Of a DNA stretch of 47,870 bases, positions 1 through 47,870 are shown piece after piece. The stretch's first letter is position 1. The number at the start of each line of letters is the position of its first letter. The position numbers and the translations under genes are program-made. Under the pieces are notes generated by a model. That model had not been told where the DNA came from. It was given only the letters and a program-made list of their open reading frames with translations, and searched no databases. Source of the DNA: a virus (lineage: Duplodnaviria > Caudoviricetes); the IMG/VR virus record IMGVR_UViG_3300020045_008682, positions 1 to 47,870 of that record. The stretch is one strand, 5' to 3'.

Positions 1-14
1 CCTGTCGATTGGTT

Positions 15-557
15 ATGATGATTACAGAAAAAGTAAGATTAACAAACGGTAAATCGGTTGAGGCATTCAAATCTCAGTACTTTGTAAACAGTGAAAAATT
101 AGCTCGTGAATCAGGTGAGTTAGGTAAAAAAGAAAATGGTGATTGTGTTGTTAGAGCTTTTATGGCTGCTTTAGATTTACCATATAACCAAGCTCACGCT
201 TGGGTTAAAAAAGAATTAAAGCGTCAAGACCGTAAAGGTACATTTATGAATGCTTACGGTAAAAATATTATTGGTAAAACTAAAAACGGTAAAAAGATTA
301 GTTTTATAGGTTCTCATCCATCACGTAGTTACATGAAGCACTCAATTGGTAGCGATAAGATTTTGGTTAACAAGCAATACAAAAAAGCCACAGGTTATAC
401 ATTAAAATCATTTATTGAAAATAATCCAGTTGGTCGTTTTATGTTGATCGTTCAAGGTCATGCTGTTGCTGTTGTTGATGGTGTGTTATTTGGTAACAGA
501 GATGAGCAGTGGAAAGGATTGTATCGTTCAGTTTGGTTTGGTTTTGAAATGAAATAA
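15..557 (+). CDS. hypothetical protein, possible papain-like Cys-His peptidase fold
   Basis: ORF with GDCVVRA and GHAVAV motifs (candidate Cys/His dyad); ATG at 15 preferred over TTG at 9. Confidence 0.5.
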   Translation: MMITEKVRLTNGKSVEAFKSQYFVNSEKLARESGELGKKENGDCVVRAFMAALDLPYNQAHAWVKKELKRQDRKGTFMNAYGKNIIGKTKNGKKISFIGSHPSRSYMKHSIGSDKILVNKQYKKATGYTLKSFIENNPVGRFMLIVQGHAVAVVDGVLFGNRDEQWKGLYRSVWFGFEMK

Positions 558-561
558 CAAT

Positions 562-819
562 ATGAGTGATATAGACATAAAAAATATTTTTGAGAACTCA
601 TCACTAAGTGTGATTAAAGACCCGTTTGAGTTTAATAACATTAAGGAAATATCTACGTATTCATATATGGGTATTATGGGGGATTGGAAACATACAGGAA
701 AAGTAAGATTCCAAAATGGAAATACTTTAGGTGAGCAAAAATTCCAAGGATCTAGTATAGATGATGTTTTTGTTCTAATAAAACAATTTGTAATAGATTT
801 GAATAAAAAAGAAAAATAG
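562..819 (+). CDS. hypothetical protein
   Basis: 85 aa ORF directly after the previous gene. Confidence 0.6.
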   Translation: MSDIDIKNIFENSSLSVIKDPFEFNNIKEISTYSYMGIMGDWKHTGKVRFQNGNTLGEQKFQGSSIDDVFVLIKQFVIDLNKKEK

Positions 820-844
820 ATTTGCGATAAGCTTGAAAGCTTAT

Positions 845-873
845 TTGGCTCCCGCAGATCCTGTTCGTATATT
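845..873 (+). promoter_or_regulatory. early/host-type promoter TTGG-N19-TATATT
   Basis: ttggctcccgcagatcctgttcgtatatt; same motif and spacing at 2199, 3073, 4200, 5078, 5872, 7583, 10083, 17094, 36233; resembles Bacteroidota -33 TTG/-7 TAnnTTTG. Confidence 0.75.
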
Positions 874-899
874 CACCGTGTTAAAGAAAAATAAAGGTT

Positions 900-1085
900 A
901 TGACAAGAGTAAGTTTATTAATTAAAAGTCATTTGAATGACGCAATGGTTGAAATGGATTCTAATCCAATTTTATCCCAAGAACGTTTACGTTTTGTTAA
1001 ATATTTGGTTCATATGTTTCCCGACACCGATACTAGAATTGATGAGGATATTGTTTATAAACAATTTAAATTAGGAGATAAATAA
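900..1085 (+). CDS. hypothetical protein
   Basis: 61 aa ORF after the promoter; aaataaaggttATG start context shared with 2260 and 3123. Confidence 0.65.
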   Translation: MTRVSLLIKSHLNDAMVEMDSNPILSQERLRFVKYLVHMFPDTDTRIDEDIVYKQFKLGDK

Positions 1086-1086
1086 T

Positions 1087-1257
1087 ATGAGAACTAATCT
1101 TAGACAACAAGCCATGGAATGGTGGAAAAGTCTTCAGTCCAACACTCAATTAGAGTTTTGGAGACAATATCAAGAAACTACTTTTACGCCAAGTGGTTCT
1201 CCCGACCAATTAACCGGTCGAGAAATTGAACAAATTTATACTCAACATACAAACTAA
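1087..1257 (+). CDS. small hypothetical protein (56 aa, MRTNLRQQAMEWW...)
   Basis: read by eye, not in ORF track; fills the gap between neighbours with 1-nt spacers. Confidence 0.65.
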   Translation: MRTNLRQQAMEWWKSLQSNTQLEFWRQYQETTFTPSGSPDQLTGREIEQIYTQHTN

Positions 1258-1258
1258 T

Positions 1259-1444
1259 ATGACCCAACAAGAATACAAATCCCAACTCCAAAGCCTTAAA
1301 TCCATGCTCGAAATCATGCTTATCGAGGGTAACAAAAAAGGCCAAGAAATTTCTACCGCCTACGAGTGCGGAATGTATATAGGTACAATAAAAGCTACAA
1401 TAACCACCCTTTCCGAGCTAATTGATGACTCACAAAGTAATTAA
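1259..1444 (+). CDS. hypothetical protein
   Basis: ATG at 1259 (MTQQEYK) directly follows the stop at 1257. Confidence 0.6.
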   Translation: MTQQEYKSQLQSLKSMLEIMLIEGNKKGQEISTAYECGMYIGTIKATITTLSELIDDSQSN

Positions 1445-1607
1445 TATAATCCAGAATAGTCCCCAATGTATGGACTCAATCAAACAAGTATCTTGTAACG
1501 ACTATGAGGCCCGGTTTGGTGCGTTTATACGCGTCAAACACGGTATTATATTAACTACCACCATTGATTGGCCCAAGGTAGCACAAACCATAAACACCGC
1601 ATTATGA
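1425..1607 (+). CDS. hypothetical protein
   Basis: short ORF; stop overlaps next start (ATGA). Confidence 0.55.
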   Translation: MTHKVINIIQNSPQCMDSIKQVSCNDYEARFGAFIRVKHGIILTTTIDWPKVAQTINTAL

Positions 1608-2101
1608 TACAATATATAACACCCGAGGAACTAAAGGATAACAAACAGTATATCCATATTACTATCAAACATAATAGCTTGGGCGGGTCTAATTTTCAAG
1701 GGGCAACTCATTTTACCCGTATACCCTCTTTTGATGGTTGGGATAACGTTGAGTATTATCGTTATATAGGATCACACCTGGATAATGAATCCCCTCGTAA
1801 CCGTTTGGGTGGATATGTTTATATACTTACAAACAGTGCTTATCCCAACAAGTGTAAGATTGGTATGACTACCTCTAGCCCCGAAAGGAGATTACAACAA
1901 ATAAATTCCGCTGGTGTAGTTCACGATTGGGAACTTGCTTATACCTTTAAGTGTGCTCGCCCGTTTGATTTTGAGCAAGCCATACACGTTGTGTTGGCTG
2001 ATGTTAGGTCTCGAGCCGATCGCGAGTTTTTTGATATTGACTTGAACGATGCCATTTATTTGATTGAGGAAATGGGAGATGAATATAGTCCATTAGATTA
2101 A
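1604..2101 (+). CDS. GIY-YIG / T5orf172-domain protein
   Basis: GYVYILTN...KIGMT...RRLQQIN...REFF motif series. Confidence 0.8.
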   Translation: MIQYITPEELKDNKQYIHITIKHNSLGGSNFQGATHFTRIPSFDGWDNVEYYRYIGSHLDNESPRNRLGGYVYILTNSAYPNKCKIGMTTSSPERRLQQINSAGVVHDWELAYTFKCARPFDFEQAIHVVLADVRSRADREFFDIDLNDAIYLIEEMGDEYSPLD

Positions 2102-2160
2102 TGGGGCGTATATACGGATAGACGGAGTGGTATTGGTCAAGCCAATTTTAGCATGATTAC

Positions 2161-2175
2161 TTAGAATTGTTCTAA
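2161..2175. promoter_or_regulatory. 7-1-7 palindromic operator-like site TTAGAATnATTCTAA (copy 1)
   Basis: ttagaattgttctaa; related copies at 4162 and 7545, each starting 38 nt before a promoter TTGG. Confidence 0.6.
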
Positions 2176-2198
2176 ATGATGAAAGAAGAACCATCTTT

Positions 2199-2227
2199 TT
2201 GGCTCCCCGAGATCCCGTTCGTATATT
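2199..2227 (+). promoter_or_regulatory. early/host-type promoter
   Basis: ttggctccccgagatcccgttcgtatatt. Confidence 0.75.
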
Positions 2228-2259
2228 CATGTCATAGAGATAATTAAGAAATAAAGGTT

Positions 2260-3063
2260 ATGAAAAATGTAAATGTTGTAAAAAGAGGTCGTCCAAGTAA
2301 GAAAATTGAAAATGCTACTTACACTCCATCACTTATTGATTTTTCAAAAGTTACTAAGTTGAGTGCTTTGGATATTGATCCTCGCATGATGAAAACCATG
2401 AAATCTGGTTTGTCGATTGATGGTTTGTTTTCACATGAAGGTGGTATTCCTGCTGCTACTAATATTATGATGATTGGTGATCCTGGTGTTGGTAAAACTA
2501 CTGTGTTGTTGGATGTAATGGCTTCTGTTCAAAACAAAGGAGCTAAGTGTTTGTTCATTTCTGGTGAGATGGGTAAGAAGCAAATGTTTAAATATACTGA
2601 GCGTTTCAAGCAGTTTGGTGTTATTGAAACTTTGTTTATGCAAGATTATCTTGAGTACAATACTAAGGATGTTATCGAGCAAGTTTTGAATATTGGTTAT
2701 GATTTGGTTTTGATTGATAGTGCTGCTGAAATCATTGAGGCGGTACGTGATGACAATGGTTGGGATCGTAAGATGGCCGAGTCATGGTTGGTTGACAATT
2801 GTGTTAAAAACAATAAAGGTGAAAACAAGAATGAAAAATTTACTTCATTTTTGTTGATCCAGCAAGTTACTAAAGCTGGTGTGTTTAGTGGTTCTAATAA
2901 ATTGAAACACTTGGTTGATGCTATGGGTGAGATGCGTCGTGAAGATGATTCAACATACATCAATTTTACTAAAAACAGAAATGGTATTGTTGATACTAAA
3001 GTATTTTACCAGTTGTCAAACAACTCAATCCGTTACGGTTCTATGGAAGCCGTAGAAGCTTAA
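2260..3063 (+). CDS. RadA/Sms-like RecA-fold ATPase
   Basis: Walker A GDPGVGKT, LFISGE, Walker B LVLIDS, QVTKAG..SG...LKHLVD, KNR motifs. Confidence 0.8.
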   Translation: MKNVNVVKRGRPSKKIENATYTPSLIDFSKVTKLSALDIDPRMMKTMKSGLSIDGLFSHEGGIPAATNIMMIGDPGVGKTTVLLDVMASVQNKGAKCLFISGEMGKKQMFKYTERFKQFGVIETLFMQDYLEYNTKDVIEQVLNIGYDLVLIDSAAEIIEAVRDDNGWDRKMAESWLVDNCVKNNKGENKNEKFTSFLLIQQVTKAGVFSGSNKLKHLVDAMGEMRREDDSTYINFTKNRNGIVDTKVFYQLSNNSIRYGSMEAVEA

Positions 3064-3066
3064 AAA

Positions 3067-3101
3067 AAGGGGTTGGCTTTTCAACCCCCCTTTCGTATAT
3101 T
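3067..3101 (+). promoter_or_regulatory. promoter overlapping a terminator-like hairpin
   Basis: aaggggttg-gctttt-caacccc hairpin contains TTGG (3073), followed by cgtatatt (3094). Confidence 0.6.
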
Positions 3102-3122
3102 CATGTCGCAGAAATAAAGGTT

Positions 3123-3605
3123 ATGAGAAAAATAATGTATTTACACGGTTTAGAGAGTTCCAACGTTTGTGATAAAGTTGATTTCTTACGTGAACAAAAT
3201 GAGGTTTTAGCCCCTTCAATTGATTACCGTAAATCAAATATTGAAGAAGAGCTTATGTATATGGTTGAGTCATTTCAACCTGATTTGATTATTGGTTCTT
3301 CAATGGGTGGTTATTGTGGTTTGTTACTTGCCAATCATTATAAAGTTGATTGTTTAGTTTTTAACCCTGCTATTCACTCTCGTCCTATAGAACCCAATTT
3401 AAAATCATTAGTATTAAGTGATATTGATCCTAGTTTTATTCCAGTTGTTGTTTTAGGTATGGAAGACACCATTATTGATCCTGCTAAATCAGAAGATATA
3501 CTTGAACAAGTTGAGTTTCATTGTGATATCGAAAGAGTAGAAGGTTTAGGTCATAGGATTCCGTTTTATGTGTTTGTTGATATTTATAACAAATACGTAA
3601 AATAA
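3123..3605 (+). CDS. YqiA/YcfP-like alpha/beta hydrolase (esterase)
   Basis: YLHG, GSSMGG nucleophile elbow, NPA, D and GH catalytic positions. Confidence 0.85.
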   Translation: MRKIMYLHGLESSNVCDKVDFLREQNEVLAPSIDYRKSNIEEELMYMVESFQPDLIIGSSMGGYCGLLLANHYKVDCLVFNPAIHSRPIEPNLKSLVLSDIDPSFIPVVVLGMEDTIIDPAKSEDILEQVEFHCDIERVEGLGHRIPFYVFVDIYNKYVK

Positions 3606-4165
3606 TGTCTTTCAATTATAAAGCTTACTTAAAAAATAATATCCTATTACAAGAGGAATTTCCTAGAGGAAAATGGGTTGACCTTAGTGATAAGGAAAAA
3701 GAAGAATATGCTAGTGATATTTTTAACCTAATCAACACAGCATATGCGCCTATAGGCGGTAATGTAAATTATAAGAGCGCAGCAGATGTATTAGGTGCGG
3801 AAGCCGATGCTGATTACGAGGTAATTAATATAGACGATGATCCTGAACCCGATGCTTTAAGTGCTTATAAGAAACAACCTGCTGGAAATAAATTAGCCGC
3901 TATTGGACACGATGGGTCTCCTGAGGCAAAATCTAAAGTTATTAATCACTATGCTGATTTGTTAAAGAAAAAAGGATATTATTTAGAGGTATCAGGTAAA
4001 TTAAAGGATATTTTATTAGCTAAAGGAGCACCTGTAGTTACAGATCCTGAATTAATTAAAAAGGTATTAAAAGGTAAAACTATCGAACTAAACGATGATG
4101 GAACATATCAACGTTTTTTAGGTGGTGAAAAACACACCAAAACTTTGCTTGGAAATCCCATTTAG
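3605..4165 (+). CDS. hypothetical protein, possibly late/virion-packaged
   Basis: 186 aa ORF; ATATTTATA motif upstream at ~3580; N-terminus FNYKAYLKNNILLQE resembles those of 35582 and 44846. Confidence 0.6.
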   Translation: MSFNYKAYLKNNILLQEEFPRGKWVDLSDKEKEEYASDIFNLINTAYAPIGGNVNYKSAADVLGAEADADYEVINIDDDPEPDALSAYKKQPAGNKLAAIGHDGSPEAKSKVINHYADLLKKKGYYLEVSGKLKDILLAKGAPVVTDPELIKKVLKGKTIELNDDGTYQRFLGGEKHTKTLLGNPI

Positions 4166-4176
4166 AATGATTCTAG
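4162..4176. promoter_or_regulatory. palindromic operator-like site (copy 2)
   Basis: ttagaatgattctag. Confidence 0.6.
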
Positions 4177-4199
4177 ATGACATTTCCTCTGCAGCAAAT

Positions 4200-4228
4200 T
4201 TGGCTCCCGAGGATACCTTTCGTATATT
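4200..4228 (+). promoter_or_regulatory. early/host-type promoter
   Basis: ttggctcccgaggatacctttcgtatatt. Confidence 0.75.
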
Positions 4229-4261
4229 CATGTCATAGAAAAAAAGATAAAAATAAAAGTT

Positions 4262-5062
4262 ATGCTAAACATTAATCAAGAATTCATTTCAAAAAGTCAG
4301 ATCCGCCAACAAGCCCCTTCAATTTTCACTGCTCAAGGAGCACCTGGAACTAGTGAAAAGTATGCTCACATTCCTACTGATAAAATTATTGACGATATGT
4401 CAGCTTTAGGTTGGGGTGTTGTAGATGCTAAAGAAGTTAAAGCACGTAAAGGTGTTGGTTTCCAAAAGCATTTGGTTGTATTCCGTAATAACGATATTCA
4501 AATCACTGCCGAGGATGGTGATAACGTTTTCCCACAAATCCTATTGACAAATTCTCATGATGGTAAAAATGCATTTACTTTCACTGCTGGTTTGTTCCGT
4601 ATGGTTTGTGAAAATGGTTTGGTTGTATCTTCTCGTGAGTTTGAAAGTATGAAGATCCGTCACTACGGTTATTCATTTGAAGAGTTGCAAAACACTATTA
4701 AGTCAATTGTTGAAAAATTGCCTTTGACAGTTGAATCACTTAATAAATTCCGTTCAGTAGAATTGGGTCAAGAACAAATGCTTGATTTTGCTAAAAAAGC
4801 TCTTGCAACTCGTTTCTCAGAAGATGAGATCGAAAACATCCAAATTGATTTTGAAGATTTGCTTACACCAGTTCGTGAAGCAGATAAAGGAAATGATTTG
4901 TGGTCAGTATATAATGTAGTTCAAGAAAAATTGACTCACGGTTTGTTTAACTACAAATACGGTGTTAAAACTCGTAAAGCTCGTAAAATTAAGAATTTCA
5001 GTCAAGACATGGTTTTGAACGAGAAATTGTATGATTTGGCTCTTGAGTACGTTCCTGCATAA
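4262..5062 (+). CDS. DUF932/DUF945-family protein
   Basis: APSIF, SEKYAHIPT, NSHDG, GLFRMVCENG, LWSVYNVVQE motifs. Confidence 0.85.
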   Translation: MLNINQEFISKSQIRQQAPSIFTAQGAPGTSEKYAHIPTDKIIDDMSALGWGVVDAKEVKARKGVGFQKHLVVFRNNDIQITAEDGDNVFPQILLTNSHDGKNAFTFTAGLFRMVCENGLVVSSREFESMKIRHYGYSFEELQNTIKSIVEKLPLTVESLNKFRSVELGQEQMLDFAKKALATRFSEDEIENIQIDFEDLLTPVREADKGNDLWSVYNVVQEKLTHGLFNYKYGVKTRKARKIKNFSQDMVLNEKLYDLALEYVPA

Positions 5063-5112
5063 GGAATGTACTTAAGCTTGGAAATATAAGGATCTTTTTA
5101 TATATTTATATC

Positions 5113-5304
5113 ATGAACGAATTGGAAGAACAAGCAAGACAAGAGGCAATTTTTAATGCCAAGTGTGATGAAATTTTATCTAAAGCAGATAAATTAGGAT
5201 TACAAGTTGAAGTTGTTTGGTCTGCCTTTAAACATAAAGAACAATTCCGTAATGCTTCATTACTTGAATGCCTACAAGTAGGAGCAGATGAGTGGGATGT
5301 ATAA
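5113..5304 (+). CDS. hypothetical protein
   Basis: 63 aa ORF after promoter at 5078-5106. Confidence 0.6.
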   Translation: MNELEEQARQEAIFNAKCDEILSKADKLGLQVEVVWSAFKHKEQFRNASLLECLQVGADEWDV

Positions 5305-5309
5305 AAAAT

Positions 5310-5394
5310 GCTGTTGTGGTGGAATGGTAGACACGAAGGACTTAAAATCCTTTGGGACGTAAGTCTCGTGCCGGTTCGAGTCCGGCCAGCAGTA
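5310..5394 (+). tRNA. tRNA-Leu(UAA)
   Basis: cloverleaf; loop CT-TAA-AA, long variable arm, GGTTCGAGTCC. Confidence 0.92.
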
Positions 5395-5426
5395 CAAAAA
5401 TTAAAAAACTATATATTTATATCAAA

Positions 5427-5609
5427 ATGAAAAAAGTATTATTTATCGCTGCCTTGATTACTTTGGCTTCTTGCTCAAGTGAAACATCAACTTCTTCTTC
5501 AGATTCAGTTTGCACTGATTCAGTTTGTGTAGACACTACTAATATCGATTCTTTGATCGATAGCGTAGATGCTCATGCAGACACTTTGCATAGCCTGTTG
5601 AAGAAGTAA
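5427..5609 (+). CDS. small lipoprotein (60 aa)
   Basis: MKKVLFIAALITLAS-C lipobox; Ser/Thr/Asp-rich mature part. Confidence 0.75.
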   Translation: MKKVLFIAALITLASCSSETSTSSSDSVCTDSVCVDTTNIDSLIDSVDAHADTLHSLLKK

Positions 5610-5616
5610 TCTTCAA

Positions 5617-5702
5617 GCCGAGATCGCATAGCGGTTGATTGCACCTGACTTGTAATCAGGTTCCGTAAGGACACGCCAGTTCGAATCTGGCTCTCGGCTC
5701 CA
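5617..5702 (+). tRNA. tRNA-Thr(UGU) with atypical long variable arm
   Basis: acceptor GCCGAGA/TCTCGGC-T-CCA, stem CCTGA/TCAGG, loop CT-TGT-AA, variable hairpin TCC-GTAA-GGA. Confidence 0.85.
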
Positions 5703-5761
5703 AAATGTAGTCTTTGATTAACTCCCCGACCCAATTAAATGTTATTCGAAGGCTACTCCCC

Positions 5762-5836
5762 GCGGGTGTCGTATAATGGTTATTACACTAGCCTTCCAAG
5801 CCTGTGATGTCAGTTCGATTCTGTCCACCCGCTCCA
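5762..5836 (+). tRNA. tRNA-Gly(UCC), mismatched anticodon and T stems
   Basis: GCGGGTG/CACCCGC-T-CCA, loop CT-TCC-AA. Confidence 0.75.
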
Positions 5837-5871
5837 AAAAGAAAAAAAAAGAAAAAGAAATCAAAGTAAAT

Positions 5872-5900
5872 TTGGTATTTTGAGATCTTGTTCATATATT
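5872..5900 (+). promoter_or_regulatory. promoter of leader peptide / tRNA operon
   Basis: ttggtattttgagatcttgttcatatatt matches the promoter motif and spacing. Confidence 0.7.
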
Positions 5901-5926
5901 TATGACATATTAAAACACATTAAAAC

Positions 5927-6022
5927 ATGAAACATTGTATATCATATCATTTTAGTCTTAAAGCCGCTTGGATGAATCGTCCGGTGTCTGAGGATATTAA
6001 ATTGATAGGGCTTATGATGTGA
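5927..6022 (+). CDS. putative attenuator leader peptide MKHCISYHFSLKAAWMNRPVSEDIKLIGLMM
   Basis: 31-codon ORF with A-rich start (attaaaacATG) between promoter and terminator; 18 different amino acids. Confidence 0.7.
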   Translation: MKHCISYHFSLKAAWMNRPVSEDIKLIGLMM

Positions 6023-6063
6023 TGTTTTTAAAGACATATTGAAACACAAAGTAAGCCCGATTC
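6004..6063 (+). promoter_or_regulatory. putative antiterminator helix
   Basis: GGGCTTAT(6008-15)/GTAAGCCC(6051-58), TGTG/CACA, ATGTTT-TTAA-AGACAT; sequesters the terminator left arm. Confidence 0.65.
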
Positions 6064-6082
6064 ACAAGATCGGGCATTTTTT
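6055..6082 (+). terminator. intrinsic terminator (attenuator) before tRNA block
   Basis: GCCCGAT-tcacaag-ATCGGGC followed by ATTTTTT. Confidence 0.75.
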
Positions 6083-6084
6083 AT

Positions 6085-6104
6085 GTTCTTTGACGTATGA
6101 GAAA
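6085..6104 (+). promoter_or_regulatory. boxA-like element, copy 1
   Basis: gttctttgacgtatgagaaa, identical to 7635-7654; resembles rrn boxA TGCTCTTTAACA. Confidence 0.6.
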
Positions 6105-6108
6105 AATT

Positions 6109-6181
6109 GCGACGGTAGCAAAGATGGTCAATGCACTGGACTGAAAATCCAGCCATGCAGGTTCGAGTCCTGCCCGTCGCA
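6109..6181 (+). tRNA. tRNA-Phe(GAA)
   Basis: GCGACGG/CCGTCGC, loop CT-GAA-AA. Confidence 0.92.
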
Positions 6182-6190
6182 CAAATACAC

Positions 6191-6264
6191 AGCGTAGTAG
6201 AGGAGTGGTTTATCTCATCTGCTTTGGGAGTAGAGGTACGTCGGTTCGAATCCGACCTACGCTA
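6191..6264 (+). tRNA. tRNA-Pro(UGG)
   Basis: AGCGTAG/CTACGCT, loop TT-TGG-GA. Confidence 0.88.
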
Positions 6265-6270
6265 CAAAAT

Positions 6271-6344
6271 GACCTTATAGCTCAATTGGCTAGAGCATCG
6301 TGCTTTTAACACGGGGGTTTCGAGTTCGAGTCTCGATGGGGTCA
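6271..6344 (+). tRNA. tRNA-Lys(UUU)
   Basis: GACCTTA/TGGGGTC, loop CT-TTT-AA. Confidence 0.92.
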
Positions 6345-6350
6345 CAATTT

Positions 6351-6426
6351 CTTTCCTTCGCTTAGTTGGTTTTAAAGCGTCTCTTTTACACGGAGAAGAT
6401 CGTTGGTTCGAATCCAGCAGGAAAGA
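6351..6426 (+). tRNA. tRNA-Val(UAC)
   Basis: CTTTCCT/AGGAAAG, loop TT-TAC-AC. Confidence 0.88.
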
Positions 6427-6435
6427 CAAATAAAT

Positions 6436-6517
6436 GCCAGTATCGCATAGCGGCAATTGCTGGGGACTGTAAATCCCCTCTCTTCGGAGTTCGTAGGTTC
6501 GAGTCCTGCTGCTGGCA
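6436..6517 (+). tRNA. tRNA-Tyr(GUA)
   Basis: GCCAGTA/TGCTGGC, loop CT-GTA-AA, long variable arm. Confidence 0.92.
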
Positions 6518-6524
6518 CTAAAAT

Positions 6525-6598
6525 GGAGATATAGCTCAATTGGTTAGAGCGCCTGCCTGATACGCATGAGGTTATAGGTTCGAGTCCTATTTTCTCCA
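6525..6598 (+). tRNA. tRNA-Ile(GAU)
   Basis: GGAGATA/TTTCTCC, loop CT-GAT-AC. Confidence 0.85.
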
Positions 6599-6607
6599 CA
6601 ATTAAAT

Positions 6608-6680
6608 GGTGTATGTAACTCAGAGGAAGAGTACTCGCTTGTGACGCGAGAAGCCGGGATTTCGAAACTCCTCATACACC
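6608..6680 (+). tRNA. tRNA-His(GUG)
   Basis: G-1:C73 pair, GTGTATG/CATACAC, loop TT-GTG-AC. Confidence 0.85.
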
Positions 6681-6693
6681 CAAACCGTCGGAA

Positions 6694-6740
6694 GCCTATC
6701 ATGACCCGAGTAGGATGAAAACGCGGATATCGGGTCTTTT
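6694..6740 (+). ncRNA. candidate H-type pseudoknot between tRNAs
   Basis: CCTAT/GTAGG and GACCCGA/TCGGGTC helices interleave. Confidence 0.4.
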
Positions 6741-6824
6741 GGAGAGTAATACAGTAAGGTTGCTGTCACCGCCTGCTAAGCGAGTGGTACTTTCGAGTAT
6801 GAATTTCGATTATTCTGCTCTCCG
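6741..6824 (+). tRNA. tRNA-Ser(GCU), 8/4 cloverleaf
   Basis: 8-bp acceptor GGAGAGTA/TGCTCTCC-G, 4-bp T stem GAAT/ATTC, loop CT-GCT-AA, long variable arm. Confidence 0.8.
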
Positions 6825-6855
6825 CTATGTAAAAAATACTTATAAAAAACAGATT

Positions 6856-7308
6856 ATGAACTTCAGGACCCTATCAAACAGAAAAACAGTTGACTTAGTT
6901 GACTATGTAAAAGCGTATTTAAACGCGAATCCCAACACCGAATTGTTAGTTGGGTGCGACTCGCAAAACTATGCGTATAATACAACATATGCAACGGTAG
7001 TCGCACTTTATAAGCCGAAGGGTGGTGCGCACGTTTTATTTAATAAAGAGGTTTTACCTTTAGAAAAAGTAAGACAAGTGCGTTTAATGAATGAGGTTTG
7101 GAAATCAGTTGAAACAGCAGAAATACTTAAAAACGCTGGTTTACCTCAAGTTAAATACATCGATATAGATGTTAACCCTGATAAAAGATATAAATCAAAC
7201 GAAGTTCTAAGAGCGGCAGTTGGTTTAGTTGAAGGTATGGGTTACAAAGTTAGATACAAATCATTAGGTGTTATGGCAACATACGCTGCAGATATGTTAG
7301 TAAAATAA
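6856..7308 (+). CDS. RNase H-like YkuK/DUF458-family protein
   Basis: LLVGCDSQ, RLMNEVWKS, IDIDVN, A-T-YAAD motifs; true start likely 6856 because the longer ORF overlaps tRNA-Ser. Confidence 0.8.
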   Translation: MNFRTLSNRKTVDLVDYVKAYLNANPNTELLVGCDSQNYAYNTTYATVVALYKPKGGAHVLFNKEVLPLEKVRQVRLMNEVWKSVETAEILKNAGLPQVKYIDIDVNPDKRYKSNEVLRAAVGLVEGMGYKVRYKSLGVMATYAADMLVK

Positions 7309-7313
7309 CAAAT

Positions 7314-7386
7314 TGTTCTTTCGTCCAACGGATTAGGACACTTCGCTACGAACGAGGAAATAGGGGTTCGAATCCCTTAAGAACAA
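7314..7386 (+). tRNA. tRNA-Arg(ACG)
   Basis: TGTTCTT/AAGAACA, loop CT-ACG-AA. Confidence 0.88.
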
Positions 7387-7392
7387 CTAAAA

Positions 7393-7462
7393 GTTCAGGT
7401 TGGTTTAGGAAGCCGGATGGTCTGCAAAACCATTGAAGTAGGTTCGATTCCTACCTTGAACT
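7393..7462 (+). tRNA. tRNA-Cys(GCA)
   Basis: GTTCAGG/CTTGAAC-T (U73), loop CT-GCA-AA; short atypical D arm. Confidence 0.82.
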
Positions 7463-7469
7463 CAAATAC

Positions 7470-7543
7470 GCGAGTGTGGTGAAATGGTATCATGCCGGTC
7501 TCCAAAACCGTTGTTGAGGGTTCGAATCCTTCCACTCGTGCCA
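7470..7543 (+). tRNA. tRNA-Trp(CCA)
   Basis: GCGAGTG/CACTCGT-G-CCA, loop CT-CCA-AA. Confidence 0.9.
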
Positions 7544-7544
7544 A

Positions 7545-7559
7545 TTAGAATGATTCTAA
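7545..7559. promoter_or_regulatory. palindromic operator-like site (copy 3, perfect)
   Basis: TTAGAAT-G-ATTCTAA. Confidence 0.65.
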
Positions 7560-7582
7560 ATGAATTTTTCTTTTAAAATAGG

Positions 7583-7611
7583 TTGGAATTACGAGATATT
7601 GTTCGTATATT
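7583..7611 (+). promoter_or_regulatory. promoter of second tRNA/ncRNA block
   Basis: ttggaattacgagatattgttcgtatatt. Confidence 0.75.
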
Positions 7612-7634
7612 TACACCATAATAAGAATTAGAAA

Positions 7635-7654
7635 GTTCTTTGACGTATGAGAAA
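7635..7654 (+). promoter_or_regulatory. boxA-like element, copy 2
   Basis: exact 20-nt repeat of 6085-6104 just before the first tRNA of the block. Confidence 0.6.
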
Positions 7655-7660
7655 TTAAAT

Positions 7661-7741
7661 ACCCTGGTGGTGGAATGGTAGACACGCCGGTCTTAGAAAC
7701 CGGTGCTTAAACGCATGCGAGTTCGAGTCTCGCCCTCGGTA
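7661..7741 (+). tRNA. tRNA-Leu(UAG), two acceptor-stem mismatches
   Basis: loop CT-TAG-AA, Leu D arm, variable arm; ACCCTGG/CCTCGGT. Confidence 0.8.
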
Positions 7742-7746
7742 CAAAT

Positions 7747-7828
7747 GGTTGGTCACTGTAAATGGCTTCGCAGTGGGACGATATGTAAGTAGAAATACTT
7801 TAAATGGGTTCAAGACCCATACCAACCT
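7747..7828 (+). ncRNA. tRNA-like RNA without an anticodon arm
   Basis: acceptor GGTTGGT/ACCAACC, T arm ATGGG-TTCAAGA-CCCAT, CACTG/CAGTG and AAGTA-GAAA-TACTT hairpins. Confidence 0.6.
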
Positions 7829-7835
7829 CAAATAT

Positions 7836-7954
7836 AGTCAGGTGGCGGAATGGTAGACGCTGTGTATGCTCGATTAGACACCAGTACGAGGCAATGAAAA
7901 TCTTGCACGTAGGGCTTAGAAAACTGGTTACAGGTTCGGATCCTGTCCTGACTA
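7836..7954 (+). ncRNA. tRNA-Leu-shell RNA, copy 1
   Basis: AGTCAGG-TGGCGGAATGGTAGACGC ... ACAGGTTCGGATCCTGT-CCTGACT-A with ~70-nt structured insert. Confidence 0.7.
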
Positions 7955-7958
7955 CAAA

Positions 7959-8022
7959 GCATAAGTTCCCGAATCTTGATGCAAAGAATGGGTAAATCGG
8001 TGACAGCTCGGAAAGTACGAGC
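7959..8022 (+). ncRNA. candidate small structured RNA
   Basis: GCAT-AAG/CTT-G-ATGC stem, possible CCGA/TCGG pseudoknot, terminal GCTCG-gaaagta-CGAGC hairpin. Confidence 0.4.
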
Positions 8023-8027
8023 AATAT

Positions 8028-8133
8028 AGTCAGGTGGCGGAAGCTATCGGTAGAGTGATGATTGATTGGAAGACATTAAATTGACACCCACTCAATATGT
8101 AGCTTAATGCGGGTTCGAATCCCGTCCTGATTA
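8028..8133 (+). ncRNA. tRNA-Leu-shell RNA, copy 2
   Basis: AGTCAGG-TGGCGG ... GCGGGTTCGAATCCCGT-CCTGATT-A; insert AAGCTA/TAGCTT, GAGTG/CACTC. Confidence 0.65.
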
Positions 8134-8138
8134 CAAAT

Positions 8139-8242
8139 TCATTCTTAGTGTTATATGGTAAAACACGTTGACTCTTATATCGCCTGGTTAGTACTGACCC
8201 GAATATAAGGTGAGTAAGTTGGTTCGATTCCAACAGAATGGA
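8139..8242 (+). ncRNA. tRNA-like RNA with elongated anticodon arm
   Basis: TCATTCT/AGAATGG-A, D arm GTGT/ACAC, T arm GTTGG-TTCGATT-CCAAC; ~50-nt hairpin capped by a GTAC tetraloop. Confidence 0.62.
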
Positions 8243-8249
8243 CAAATAC

Positions 8250-8324
8250 GCCTTCATAGCTCAGTGGTAGAGCAAGCGGCTGTTAACCGCTCGGTCGTAG
8301 GTTCGAATCCTGCTGTGGGCGCCA
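8250..8324 (+). tRNA. tRNA-Asn(GUU)
   Basis: loop CT-GTT-AA, G73-CCA. Confidence 0.93.
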
Positions 8325-8332
8325 AAATAATT

Positions 8333-8404
8333 GCTCCTATCGACAAGCGGTTAAGTCATGTCCCTTTCACGGACAAGTCACGGGTTCGAATCCCGTTGGG
8401 AGTA
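8333..8404 (+). tRNA. tRNA-Glu(UUC)
   Basis: GCTCCTA/TGGGAGT, loop CT-TTC-AC. Confidence 0.92.
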
Positions 8405-8413
8405 CAAATAACT

Positions 8414-8488
8414 AGCGGGAAACTAGAGCTGGTGCACTGACGAGTCTCATAAGCTCGGACTAGGTGGGTTCGATTCCCACTCCCGCTA
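8414..8488 (+). tRNA. tRNA-Met(CAU), initiator or elongator unclear
   Basis: AGCGGGA/TCCCGCT, loop CT-CAT-AA; atypical D arm. Confidence 0.78.
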
Positions 8489-8489
8489 C

Positions 8490-8600
8490 AAAATGTTTGG
8501 TGAAAATAAGGCTTTTGTTTCTATATAGGAAAGGTGACTAAGAAACGGAAACTAGAGTCTTTTAGGGGTACAATCGCTAGTATAGCCCTAACAACATTTT
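8490..8600 (+). ncRNA. candidate multi-helix ncRNA
   Basis: closing AAAATGTT/AACATTTT; AGGCTTT/AGAGTCT, GTTTCT/AGAAAC, TTAGGG/CCCTAA helices. Confidence 0.45.
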
Positions 8601-8605
8601 AAAAC

Positions 8606-8705
8606 GTGTTGTTCCTTTGAGAAAGGAAATATAAAGATGAGTGGCATTACTTGAATTATGGAAAACATAATCGTACACTACAACACTAAGGATTTCTCAC
8701 CCTTA
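8606..8705 (+). ncRNA. candidate kissing-loop ncRNA
   Basis: GTGTTG/CAACAC closing stem; TTCCTT-TGAGA-AAGGAA loop complementary to TCTCA in TAAGG/CCTTA hairpin. Confidence 0.55.
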
Positions 8706-8708
8706 TCT

Positions 8709-8779
8709 TACCCTCTCGTCTAACGGCAGGACAAGTGGTTTTGGGCCACTGAATCGGAGTTCGAATCTCTGGGGGGTAA
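8709..8779 (+). tRNA. tRNA-Gln(UUG)
   Basis: TACCCTC/GGGGGTA, loop TT-TTG-GG. Confidence 0.88.
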
Positions 8780-8780
8780 C

Positions 8781-8887
8781 AAAATAGATACCTTTGAATA
8801 TGCTTCGATTGAAGCACTAGACAGGAACGTAGAAGCGGGAGGATGAATAGCACAGGCAGGCCTCCAACGTTGTGCAAAGTCTATTTT
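8781..8887 (+). ncRNA. candidate rod-like ncRNA
   Basis: AAAATAGA/TCTATTTT, CTTTG/CAAAG, TGCTTC-GATT-GAAGCA, AACGT/ACGTT, GGAGG/CCTCC. Confidence 0.5.
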
Positions 8888-8891
8888 AATT

Positions 8892-8964
8892 GGGCTGTTG
8901 GTATAGTTGGCTAACACGATTGCCTTGCACGCAATAGTCCCCAGTTCGAATCTGGGACGGTCCA
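8892..8964 (+). tRNA. tRNA-Ala(UGC)
   Basis: G3:U70 pair, loop CT-TGC-AC. Confidence 0.92.
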
Positions 8965-8967
8965 CAA

Positions 8968-9178
8968 TGAGTAAGAGATACTCAGCAGTCTTTCATCCAA
9001 GACTCATTTAACAATGGATGGGGTTAAAAAACGCCTCCCAAAGGCAATCGGTTCGGAATAAAACAGCATCAGACTCGATGACTGCCGACGTATAGAGTTG
9101 ACTTTTTCAAGGAGTAAGATCCGCAGGGTTGCAAACAGAAAACCGGGAATATCTAATCATCAGGAATCTCATGATGGT
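8968..9178 (+). ncRNA. large pseudoknotted ncRNA (possibly manA-like motif)
   Basis: TGAGTA-AGAGA-TACTCA; AGTCTT-TCATCC-AAGACT loop pairs GGATG (9016); 3' ATCATCA-GGAATCTCA-TGATGGT loop pairs GAGA; family name is a tentative recollection. Confidence 0.55.
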
Positions 9179-9185
9179 GTAATTC

Positions 9186-9260
9186 GGTCTATTAGTGTAG
9201 TGGTTAACACGCCTCACTGTCTATGAGGTAGCCTCGGTTCGAATCCGTGATAGACCGCCA
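9186..9260 (+). tRNA. tRNA-Asp(GUC)
   Basis: GGTCTAT/ATAGACC-G-CCA, loop CT-GTC-TA. Confidence 0.92.
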
Positions 9261-9315
9261 ACAGCTTAAATGTTGTGCAGGAGTACCCGATCTCCGATAG
9301 TCAAACAAAGGGGTT

Positions 9316-9476
9316 AGTCAGGTGGCGGAATTGGTATACGCTGACGTTAAGGGCTTAGAGATATGATAAGTAACGAAAGTTCCCCTTCCTTGAACGTCTG
9401 TCCGATGATTAAATCGGGCTGTGTGATGTAAAGCGCACGGATGCAATCAATACAGGTTCGAATCCTGTCCTGACTA
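9316..9476 (+). ncRNA. tRNA-Leu-shell RNA, copy 3
   Basis: AGTCAGG-TGGCGGAATTGGTATACGC ... ACAGGTTCGAATCCTGT-CCTGACT-A with ~110-nt multi-hairpin insert. Confidence 0.7.
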
Positions 9477-9491
9477 CTAAAAATTAAAAAT

Positions 9492-9662
9492 ATGAAAGAA
9501 AAGTTATTAAAAGATTTACCAATCTACCTTAACGGGTTTGCTGTAGGACTGTTGTTTTTTTCTATATCTAATATCCAAGTAATTGATATTTGTATGTTTA
9601 TTTTATCTGGTGTAACTTTCTTTTGGTACGGTAAAACAAAAAACAACATAATACAAAAGTAG
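9492..9662 (+). CDS. small membrane protein (56 aa)
   Basis: MKEKLLKDLPIYLNGFAVGLLFFSISNIQVIDICMFILSGVTFFWYGK..., two hydrophobic segments; not in ORF track. Confidence 0.55.
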   Translation: MKEKLLKDLPIYLNGFAVGLLFFSISNIQVIDICMFILSGVTFFWYGKTKNNIIQK

Positions 9663-9676
9663 AAATAGAACAAAAC

Positions 9677-9764
9677 AGTCAGGTGGCGGAATTGGTAGAC
9701 GCCCTGTTTCTAGACGATGGCCGAAAGCAAGATTTCGGTACAGGTTCAAATCCTGTCCTGACTA
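9677..9764 (+). ncRNA. tRNA-Leu-shell RNA, copy 4 (tRNA-sized, distorted anticodon arm)
   Basis: same shell; CCTGTTTCTAGACGATGG arm, CCGAAA/TTTCGG variable arm. Confidence 0.68.
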
Positions 9765-9767
9765 CAA

Positions 9768-9890
9768 AAGAAAAGCAGTTAAGCTGTAATTGAGAGGTAC
9801 AGTGTTTTAAATACCGAAAAAGGGTTAGTAGTAGGTAGGCGTCACTCATTGCACTCAATCAGTAACCCTGAAAGACCCAAAGCTTTTCTT
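9768..9890 (+). ncRNA. candidate pseudoknotted ncRNA
   Basis: AAGAAAAGC/GCTTTTCTT closing stem; CTGTA-ATTGAGAGG-TACAG loop pairs CTCAAT inside the AGGGTTA/TAACCCT arm. Confidence 0.55.
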
Positions 9891-9895
9891 ATTAC

Positions 9896-9983
9896 GGAAG
9901 TTTGGCAGAGTTGGCCGATTGCGCTAGTCTTGAAAACTAGAGATGTCGAAAGGCATCCGGGGGTTCGAATCCCTCAGCTTCCG
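9896..9983 (+). tRNA. tRNA-Ser(UGA)
   Basis: GGAAGTT/AGCTTCC-G, loop CT-TGA-AA, long variable arm. Confidence 0.93.
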
Positions 9984-9990
9984 CAAATTT

Positions 9991-10062
9991 GCCTCTATAG
10001 TTAAATGGATATAACAGGAATCTTCTAAGTTCTAGTTCGTGGTTCGATTCCACGTGGAGGTA
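9991..10062 (+). tRNA. tRNA-Arg(UCU)
   Basis: GCCTCTA/TGGAGGT, loop CT-TCT-AA. Confidence 0.9.
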
Positions 10063-10117
10063 CAAAAAATTTCTCATACAGCTTGGATATATAAAAAAAC
10101 GTTATTATATTGATATT

Positions 10118-10555
10118 ATGAATTTGACAAAAGCACTAAAACACAAAAAGAAGCTTGTTAAACAGGCAGATGAAGCGTTTATGCGTTTCCAAAGGTACAA
10201 TTCTCAAGTTAAAGAGAATGTAGAAAAAGGTTACGATCCCGAAGCCGCTTATAACAATTGGATTAGGTTAACAAATGAGTTGATTACTCTAAAAACTAAA
10301 ATCCATAACGCAAACGCTCCTATTGCAAATAGAATTTTCCGTTTGGGTGAATTGAAGAATTTGGTTTCTCGTTTACGTAATGTTGAAACTAAAAAAGGAC
10401 TTGTTAGAGAGTATCGTTCATCAGATTCTACTCCAGTTGAATATGTAGCTTACATGGATTTGTTTAATAAAGATAATCAAATTTTCAATTGGGAACAAGA
10501 AATTGAGTCCATCCAAGAAGAAATTGAGGCATTTAATGCCATCACAAAGATATAA
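10118..10555 (+). CDS. coiled-coil protein, DIP1984/DUF6847-like
   Basis: MNLTKALKHKK...LKTKIHNAN...IQEEIEAFNAITKI pattern; own promoter at 10083-10111. Confidence 0.6.
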   Translation: MNLTKALKHKKKLVKQADEAFMRFQRYNSQVKENVEKGYDPEAAYNNWIRLTNELITLKTKIHNANAPIANRIFRLGELKNLVSRLRNVETKKGLVREYRSSDSTPVEYVAYMDLFNKDNQIFNWEQEIESIQEEIEAFNAITKI

Positions 10556-10564
10556 CCAATTTAA

Positions 10565-10760
10565 AGGGTAAGATTAGATTAGTAGCGCCTTGTACGAATC
10601 TGCTTGCGGATTTATACAAATACGCAGATAGGAAACTATCTATATAAGACTGATGCTTAGATATTGATTTTGATTTTGTGCCTTAAGATTTAAAATTCAA
10701 AATTTAAAAGAAGGAAAACTCAAATCTTAAAACTTTTCAGCGAACATTTAATTTTACTCT
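10565..10760 (+). ncRNA. structured RNA with heptamer repeats downstream of the DIP1984-like gene
   Basis: 15-bp closing helix AGGGTAAGATTAGAT/ATTTAATTTTACTCT, two inner hairpins, repeats ttaagat/ttaaaat/tcaaaat/ttaaaag/tcaaatc/ttaaaac. Confidence 0.55.
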
Positions 10761-10773
10761 ACTTTGGTTTTTT

Positions 10774-10847
10774 GGACCTTTAGCTCAGTTGGTTAGAGCA
10801 GATCACTCATAATGATAAGGTCACAGGTTCAAGTCCTGTAGGGTCCA
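10774..10847 (+). tRNA. tRNA(CAU), probably Ile2 (lysidine); Met possible
   Basis: GGACCTT/AGGGTCC-A, TAGCTCAGTTGGTTAGAGC, loop CT-CAT-AA. Confidence 0.85.
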
Positions 10848-10874
10848 CAACACTTAGGAGTATATTTATAGAAG

Positions 10875-10903
10875 ATCTATTATTAATTTAATAGGTCTTT
10901 TTT
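10875..10903 (+). terminator. intrinsic terminator ending RNA island
   Basis: GATCTATTA-ttaatt-TAATAGGTC followed by T run. Confidence 0.6.
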
Positions 10904-10923
10904 CTTTTAATATTTATATGTAT

Positions 10924-13098
10924 ATGGCTTATATTACAGGGTCTGTTACAGATGGTTTAGGTACTCTACCGTTTTCCTTATCGGCAGGAACACAACTTAC
11001 TATGAGTATTCAAAATACTCTTGTTGGTGCTTCTTATTATGGATTAGAAACATTCCTTAACCAAGATGGGTTTTACACATCAGCTACTCCTAAAAACCTT
11101 TCAGGTTCTTTTATACTAGGTTCAGGCATAACTGATATAGTTTATGATAACTATAAAATGGTTGCTGTGGTTCAGCCTGGTGGGGGTTCATTGGTATATA
11201 CACCTGCTATTGATATCGATGCTAATACTTTAGCTACTAAAGGTACAGGTGCAAACTTAGGCAGTGGTGATTTTGCTACTCTGCTTGCAAATGGATTTTC
11301 AACAAGAGTAACAGGGGATGGGGGAATAATAGAAGATCCAGGAGCTATTACAAATACTATTGTTTCTCAATCTTTATTCCAGTATGCTTCTTATTTAATG
11401 GTACCTTCAGGATATAAAGAAGATACTTTATATAGTGAATTATCTACAAACAATTATAGTGATTTAGCTTGGACTAGAGCAAGTGATGCTTGGCGTACTA
11501 ATTCAAGTGGGTTGGTGCAACGAGTGCCTTGGAATTTGTTAAAATCAAGCGAAACTTTTGATGTATCTCCTTGGGCAAAGACAAGAACAACAATTAATGC
11601 GAATGTTGTAAATGCACCTAATGGAACTTTAACTGCTGATGAACTTAAACTAACTAATGTAGGGAGTAATTCTTATTCCATTCAACAATCAGTTACATCA
11701 TCTTTAACTACAAATACTTTCTCTCTTTATGTTAAGTATAAAGATAGACAATTTATTCAATTAGTTTGGGGGAGTGGTTATTCATCAAATGAGTACGCAA
11801 ACTTTGACTTAATCAATGGAATAGTAACCGCAGGTATATACTCATCGGCAACTATTGTTGCAAGTGATAATGAGTTTTATAGAATATCCATCACCACAAC
11901 GGGGACTTCTACAACTCCATTCTGCTATATTTGGCCAGTAGATTCTGGGGTTGATGCAAGAGCCGCTGCTTGTAACGGTGTTGGTTCATACTATTTATGG
12001 GGTGCCCAATTGGTAGAAGGCAGTTCAGCCCAAACCTATTTCCCAACAACAGATAGACTAAACGTTCCAAGACTAGATTATACTTATGGAACGGATCCAG
12101 CAGCATTATTAGAACCTCAGAGGACTAATTTGGTGTTGTATAGTGAACAGTTTGATACGGGGAGTTGGACTGCAATTGGTTCAACAATTACAGCAAATTC
12201 GCAAATTTCACCAGACGGCACACAAAATGCCGATACTATGACAATAGCGGACTCAAATTCAAGAGTATCGCAAAATGTTGTTTTGGGTGCTGGAACTTAT
12301 AGAGTAACTGTTTATGTAAAACTAGTTTCACAAACAAGCCCTGGAACAATGCGAATAGTTGGAGTAGTTGATGGGGCAAATACCAATATCAGTTTTACGC
12401 CAACAAGCCAATGGCAAAGAATAGATGGGACGTATACAGCAACAGTTGGAATTACAAATTTGGCAATAAGGGGGGTTGCCTCGTCATTTATTGGAACAGT
12501 TGCCATTTGGGGATTCCAAGCGGAAGCAGGCGCATACGCCACAACCTACATACCAACAACATCAGCAACAGTAACTAGACTTGTTGATACTTTTAGTAGA
12601 AGTAATGTATACACAAATGGAATGATTACCTCGGCAGGGGGAACTTGGTATACAGAGTTGAGAAATAATATTGCTTATGCTGGTAATACTCAAGCTCAGC
12701 AATTAGGATTAGGTAATGATGCTGTTGGAGCAACAGCTGATAATTTTTGGATAGGTATATCATCATCAACTACAAGAATGATATTGTGGAAACAAATCGC
12801 TGGTTCTTTAACTTCATTATATACAACACTGACTGATACAGCAAAAATAGCAATAAAATGGAATGGTTCCACAGCTGATATTTTTGTAAATGGAGTAAAG
12901 GTAGTAACGGCAACCTCGTTCACTCCAACAGCATTAGAATCTTTAAGAATGTTTACTGCTCAAAGTCCCTATTATATTCAACAAATGGCACTTTACAGCC
13001 AACCTATAGCCGGTGTAGACATGGGAGTGTTAACCGGTGCTAGTTACTATCCTTCTTTTCTTAACATGGCGCAAGCATTAAATTATACAATAGCATGA
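10924..13098 (+). CDS. tail/head fibre-like virion protein with two tandem carbohydrate-binding-like domains and C-terminal LamG-like domain
   Basis: repeated NL..SE.F...W...PDG...AD...WGAQLE.G..A.TY.PTT units; late motif ATATTTAT upstream. Confidence 0.7.
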   Translation: MAYITGSVTDGLGTLPFSLSAGTQLTMSIQNTLVGASYYGLETFLNQDGFYTSATPKNLSGSFILGSGITDIVYDNYKMVAVVQPGGGSLVYTPAIDIDANTLATKGTGANLGSGDFATLLANGFSTRVTGDGGIIEDPGAITNTIVSQSLFQYASYLMVPSGYKEDTLYSELSTNNYSDLAWTRASDAWRTNSSGLVQRVPWNLLKSSETFDVSPWAKTRTTINANVVNAPNGTLTADELKLTNVGSNSYSIQQSVTSSLTTNTFSLYVKYKDRQFIQLVWGSGYSSNEYANFDLINGIVTAGIYSSATIVASDNEFYRISITTTGTSTTPFCYIWPVDSGVDARAAACNGVGSYYLWGAQLVEGSSAQTYFPTTDRLNVPRLDYTYGTDPAALLEPQRTNLVLYSEQFDTGSWTAIGSTITANSQISPDGTQNADTMTIADSNSRVSQNVVLGAGTYRVTVYVKLVSQTSPGTMRIVGVVDGANTNISFTPTSQWQRIDGTYTATVGITNLAIRGVASSFIGTVAIWGFQAEAGAYATTYIPTTSATVTRLVDTFSRSNVYTNGMITSAGGTWYTELRNNIAYAGNTQAQQLGLGNDAVGATADNFWIGISSSTTRMILWKQIAGSLTSLYTTLTDTAKIAIKWNGSTADIFVNGVKVVTATSFTPTALESLRMFTAQSPYYIQQMALYSQPIAGVDMGVLTGASYYPSFLNMAQALNYTIA

Positions 13099-14354
13099 GT
13101 AGTCCAACTTTAATAATTGGTGATGGAAATTGGGCCGTTAGATCCGGCTCATTATTAGGTTATGAATATGGAGAATTGAGCGGTCAATTTGCCCCTATTC
13201 CTATTACAGGTTCAAGAGCATCTATTGCTACTTATACTGACCAAAGTGGGTTACTAGTAAGTGCTAGTAATGATGTATTGAGAGTTGATTATTCAACAGG
13301 GACAGGATCGTTGTTGGTAGAACCGCAGAGAACGAATGTGGCTTTGAATAGTGAGGATTTAACAAATGCAAATTGGGCTAAAATCAATACTTTAGTTACT
13401 GCAAATACTACAACTTCGCCTGATGGCACAACAAATGCAGATGCTTTAATAGCCGATGGCACTTCAAATCAACATTATATTGCACAAGCCACCTCTGGGA
13501 ATTTTACAAGTGGTTCATCCTATAGTTATACTATATATGCAAAAAAGAACACCAACAACTTTATTCAATTATGGATTCCCGGGGCTTTAGGGGGGATGTT
13601 TGCAAATTTTGATTTAAATAGTGGAGTTGTAGGAACATTAGGCAATACGAGTGGCACAAATCCTACATCAACTATACAAAATGTTGGGAGTGGTTGGTAT
13701 CGTTGCAATATGACTTTTGTCCCAACATCAACGGGAGCAAGTGGGATGCTAATTGCTATTACTTCAAATGCTAGTTCAGCGAGAGCAGAATCAAATTCAC
13801 TTTCCACATCAGTGTTTTTATGGGGAGGTCAATTAGAAGCAGGCGCATACCCAACCACTTATATCCCAACAGCTGGTTTCACAGTAACTCGTTTAGTTGA
13901 TTCTTTTAACCGTTCTAACATTTATACAGACGGTGTTATTACTAGTGGAGGAGGAACTTGGCTTGTTGAGCTTTTAAATAATATATTGGTGACGAGGGAT
14001 ACAAGCGATGTTGGATTGTTTATTGGTAATTCATCAAATGGAGTAACGGGGGAGTCGTTGATGATTAGAAATAACGGAACGGCGAGATTAGCAATTACAA
14101 AGCGTATAGCGGGAAGTCAAACATTATTATTTGACACTACAACCAACACGGTGAAAGTTGCAATTAAGTGGAACGGCACAAATGCCGATGTATTTGTGAA
14201 CGGAACAAAGGTTGTCAGTGCTACCGCATTCGCTACCACCAATATGGAATTTTTTAGAGGTTTGGGTGCAGATGTTACTAAATACATCACACAAAATAAA
14301 TTTTATAACCAACCACTTTCAGACGCTGAATGTACATCATTAACAACTTTATAA
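13095..14354 (+). CDS. fibre-like virion protein, paralogue of the previous gene's C-terminal half
   Basis: LLVEPQRTN, WGGQLEAGAYPTTYIPT, KVAIKWNG..ADVFVNG shared with 10924 ORF. Confidence 0.7.
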   Translation: MSSPTLIIGDGNWAVRSGSLLGYEYGELSGQFAPIPITGSRASIATYTDQSGLLVSASNDVLRVDYSTGTGSLLVEPQRTNVALNSEDLTNANWAKINTLVTANTTTSPDGTTNADALIADGTSNQHYIAQATSGNFTSGSSYSYTIYAKKNTNNFIQLWIPGALGGMFANFDLNSGVVGTLGNTSGTNPTSTIQNVGSGWYRCNMTFVPTSTGASGMLIAITSNASSARAESNSLSTSVFLWGGQLEAGAYPTTYIPTAGFTVTRLVDSFNRSNIYTDGVITSGGGTWLVELLNNILVTRDTSDVGLFIGNSSNGVTGESLMIRNNGTARLAITKRIAGSQTLLFDTTTNTVKVAIKWNGTNADVFVNGTKVVSATAFATTNMEFFRGLGADVTKYITQNKFYNQPLSDAECTSLTTL

Positions 14355-14355
14355 T

Positions 14356-14676
14356 ATGAAATTTAGAAAATACGAATTTACGAACACACAATGGACTACT
14401 CAAAAGTCTAAAATTTGGAATGAAGAAACAGGTTACACCGATTGTCACGTTGTTGAACTTGGTAATCTAGTTACTACTCCTGGTGTATATGATGCCGAGG
14501 GAAATGTAGTTACTCCTCCTGTTTTATCTTCTAAGTACAGTGTAGATATTCTTTGGGTTACAGAACCTGAGGTAAGCTTTACCCAATATGAGGTTTGGCC
14601 TGAACCTTGTGGTATTCATACCTTTGCTGGTTTAGAGAATCTATACCAAGAAGAGTATGAAGCTAGACTTAAATAA
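14356..14676 (+). CDS. fibre-associated small protein
   Basis: 106 aa, follows fibre genes; YSVDILW...H.FAG. Confidence 0.55.
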   Translation: MKFRKYEFTNTQWTTQKSKIWNEETGYTDCHVVELGNLVTTPGVYDAEGNVVTPPVLSSKYSVDILWVTEPEVSFTQYEVWPEPCGIHTFAGLENLYQEEYEARLK

Positions 14677-14765
14677 AAAGTACAAAAAAAGTTTTTTTCA
14701 TATGTATCATTGAATATAGTTTTTTCAATTGTTTTTTAAGGGTTGTTTTTTAACACAAATAAAAA

Positions 14766-15032
14766 ATGATGAAATTACCTATATCCTTCGAACAATTCTC
14801 TAAAGACCCCTGGAAAGCGGTCCAATTCTTATTACTTGTAGTTGTTGGTTATCTGTGGTTAGATAACAAAATGAATTATCAATCCCAGATAGAAACCCAT
14901 ACAGCTAAAATAGTATTATTAGAGAATAAAATTGACAAATGTCTTCTTCAGTTAAAGAAATCAGATTCTGCTTTAGCATCTGCTACTACTAAACTTGAAG
15001 TATTATCCACCTTAGGTAAGATCCCAAAATAA
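14766..15032 (+). CDS. membrane/coiled-coil protein (lysis region)
   Basis: one TM segment followed by coiled coil. Confidence 0.55.
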   Translation: MMKLPISFEQFSKDPWKAVQFLLLVVVGYLWLDNKMNYQSQIETHTAKIVLLENKIDKCLLQLKKSDSALASATTKLEVLSTLGKIPK

Positions 15033-15036
15033 AATT

Positions 15037-15471
15037 ATGAAAAAAACATTGGATAAATTAGTACTACTTATATCAAGTATTGCTTTATTTGATATGATAT
15101 CTTTTGCTACAGCTCAAAAACCAAAAGAAATAGATGAATTAGATATGCTTATTAATAAAAGTAAACAAAGTATGTCTAAAGCAAGTAGTATAGTTAAAGC
15201 TGCTGCTAAAGCTCAAGAAAAAACAATTAAGGCCGTTGTATCTCATATTGAGGAAGTAGAATCAGTTGCTGAAGAAGCAACAAAAAAAGTAGAAATGTTC
15301 TCTGTGAGAATGATTGAGGCAGGGGTTGATACTAGTACAATTCAGGTTGAAGAAGAAAAAGTTGAGTACGTAGTTGAGATTAAAGAAGCATATCAAAAAT
15401 ATATTAATGAGGGGGGTGATTATGATATAGAAAACTTTATACTGTACATATATAATAAAAAAATAAACTAA
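15037..15471 (+). CDS. membrane-anchored coiled-coil protein (spanin-like?)
   Basis: N-terminal hydrophobic segment, coiled coil, upstream of endolysin. Confidence 0.5.
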   Translation: MKKTLDKLVLLISSIALFDMISFATAQKPKEIDELDMLINKSKQSMSKASSIVKAAAKAQEKTIKAVVSHIEEVESVAEEATKKVEMFSVRMIEAGVDTSTIQVEEEKVEYVVEIKEAYQKYINEGGDYDIENFILYIYNKKIN

Positions 15472-15481
15472 GATTAAACAT

Positions 15482-15745
15482 ATGAAAAATTTTTTTAAAC
15501 AATTATTTGATGATAACAACACTATTAATGAAAAAGCCGTTGTTGGGTTTATAGCATTTTTTATGCTTTGTATTGCTCTTATAGTAGACTTAGTAACAGG
15601 CTACATGGGTACTGCTTTAATAATTAATGAGTTTATCTTTGATGGATTTATGGTAATTATTTTAGGTTCATTTGGTATTGCATCAGTAGATAAATGGATG
15701 AATAAAAAAGATAAACACGAGGAAGATAAAGATATAGAAGGTTAA
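15482..15745 (+). CDS. putative holin
   Basis: 87 aa, two TM helices, charged C-tail, immediately before endolysin. Confidence 0.6.
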   Translation: MKNFFKQLFDDNNTINEKAVVGFIAFFMLCIALIVDLVTGYMGTALIINEFIFDGFMVIILGSFGIASVDKWMNKKDKHEEDKDIEG

Positions 15746-15747
15746 TT

Positions 15748-16563
15748 ATGTTATTAAAAAAAGGTGATAATAATGAACAGGTAAAACAACTCCAAATTAA
15801 GTTAGGGGTTGATCCTGTAGGTAATTTTGGTCCTAAAACGGAAGAAGCTGTTAAAAAATATCAAGCAGCTAATGGGTTAACAGCAGATGGAATTGTTGGA
15901 GATACTACTTGGAATAAGATTATGGGAGTTACACCAACCCCAGAAGTTGTAGTTCCTGTTTCTAGTTTTAAATTAGATAAATTAAAAGGACATATCCCAG
16001 ATTCAGTACTTGCTCAAATCCCCGATACTGCTGCTAAATTTAATATTACTAATCCTTTAAGATTAGCTCATTTCTTAGCACAGTGTGGACATGAGTCTGG
16101 TGGGTTTAAAGCAGTAAATGAAAATTTAAACTATGGTGCTAAAGGTTTATTAGGTACTTTTCCTAAATACTTTAATGCTACTACTGCTGCTCAGTATGAG
16201 CGTAAACCTGAAATGATTGCCTCTAAAGTCTATGGTGGTAGAATGGGTAACGGACCTGAGGTTACTAAAGAAGGATATAAATTCAGAGGTAGAGGATATA
16301 TTCAATTAACAGGAAAGGATAATTATAAAGCATTTGATGGGTTTGTTCCTGAGGATATTTTGGGTAATCCAGATTTAGTGGCTACTAAATACCCTTTAAT
16401 GTCTGCTGCTTGGTTTTTTAATAAAAATAGTCTTTGGGCTATTTGTGATAAAGGAGCAGATGATGCTACTGTAACCGCAGTAACTAAAAGAGTTAATGGT
16501 GGTACTATTGGGTTAGCAGACCGTATTAAACATTTTAAAGAATATTACGCGTTATTAAAATAA
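15748..16563 (+). CDS. endolysin: peptidoglycan-binding domain plus glycoside hydrolase family 19
   Basis: LKKGD..V..LQ..LG, ADGIVG..TW; AHFLAQCGHESGG, FRGRGYIQLTGKDNY, TKRVNGG. Confidence 0.92.
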   Translation: MLLKKGDNNEQVKQLQIKLGVDPVGNFGPKTEEAVKKYQAANGLTADGIVGDTTWNKIMGVTPTPEVVVPVSSFKLDKLKGHIPDSVLAQIPDTAAKFNITNPLRLAHFLAQCGHESGGFKAVNENLNYGAKGLLGTFPKYFNATTAAQYERKPEMIASKVYGGRMGNGPEVTKEGYKFRGRGYIQLTGKDNYKAFDGFVPEDILGNPDLVATKYPLMSAAWFFNKNSLWAICDKGADDATVTAVTKRVNGGTIGLADRIKHFKEYYALLK

Positions 16564-16653
16564 TTTATTAACTTCGACACGATCCGTGAATTGATGGAGG
16601 TCGTTTAATATAGGCGCTATATAAAAGTGTATGGCGCCTATATGTATCGGTGT

Positions 16654-17091
16654 ATGAATGTTGATAAAATATTTAACTTGTTTAACGGAGATGAACCCGA
16701 GTCATCAAAGGAAAATAACCAACAAGTAGATACTTTATTAGACTATAAAAATCATCCTTTATTCTGGGTGGGTATGTTTAAAAAACTAATCCAGAATCAT
16801 CAAACCTTTAATGACCAATTACTTAAATTTTTTGATAAGTTAGATGAGGGGTTAAATATGGTTGATGTTGATAGAGCAGGTGAATATGTAGTGTTTAGTA
16901 GAGCTTGGGAATATATTAAAAAAGTAGACCCGGATAACTTGGTTACCCAAGAGGCCTTATATAGATTCGCCGATATACATCTTAAGTTAGCGTTGGAACT
17001 ATCTATAAATTACTTCCAAGAACACGAGGAATATGAAAAGTGTTCACATCTCAAAAAGAATTTAGAATTTGTAAAACTTCTCTTAACCTAA
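16654..17091 (+). CDS. hypothetical protein with C-terminal UVR-like motif
   Basis: EHEEYEKCSHLK; start at ATG 16654. Confidence 0.6.
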   Translation: MNVDKIFNLFNGDEPESSKENNQQVDTLLDYKNHPLFWVGMFKKLIQNHQTFNDQLLKFFDKLDEGLNMVDVDRAGEYVVFSRAWEYIKKVDPDNLVTQEALYRFADIHLKLALELSINYFQEHEEYEKCSHLKKNLEFVKLLLT

Positions 17092-17156
17092 GCTTGGAGG
17101 GTCTTACTTCCAATATTATATTCCAATCACGGGAAAAGGAAAAAAGAGAATAAAAT

Positions 17157-17345
17157 ATGAAAAACAGAGATATAATAATGAGACGGTTGGAAAGAGCAGA
17201 GGGGGAAGTAGAGAAAATATACTTTTTCTTGAATCGTGGTGGTTCAAGAGAACAGGTAGAAGAAGTAATTATCACACTTAGGGAAACTCTTGATGATGCT
17301 AAAGCATTTGTTCAACAAGAACCTTTAGGTCCGGGAGAATATTAA
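17157..17345 (+). CDS. hypothetical protein
   Basis: 62 aa after promoter at 17094-17122. Confidence 0.65.
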   Translation: MKNRDIIMRRLERAEGEVEKIYFFLNRGGSREQVEEVIITLRETLDDAKAFVQQEPLGPGEY

Positions 17346-17355
17346 TAATAAAATT

Positions 17356-18141
17356 ATGAATTTAACAGCAGAACAAATCCAACAAAATTGGATGAGAATG
17401 ATGGGTTTTATTGAAGACCATATTTCATCCCCACGTAAAGAAAAATTGATTGAATTTTATGAGAAATTTAGTGAGCGTTTAATGTTGATGCCTGCTGCTC
17501 ATAAAAAAGAATACCACAATGCTTTTCCTGGAGGTTACGTAGAACATGTTAACCGTGTTATTACTTGTGCCCTTCATCTTCACGAATTGTGGGCTACTAT
17601 GGGTGCTGATACTACTACTTATACTAAAGAGGAATTAGTATTTTCGGCTCTAAATCATGACCTGGGTAAAATGGGTGATGAGGAAAATGAAGCCTATATT
17701 CCCCAGACTGATAATTGGAGAAAAGAAAAATTAGGTGAGGATTATATGTTTAATACTAAAGTTCCTTTTGCCTCTGTTCCCGACCGTGGTTTATTTCTTC
17801 TCCAATCTAATGGTATTCAGTATACCTTTAATGAAATGATTACAATCCAGACACATGATGGTTTATATGATGAGGCAAATAAAAAATATTTGATGACTTA
17901 TCTCCCAGAACAAAAACCTCGTACATCATTACCTTTTATTGTACATCAAGCGGATTTAATGGCCGCTAGGATTGAGTTTGAAAGAGAATGGTTACCAAAA
18001 CTCCAGGGTAACGTGGAGACCAAAAAGAAACCATTTACATTGGATAATAAGAAATCAACCCCAGTAACTTCAGCTACTAAATCTAAAGCATTAGGTAGCG
18101 TAAAAAGTGAGGGACTTAAAAACCTATTAGACAACTTATGA
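17356..18141 (+). CDS. HD-domain phosphohydrolase
   Basis: HNAFPGGYVEH, LNHDLGK, HDG, HQAD motifs. Confidence 0.88.
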   Translation: MNLTAEQIQQNWMRMMGFIEDHISSPRKEKLIEFYEKFSERLMLMPAAHKKEYHNAFPGGYVEHVNRVITCALHLHELWATMGADTTTYTKEELVFSALNHDLGKMGDEENEAYIPQTDNWRKEKLGEDYMFNTKVPFASVPDRGLFLLQSNGIQYTFNEMITIQTHDGLYDEANKKYLMTYLPEQKPRTSLPFIVHQADLMAARIEFEREWLPKLQGNVETKKKPFTLDNKKSTPVTSATKSKALGSVKSEGLKNLLDNL

Positions 18142-18419
18142 TATTAACAATTGTATTACTTTCAATATTGGTCGTGACTCTAGGATTCACGACCTATAAT
18201 CTTCTTAAGAAAAACGAAAAACAAGAAGATATTTTAGCCGGTTATATGACCTACCTAAATAAAATTTCCGACACTATTGAGTTGGCGGATAAAAAAATGA
18301 TGGAGGTAGATGCTAAAGGTAGTTTCAAATCGGACGATGAGGTAGGATTTTTCTTTGAACAAATTAAAACTATTCAAACAGCATTAAACTCTTTTGTTAT
18401 TAAAAATATTACAAAATAA
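18138..18419 (+). CDS. membrane-anchored hypothetical protein
   Basis: N-terminal TM; DDEVGFFF motif. Confidence 0.65.
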   Translation: MILTIVLLSILVVTLGFTTYNLLKKNEKQEDILAGYMTYLNKISDTIELADKKMMEVDAKGSFKSDDEVGFFFEQIKTIQTALNSFVIKNITK

Positions 18420-19129
18420 TGGAAGAGGTAGTAGTAAAAAAGAAGAAAAAGGGTGTCCAATACTTTACTCAAGACACTGAGGACGCTATTGTATTGTATA
18501 ATAATACTACTGATTTTGAGTTAAAAAGTAGAATCTATCATGATAGGATTCACTATGCCTTTTTCAAATTAACCGAAAACATTATTCATACCTTTAAGTT
18601 TTACTATACTGAGGTAAGTAATATTGAGGACCTACAACACGAGGTAATCACTTTCCTTTTATCTAAAATCCATTTATTTAATCCAGAAAGAGGAGCTAAA
18701 GCATATTCTTATTTTGGAACAATTGCTAAACGTTATTTGATATTATCAAACCAGAAAAATTATAAAAAACGTATTGATACTGTTGCTTTAGATACAATTG
18801 AGGAGGATGAGGAACATTCATACAGCATCGATGATTCATCGCACGATGAACGTCTATCGATGTTTATAGACATTTACACCGAGTATTGCACCCGAAATAT
18901 TTATAATTTATTCCCTAAAGAATATGACGCTCAAATTGCGGATGCCATTTTAGAACTATTCCGTAAGAGAGAACACTTAGATATATTTAACAAGAAAGCT
19001 CTTTACATTTATATCCGTGAAATAGTGGATGTTAAAACTCCCAAAATCACTAAGATAGCAAACCAACTCTACGATATATTTAAAGAAGGTTACGTATTTT
19101 ATTTGGAACACGGATATACAAGTTTCTAG
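18419..19129 (+). CDS. phage sigma-factor-like protein (probable late sigma)
   Basis: EDLQHE...IHLFNPERGAKAYSYFGTIA resembles sigma70 region 2. Confidence 0.7.
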   Translation: MEEVVVKKKKKGVQYFTQDTEDAIVLYNNTTDFELKSRIYHDRIHYAFFKLTENIIHTFKFYYTEVSNIEDLQHEVITFLLSKIHLFNPERGAKAYSYFGTIAKRYLILSNQKNYKKRIDTVALDTIEEDEEHSYSIDDSSHDERLSMFIDIYTEYCTRNIYNLFPKEYDAQIADAILELFRKREHLDIFNKKALYIYIREIVDVKTPKITKIANQLYDIFKEGYVFYLEHGYTSF

Positions 19130-19134
19130 TTTTC

Positions 19135-19143
19135 ATATTTATG
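19135..19143 (+). promoter_or_regulatory. putative late promoter motif ATATTTAT
   Basis: recurs just upstream of structural genes at ~3580, 5413, 10910, 19136, 21601, 30646, 44827. Confidence 0.55.
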
Positions 19144-19162
19144 ATAAACTAAACGTATATTT

Positions 19163-19498
19163 ATGTCACAATTTGATAACATAATTTTTAAAAATAAAAA
19201 ATTCTCTGATGTTTTAGAGGAAATCTATAACAACCAGAAGAAAAAAGATCAACAGGTTACTGCTTTAATTTCCGAATTAAAACCACTTATTTCTGATATT
19301 GGGGATGCTACTTTAGTAGTTCCCCTAATTAAGGAATATATGGAAATAAGTGTTAAAAATGATGATATCTTAATTAAGATGGCTGCTTTAGCTCAACGTG
19401 CTATGGCTACAGTTTCGGCTGAAGGATCGTTAACAATTTCCGATGAGGAAAAAGAGCAGTTATTATCTGCTATGAACGAATTAAAAGGAGGTAAATAA
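19163..19498 (+). CDS. conserved phage hypothetical protein
   Basis: 111 aa helical ORF heading the late module. Confidence 0.65.
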   Translation: MSQFDNIIFKNKKFSDVLEEIYNNQKKKDQQVTALISELKPLISDIGDATLVVPLIKEYMEISVKNDDILIKMAALAQRAMATVSAEGSLTISDEEKEQLLSAMNELKGGK

Positions 19499-20730
19499 TG
19501 GCAAGATATGGTTTAGCGGCATTGAATCAAAACTTAAACCCAAGTTTATCTAATAACTTTGGGGTACTGAATGCTGTAAACCAACTTGGTATAAACAAGG
19601 CCGTTAGAGTATTAAGTATTGTTTTAGATGAAACCCATCCTAGATTTAAAGAATTAGGTGAATGGAACGGATTAGGTATTATTGAATATGAGGATGTAGA
19701 TAATCCATTACCTTCAAACACTCCCTCAACAGCTCGTCCTTTATATAGTAATAATAAAAAATATCCTTTAGTAAACGAAATAGTTTATATCATACCTCAA
19801 CCAGATACTGATATTTTTGAGTTTTCTACAAGTACTACAGATTATTATTTAGATGTAATTTCTTTGTGGAATAGTAATCACCACAATGCTTATCCTACAA
19901 CCCCTAACGTTTTGCCTCCCTCACAACAAAAGGATTATGTTCAAACTGAAGGAGGCAATGTTAGAAGAGTAACAGACCAATCCACAGAAATATTTTTAGG
20001 TAAAACATTTAAAGAACGTTCTAATATTCATCCTTTGCTACCTTTTGAAGGTGATATTATTAATGAAGGAAGATGGGGTAATTCAATTCGTATTGGTTCT
20101 ACTGTTAAAAATGCTCCAAATAACTGGTCAACAGTTGGCAATGATGGAGATCCTATTTTTATTATTAGAAATGGACAAGGTACCCAAAGTAAAGAAGGTT
20201 GGGTTCCAACAGTAGAAGATATCAACATTGATGATTCTTCTGCTTATTTTACTAGTACTCAAAAAGTACCTTTAAAAGCATCAAGTACTCTTTATGACAG
20301 TTACTCAACACCCCCACAATCCCCAGATCAATATGCTGGAAAGCAAGTTATTTTAAATTCGGGTCGATTAGTATTTAATACTACTCAAGACCATTTATTA
20401 TTAAGTTCTGCTCAAACTATTGGATTTAATTCTGTTAAGGGATTTAATTTTGATACACAATCAACATTTACTGTAGGATCACCTTTAATTAAATTAGGTT
20501 CTAAAAATGCAACCGAACCTTTATTATTAGGGGATAAAACAGTTACTTTACTAAATCAGCTATTAGTAAACTTAGAGGCATTTATGACTATTTGTTCAAC
20601 ATTAGTTTCAACTCCTCCAGGTACTCCCTTAGGTCCTTTAAATATGGTAGCAGGTCAGATGTCAACTATATTAAATGGTTTACAACAAAACCTACAAGAA
20701 ATTAAATCTAAAAACAATTTTACAGTATAA
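19498..20730 (+). CDS. baseplate hub/spike (gp5-like) protein
   Basis: YPLVNEIV, FEGDII.EGRWGNSIR, ILNSGRLVFN, EPLLLG motifs; position upstream of gp25-like gene. Confidence 0.65.
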   Translation: MARYGLAALNQNLNPSLSNNFGVLNAVNQLGINKAVRVLSIVLDETHPRFKELGEWNGLGIIEYEDVDNPLPSNTPSTARPLYSNNKKYPLVNEIVYIIPQPDTDIFEFSTSTTDYYLDVISLWNSNHHNAYPTTPNVLPPSQQKDYVQTEGGNVRRVTDQSTEIFLGKTFKERSNIHPLLPFEGDIINEGRWGNSIRIGSTVKNAPNNWSTVGNDGDPIFIIRNGQGTQSKEGWVPTVEDINIDDSSAYFTSTQKVPLKASSTLYDSYSTPPQSPDQYAGKQVILNSGRLVFNTTQDHLLLSSAQTIGFNSVKGFNFDTQSTFTVGSPLIKLGSKNATEPLLLGDKTVTLLNQLLVNLEAFMTICSTLVSTPPGTPLGPLNMVAGQMSTILNGLQQNLQEIKSKNNFTV

Positions 20731-21596
20731 TGGCAAATATACAAGACATTGATTTACAAGCAATTCAAAATGCTACTCCAGATAGCTTAAAAGCATCTGG
20801 TACTGCTAAATTAGGTACGTTGATATTTGCTCAAGGTAAAGTAATTAATCAATTACTAGACCCTATTGCTAATAAATTGTTGTCTCAAGTTACTTCACCT
20901 GATGGAACTTGTGTTTCTCAACAGATACTAAATGAAACTATTTCCCAAAGAAATGGTTTGGTTTTACAGTTAAATGATATAGGTAATAATTTAAATAAAT
21001 TAACTAATACTTTAACTGGTCTTTCTAATTATTTAATTTTAGCTCAAACAGTTATAAAATTAATTAAAACCTCAAAAATAGCTACCTCTATAGCAGCTAA
21101 GGTTTTACCTACAGTTCCAGGTATTATTCCTGCTACTATAAGTGATTTGGAGGATGCTAAAAACCAAATTACATTTACTGATACTGGTACCTCTAAATTA
21201 GATAAAATTCAAGGATCAGTATCAGCGGCCGCTATTTCTGTATCAATTGTAAATGGATATATTTTAAGTATTGTTACCACATTAAATTTATTAGATGCTA
21301 TTTTAACAAAATGTAGTCCTGATTCAACACTTTCACCAATTTCTAAAGATATAAATGATAGTGCTGATGCTCAAAAACAAGCAGAAACAACTATTAATCA
21401 AACTACATATAATGGTTTTATTATTGAAATTGAGGAAGTACCTTATACCCCTACTGTTACTCGTAGAAGAGCTATTGGTAAAAATCAACAAGGTATTATT
21501 TTAATACAAACCGAATTATCTTTTACTACCAATCCTCAAACATTAATTACGGAACTAAAACTAATAATCGACAGAGATAATTTAAAAGCTTATTAA
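20730..21596 (+). CDS. hypothetical virion-module protein
   Basis: 288 aa, translationally coupled (TAATG). Confidence 0.6.
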   Translation: MANIQDIDLQAIQNATPDSLKASGTAKLGTLIFAQGKVINQLLDPIANKLLSQVTSPDGTCVSQQILNETISQRNGLVLQLNDIGNNLNKLTNTLTGLSNYLILAQTVIKLIKTSKIATSIAAKVLPTVPGIIPATISDLEDAKNQITFTDTGTSKLDKIQGSVSAAAISVSIVNGYILSIVTTLNLLDAILTKCSPDSTLSPISKDINDSADAQKQAETTINQTTYNGFIIEIEEVPYTPTVTRRRAIGKNQQGIILIQTELSFTTNPQTLITELKLIIDRDNLKAY

Positions 21597-21613
21597 CTTA
21601 ATATTTATAAACA

Positions 21614-21961
21614 ATGAAACCATCAGATTTTAAAAAAATTATTAAAGAGGCAGTAAAGGAAGCCATTCAAGAAGAATTGAAAGATATTCTATTGGAAGCT
21701 GTCCGTGCCCCTAAAACAATTGTTACGGAGTCAATCAAGGACACTTACGCTCAACCACATCTTTCAAAACCAAAACAATTAACTCCAGCTGAAAGACAAG
21801 CTATGTTTGGAGGTATTTTAGAAGAAATGCAACATGGAGGAGCAGCTACTTCTCAATATGCTAATGAATTTAGACCCCAAAGTGTAGATACAATCAATGG
21901 TACTTTACCTGAAGGCAGTGTTGGGTTAGATCAAATTATGGCTTTAATGAACGGTAAATAA
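21614..21961 (+). CDS. hypothetical protein
   Basis: MKPSDFKKIIKEAVKEAIQEEL N-terminus; late motif upstream. Confidence 0.6.
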   Translation: MKPSDFKKIIKEAVKEAIQEELKDILLEAVRAPKTIVTESIKDTYAQPHLSKPKQLTPAERQAMFGGILEEMQHGGAATSQYANEFRPQSVDTINGTLPEGSVGLDQIMALMNGK

Positions 21962-22368
21962 TGGCATTTGGAGCAAAGAAAATATTCCCTATAGATACCC
22001 AACCAGGAACGGCTGTTGGGGTGGATATTCCTTTTAATGCTCCTGCTGTTTTTAAACCAAATTATACTACTCAAGCTTCAATAAAAAATAATTTAATTAA
22101 TTTCTTTTTAACAAATAAAAACGAAAGATATTTAAATCCAACTTTTGGAGGTGATTTAAGAGCATTTATTTTTCAACAAATAACAGAAGGAAATTTAGAT
22201 TATTTAAAACAAGACATTCAGTCTCAATTGGGTATATATTTCCAAAATGTAATTATTGGAAGTTTAGATATTGATTCAAATCCTGATATTAATCAAATTA
22301 ATGTTGTTTTAAAATATAGTATAAAAGATACTGGATTAACTGACGAAATACAATTAGCATTTATATAA
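21961..22368 (+). CDS. baseplate wedge subunit, gp25/GPW-like
   Basis: IKNNLINFFLTNKNERYLNPTFGGDL motif. Confidence 0.85.
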   Translation: MAFGAKKIFPIDTQPGTAVGVDIPFNAPAVFKPNYTTQASIKNNLINFFLTNKNERYLNPTFGGDLRAFIFQQITEGNLDYLKQDIQSQLGIYFQNVIIGSLDIDSNPDINQINVVLKYSIKDTGLTDEIQLAFI

Positions 22369-24227
22369 TGGCTACTAAAAAAAGAAATATAACCTATATT
22401 AATAAGGACTTTAGTGAACTAAGGGCTAGTTTAATTGACTATGCTAGAACTTATTTCCCCACTACTTATAATGATTTTTCTCCTACCTCTCCAGGTATGA
22501 TGTTTATGGAAATGGCCGCCTATGTAGGTGATGTTTTATCATTCTATATGGATAACCAAATCCAAGAAAACTTTTTACAGTATGCTCGTCAAACAAATAA
22601 CTTATATGAGTTAGCTTATATGTTTGGTTACAAACCAAATGTAACCCAAGTTGCTACTACTAATATAGATTTTTATCAACAAGTACCTTCAATATTATCA
22701 GGATCAACTTATGTTCCTGATTTTAGTTATTCTTTATTTATTGATCAAAATTCACAAGTAAGATCATCTACAAATAATGCAACATCTTTCTTAATACAAG
22801 ATCCAGTAGATTTTTCAGTATCAAGTTCAGGTGATCCAACCGAAGTTTCTATATATGCTACATCAGGTGGTAATCCTACTTACTTCTTATTAAAGAAAAC
22901 AAGACAAGCAGCTTCTGCTACTATTAATACTACAACCTTTAGTTTTGGAGCCCCTGTTTCCTTTAACACAGTTGATATTACAGCAGATAAAATTATTGGT
23001 ATTTTAGATATTACAGACAGTGATGGAAATGTTTGGTATGAGGTAGATTATTTGGCTCAAGAAACAGTATTTGATTCAATTAAAAATACAAATACAAACG
23101 ATCCTAATTTATCACAATATTCTGGAGATACTCCTTACTTATTACAATTACAATTAATTCAAAGACGATTTGCTACTCGTTTTATAAATTCTAGAACTCT
23201 TCAATTACAATTTGGAGCAGGTACAACATCAGATAATGATGCTGAAATTATTCCCAATCCAGATAACGTGGGTTTAGGATTACCTTTTGGTCAAAGTAAA
23301 TTAACAACCGCTTTTTCACCTTCAAACTTTATATTTACAAATACCTACGGTATTGCACCTTCAAATACTACTTTAACAGTAAGATATTTAACAGGTGGAG
23401 GAGCTGAAGCAAACGTACCTTCAAACGATTTAACAAATATTACAGCAAATATTAGCTTTTTAAATTCAAATTTAAATTCAACCACAGCTAATACTATATT
23501 TAACTCATTAGCAGTTACAAACCCAATAGCGGCTGATGGAGGTGGAGACGGAGATTCAATAGATGAAATCAGACAAAACGCTTCAGCTAATTATGCTTCT
23601 CAGTTACGTAACGTAACTCAAGATGATTACTTAGTAAGAACGCTTTCTATGCCTGCTAAGTATGGAGTTGTTGCTAAAGCTTTTATTGAACCAACTAAAG
23701 CACAATCTCAAACAGCAGGACAAAATGCCTCTATTTTAGATTTATATGTTTTAACTTTTGATATTAATAATAAACTAACCACAGCATCTCGTGCTTTAAA
23801 ACAAAACATCACTACTTACCTTTCTCAATATAGAATGGTTAATGATGCTGTTAATATCAAAGATGCTTTTATTATAAACATAGGGGTTAATTTTGATATT
23901 ATTATTTTACCTAATTTTAATAGTAATGAGGTTTTATCTAAATGTATTTTAGCATTACAAGATTTCTTTGCTATTAGTAAATGGGCAATTAATGAACCTA
24001 TTGTTTTAAGAGATCTTTACATATTGTTAGACGCTATTGAAGGTGTTCAAACAGTTAAATCAGTTAATATTACTAATTTAGTAGGAGAAAATTTAGGATA
24101 CTCACCTTATGCTTACGACATAAACGGAGCTACAATTTCAAATGTAGTTTATCCTTCACTAGACCCAAGTATTTTTGAAGTAAAATACCCAAATACAGAT
24201 ATTCAAGGAAGGGTAGTAAATTTATAA
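22368..24227 (+). CDS. baseplate wedge subunit, gp6/baseplate J-like
   Basis: KDFSELRASL, YNDFS..SPGMMF.E..AYVGDVLSFY, GGGD.DSIDEIR, RNVTQDDY. Confidence 0.85.
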   Translation: MATKKRNITYINKDFSELRASLIDYARTYFPTTYNDFSPTSPGMMFMEMAAYVGDVLSFYMDNQIQENFLQYARQTNNLYELAYMFGYKPNVTQVATTNIDFYQQVPSILSGSTYVPDFSYSLFIDQNSQVRSSTNNATSFLIQDPVDFSVSSSGDPTEVSIYATSGGNPTYFLLKKTRQAASATINTTTFSFGAPVSFNTVDITADKIIGILDITDSDGNVWYEVDYLAQETVFDSIKNTNTNDPNLSQYSGDTPYLLQLQLIQRRFATRFINSRTLQLQFGAGTTSDNDAEIIPNPDNVGLGLPFGQSKLTTAFSPSNFIFTNTYGIAPSNTTLTVRYLTGGGAEANVPSNDLTNITANISFLNSNLNSTTANTIFNSLAVTNPIAADGGGDGDSIDEIRQNASANYASQLRNVTQDDYLVRTLSMPAKYGVVAKAFIEPTKAQSQTAGQNASILDLYVLTFDINNKLTTASRALKQNITTYLSQYRMVNDAVNIKDAFIINIGVNFDIIILPNFNSNEVLSKCILALQDFFAISKWAINEPIVLRDLYILLDAIEGVQTVKSVNITNLVGENLGYSPYAYDINGATISNVVYPSLDPSIFEVKYPNTDIQGRVVNL

Positions 24228-24231
24228 CAAC

Positions 24232-25374
24232 ATGGCAGTATTAAAAATATTTCCCGAAAAAGACGCTACATTATATTCTTTATTTCCCCAAATGAATACG
24301 GGGTTAGATGAAATAGTTGAAGCTACTCTTACAACTTTTGCTTATTCAAACCCAAACCCACAAGCAAGTAGATTCTTAGTTCAATTTTCAGATGCGGATA
24401 TAGCTTCAGCTATTACTTTAATCCCACAAAGTAAATTTGATAATGGAAACTGGAAAGCCCAATTACAATGTTTTGTAGCTACAGTTACGGGCATTGCTGT
24501 TGATACTACTGTTAAATGTTTTCCTGTAGGTGTTTACTGGGGGATGGGAACAGGACGTTATTTAGATGATCCTATTTCAACAAATGGTGCCTCTTGGAGT
24601 TGGGCTGACTTTTCAGGAAGTCTTCCTTGGACAGCAAGTATACCTACAGGGGCTACAGCATCTTATACTTCTTCAGTTTTCCCAGGAGGTGGTGCTTGGT
24701 ACACAGGTTCTCAATATTCAGCATCAGTTACTTTTACTTACAGAACAGATAAAGATATTAATCTAGATGTAACAAATACTGTTAAAGCATGGGCCACGTC
24801 ATCAGGAGCTGTACCAACTCAAAAATTACCTAATTATGGATTCTTATTAAAACAAGATTTAGAATGGGTAAACAATAAAGATTATCAACCCGAATTAAAA
24901 TATTTTTCTGTTGATACTAATACAATTTATCCTCCTGCTTTACAAATTAGTTGGGATGATTTTGTATTTAATACTGGTTCTTCAACACAAACAATTTTAA
25001 ATACACTTCCAGCAACAGTTACTTTAGCACAAAATCCAGGAATATTTTATAGTGAAAGTATTAACAGATTTAGAGTAAATGCTCGTCCTGAATACCCAAT
25101 TCAGTTATGGCAAACAGAATCTGTTTATACTAACAATTATTATTTACCAACAGCCTCTTATTGGGCTATTAAAGATTTAGAAACAAATGAATACATTGTT
25201 GCTTTTGATTCTACTTATACTAAATTAAGTGCTGATGCTACCTCTAGTTACTTTGACTTACATATGAATTTCCTTCAACCAGAAAGATATTACACTATTT
25301 TGATTCAAAGTACTATAGATGGTTCAACAGTTGTATTTAATGACCAATACTACTTTAAAGTAATTAACGGATAA
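24232..25374 (+). CDS. virion structural protein
   Basis: KDATLYS, NYGFLLK, T.YPP.L motifs; within baseplate module. Confidence 0.6.
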   Translation: MAVLKIFPEKDATLYSLFPQMNTGLDEIVEATLTTFAYSNPNPQASRFLVQFSDADIASAITLIPQSKFDNGNWKAQLQCFVATVTGIAVDTTVKCFPVGVYWGMGTGRYLDDPISTNGASWSWADFSGSLPWTASIPTGATASYTSSVFPGGGAWYTGSQYSASVTFTYRTDKDINLDVTNTVKAWATSSGAVPTQKLPNYGFLLKQDLEWVNNKDYQPELKYFSVDTNTIYPPALQISWDDFVFNTGSSTQTILNTLPATVTLAQNPGIFYSESINRFRVNARPEYPIQLWQTESVYTNNYYLPTASYWAIKDLETNEYIVAFDSTYTKLSADATSSYFDLHMNFLQPERYYTILIQSTIDGSTVVFNDQYYFKVING

Positions 25375-25718
25375 TGGAGCAAATAAACTTAAATAAACAA
25401 GTTTATGATAAAAATCAATACCAAAAGGTAATTGATACTTCCTTTACTCAATTAGTATCTGTAACCTCTTCATTGGTTACATCATCAACTCCTCCAATTA
25501 CAGTAGATCAATTTTTCCAATATTACCAAGATTTGTTCTATATTATACCTAAACTAGGAGATGTAAATTCTCATGAGTATCTTATAAAAACGAGTACTGA
25601 TTATATTGGTGTTTCACAACAAACAAACGACACAATTCAAGCATTAGTTGAGGAAATAACATCTCTAAGACAAGAAAACCTTGATTTACAACAACAAATA
25701 ATCTCAGGAAGTATATAA
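25374..25718 (+). CDS. hypothetical structural-module protein
   Basis: 114 aa, coupled starts and stops. Confidence 0.6.
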   Translation: MEQINLNKQVYDKNQYQKVIDTSFTQLVSVTSSLVTSSTPPITVDQFFQYYQDLFYIIPKLGDVNSHEYLIKTSTDYIGVSQQTNDTIQALVEEITSLRQENLDLQQQIISGSI

Positions 25719-28700
25719 TGGCCGAAATAGTTAACATAAATCCGATAAACCCATTCACCTTTGAACTTCAGGAATATTCTATTTCTGATAGTTCTCTTAT
25801 TACTTCATTTAATATAGATACAACATTTAATCCTCAAGTAGATTACTTGGAATATTTTATTTATGATTTAAACGGTAACATTTTAATACAAAACGTTAGT
25901 GGGTATCCTGGATATTCTTTGGTAGATAATAATGTTGTTTTAGATCCTGAGGTCGATTTAAAAGCTTATGGTTATTCTGAAGGTCAATATAATACCTTAT
26001 ATAACTTTTTAAGTCCAAAATTAGGTTCTAATAGTTTTAATACCTATTACATTTCAGAAATTAGTTCTGATAGAACTGAAATTAGATTAGACACAACAGC
26101 TATTCCTAATGATTTAGTAATTTCCTCTTCTTTAGAGTTGATTAACGACATTACAAATTCAACAGGAAGTTATTATGATTTTTATCTAGATTTTGGTAAT
26201 AATGATTTAGTTATTGCTGTTAATGCTTTATTAGATACTACAGATCCTAATAATCCTACAGTTTTAATTAAGTTATATGAGCCATTACCTTCACAATTTG
26301 ATTTACAATCTCAATTATGGGTTGTAACCCAAGTATCAGAACCTGTTGCCTACAATATTAATATTTCTCAAACTTTTGATATTGCAAGTAATAATATACA
26401 ATTAAGAGGTCCTAACACTAATATCGGTGTTAAAAACCAAATTAATAACTCTACAGATTATTCTAACTATCAAGCATTATCTGCTACTACTGCTAAAACA
26501 GGATCTAATAGTTTACAATATCAGTTAAATAATTTACTAGCTCAAACAGGAGTAACAGTAAACGTAGATTATTCTGATTATTCTAATTTTATTCATTTTT
26601 CTAATGCTCAAGTAAGATTAGAAAATTTTTATTACAAATTAGCATTAATTGAACAATATTCTTATAGTTCAAGTTTATCGGATAATGCCCCTGCAAACTA
26701 CTATACATCTCAAAGTAGTGTAATTTATCAAAGCAAAATAGATGCTCTTATTACTACTTTTGATAACTACGAGTACTACTTATACTATAATTCAGGTTCA
26801 ACTTGTTGGCCTAAATCAAATACTGCTCCTCCATATGTAAACGTATCTACAACCTCATCAGCAGGTTTAACTTGGTTTGCAAGCCAATCAGCAGTAGCAG
26901 AATTATATGATTCCGAAAATAATGATGCTTTAACTTTAGCTATTCCCTCATATTTAAGAGATGATGATAACAACCAACAATTCATTTTATTTGTTGAAAT
27001 GGTTGGTCAATTATTTGATGAGGTATTTGTTTATTTACAAGGAATCACAGACAAATCAGATAACGATAACCGATTAACTTATGGTGTTTCTAAAGATTTA
27101 GTAGCTGATGTTTTAAGAGATTTAGGTATTAAAATTTACCAAAACAATTTCTCATCAAACGATCTTTATCAGGCATTAATTGGTATGACTCCATCAGGTA
27201 GTCTATTTAATTTACCTTTTACTACTCCGACACTACCAGTGCCAACAGGATCGGGTTTAGAGTATATAACAACGTATATAACAGCATCAACTACCAGTTC
27301 GTTGATACCCACATACGACATAAATGCCTCTATTTATAAACGAATATATAACAGCGTTCCTTATATTTTAAAGAAAAAAGGTTCATACGCTGGTTTAAGA
27401 GCTTTAATTAACTTATTTGGAGTTCCTGATACTGTATTAAGAATTTCTGAATTTGGAGGTCAAAATAAGACTAATACTAATGATTATGACTATTGGTATA
27501 ATCAATTTAATTATGCTTTTTATACCTCAGGTTCAAACTACGTAACTTCATCTTTTAGTTTAAATACTGCTTGGGCCTCTAGTAATAACGTTCCTCAAGC
27601 CGTTGAATTTAGATTTAAAACCGATGGTTTACCTCAAAACACAGCAAGTATTGCTTCTCAAAGTTTATGGGAAACAAGTAATAATGTTAAATTAGTTTTA
27701 AAATATACTGGTTCAGGATATACAAGTGGATCTTACTCAGGTTCAGTAATAAATCCTTATAACCAATATGCTAAACTAGATTTTTCACCTGACCCAGCAT
27801 CACCAAATACATCAGCAAGTGTATATTTACCTTTCTACGATGGAGGTTGGTGGTCTGTTTTAGTAAATAAAGAAGGTACAAACTATACTTTAACAGCAAA
27901 AAACAAAATCTATATTGGAGATGATGGTAATTTTATAGGTTTCCAAGCATCTTCATCTGTAACATCATCTGCTACCTCTTGGAATAACAGTACGGTATCT
28001 TATTTTGGTGTTTCATCCTCATTATCCGGAAAAGTATTTACTGGTTCTTTACAAGAAATTAGATACTATACTAATGCTTTATCTCAAAGTAACTTTGATG
28101 ATTATGTAATGAACCCTTTGGCTATTGATGGTAATTATGTTAATTCTGCTCCTTATGTTTTAGCTTTTAGAGCACCTTTAGGTTCAGATTTAATTACAGG
28201 TTCAACTACCTCAATCCATCCTAAAGTAACAGGATCTTGGGTTACTACATCTTCATTTGCCTCTAATAGTAGTTATTACTACAAATCAACTCCTGCTTTT
28301 GAAAACAATACAGAAGTTGTTTTTGTAAATGAATTTCCTGCAGGTATTAAAAACAGGATTTCAAATAAAATCCAACAACAAAATTTAATATTACCTTATA
28401 GTTCTAGTACCGATCCTAATACTCCTTATAATCAAGTATTATCCCCATTCAGATCAATACAACAACAAGATGCTTTAAGTGGTTCGTACACTAAAAATAT
28501 TAATTATGTTGAAATTGCTTTTTCACCTCAAAATGAAATAAACGATGATATTAATGAACAATTAGGTTACTTTAATATTGGTGAGTATATTGGAGACCCA
28601 AGATTACAATCCACTACAGCAGAATCATATCCTGCTTTAGATGCTTTAAGGGATGCTTATTTTGAAAAATATTCTTCTAACTATCAGTGGTTTGACTACA

Positions 28701-30643
28701 TCAGATTAATTGAATTCTTTGATAACTCTTTATTCAAGATGTTACAAGACTTCATTCCAGCTAGAACAGATTTAGCTGCTGGTATTGTAGTTAAACAACA
28801 CGTTTTAGAAAGAAATAAATATCCTGTTCCTCAAGTAACACTTACTGCCTCTTTAGCTAATGTTGCTTCGGGTTCAACAAATATTCCTTATGTAGTTCAA
28901 GATCAAACAATTACTGCCTCAATTTTAGTAGGACACATTACTGGAAGTAATGGAGGTACAATGCCTGATTTGTTTGGTCAAACCCAATCATTTAATTATT
29001 TTTCAAACATTACTCAAAGCTGGTCAGGTAGCAATTTAACTCCTGCTGGTTATGTAGGATATATTCATGATTCTCAAGATGAATTCTTTAACGGAGAATT
29101 AAGTGGATCTGTATTAACTGTTACCACAGGATCTTTAAGTGATTGTAATGTTGAAGTAATTCAAGCTTATTCTACTAGTTCTATAAACGGACCATTTACA
29201 GGAATAACTTTTTATTATTTTAATGGTTTTGATTTTGATACTAATAAAACATATTATTTAACATTTACCGAAGCTAATGATGCTTCAGCTCTTGCCAGTG
29301 GATCTATTCAAATTACTGATTCATCAAACGCTTCTGGAAATCAAAGAATAATTTATTCTGGAAGTGGTAATTTAGCTCCTGGTGCCTCTAGAACTATAAA
29401 TAATTTAGAAGTTCAAGGAATTGTTCCTCCATTGATTTTCTCAAACAATAATACTTTAGCATATCTTACAGTAACTGCTTTTACAGCATCTGTAGCTTTT
29501 ATAGATCAAGATTGTGAAGTTTTATCTGGAGATGCTCAAATTGAAAGACAAAGTTCTAAATATATGTTGGCTGACTTTAATAATAGTTTTTCAACAGCAT
29601 CTAATGAAGCAGCTGTCTTAGGAGGTTATGCTACTAAAGCAGCAGTTCAAGACTCAAATTATACTTCTTATAGAGTAGCAAATCCAAGATACTATGGCTC
29701 ACGAACCACATCATCAGGATTTAATTTACCTATGACTACAGGAAGTTCAATTGGTGAAGTACCTAACGTTGAACAATTAGGATCTTACTTTATATACTTT
29801 GACTGGGTTGGTTCAACAAACCCTGAAGTAAAAAATGCATATAATATCCATGCTAAATTTATGGTAGATGAATTAGGGAACGTAATTAATCCTGGAAATG
29901 CATCATCATCTTACTACTATAATTTACTTGATACTTATCCTGATGATTCAACTCCAACCTTAACTTTATATAATACAGCAGGTAGTGATGGAGGTTCAAG
30001 AACATTCCCTGTAATTAAACCAGGAGTAGAGGTATGGCCTATCGTTTATACTGATAGTGGATCTTTAGGTAATAATTACATTCCAACAATTAGTTTTAAT
30101 AATGGAGGTGCTTCAATATCTGTTTCCAACTTCTGGACAACCGGATCAGCTTCCCCTTCAGTATTAACTTCGTCAACAAACTTAGCTATTCCCTTACAAA
30201 CATCTTTAGCTGATGTTTACCAAAACGGTAATCCACCTTATGCTTATGGGTTTGAAAGTGCTAGTTTTAGTCAAGTACCTGTAAACGGAACTGGTTTTAG
30301 TGAACCTTTACCATTTAACATCTTACCATATGATGAATTTAGAGTATCAGGATCAGAAGATTTAGTGTGGCAGATAATTAGTTCATCTCATACTTACACA
30401 GCAGGTGTGTCTACTAATTTATATGTTTATTTAGACAGAGCTTATACTGGATCTTATCCACCAGATTATTTTACAATTAGAAGATATGTAACAAACCCAA
30501 GCTTAATTATTGTTGAATCAACTTCATCTGTAGTAAATGCTGGAGGTGGAACAGGATTCTTACTACCACAATATACGTCTCAAACATTAACTACTAATTT
30601 TAACGATATAATTCAAAACTTAGCACAAAAGAACTTAATTTAA
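25718..30643 (+). CDS. large baseplate wedge/tail protein with LamG-like domain
   Basis: 1641 aa; EISSDRTEIR, KKGSYAGLRALINLFG (tail protein I/gp7-like), FTGSLQEIRYY. Confidence 0.7.
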   Translation: MAEIVNINPINPFTFELQEYSISDSSLITSFNIDTTFNPQVDYLEYFIYDLNGNILIQNVSGYPGYSLVDNNVVLDPEVDLKAYGYSEGQYNTLYNFLSPKLGSNSFNTYYISEISSDRTEIRLDTTAIPNDLVISSSLELINDITNSTGSYYDFYLDFGNNDLVIAVNALLDTTDPNNPTVLIKLYEPLPSQFDLQSQLWVVTQVSEPVAYNINISQTFDIASNNIQLRGPNTNIGVKNQINNSTDYSNYQALSATTAKTGSNSLQYQLNNLLAQTGVTVNVDYSDYSNFIHFSNAQVRLENFYYKLALIEQYSYSSSLSDNAPANYYTSQSSVIYQSKIDALITTFDNYEYYLYYNSGSTCWPKSNTAPPYVNVSTTSSAGLTWFASQSAVAELYDSENNDALTLAIPSYLRDDDNNQQFILFVEMVGQLFDEVFVYLQGITDKSDNDNRLTYGVSKDLVADVLRDLGIKIYQNNFSSNDLYQALIGMTPSGSLFNLPFTTPTLPVPTGSGLEYITTYITASTTSSLIPTYDINASIYKRIYNSVPYILKKKGSYAGLRALINLFGVPDTVLRISEFGGQNKTNTNDYDYWYNQFNYAFYTSGSNYVTSSFSLNTAWASSNNVPQAVEFRFKTDGLPQNTASIASQSLWETSNNVKLVLKYTGSGYTSGSYSGSVINPYNQYAKLDFSPDPASPNTSASVYLPFYDGGWWSVLVNKEGTNYTLTAKNKIYIGDDGNFIGFQASSSVTSSATSWNNSTVSYFGVSSSLSGKVFTGSLQEIRYYTNALSQSNFDDYVMNPLAIDGNYVNSAPYVLAFRAPLGSDLITGSTTSIHPKVTGSWVTTSSFASNSSYYYKSTPAFENNTEVVFVNEFPAGIKNRISNKIQQQNLILPYSSSTDPNTPYNQVLSPFRSIQQQDALSGSYTKNINYVEIAFSPQNEINDDINEQLGYFNIGEYIGDPRLQSTTAESYPALDALRDAYFEKYSSNYQWFDYIRLIEFFDNSLFKMLQDFIPARTDLAAGIVVKQHVLERNKYPVPQVTLTASLANVASGSTNIPYVVQDQTITASILVGHITGSNGGTMPDLFGQTQSFNYFSNITQSWSGSNLTPAGYVGYIHDSQDEFFNGELSGSVLTVTTGSLSDCNVEVIQAYSTSSINGPFTGITFYYFNGFDFDTNKTYYLTFTEANDASALASGSIQITDSSNASGNQRIIYSGSGNLAPGASRTINNLEVQGIVPPLIFSNNNTLAYLTVTAFTASVAFIDQDCEVLSGDAQIERQSSKYMLADFNNSFSTASNEAAVLGGYATKAAVQDSNYTSYRVANPRYYGSRTTSSGFNLPMTTGSSIGEVPNVEQLGSYFIYFDWVGSTNPEVKNAYNIHAKFMVDELGNVINPGNASSSYYYNLLDTYPDDSTPTLTLYNTAGSDGGSRTFPVIKPGVEVWPIVYTDSGSLGNNYIPTISFNNGGASISVSNFWTTGSASPSVLTSSTNLAIPLQTSLADVYQNGNPPYAYGFESASFSQVPVNGTGFSEPLPFNILPYDEFRVSGSEDLVWQIISSSHTYTAGVSTNLYVYLDRAYTGSYPPDYFTIRRYVTNPSLIIVESTSSVVNAGGGTGFLLPQYTSQTLTTNFNDIIQNLAQKNLI

Positions 30644-30671
30644 CATATTTATAACAAAATATTAAACTCAA

Positions 30672-31337
30672 ATGGGATATTTAAATAATACAGTAGTAAC
30701 AGTTGATGCAATCTTAACAGATGTAGGACGTCAATTACTAGCTCAAAATGATGGTCAATTTAGGATTACACAGTATGCTTTGGCAGACGATGAAATTGAT
30801 TATACTTTGTACAATCCAACAAATCCTTCAGGTTCTGCTTATTACGGTGAAGCTATTGTAAATATGCCTTTGTTGGAGGCATTTCCTCAAGCTACCCAAA
30901 CCATGAAATATAAGTTAGTAACTTTGCCTCGTGGAACTGCTAAAATGCCTATTATTAATATTGGTTATTCTTCAATTATTATTAAACAAGGTGCTTCATT
31001 AGCAATTACTCCTCAAACATTAAACTATCAAGGTGGAAATACTTACGAAGCTAGTGGTTACACAGCTACTATTTCTGATGTTAGATTGTTTAGTATTTTT
31101 GAGGGTGTTGGTATTAACACACCATCAGTTCAAGCTTTAAATTTAGCAAACCAAACTACAACTTTAGGTACTTCAGTATCTAAAACAGTAGTAGGTACTA
31201 CAATTAACATGACTGCTACTACAGTTAATGTATTGTTTGGATCAACATTAACTCAATTACAAGCATCTTTAACTATCGAAGGTAGAGACAGTGGTGCTCG
31301 TACGACAATTCCTGTAACTGTAACTAAAGTATCTTAA
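30672..31337 (+). CDS. virion structural protein (tail-associated)
   Basis: DAILTDVGR.LLA...FRITQYALADDEIDY motif. Confidence 0.6.
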   Translation: MGYLNNTVVTVDAILTDVGRQLLAQNDGQFRITQYALADDEIDYTLYNPTNPSGSAYYGEAIVNMPLLEAFPQATQTMKYKLVTLPRGTAKMPIINIGYSSIIIKQGASLAITPQTLNYQGGNTYEASGYTATISDVRLFSIFEGVGINTPSVQALNLANQTTTLGTSVSKTVVGTTINMTATTVNVLFGSTLTQLQASLTIEGRDSGARTTIPVTVTKVS

Positions 31338-31347
31338 TATATAAAAA

Positions 31348-32385
31348 ATGTCTTTTGCAAGATTAGCACCCGAAGATTTCTTAGTAAGCACAGATGCTGT
31401 TTCCGCTCCTTTATGGACTAGTGGCAGTGCCAACCTTACAACATATTTTACATCATCTGTTCAAGCAAACGGAACAGCCGGTAACTATTATTTAAACGTT
31501 TTTGATTCAGCAGCTACTTCTTCAATCCAATTTGCAATTGCTTATGGTAATTCTTTTGGTAGTGGTAGTCACGTTTATAATAATATTGTAAACGGTTTGT
31601 CTCCTACTTCAACAGTTTGGGGACAGTGGCAAGATTTAACTATTGGAAATTCTTATACCAATTTTGTATTTGGAGCTGTTTCCTCATCTGAATTTTTTGC
31701 TTTGTCAATGGAAAGAGCTTGTTATAAAGAATCTTTATTCTTAGGTTCTTTAGCACTTAAAATTTCAGGTAGTGGAGGATTTGTTACAGTAACTGATAAC
31801 AGTAATTATGTTTCTAATGTAACTTATGGTCCAGCAGGTAGAGTATTCCAATTAATATCAGGATCACAAGGTGTTAGATATACAGGTTCAGCAACAACAA
31901 CAGATGGTTACTCAGCTAACTCTGGTTCTTATGGTTGGTTATTACCTGATATTGGAACTATTATCTTAAACCCATTAGCTTTAGCTGCTCCAGCTATTAG
32001 TGGTGGTATTGCTTTTGCTTATAGCGGTTCAGGTTTTTCAGGTTCAGCAACTTATTCTTCAGCAACTAACGCAAATGCTCAATTATACAGAGCAATTTCG
32101 GCTTCAGCAAACTTCTACTTAAACTCACAAGAATCAATTACTTCAGATTATGTGTTTGTAAGACCAAGAAGTACAGAATTCAACTACTCAGAAAACCCTT
32201 CATTTATTTCAGGTTCAACTGGCGAAGTATTATATAGTAACTTTATTAATAATCCTCAAGTTTATATTACTACTATTGGTTTATACAACGATACAAACCA
32301 ATTATTAGCTGTAGCTAAACTTTCTAGACCATTGTTAAAAGATTTTACTAAAGAAGCTCTTGTGAGAGTTAAACTTGATTTCTAA
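31348..32385 (+). CDS. virion structural protein
   Basis: C-terminal YITTIGLYND..QLLAVAKLSRP, paralogous to next gene. Confidence 0.65.
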   Translation: MSFARLAPEDFLVSTDAVSAPLWTSGSANLTTYFTSSVQANGTAGNYYLNVFDSAATSSIQFAIAYGNSFGSGSHVYNNIVNGLSPTSTVWGQWQDLTIGNSYTNFVFGAVSSSEFFALSMERACYKESLFLGSLALKISGSGGFVTVTDNSNYVSNVTYGPAGRVFQLISGSQGVRYTGSATTTDGYSANSGSYGWLLPDIGTIILNPLALAAPAISGGIAFAYSGSGFSGSATYSSATNANAQLYRAISASANFYLNSQESITSDYVFVRPRSTEFNYSENPSFISGSTGEVLYSNFINNPQVYITTIGLYNDTNQLLAVAKLSRPLLKDFTKEALVRVKLDF

Positions 32386-32390
32386 AATGA

Positions 32391-33377
32391 ATGAGCGCCT
32401 ACAAACAATTTCTAGCATCGGATATTATAATTGCTCCGTTCGAAGTAAATAAATTATTTTACTACGAGGGGGCTGCGGCTTTAACTAGCTCTTATGTTGG
32501 AATTGATAGGTATTTGGGAGTTAATATAACTACCTCAAACTTTGATTCAGCAACTGCTCCAACTACAGGTCAAGTTGATACTCAATATCAACAATTAGTT
32601 TATCGTTCTATTGAAGAACTTTATTACTCAAATTATTTAAATTCTTCCTCTAGTTATGGTTCACCTGTAACTACAGCAAGTGTTTTTCCTGGTGAGGATA
32701 CAGCAGGGGATGTTTTAGTAGGTGGAACTTCATCTGCTGGTAGATATTGGAATTACCCTCAAACATCTTTAACTTTTGCTAAAAGTTTTCCAACAGAATC
32801 AAACGCTGAAATAGCTGTTATTTCTATTCCCTCAAAATTATTTGGAAATTATATTCAACCCGGTTCTTTTATATTTACTACTCCAAGCGGAAGTATATAT
32901 GATGATGGGGAAGGAAATTTATATTTTAGTACTACAGATACTTACTGTGGTAATATATTTTATCCTCATGGATTAGCTGTTATTACAGTAGGTTCTCAAT
33001 CAGCAGGAGATGTTTATGGAACTGCTACTTATGGTACTTCTACTTATGGAGGTGCTAGCACTAATGTTATACAAGATATAGTAAACTTACCTAACGTAAC
33101 TTGTTCATTTTCCTCATCACTTACAATTTATGAAACACAATACAAATGTACTATCAGTGAAAATGAATTTAATGTAAGTTTAAACCCCTCTATTTTAACT
33201 TCAGGATCAACTGATGTTTTAGCCCCATATTGTACTTCATCCTATTTCAGCCCTTATATTACAACAATAGGACTTTATAATGAGGCCCAACAACTATTGG
33301 CTATAGGAAAGTTAGCTCAACCATTACCTACTTCACCTACAACAGATACTACAATACTTATAAACATAGATAGATAA
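32391..33377 (+). CDS. virion structural protein
   Basis: YDDGEGNL, GNIFY..G, YITTIGLYNE..QLLAIGKLAQP. Confidence 0.65.
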   Translation: MSAYKQFLASDIIIAPFEVNKLFYYEGAAALTSSYVGIDRYLGVNITTSNFDSATAPTTGQVDTQYQQLVYRSIEELYYSNYLNSSSSYGSPVTTASVFPGEDTAGDVLVGGTSSAGRYWNYPQTSLTFAKSFPTESNAEIAVISIPSKLFGNYIQPGSFIFTTPSGSIYDDGEGNLYFSTTDTYCGNIFYPHGLAVITVGSQSAGDVYGTATYGTSTYGGASTNVIQDIVNLPNVTCSFSSSLTIYETQYKCTISENEFNVSLNPSILTSGSTDVLAPYCTSSYFSPYITTIGLYNEAQQLLAIGKLAQPLPTSPTTDTTILINIDR

Positions 33378-33380
33378 ATT

Positions 33381-33830
33381 ATGTGGTTATACAAAGAAAA
33401 AGTTATAAATTCAATTGAGGATATGCCTCAAGGAACATTCGGTTTTATATACATGACAACTCACAAACCAAGTGGGATATCGTATATTGGAAAAAAATCG
33501 CTATATCACAACGTTAAACGTAAATTAACCAAAAAAGAACTGGCCGAACAAACAGGTAGAGGTCGTAAACCTACTACTCAAGTAGTTCAAAAAGAATCTG
33601 ATTGGAAAACGTATTACGGATCTACAAAACAAATTGTAGAACTCATTAAAGGAGGTAAACAAGAGGACTTTACCCGTGAGATCTTACAGTTTGTTTTTAA
33701 TAAAAAACTTCTTACTTACCATGAGTGTAAGTATTTATTCGCATATGGTGTATTAGAGCAACCTGAAAAATACTTTAATGACAATATTTTAGGAAAATTT
33801 TACACTAAAGACTTTGCTACACAAGAATAA
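33381..33830 (+). CDS. GIY-YIG (Seg-like) endonuclease
   Basis: GFIY...YIGKK, DWKTYYGS, F.REIL, YFNDNI. Confidence 0.8.
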   Translation: MWLYKEKVINSIEDMPQGTFGFIYMTTHKPSGISYIGKKSLYHNVKRKLTKKELAEQTGRGRKPTTQVVQKESDWKTYYGSTKQIVELIKGGKQEDFTREILQFVFNKKLLTYHECKYLFAYGVLEQPEKYFNDNILGKFYTKDFATQE

Positions 33831-33847
33831 GTTTGTATATTGAGGTT

Positions 33848-34777
33848 ATGCTCAATCAACCACTGATTGCCTTAGTAAATTCTGTGTTGGGAACTGGTAA
33901 ACCAACAGCAAGAGGTAACTATGCTTATAGTTGTCCTTTCTGTAATCACCATAAACCTAAATTAGAAATTAACTTTACCGAAAATAAAAAGGGAGAGAAT
34001 CCTTGGCATTGTTGGGCTTGTGATAAAAAAGGTAAAAAGGTAGCTCAAGTATTTAAACAAAAGACAGCATCACCTGAAAAGATGTTGGAATTAAGAGCTA
34101 TAGTTAAAACAGAAACCGCCGATAGAGAATATGCTGTTGCCGAAAAAGTAAACCTACCTAAAGAATTTAAAACATTTAAAAACATTACTCAATCTAACAT
34201 TTCCGGACGTCAAGCATTAGCTTATTTAAAATCCAGAAATATTTTAGAGGAAGATATACTTAAATACAATATTGGCTATTGTGAAACCGGTCCATACAAA
34301 AATATGGTTATTATTCCCTCATATGATGCTAATGGAAGTTTAAATTATTTTACAGGTCGTTCGTTTGAAAAAGACCCTAAAATTAAATATAAAAATCCAT
34401 CTGTATCTCGTGATATTATACCATTTGAGTTGTTTATAAATTGGGATTTACCGTTTATATTATGTGAAGGACCATTTGATGCAATAGCCATTAAACGTAA
34501 TGCAATACCGTTATTAGGCAAAAATATACAATCAAACTTGATGAAGAAGATTGTAATGTCTAGTGTCGAAAAAATATATATAGCTTTAGATAAGGACGCT
34601 CAAAAACAAGCATTAAGTTTTTGTGAGCGTTTGATGAACGAAGGCAAAGAAGTTTATCTTGTAGACATGCACGATAAGGACCCAAGTGAAATGGGTTTTA
34701 AGAATTTCATAGAAACAATTTCAGATACATTACCCTTAACACTCTCAGGTTTACTTGAGAAAAAACTCTTTTTATGA
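33848..34777 (+). CDS. DNA primase (zinc finger plus TOPRIM)
   Basis: CPFC...HCWAC, YLKSR, EGPFD, ALDKDA, KDPSE. Confidence 0.9.
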   Translation: MLNQPLIALVNSVLGTGKPTARGNYAYSCPFCNHHKPKLEINFTENKKGENPWHCWACDKKGKKVAQVFKQKTASPEKMLELRAIVKTETADREYAVAEKVNLPKEFKTFKNITQSNISGRQALAYLKSRNILEEDILKYNIGYCETGPYKNMVIIPSYDANGSLNYFTGRSFEKDPKIKYKNPSVSRDIIPFELFINWDLPFILCEGPFDAIAIKRNAIPLLGKNIQSNLMKKIVMSSVEKIYIALDKDAQKQALSFCERLMNEGKEVYLVDMHDKDPSEMGFKNFIETISDTLPLTLSGLLEKKLFL

Positions 34778-35547
34778 GCAAAATAAAAAAATCTTACAAT
34801 AGAATCTTAGAAGTATCAGATGATGCTAAACAAATAACATTACCAGACTCTCGTTATTATAGACGAAACGGAGAATACTACCCATCAATTACTTATGTTT
34901 TAGGTTATTATCCTAAAGGTAAGTTTTTTGAGGACTGGCTTAAAAAAGTAGGTTACTCTGCTGAACATATTGTTAAAAAAGCAGGTGAGGAAGGAACTAA
35001 AGTTCATGAAATGATTGAAGAATACCTTGAAGGTAAAGAAATGAATTTTATGAACCAATATGGTAATCCTCAATATAGTCCTGATGTATGGCAAATGTTT
35101 TTACGTTTTGTAGACTTTTGGGAAACTTATAATCCTAAACTAATTGAAGCCGAAGTTCATTTATTTTCAGATGAATTAAAGGTAGCAGGAACTTGTGATT
35201 TGATTGTTGAAATTGAAGATAAACTTTGGTTAATTGACTTTAAAACATCTAACCATATTCAACCTACTTATGAATTACAGACTGCTATTTACGGTAAATG
35301 TTATGAGGAATGTTATGGTAAAAAAGTAGATAACTATGGTATCCTTTGGTTGAAATCATCTAAACGTAAACCTAATAAAGACAAGATGCAAGGTAAAGGA
35401 TGGGAAATGGTTTTATCTACTAGAACACAAGAGGAAAACATTGATATTTTTAAGACTGTAAAACGTTTATTTGATTTAGAAAATCCTACTCACGCTCCTA
35501 TATTTACTGAGTTTAAGACCACAGTAAAAAGGAATTTGGAAATTTAA
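34774..35547 (+). CDS. PD-(D/E)XK (Cas4-like) exonuclease
   Basis: YPSITYVL, GTKVH, AGTCD...IDFKTS, Q...Y. Confidence 0.88.
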   Translation: MSKIKKSYNRILEVSDDAKQITLPDSRYYRRNGEYYPSITYVLGYYPKGKFFEDWLKKVGYSAEHIVKKAGEEGTKVHEMIEEYLEGKEMNFMNQYGNPQYSPDVWQMFLRFVDFWETYNPKLIEAEVHLFSDELKVAGTCDLIVEIEDKLWLIDFKTSNHIQPTYELQTAIYGKCYEECYGKKVDNYGILWLKSSKRKPNKDKMQGKGWEMVLSTRTQEENIDIFKTVKRLFDLENPTHAPIFTEFKTTVKRNLEI

Positions 35548-35581
35548 AATTTTTTTATATATTTATGACATATTAATAAAC

Positions 35582-36199
35582 ATGAAAAAAGCAGATAATT
35601 TTGATCCTAGTAAGTGGTTAGTAGAAAATAAAATTACTTTTCAATCACGCTTAAATGAACTTTTAGATACTGATAAAGTTAAACAATTAGGTAAAAAAGC
35701 AGTTGAAGATTATATTTTAAAAAATAACTTAGATTCTATAGATGATATAAAATACACAGGAGGTGGTACATTTAGTGATAAAGCAAATGCTGTTTTTTAT
35801 TCAACCTCATCAACAGGAGAAATAACAAAGTACATAGTTCAATATGATGCTAATTATAATTTAGTTGATATAAAAACTGATGTTATTAAACCTACTAATG
35901 ATGTTTTTAAACCAACTAAAATTAAAGGAATAAAAGTAAATGTTGATGATAATGATGTTACTTTTTCAAGTAAAAGTGGTGACTATGATGCTATTATTGA
36001 AGATGATGGAACTATAAGATTAGATGCATTCTTCCCAGATATGGAAGAAGATGAAGAAGAAATTAATAATGATAATTGGAAAAATATTTTAGGTCCTAAC
36101 CATATGTTTGTTAAAATAGCAAATTCAATCCCAACAGAAGTAGATACTGAAGGTGATGCTGTAGCAATAACATTTAAAGCTAGTGATTTAATTAAATAA
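35582..36199 (+). CDS. hypothetical protein, probable head-packaged
   Basis: FDPSKWLVENK...RLNE N-terminus; own promoter at ~35536-35563. Confidence 0.6.
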   Translation: MKKADNFDPSKWLVENKITFQSRLNELLDTDKVKQLGKKAVEDYILKNNLDSIDDIKYTGGGTFSDKANAVFYSTSSTGEITKYIVQYDANYNLVDIKTDVIKPTNDVFKPTKIKGIKVNVDDNDVTFSSKSGDYDAIIEDDGTIRLDAFFPDMEEDEEEINNDNWKNILGPNHMFVKIANSIPTEVDTEGDAVAITFKASDLIK

Positions 36200-36225
36200 T
36201 AATTAAAAATAAAAAATATCAAAAG

Positions 36226-36253
36226 AAAGGGCTTGGTTATCCAAGCCTTTTTT
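36226..36253 (+). terminator. intrinsic terminator overlapping promoter (TTGG 36233, TATATT 36256)
   Basis: AAAGGGCTTGG-TTAT-CCAAGCCTTTTTT. Confidence 0.7.
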
Positions 36254-36278
36254 ATTATATTTATGACAAATAATATCC

Positions 36279-37040
36279 ATGATTGGACTGATATCTTTAT
36301 TAAAAGAAATACAAGGCAAGCCAAAAGCAATCTTTATGGCCGGTCCAGCAGGGTCAGGTAAATCTTATATATCTTCTAAATTAATACCTTCTGATTTCAC
36401 TACTATCAATGTAGATGATACTTTTGAAGAATTACTTAAATCTTCAGGTATCGGAATGAAGTTAGCTAACATGTCACCTGATGAACTTAAAAAAGCAGGT
36501 GAGTTAATGGGTCAAGCTAGAAAAGTAACAGATACTAAACTTAAAGATGCTCTTAAAGATGCTAAAAATTTATTGATTGATAGTGTAGGAGGTTCATCTA
36601 AAACATTACTTAAGAAAAAACAAGAATTAGAATCATTAGGTTACGATACAGCAATGATAATGACGTATGTATCGCCTATTACCTCATTAGAACGTAATAA
36701 ACAGCGAGACAGATCATTGTTGCCGAGTATTGTGATTCGTTCATGGCGTGATGTAAATACCAATATAGACACGTATAGACAGGCCTTTGGTGATAATTTT
36801 ACTTTAGTAAATTTAGATCCTGAGGATGCTAATAAAGATTTTGACGAGGAATTTATTTATAAAACTTATATTGAACCTTTGGGACAAGTAGGTAAAGAAA
36901 AATCACCTGAGGAATTAGCAAAATCTAAAGCCGAGGCAGATAAAATATATTCAGATATCAAACAAACTCTTAAATCACAACTAGAGTTTGATACAATAGA
37001 ACAATCCAAAACCAAAATTACTAACTTTATAAACAAATGA
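36279..37040 (+). CDS. P-loop kinase (zeta-toxin/AAA_33-like)
   Basis: AIFMAGPAGSGKS, INVDD, LLID, ERN..RDR. Confidence 0.75.
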   Translation: MIGLISLLKEIQGKPKAIFMAGPAGSGKSYISSKLIPSDFTTINVDDTFEELLKSSGIGMKLANMSPDELKKAGELMGQARKVTDTKLKDALKDAKNLLIDSVGGSSKTLLKKKQELESLGYDTAMIMTYVSPITSLERNKQRDRSLLPSIVIRSWRDVNTNIDTYRQAFGDNFTLVNLDPEDANKDFDEEFIYKTYIEPLGQVGKEKSPEELAKSKAEADKIYSDIKQTLKSQLEFDTIEQSKTKITNFINK

Positions 37041-37384
37041 AAAAATTACTAGACTTATTACTAGAAAGTGAATTAGCCGAAATGGACAATAAAGAAGCCG
37101 TAGACGAAATAGGTAAATTCTTTGTAGTTAAAAAACCTAAAAAAGGTATGACTAAAGAAGATATTATGTACGAAGCTACAGTGTTTGATGAAATCAAAAT
37201 GGACGAAGTTCAAGGTGTTTACAAACAAAAATCTGATGCTTCTAGAATTGCTACAGAGGCAATTAAGCAATATGAGGGTATGATGAAGGAAGTAGAAGAG
37301 GCTATGAATGACTTTAGAGAAAGTAAAAAGTCAATTGAGGAAAAGAAAAAAATTGCTAAAGAAAAAATCGAAAGATTAAAATAA
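37037..37384 (+). CDS. hypothetical protein
   Basis: 115 aa charged coiled-coil ORF. Confidence 0.6.
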   Translation: MKKLLDLLLESELAEMDNKEAVDEIGKFFVVKKPKKGMTKEDIMYEATVFDEIKMDEVQGVYKQKSDASRIATEAIKQYEGMMKEVEEAMNDFRESKKSIEEKKKIAKEKIERLK

Positions 37385-40194
37385 TGGATTTACTAACTAA
37401 AACTCTATTAGAGGACCTGTTAGATACTAAAAAAACAGTGGCCATTTATGGGGGTGGTTTCAAACCACCTACCAAAGGTCATTTTGCTGTTGCTAAATTA
37501 ACTTTAGAACAATTTCCTGAAATTGATGAATTAAAAATATTTGTTGGTGGAGGTGTTAGAGATGGTATTACCCAAGATGAATCAATTAAAATTTGGGACA
37601 TTTATAAAAAATACTTATCACCTAAAGTTGATGTAGAGGCATCAGTTGCTCCTGTTAAATCAGTTTTAGGATATGCTAAAGAAAATCCTGATACTAAAGT
37701 TTATTGGGTATTAGGTGCTAGAGATGGAGACGAAGGTGATTTAGCTGATATTGAAAACCGAACTAAATCAATTAGTAAATATCCTAATCTTGAGGTAAAA
37801 GTTATTACCACCTCTGGAGGTGTTAGTGGAACTAAAACACGTCAAGTAGTTAGGGATAACAATAAAGAACAATTTTTCCATATGATTCCAGATGTCAGTG
37901 ATGCTGAAAAGGAAGAAATATGGGATTTGGTTTCCCCTCTTGTTAAAGAAGGTTTTGTATATAATATGAAAACCAAAATTAAGGATTTTATATCAGCTAT
38001 TAAACAAGAAGGACAAGAAACAAAAGATGCTTTTAAATTAATTTTACAAGCCGCTAAAGGAGAAATTGAATTAAGTAATGAACAAAAAGAACAAATTGGC
38101 AATCAATTAAAAGATGTTCTAAAAACAGTTGGATTAACAGCTATTGCCACTTTACCAGGTGGATTTATTGTTGGTGCTTTACTTAAAATATTTAAACAAA
38201 CCCATTTAGTTACTCCTTCATCTTTTGTAAACGAGGTAGGCGAGGCAAATCTTAAACCATATAAATGGGAAGAAGTTGATAGAGAAGGTTATTTTGTTTA
38301 TACTCGTTTTATAACAGATAATGAAACTCAATATGATGTAAACTTAGAAACTACTTATATCAAAGACCCCGCAGATTTTCTTAATGATGAATCAAATCCT
38401 ATTAAAGCATTAGAAATTAGTTTTGGAGCTAAACCTAAAGGTGCTGAAGGTTCCTCAGATAAAATAGTAGTTAATAAAGGTGAAATGTATAAAGTGATGT
38501 CTACTATAACAGATATAGTTAAACATTATATAAAGAAGTTTAAATCTCAAGCCGTAACGTATTCTCCGGCTAAAAAAGGAAATGAAGATTTTGGTACTCA
38601 AAGGGATAGTTTATACAAAGCATTTATTTCTAAAGCACTTCCTGGTGTAAAATTTAAACAAAATGGAGAATATATAATAGCTATTTTACCTAATACAATT
38701 AAAGAAATAGTAACCGACACAGAAATTATTTGTGATAATTGTGGTTGGGAATGGCCTATAGCAGATGGTGGGGATGATTTATATATTTGCCATAAGTGTG
38801 GACATGATAATAATCCTGATTTAGAAGAAGGTAGAAAAAAGAAACCTGATCCTAAAAAAGGAACAGGTAAAAAACCTGAAGGATCTGGTCGTAGATTATA
38901 CACAGATGAAGATCCTAAAGACACAGTTAGAATTAAATTTAAAACTAAAGAAGATATAGTTGATACTTTAAATAAAAAACAATTTAAAGCTAAATCACAT
39001 GCTCGTCAATCTCAAGTAATTAATTTAATTCATCAACGAGTAAGAGCAGCTTACGGTAAAGCAAAAGATCCTGAAGTAAAATCAAGATTAAAACGTGCTT
39101 TAGATTATATCGAATCTCGTAAAGAATCATCAAAAGAAAAAACAGAACGTTTACGTAAAATGAAAGAAGCATCTGACCCACAAGCAGGTACAGCCTTGCC
39201 TTATGGTTCAGGTTTTGCTCCTGTTAAAGAAAACGATTTTTTTGGTTTAAACGAATACGCAAAAACACTTGTTAAAGAAGCTTTAATAGAAACTTGGAGT
39301 CCTGAGGAATCCTTCGTATCTTTATCTCAATATATGATTGACAATGGAATGAAAATTCAACCATTGCCTAAAATTAAGGTTATAAAGGATGATGAAGAAA
39401 ACGCATCCAATCTTTTGGGTAAAACAGCTTATTATAATCCTGCTGAAAAGTCTATCACACTATATACTATGGATAGGCACCCAAAAGATATATTGCGTTC
39501 ATTTGCACACGAAATGGTTCATCATGAACAAAATTTAGATGGTAGATTAAATAATATTAATACTACTAACACAAATGAGGATGGTGATTTGCCTGAAATT
39601 GAAAGAGAAGCATACGAAAAAGGAAATATGATGTTACGTAATTGGGAGGATAAAATAAAAAATCCATTAAATGAATATTTTTTAGATATTCCTAAATTTA
39701 ATTACCCAAAAACATTTGTAGATAAGTTACGTGAATCTCTCCATGAAATTACTTTATCAAAAAACAATGCAGCTGAAATAGAAGGTGATTTATATAAGGG
39801 TATGTTCCGAGCAGGAAATAAAGTATACACTTATGATATCTACAGAATAAAAAGTCCATATACTGATAATAAAGAATTTTATAATGTAGAATTTCATCCT
39901 AAAAATAATCCTATTTCTACCCCTACAGGTGATACAACTAAAGAAGATTATATAAAAATTTTAAATACAATGTATAAAATTATATTAGATCTTGCTGAAA
40001 CTGACGAACCTGATTATATTGGTATAGCTTCAATGGATAATATAGGAGATAAAAACTATCATACAATATATGCTAATTTAACAGACAACAAATATAATAG
40101 AATACCTGGGTATTTTAGAAAAGATGTTAATCTTGAATTTAATACCCCTCAAGGTAAAGGTCGATTTGTAGTATTAAAAAGAAAAGATGTATAA
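37384..40194 (+). CDS. multidomain protein: cytidylyltransferase-like (HIGH) domain, zinc ribbon, HExxH metallopeptidase-like domain
   Basis: YGGGFKPPTKGH and VSGTKTR; CDNCGWEW...CHKCGH; TAYY...DILRSFAHEMVHHEQ...EREAY. Confidence 0.75.
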   Translation: MDLLTKTLLEDLLDTKKTVAIYGGGFKPPTKGHFAVAKLTLEQFPEIDELKIFVGGGVRDGITQDESIKIWDIYKKYLSPKVDVEASVAPVKSVLGYAKENPDTKVYWVLGARDGDEGDLADIENRTKSISKYPNLEVKVITTSGGVSGTKTRQVVRDNNKEQFFHMIPDVSDAEKEEIWDLVSPLVKEGFVYNMKTKIKDFISAIKQEGQETKDAFKLILQAAKGEIELSNEQKEQIGNQLKDVLKTVGLTAIATLPGGFIVGALLKIFKQTHLVTPSSFVNEVGEANLKPYKWEEVDREGYFVYTRFITDNETQYDVNLETTYIKDPADFLNDESNPIKALEISFGAKPKGAEGSSDKIVVNKGEMYKVMSTITDIVKHYIKKFKSQAVTYSPAKKGNEDFGTQRDSLYKAFISKALPGVKFKQNGEYIIAILPNTIKEIVTDTEIICDNCGWEWPIADGGDDLYICHKCGHDNNPDLEEGRKKKPDPKKGTGKKPEGSGRRLYTDEDPKDTVRIKFKTKEDIVDTLNKKQFKAKSHARQSQVINLIHQRVRAAYGKAKDPEVKSRLKRALDYIESRKESSKEKTERLRKMKEASDPQAGTALPYGSGFAPVKENDFFGLNEYAKTLVKEALIETWSPEESFVSLSQYMIDNGMKIQPLPKIKVIKDDEENASNLLGKTAYYNPAEKSITLYTMDRHPKDILRSFAHEMVHHEQNLDGRLNNINTTNTNEDGDLPEIEREAYEKGNMMLRNWEDKIKNPLNEYFLDIPKFNYPKTFVDKLRESLHEITLSKNNAAEIEGDLYKGMFRAGNKVYTYDIYRIKSPYTDNKEFYNVEFHPKNNPISTPTGDTTKEDYIKILNTMYKIILDLAETDEPDYIGIASMDNIGDKNYHTIYANLTDNKYNRIPGYFRKDVNLEFNTPQGKGRFVVLKRKDV

Positions 40195-40732
40195 GCTAAC
40201 AGATTTATATAAGCAATTGAGAGAAGAGGAAACCGTTCCTGTAGAACCAGCTCAACAATATACTTTGTATTGTGATATGGATGGTGTTTTAACTAATTTT
40301 GACGGAAGATTTAAAGCACTTAATCCAGAACACTTGACAGCAGCCCAATATCAAACCAAATATGGTGTAGAAAAGTTTTGGGATTTCATTGATGTTGATA
40401 ACAAAGTTAAGTTTTGGGTAGGAATGGAGTGGATGCCTGATGGAAAAGAATTATGGGATTATATTAAAGATAAAAAACCAACTTTATTATCAGCTCCATC
40501 TAGAAATCCAGCATCTCGTTTAGGAAAAAGATTATGGGTTAAAAATAACCTTCCAGGAACTCCGTTGGTTTTAGCATCAGCTGAGAAAAAACAAAATTAT
40601 TCTGGTAAAAATAAAATACTTATTGATGACCGTCCTGACAATATTGAACAATGGAGATCAAAAGGCGGTATTGGAATTTTACACGTAAATACACAAGATA
40701 CAATTAAACAATTACAAAATATAGGACTATAA
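40187..40732 (+). CDS. HAD-family 5'(3')-deoxyribonucleotidase-like protein
   Basis: YCDMDGVL, LSAP, K..W, ILIDD, W...GGIGI. Confidence 0.85.
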   Translation: MYKLTDLYKQLREEETVPVEPAQQYTLYCDMDGVLTNFDGRFKALNPEHLTAAQYQTKYGVEKFWDFIDVDNKVKFWVGMEWMPDGKELWDYIKDKKPTLLSAPSRNPASRLGKRLWVKNNLPGTPLVLASAEKKQNYSGKNKILIDDRPDNIEQWRSKGGIGILHVNTQDTIKQLQNIGL

Positions 40733-40734
40733 AA

Positions 40735-41637
40735 ATGGCAGCACCAATAACATACAAACGACTTGTTTTATCAGGAGATAAAGCTAAAGAAACAGCCGAT
40801 GAGGTTAAAGCAAAAATGTCTAAAGAATGGAAAAAAGATTTTCCTGATGGTAAATTAGATATTAAATCAGGAGTTGAAGGTAAAATGGTAATTGATATTA
40901 AAACCAAAGAATCATCAGCCGCTTCATTAGCATCTAAAATTAAAGATATTGCTACTCGTAATAAAGTAACTACTGTTACTAAAGACAAACCTACCTTAAA
41001 GGCTGTTAAAGAAAACGATACTAAAAAACCTGCAATGTCTGATGAGGAATTGATGAAAAAAATTAAATCATCTTTATCATTCCAAGTATCAGGAGGTAAA
41101 AAAGGCAAACCTGGATTACAGGAAGGACCTATGGACAAACGTTTGGCTGTTGTATTCTTTAAATACAAAGGTAAATCATTTCCAATGGACTACAAACCAG
41201 GTTCTATGTTTGCTAGATTTGTAAACGATTTAGAAAAAACAGGTGTTTTTAGTAGTGAGGATGAAGTTTCTGATTTTATGTCAAGTGATGATTTCTTTAA
41301 GTACGCTGACAAATTTAATGTTGAAATTGAAGAACCTATGGATAACGATATGTTGTCTTTAGCTCCTAAACAACAAATAGAACCTCAAGATATGATTCCT
41401 GGTAGAGCTCAAGGTGATTTTAATCCTGATGTTCCTCATAGAGCAACAGACATTTATGAGTTACTTAAAAAAGGTAAAATTAAAAAATCAGAACTAAAAG
41501 AAATTATTAAGAAATTCAATAATGAAACTTCAAACTGGGATGATTTATACGATGAATGGTATGCTTTAGGTGATCAAAAATCATCATTTATTTTCTGGTT
41601 AAAAACACATTTCAATCCCCCAACATCTAAAAAATAA
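40735..41637 (+). CDS. hypothetical protein, probable head-packaged
   Basis: 300 aa; VKE, LQE and IKKSELKEII motifs. Confidence 0.6.
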   Translation: MAAPITYKRLVLSGDKAKETADEVKAKMSKEWKKDFPDGKLDIKSGVEGKMVIDIKTKESSAASLASKIKDIATRNKVTTVTKDKPTLKAVKENDTKKPAMSDEELMKKIKSSLSFQVSGGKKGKPGLQEGPMDKRLAVVFFKYKGKSFPMDYKPGSMFARFVNDLEKTGVFSSEDEVSDFMSSDDFFKYADKFNVEIEEPMDNDMLSLAPKQQIEPQDMIPGRAQGDFNPDVPHRATDIYELLKKGKIKKSELKEIIKKFNNETSNWDDLYDEWYALGDQKSSFIFWLKTHFNPPTSKK

Positions 41638-42209
41638 TGAATAAAAATTCGGTTTTAAAGAAAGAGTTTAAACATAGGGATGTAGAACGTCTCCGTAACT
41701 TGGTTCAAGGTAAGTATGGAGAAAAAACTACTATGGGAACTGGTTATGAAAAAGCAAAAGAATTTCATAATGAAGGTGATGTTTGGGAAGAGGATGGCCG
41801 TCAATGGACTATTAAAAACGGTTTAAAACAAAATATTACAAAACTTGATAAGGCAAAAGAAGGTATCGTATTACCTATTTTTTGCCCTACTTGTTCTCGT
41901 ACCATGAAACCACATTTAGATAAAAAATGGTTTGTAATGTATGGACATTGTTTTGATTGCCAGATTGATTTCGAACATAAACTTAAAAAAGAAGGTAAAT
42001 TAGAGGCCTTTGAAAAAGATATTATCAACCAACACATAGAAGGAGTAACTAAAGATTTTGAGGTTTGGTTTGATGAATTAATTAATACTAATAACTCATT
42101 TGTAACAGAACAAGGTGATGTTGAAAAATGGGACGGTGACGGTAAAAATCAGTTGTTAAAATATAAAGAGGAAGCACTAGAATATCTTAAAAAACAGAAA
42201 AAAGAATGA
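41637..42209 (+). CDS. zinc-finger hypothetical protein
   Basis: CPTC...HCFDC; GDVWEEDGRQW. Confidence 0.65.
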   Translation: MNKNSVLKKEFKHRDVERLRNLVQGKYGEKTTMGTGYEKAKEFHNEGDVWEEDGRQWTIKNGLKQNITKLDKAKEGIVLPIFCPTCSRTMKPHLDKKWFVMYGHCFDCQIDFEHKLKKEGKLEAFEKDIINQHIEGVTKDFEVWFDELINTNNSFVTEQGDVEKWDGDGKNQLLKYKEEALEYLKKQKKE

Positions 42210-42817
42210 TAACAATGTTAACTACCATCATCGTAGCTCTTATAACAGCAGTAATTGGTCCTATTATAGTAGAATGGACTAAAGCTAAACTAGATAAAAA
42301 ACCAAAAGTATCCTTAGTAAAGGAAGCTATTGATTTAAATGAATTAGTTGACCATCAATTAGATATTATGATGGATGAGTTAGGTTGTGATAGAATTTGG
42401 ATCGGACAATTTCATAACGGAGGTCATTTTTACCCAACAGGTAAATCAATCCAAAAATTTTCTATTTTCTATGAAAAATTATCTCCAAACACATCAGCTA
42501 TACAACATATTTTCCAACAAATTCCAGTTTCATTATTTCCAAAATCATTATCTAAATTATATAAAGATGGTGAATTAGGTATAGCTAGTTATGAAAAAGA
42601 TGAAACTTATGATTTACATTTATTTTCCAAAGAATATAATACTAAATCTTTTTATATGTTAGCTATAGATGATCTGGATGATCATTTTATTGGTGTTATG
42701 GGAATTGCATTTAATGAACAAGAACATAAATTATCTAAAGAAGAATGGATATTTATAAGACAGAAAGTAGGGGCGATTGGTTCACTTTTAACAGACTATT
42801 TACATAAGAAAAAATAA
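42206..42817 (+). CDS. TM plus GAF-like domain protein (T4 holin T-like architecture)
   Basis: N-terminal TM; LGCDRIWIGQFHNG...FIGVMGIAF. Confidence 0.55.
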   Translation: MITMLTTIIVALITAVIGPIIVEWTKAKLDKKPKVSLVKEAIDLNELVDHQLDIMMDELGCDRIWIGQFHNGGHFYPTGKSIQKFSIFYEKLSPNTSAIQHIFQQIPVSLFPKSLSKLYKDGELGIASYEKDETYDLHLFSKEYNTKSFYMLAIDDLDDHFIGVMGIAFNEQEHKLSKEEWIFIRQKVGAIGSLLTDYLHKKK

Positions 42818-44535
42818 TGAAAGACATTCAAAAAATAAAAGAATTTTTCTCTAAACCTTTAAATGAGGAAGAAACAGCTATTGACATGGCCAAAAAGCAA
42901 TTAGATCAACTAGGTGCTAAATATGAAATGTCAGGTAATAAATTTAAACCATTTAAGGCAATTTATAAACCAATTGGTAAATCAGATGATTGGTATGATA
43001 AATTTGATGAGATTGTTGATTTATTTAATTTAGGAAGTGCTGTTAAATCATCAATGAGTGAAGCTTCTCAAGCCAAAATACCATATCTTCCTTTATCTAA
43101 AAAAGAAGTTGAAATACTTAATTCAGAAGGTAAAGTAACTAAAACATTTGCAGGTACTGGATTTAGTCATAGAGTTGATCCAAAAACAGTTAATACTTAC
43201 CTTAATGCTACAGAAGTTACTTATACTGATTGGAATACAGGCCAACGAGTAAAAGCACCTGTTGATGTAGAATATTCAAAGCAAGTAGGATCTATTAGTA
43301 TAACAGTTCATAGTGGAAAAAGTATGAATGAAGCTCAAGAAGATTCATTATACAAAGATTGGGATCAATTTGAAAAACCAAGTAAAATTAAAGTTTACTT
43401 AAATAATGGTAAAACATTAGAAATTACTCCTTTAAAATTAAAAGGAGGTAAAAGAGTTTATGACGCAATCTTACAAGCTTTTATAGATGATAGATTTGAT
43501 ATTACAAATAAAGTAATACAGGGAATGACTAATAACTTATCAGAAGCTAAAGAAGAAGATAAAGTAGATACCATTACAATGGATATTCCTTTATTCCTTC
43601 GTATGTTAGAATATTCAAGAGAAGATGCTCAAAAAGATCTAGACTTACATGACGTTACTGAAAAAGCAAATTTGTTAGGTAAAGAAAGAGGTATTTTGTC
43701 TATGGAAGACTACAATGAGATTGTAGGTGCTGCTGAAGAAATTGAAGAAGGATTAAATGAAGCAAAAGGTTCAAAAGGAGATATTGTAATCTATAAAGAT
43801 AAAAATAATAAAAAAATAGAATCTAAAATAGTAAAGGTAGATGTAGATGAAAATGATCCTTTTTCAACTTACGAATTAGAAAATGGAGATTTTGTTAATG
43901 TAAAAGATGTTATTAAGATAAACAAAGCTGTTAAAGAAGCAGTTAATTTAAAAGCATCTAAATTATCATCAGCGGAATATCAAAAAGCTAAAAAATTAAA
44001 AGATTTTAAATCAAGCGATTGGAAATGGAATGCTGACGAGGATTTATATACCAAAGTAAATGAAGCAGAATTAACCGAAGCAAATGTTCCTTCAAATATT
44101 AAAGAATTTGCTAAAAGAAAAGGTGTATCTTCTTTAGTAAATAAAGTAGCAGGCTGGGCTGAAAGAGTAGGTAAAAGAATTGCTGGTGGAACAGCAGTTG
44201 GTATGAATTACAGTACATTAGTTCTAGATTTAGATTATCAACAAAATGGAGAAATTCGTATTAATACAGATAATGAAACAGTAACATTATACGATGAACC
44301 AGTAAATAGTTTCCCTGAATTTAAAAGTGTTTATCTTGATAATAAAGAAGAAGATAATGATTTAGCAGAAAGAATTTCTGAAGCATTAGATAAAATTAAT
44401 GAGGAACTTTGTCCAGCTGGTAAAGCATATATTAAAAGAAGAAAAGCTGCTGGTGAAAAATCATCTGCCTATCTTTCAGGCCGTGCTGTTAAAGTATGTA
44501 AAGGACAAATGTCTGGCAAAGCAAAGAAAAAATAA
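42817..44535 (+). CDS. modular hypothetical protein, probable head-packaged
   Basis: domains separated by LNE/MSE/MNE/LSE/VKE; C-terminal LCPAGKA...SAY.SG.AVKVCKG. Confidence 0.65.
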   Translation: MKDIQKIKEFFSKPLNEEETAIDMAKKQLDQLGAKYEMSGNKFKPFKAIYKPIGKSDDWYDKFDEIVDLFNLGSAVKSSMSEASQAKIPYLPLSKKEVEILNSEGKVTKTFAGTGFSHRVDPKTVNTYLNATEVTYTDWNTGQRVKAPVDVEYSKQVGSISITVHSGKSMNEAQEDSLYKDWDQFEKPSKIKVYLNNGKTLEITPLKLKGGKRVYDAILQAFIDDRFDITNKVIQGMTNNLSEAKEEDKVDTITMDIPLFLRMLEYSREDAQKDLDLHDVTEKANLLGKERGILSMEDYNEIVGAAEEIEEGLNEAKGSKGDIVIYKDKNNKKIESKIVKVDVDENDPFSTYELENGDFVNVKDVIKINKAVKEAVNLKASKLSSAEYQKAKKLKDFKSSDWKWNADEDLYTKVNEAELTEANVPSNIKEFAKRKGVSSLVNKVAGWAERVGKRIAGGTAVGMNYSTLVLDLDYQQNGEIRINTDNETVTLYDEPVNSFPEFKSVYLDNKEEDNDLAERISEALDKINEELCPAGKAYIKRRKAAGEKSSAYLSGRAVKVCKGQMSGKAKKK

Positions 44536-44825
44536 TGGATTTAAGTAAACTACAAGAATTAGTATCTGAATCATTACGTGACTGGTTTAAAAAAGAAGAC
44601 TGGGTGCGTATTGATACTCAAGGTAATATTACTGGTCCTTGTGGTACGATGAAAAAAGGTGGAGCAACAACCCGTTGCTTGCCTCGTAAAAAAGCTCAAT
44701 CATTATCTAAAGCAGAACGTGCTAAAACCTCTAAGAAAAAAGCTGCTGCTTCTCGTAAAGGAAAGCAATTTGTAAAGAACACAAAAAAAGCAGAATATAA
44801 AAAAGGCACATATCATAAAAAATAA
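44535..44825 (+). CDS. small basic protein (DUF5872-like)
   Basis: LRDWFKKEDW...GPCG...RCLP, Lys-rich tail. Confidence 0.55.
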   Translation: MDLSKLQELVSESLRDWFKKEDWVRIDTQGNITGPCGTMKKGGATTRCLPRKKAQSLSKAERAKTSKKKAAASRKGKQFVKNTKKAEYKKGTYHKK

Positions 44826-44845
44826 CATATTTATCAACATATATT

Positions 44846-46027
44846 ATGGCAAAATTTAATTTAAAAGAACATATAACAAAGAATAAATCAACATTTTTTG
44901 GTTCATTAAATGAAGGTCAATTCTCTTGGATGACCCAAGACACAGGCCAACAAATTGGATCTGAAAAAGAAAACAGAATTCCTGTTTATATGTTTGATGA
45001 TAAAGGTAATTTTTGGTATGAGCCAAATTATGATGGATATGGTGATTTTGGCGGTATGGATTACTACTCTTTACTAGATATGATGAATGGTGGTAGAGGT
45101 GATAGAGGTAGAGGTATTGACTTAGCTTTTGGTAATGAAAAAGTAGCCTCTAGAGTATTATTCCCAGCATTAGTTACTAAACCAGATATGTTTAACTATA
45201 AAACTCACGACTTTACTAAAGAAGCAGAATCCGATCCTAACCAATCTTGGTATGCTCCTGAAGAAGATGATTTTTATGATCAAAATGATGAAGAGGTATA
45301 TGGATATGAGGATGATGAAGAAGAATTAGACGAATCAAAAACTATAAATACAAAAATGAAAAAATCAGAATTAAAATCTAAAATCAAAGAAATGATTTTA
45401 GCTGAAATGAACTTAGACATAGATAACATGGAGGATGCTCCAGAATCAGAAGTTGATTTCTTAGCAGAATTAGAAGGTATGTTAAATGAAGCAGAAGGTT
45501 TAACTCCTCTTCAAGACTACGTTTACCAATACGAAATAGAAATTAGTGGTGAAGATAGAGCACAAGAGTTTTTAGATGATATTAAAAAACTAAACACTCC
45601 TAAGGATGTTTATGATTATTATGCTTACGATAGAGACTGGTCAGGTTCTATGGATGATGATTTAGAAAATATTTACAGACAAGTAAAAAGAAAATTTAAA
45701 AATTTAGGAGAAGCTAAAGATGATGAAGAAGTTACAGACGATGTAACAGCAGATGATGTAACAGTAGATGATACAGAAACTATTGATACTACAACTACTA
45801 CAGAAGTTAATCCTGATGTAAAATCAGTTCAAGATGCTTTAACACAAGCCCAAGCAGCAGCTCAAAAATTAGGAGACCAAAAATTAACAGATCAAATTGG
45901 TAATACAATTACTTTCTTTACTCGTAATCACGTAGTTGAAAAAGGTGCTGTAGCTGAAGTTGAAGAAATGGAAGAAGAAACATTAAATGAATCTATGTTT
46001 CCAATGTTAAAGAAAATTTTAAAATAA
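44846..46027 (+). CDS. acidic modular protein, probable head-packaged/scaffold-like
   Basis: FNLKEHI..LNE, MKKSELKSKIKEMI, acidic tracts. Confidence 0.6.
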   Translation: MAKFNLKEHITKNKSTFFGSLNEGQFSWMTQDTGQQIGSEKENRIPVYMFDDKGNFWYEPNYDGYGDFGGMDYYSLLDMMNGGRGDRGRGIDLAFGNEKVASRVLFPALVTKPDMFNYKTHDFTKEAESDPNQSWYAPEEDDFYDQNDEEVYGYEDDEEELDESKTINTKMKKSELKSKIKEMILAEMNLDIDNMEDAPESEVDFLAELEGMLNEAEGLTPLQDYVYQYEIEISGEDRAQEFLDDIKKLNTPKDVYDYYAYDRDWSGSMDDDLENIYRQVKRKFKNLGEAKDDEEVTDDVTADDVTVDDTETIDTTTTTEVNPDVKSVQDALTQAQAAAQKLGDQKLTDQIGNTITFFTRNHVVEKGAVAEVEEMEEETLNESMFPMLKKILK

Positions 46028-46033
46028 AAGTAT

Positions 46034-46204
46034 ATGAACACACAAGAATTAGCAGAAAAAATGGAGTTGTTGTTTGAAGAGTTTAAAGCAGAACATGCTA
46101 AAACTACCAAAGCAGCTCATGGTCGCGCTCGTAAAGCATTAGGTGAAATCAAGAAATTGGTTGCTGAATACCGTAAAGCTTCAATCGATGAGGACAAAAA
46201 GTAA
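46034..46204 (+). CDS. histone H1-like (Hc1-type) small DNA-binding protein
   Basis: 56 aa, KAAHGRARKALGEIKKLVAEYRKAS; not in ORF track. Confidence 0.75.
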   Translation: MNTQELAEKMELLFEEFKAEHAKTTKAAHGRARKALGEIKKLVAEYRKASIDEDKK

Positions 46205-47179
46205 ATGAATAAAAAAGATTTACAAAACGCAATAAGAGAGTTCCTGTCGAAAGACGGGAACTCCCCTATTACTGAAGCTAGTCTAACCAAAGCACAATTA
46301 AATAAAAGGGAAGATTATCTTAAGAATTTAAAAAAGAATAAAAAAGAATTAGTAAAACGATACGGCAAGGATGCCGAATCGGTTATGTATGGTAGAGCAA
46401 CAAACTTAGCTAAAAAAGCCGTATCAGAAATGAATAAAGAAAAATTAAAAGAACTCGTTAGAAAATCGTTGATGAACGAGAATAAAGAATTTACAGAAGA
46501 AGAAATTCAAGATGTAATGAATACATTTAACCTTTCTCGAGAAGAAGCTATAATGCAATTACAACAATCCTATGAAGATTACAAATCTGAAATGGGTGAA
46601 GGTAAAAAATCATTTCCTGATTTAACAGGTGATGGTAAAGTAACTAAAGCAGATATCTTAAAAGGTAGAGGAATTGATTTAGATGAAGATATCGACTTGG
46701 GTCACCAAGATAACGAACCACATATGATCAAAGGCGAATTATACCAGATTGGTAAATACGCTATGGATTTGTATGCTATTCTAGAAGAACTAGAAGAAGC
46801 AGGTGGTGAGTATGATTTCCCTGCTTGGTGGCAATCAAAAATTACTACTGCTAAAAACATGATGTCAAGTGCTAAACATTATCTTGACTTTGAATTAAAA
46901 GAACCAGCTATTGATGCTGCAGTAGACGCATTAACAGGTGAAGAACCTCATATGGGTGAACCTGAAGCTCCAATGATGGAAGGTGAAGTAGAAGAAGTAG
47001 ATAAATTAGCTGCTAAAATTGCTAAAGCACTTAAAGATAAAGCTAATCAATCTCCCGAAGATCAAAATAACATCAAACAAGCTAGAAAAGCTATGAATGA
47101 TGATAAAATTGATATAGCTAAAAAAATCATTAAACCCTACTTATCAGAAAAAATTGCACAACAATTAAAGTCTAAATAA
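46205..47179 (+). CDS. modular hypothetical protein with EF-hand/dockerin-like motif
   Basis: DLTGDGKVTKADIL; YG.DAESVMYGRAT; FPAWWQSKI. Confidence 0.6.
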   Translation: MNKKDLQNAIREFLSKDGNSPITEASLTKAQLNKREDYLKNLKKNKKELVKRYGKDAESVMYGRATNLAKKAVSEMNKEKLKELVRKSLMNENKEFTEEEIQDVMNTFNLSREEAIMQLQQSYEDYKSEMGEGKKSFPDLTGDGKVTKADILKGRGIDLDEDIDLGHQDNEPHMIKGELYQIGKYAMDLYAILEELEEAGGEYDFPAWWQSKITTAKNMMSSAKHYLDFELKEPAIDAAVDALTGEEPHMGEPEAPMMEGEVEEVDKLAAKIAKALKDKANQSPEDQNNIKQARKAMNDDKIDIAKKIIKPYLSEKIAQQLKSK

Positions 47180-47637
47180 TGACTAAAAACGAATTAAAAG
47201 AGAAAATCAAGGTACTTGTTAAACAAGTATACAAACCAGATACTTTATCAATGGATACAAGTACTGATATTACCTTAGATGCTCCTAAATTTCCTGTTTT
47301 AGCAAAATTTCCTGAACTTAAAGATATTATTATTGATTTGTTAACAGACCAATATGAAATCTTTATAACAGATATACAATGGGTTGCTCCTCGTCCCACA
47401 ACTTTTAGAATTGTTTTGGGCAATGGTGAACCATTTTTATTAACTTACACTCCAAGAAGTTGGATTGCTCAAGTTGAAGGTAAAAAATATTACTTATTAA
47501 ACTTAAGCGAAGAAGAACAAGCAGCCCAAGCAATAGCCAGAGTATTAGCTTATGGTGTAACAGAGGAAAAACCAGGTGGAACAGAAACTCCTGAAGAAAC
47601 ACCAGAAGAAACTCCTGAAGAAACACCAGAAGCTTAA
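47179..47637 (+). CDS. hypothetical protein with C-terminal ETPE repeats
   Basis: 152 aa; MTKNELKEKIK N-terminus. Confidence 0.65.
   Translation: MTKNELKEKIKVLVKQVYKPDTLSMDTSTDITLDAPKFPVLAKFPELKDIIIDLLTDQYEIFITDIQWVAPRPTTFRIVLGNGEPFLLTYTPRSWIAQVEGKKYYLLNLSEEEQAAQAIARVLAYGVTEEKPGGTETPEETPEETPEETPEA
47584..47631 (+). repeat. 12-bp coding tandem repeat x4 (ETPE)
   Basis: gaaactcctgaa/gaaacaccagaa alternating. Confidence 0.85.
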
Positions 47638-47870
47638 TTATGAAAGAATTAGATTTATTTTTTAGTATTAGTATTAATTTCTCTATCTGTTACTTCTAAC
47701 AGTAATGTTTCTTTTAATATTCCAAAGCTAAACTCAGGAACATGTTTTTTAATTAATGATTCTAACAAAAAAACATCCTGCTCATTATTCATGTCAGGAT
47801 ATCCTTTGGGAAATTTATAACTAAATCTTTTAAAAAATAAATCTAATTCTTTCATAATTAAGCTTCTGGT
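47625..47870. repeat. perfect 40-bp inverted repeat (47625-47664 / 47831-47870) flanking an inverted gene fragment; probable fold-back artefact
   Basis: MKELDLFF starts on + at 47640 and again on - at 47855; right arm ends exactly at the window end. Confidence 0.8.

Follow-up and report, generated by a model that had tools for sequence, protein, structure and literature searches.

A predicted ribosome-controlled attenuator with a broad-composition leader ahead of a phage tRNA array

What phages gain from their tRNA arrays has been debated for a long time, with codon compensation, host tRNA decay and defence evasion as the answers under discussion. Ribosome-mediated attenuation by leader peptides, on the other side, is a familiar feature of amino-acid operons (trpL, hisL, leuL and pheL, and the multivalent thrL and ilvL). 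PMC10274678 summarises these operon attenuators, and PMC9723704 reports leader attenuation inferred upstream of amino-acid operons in Flavobacterium psychrophilum. The locus described here, from a phage sequence of 47,870 nucleotides (the window, meaning the whole stretch of DNA analysed), resembles them in its short leader, its predicted 1:2, 2:3 and 3:4 helices, its intrinsic terminator and a choice of codons whose reading depends on what the downstream genes supply. It differs in that the targets are phage tRNA genes and not enzymes, in that the leader uses almost every kind of codon once or twice in place of single-codon runs, and in that a boxA-like site stands behind the terminator.

Attenuation by an upstream ORF (uORF) of broad composition is described for whiB7/wblC of mycobacteria, where the uORF holds 19 of the 20 amino acids and its composition sets the response; one Trp codon is enough for Trp sensing, and knock-down of tRNAs and synthetases induces the system (PMC10274678). 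The phage locus shares with whiB7 transcription attenuation by a uORF of this kind, a likeness drawn here without a claim of homology: going by the same text, the whiB7 uORF is chromosomal, controls a transcription factor, is longer and is enriched in Ala, whereas the phage leader packs 18–20 amino acids into about 30 codons and its output would be tRNA.

Regulated tRNA arrays and anti-defence tRNAs are known as well. The trn array of Anabaena PCC 7120 has spread horizontally and is induced under translational stress; unlike the switch proposed here, its control is ascribed to promoter repression by a labile protein, and neither ‘attenuat-’ nor ‘leader’ appears in the text of PMC8421152. The tRNA-Lys of T5 counters PARIS (PMC11464382), the tRNA-Tyr of a T5-like phage counters retron-Eco7 and a tRNA-Lys counters PrrC170 (PMC11555353). 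What these cases have in common with the present one is that tRNA supply, including its level, can decide an infection; they differ in being explained by a resistant tRNA sequence or a strong promoter, and ‘attenuat-’ is absent from both texts. In rRNA operons, boxA serves antitermination through NusB–S10 (PMC10931766), and the phage site is the same short motif heading an untranslated RNA. Unlike the rRNA boxA, it lies right behind an attenuator and would act only on escaping transcripts. In the literature covered (titles and abstracts, subscription papers being mostly outside it), control of tRNA genes, or of a phage array, by a leader attenuator was not found. As far as these sources go, attenuation with tRNA genes as the target would be new, and broad sensing by one uORF (whiB7) and stress-induced tRNA arrays (Anabaena) are already known.

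Organisation of the tRNA region

Three promoter-like sites of this kind (Table 1) split the tRNA region, and a leader with a terminator is found at the middle one only, both in the window and in the near-complete relatives G001 and G003. From this site the order is leader, terminator, boxA-like site and tRNA genes.

Table 1. Positions of the promoter, leader, switch and tRNA features in the window.
Feature	Positions	Strand	Remarks
Upstream unit, outside the switch	5078–5836	+	Promoter-like site, tRNA-Leu, -Thr, -Gly
Promoter-like site	5871–5902	+	Bacteroidetes −33/−7 type: TTTG at 5871–5874, TATATTTA at 5895–5902; 7/8 match to TAnnTTTG; activity predicted
5′ leader, short and A-rich	5907–5926	+	No Shine–Dalgarno sequence; A at −3, −12 and −13
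Strand 1 (start region, codons 1–5)	5922–5939	+	Predicted to pair with 6013–6028 in the absence of a ribosome
Leader ORF	5927–6022	+	31 codons, MKHCISYHFSLKAAWMNRPVSEDIKLIGLMM; 18 amino-acid types, 21/24 decoding classes
Strand 2 (codons 28–31, stop and next bases)	6008–6027	+	5′ side of the predicted antiterminator
Strand 3	6032–6062	+	3′ side of the antiterminator; overlaps the terminator left arm at 6055–6058
Intrinsic terminator-like hairpin and T run	6055–6082	+	Hairpin 6055–6075, T run to 6082; by sequence only
boxA-like motif GTTCTTTGAC	6085–6094	+	Directly 3′ of the T run, 14 nt before tRNA-Phe
First tRNA block	6109–7543	+	Phe, Pro, Lys, Val, Tyr, Ile, His, Ser-GCT, [RNase H-like ORF 6856–7308], Arg-ACG, Cys, Trp
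Second promoter-like site and second boxA-like motif	7583–7644	+	Motif at 7635; no leader, no terminator
Second tRNA block	7661–10848	+	Leu, Asn, Glu, Met, Gln, Ala, Asp, Leu, Ser, Arg, Met

A preliminary description of this DNA had placed a promoter at 5872–5900. A promoter-like site is indeed present; the E. coli-type reading was rejected because the Bacteroidetes −33/−7 type fits better. The −33/−7 motif recurs at 5078, at 7583 and in relatives, and its fit to the consensus, with the placement at −12 to −5 given in PMC6847099 and PMC9723704, predicts a transcription start at about 5907. The A at −3 is shared by 30 of 35 distinct tRNA-adjacent leaders; the determinants used for comparison are those in PMC6847099. 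From the promoter fit together with the A-rich 20 bases before the ATG, lacking a Shine–Dalgarno sequence, we infer a host among the Bacteroidota.

The leader ORF was found where the preliminary description had put it, with 18 of the 20 amino acids and without Gln and Thr, and every codon that had been listed as readable by one of the 11 tRNAs of the following block is in it. There is no run or strong enrichment of one amino acid of the trpL or hisL type in this leader, none of the 18 types in 31 codons being dominant, and a Pfam search with the peptide gave no match. The 11 tRNAs themselves lie between the terminator and the next promoter, ten of them called by ARAGORN at default settings and Ser-GCT (6741–6825) only at a lowered threshold. 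Within this block the RNase H-like ORF belongs to PF04308. Twelve relatives have it at the corresponding position, and it would come under the same control as the tRNAs. The tRNA at the place of the Ile-GAT of the window (after Tyr) is called as Ser-TGA in the relative L054/L006, possibly through a one-base change in the anticodon loop.

The second block is probably also reached by read-through from the leader, to judge by the sequence: no conserved terminator was found between the two blocks in the window, G001 or G003, and the weak hairpins at 7034 and 9103 of the window have no counterpart in G001 or G003. Four elements in the second block (7835–7956, 8027–8135, 9315–9478 and 9676–9766) have in common a tRNA-like acceptor stem, the start of a D-arm and a T-arm, with middles so unequal that the overall lengths range from 91 to 164 nt. 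ARAGORN and Rfam call only the one at 9676–9766 (Leu-TAG); the four are possibly tRNA mimics or intron-bearing tRNAs.

The motif GTTCTTTGAC, which the preliminary description had missed at both 6085 and 7635, we take to be a putative boxA site, on the strength of its position and of the boxA consensus. The same motif occurs in ten of 16 rRNA leaders, in all eight 16S–23S spacers and nowhere inside 16S genes in a sample of cellular genomes. The sample comprised 21 loci in genomes from the phylum of an Ignavibacteriales genome, none of them the known host; five leaders were too short to be counted and 13 spacers were not located.

The predicted switch

An intrinsic terminator had been described at 6055–6082, and a hairpin with a T run is located there by sequence; a scan of the + strand from 3500 to 10000 found it as the sole terminator-like site. 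The antiterminator pairings proposed with it do fold (6008–6015 with 6051–6058, 6018–6021 with 6045–6048 and 6022–6027 with 6032–6037), with a predicted energy of −17.7 kcal/mol versus −13.2 kcal/mol for the terminator. At the level of sequence the locus thus has what defines the attenuator class, namely a short ORF after a promoter, a terminator after the ORF and a predicted antiterminator overlapping that terminator. Rfam covariance models run on 5850–6108 at E values of up to 1 gave no match to T-boxes, riboswitches or amino-acid leaders, and at the gathering score Rfam reports tRNAs only.

Folding with and without a ribosome placed on the leader supports two mutually exclusive structures: the antiterminator is predicted to exclude the terminator until the ribosome reaches codon 25. 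In the first model, in which the full-length RNA is folded with the RNA behind the ribosome blocked, the probability of the terminator is at most 0.38 with the A site at codons 4–22, about 0.5 at codons 23–24 and 0.97–0.98 from codon 25. In the second, which folds the pre-decision transcript ending inside the left arm of the terminator, upstream RNA holds this arm with a probability of at least 0.9 at codons 2–24 and of less than 0.1 from codon 25; the same step between codons 24 and 25 appears in this fold in all eight other close family members tested. A third model applies only the footprint of the ribosome to the full-length equilibrium, so that RNA may re-pair around it. In this case the window forms its terminator again once the ribosome stands at about codon 15 or later, leaving only codons 4–14 or so to sense; in most members of the close family this happens at codons 12–16. 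The predicted sensing window is thus codons 2–24 or approximately 4–14, depending on the model.

On the narrower of these, only stalls at codons 4–14 or so (Cys, Ile, Ser, Tyr, His/Gln, Phe, Leu, Lys and Ala) would open the switch, and the rest of the ORF would be kept for RNA structure. Besides the footprint-only fold, this reading can draw on the Trp and Pro codons of the leader, whose conservation may be structural because both sit in a small hairpin of the fold. We consider it unlikely, given that in the pre-decision fold the antiterminator persists up to codon 24 and that codons 15–24 bring in eight new amino acids in ten codons (P = 0.002, with the boundary taken from folding); another ribosome that initiates on the leader would moreover cover strand 1. 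The accrual of new amino acids ends at the predicted boundary of the switch, and Gly (codon 28) sits in pairing strand 2, outside the stall-sensing part in either folding model.

With no ribosome on the RNA, the fold gives the terminator at full length and the antiterminator in the pre-decision transcript. The protector helix 1:2 is conserved, and the default of an untranslated transcript differs between these two folds.

Conservation and codon content of the leaders

A search with a neighbouring protein as query gave 15 loci, of which eight have the same leader, four have a more distant leader behind a GOLLD-type RNA and three are unrelated. Rfam was run on two of the four GOLLD-linked loci; in these (L009, 2689–3103, and L011, 2503–2918) the leader is separated from the promoter by the GOLLD RNA, a large non-coding RNA that may share one transcript with it. 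The preliminary description had made conservation of the ORF and helices in relatives a check on its proposal; the ORF and the three helices are kept in 14 close relatives (with the window, the 15 sequences of family A), the layout being kept in distant ones; the distant families have the same layout and other peptides. Among the 15 family-A sequences the 12 pairs of the antiterminator are formed in 178 of 179 cells (99.4%), one pair occurring as U-G, U-A and C-G. All 120 terminator cells are paired, a single compensatory change turning G-C into A-U. The eight pairs of the 1:2 helix are formed in 114 of 120 cells (95%); two U-G/G-U pairs become U-A/G-C in three sequences and one end pair is broken in six. 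Covariation in this close set is weak and not significant: in the two tests 131 and 37 out of 500 shuffles score as high as the real sequences, and a change of both partners is seen in a single pair.

The leader frame is open in all 14 distinct family-A members and its indels are whole codons. The number of amino acids is 18 in the window, 19 in nine members and 20 in four (mean 19.2), and 21–23 of the 24 decoding classes are present, against a mean of 15.5 in coding windows. Phe, Ala and Arg shift position in L024 and L062, and the set stays complete. Fifteen random substitutions retain at least 19 amino acids in 4% of trials, a figure to be read with the family members as related sequences and not as six independent tests. 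The tRNA positions (Thr upstream, Gln behind the second promoter) had been offered as the explanation of the two residues missing from the window; Gln is present in 13 of 14 family-A leaders and Thr in four of 14, and this account of the two gaps is therefore removed. Taken alone, the leader of the window is less telling: at least 18 amino-acid types are found in 187 of 11,834 equal windows of the proteins of the phage and in 1,066 of 20,000 dinucleotide shuffles, and its 31-codon diversity by itself is therefore only modestly unusual (p = 0.016–0.05). The 17 types in codons 2–23 are matched in seven of 12,178 protein windows and 113 of 20,000 shuffles.

A scan blind to ORFs and tRNAs was made with a pattern of terminator plus boxA only, which fixes AGCCC, over viral contigs (48 loci) and metagenomes (59 loci), giving 72 matches after deduplication and with the window included. 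A tRNA lies within 100 bases of 49 of these. An ORF of 20–45 codons ending 15–45 nt before the stem is present in 47 of the 49, which are dominated by a few related families, versus five of the 23 other matches, and at 784 of 8,332 random positions (about 9%). The two exceptions are a contig cut 98 bases upstream and a locus whose leader and terminator stand further upstream, ahead of the preceding tRNA. Pairing between the end of the ORF and the terminator arm is stronger than in shuffled sequences in 32 of 44 tRNA-adjacent matches versus four of 20 others, and this pairing is built from different letters in unrelated families. Applied to 185,579 cellular genomes, the same terminator–boxA pattern matched three times, in no case close to a tRNA, a result that holds for this one sequence pattern and not for such switches in cells generally.

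These counts bear on an alternative in which the hairpin, as a leaky constitutive terminator or a processing signal, holds tRNA at a constant level, and the ORF is either a small gene of the ordinary kind or a side effect of conserved RNA structure. The second block, with its own promoter and no switch, would suit it, as would the modest diversity of the window taken alone and the family with leaders beginning MKNMN…, which in all eight rows combines a diverse leader and a terminator with an antiterminator that was not detected in the pairing and folding tests. The fixed distance of the ORF in 47 of 49 cases, the pairing of ORF ends with terminator arms in unrelated sequences and an ORF composition that follows the array (below) speak against it, and we regard it as very improbable.

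In a marine and lake family (L027, L030, L044, L050, L057, L063, L064 and L092) a leader of 18–19 amino acids and a strong terminator precede the tRNA array; the predicted antiterminator is weak and some members have a tRNA with a CTA anticodon upstream. In L071 (about 1020–1170) the terminator–boxA pattern stands behind a leader with a Thr run (MLNISTSQATTTTTTKPLMAGSFA), with no tRNA found nearby; by its sequence the unit resembles a threonine attenuator of the classical kind with a boxA behind it. One contig, L072, has two near-identical promoter–leader–terminator units 1 kb apart (about 2400–2550 and 3440–3590), the second of which precedes Glu, Gly, Gly, Arg and Arg tRNAs.

The composition of a leader was compared with its array by a match score, the fraction of its sensing codons for which its own array supplies a tRNA. 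Over 15 unrelated families, with representatives picked by hand and most arrays cut by the end of the locus, the match is 0.59 versus 0.41 ± 0.03, and none of 100,000 permutations is as high (p = 1e-5). Small arrays illustrate this: leader MMFNINKPKNRNPRIPRGLVVI precedes Pro, Asn, Lys, Ile, Lys and Arg tRNAs, MYIVRQNPNNPNQQPRIKDSLGWESTY precedes Asn, Gln, Pro, Asn and Gln tRNAs, and MKKLLDILSILAAEQLWADEDRLCLVG precedes Asp, Glu, Leu, Ala and Trp tRNAs. Across families, no significant correlation was found between the diversity of the leader and the breadth of its array (rho 0.40, p 0.14). The sequence comparison argues that the codon content of the leaders is what is selected. For the class of 15 families the control codons are matched to the array; in the family of the window their coverage is broad. 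The match of the window's leader to its own block is 0.68, inside the range of foreign leaders (mean 0.58, maximum 0.74), so this leader is broad rather than block-specific, and it also encodes Leu, Asn, Glu, Met, Ala and Asp, amino acids with tRNAs in the part of the array beyond the second promoter. Of the earlier interpretation, a translation-coupled terminator/antiterminator switch with a diverse, conserved leader is supported by comparison and folding; the idea that the leader mirrors the first 11 tRNAs specifically is not.

Composition also weighs on a further alternative, in which the leader is a general check of translation coupling or an arrest-peptide device, responding to antibiotics, shut-off, infection stage or a ligand of the nascent chain, with codon identity incidental. 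Three related leader families have a W-x(2-3)-P-V/E-x-E/K-D pattern in common, any elongation block would flip the predicted switch and, in the pre-decision fold, an untranslated transcript may also read through. Against these points, the compositions of leaders follow their own arrays, and in family A residues move while the set is kept. Unrelated leaders have no common motif and several lack Trp, on which ground a universal Trp arrest motif was rejected. We judge this alternative improbable and continue with the reading that codon identity matters.

Among annotated phages, blastn returned tRNA matches only and tblastn with the leader two matches at chance level. Judged by its primase, the nearest phage in culture is Flavobacterium phage immuto (48.5% identity), which has DUF932 and baseplate genes ahead of the primase on the same strand, as in the window; it has three Rfam tRNA matches, before which no leader–terminator was seen. 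In Kehishuvirus tikkala no terminator precedes the tRNA array in the 15 kb examined. The layout, without boxA, is present in two of three annotated Bacteroidota phage records examined (Gundel_1 and Lak-B1). In the cultured Tenacibaculum phage Gundel_1 (MT732474.1) a −7 box, an unannotated leader MKTKLYSYSCFSSWFKNRAG and a terminator at record position 73025 (−16.3 kcal/mol) precede Tyr, Trp, Phe, Ser, Cys and Ser tRNAs, of which Tyr and Cys were assigned by eye from the anticodon loop, and the leader is rich in Tyr, Ser, Cys, Phe and Trp. Its left arm is predicted to be held upstream with a probability of 0.6–0.7 at codons 4–17 and of 0 near the stop; the full-length equilibrium fold gives the terminator at all ribosome positions. 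The −7 box ends five bases before the ATG (L173, 4641–4762; MT732474.1, 72937 onward), so the transcript seems, from its sequence, to be leaderless. The Tyr and Trp tRNAs right behind the terminator are unannotated in the record, and the isolation paper mentions only ten tRNA genes (PMC8776804). In Lak-B1, which is assembled and not cultured, a leader rich in His, Pro, Cys, Gly and Met stands before His, Pro, Arg, Arg, Gly, Gly, Cys and Met tRNAs. Four of the 24 RNA runs listed, all of them assembled contigs (best share 0.36), were compared with the locus. One contig of a relative of the window, from run X8, spans promoter, leader, terminator and first tRNAs; such a contig shows neither strand nor ends and may be DNA, and it counts neither for nor against the switch.

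Proposed mechanism and its meaning

Taking the sequence and the folding models together, we hold with confidence that the locus encodes a ribosome-controlled transcription attenuator of some form, and we think it probable that this attenuator admits polymerase into the tRNA array when the decoding of almost any codon is slow. Polymerase would start near 5907, and a ribosome would load on the leader and follow. A ribosome past codon 24 in time would cover strand 2, the terminator would form and transcription would end near 6080. One held at codons 2–24 would leave strand 2 free to capture the left arm of the terminator before the right arm is made. A shortage of charged, intact tRNA (by starvation, decay of host or phage tRNA or anticodon nucleases) or another elongation block would in this way lead to read-through. 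The escaping polymerase would load rRNA-type antitermination factors at boxA and cross some 4.8 kb of mostly untranslated RNA. The leader would test decoding in general on behalf of the whole array and would not reflect the first 11 tRNAs in particular. The output of the array would refill the tRNA pool that is sensed, closing a negative feedback loop. Translation of the leader, coupling in the host, induction, use of boxA and feedback are steps that this model supposes.

Starvation, loss of host tRNA in the infected cell, a nuclease of a defence system and antibiotics are all possible triggers. Counter-defence is, on our analysis, a plausible purpose among several, because PMC11464382 and PMC11555353 show that the sequence and level of a phage tRNA can defeat tRNA nucleases; as the purpose of this switch we entertain it tentatively, leaning slightly against it. 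With similar reserve, the loci can be pictured as a phage family of tRNA-supply thermostats, in which a test gene of about 30 codons, covering almost all decoding classes, reads the whole tRNA pool of the host and opens the array when any tRNA is cut or uncharged, as an inducible answer to tRNA-destroying defences. We find this picture possible and somewhat doubtful; were it true, the leader before any phage array would be a readable list of the tRNA shortages its phage has met.

A related switch in the cultured phage Gundel_1 makes the attenuator class testable. If the reading is true, attenuation would extend from enzyme operons to tRNA genes and to phages, and a compact reporter of tRNA damage in Bacteroidota would be at hand. 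If arrays are switched on by slow decoding, the supply of phage tRNA would be driven by demand, and the leader would tell which shortages matter.
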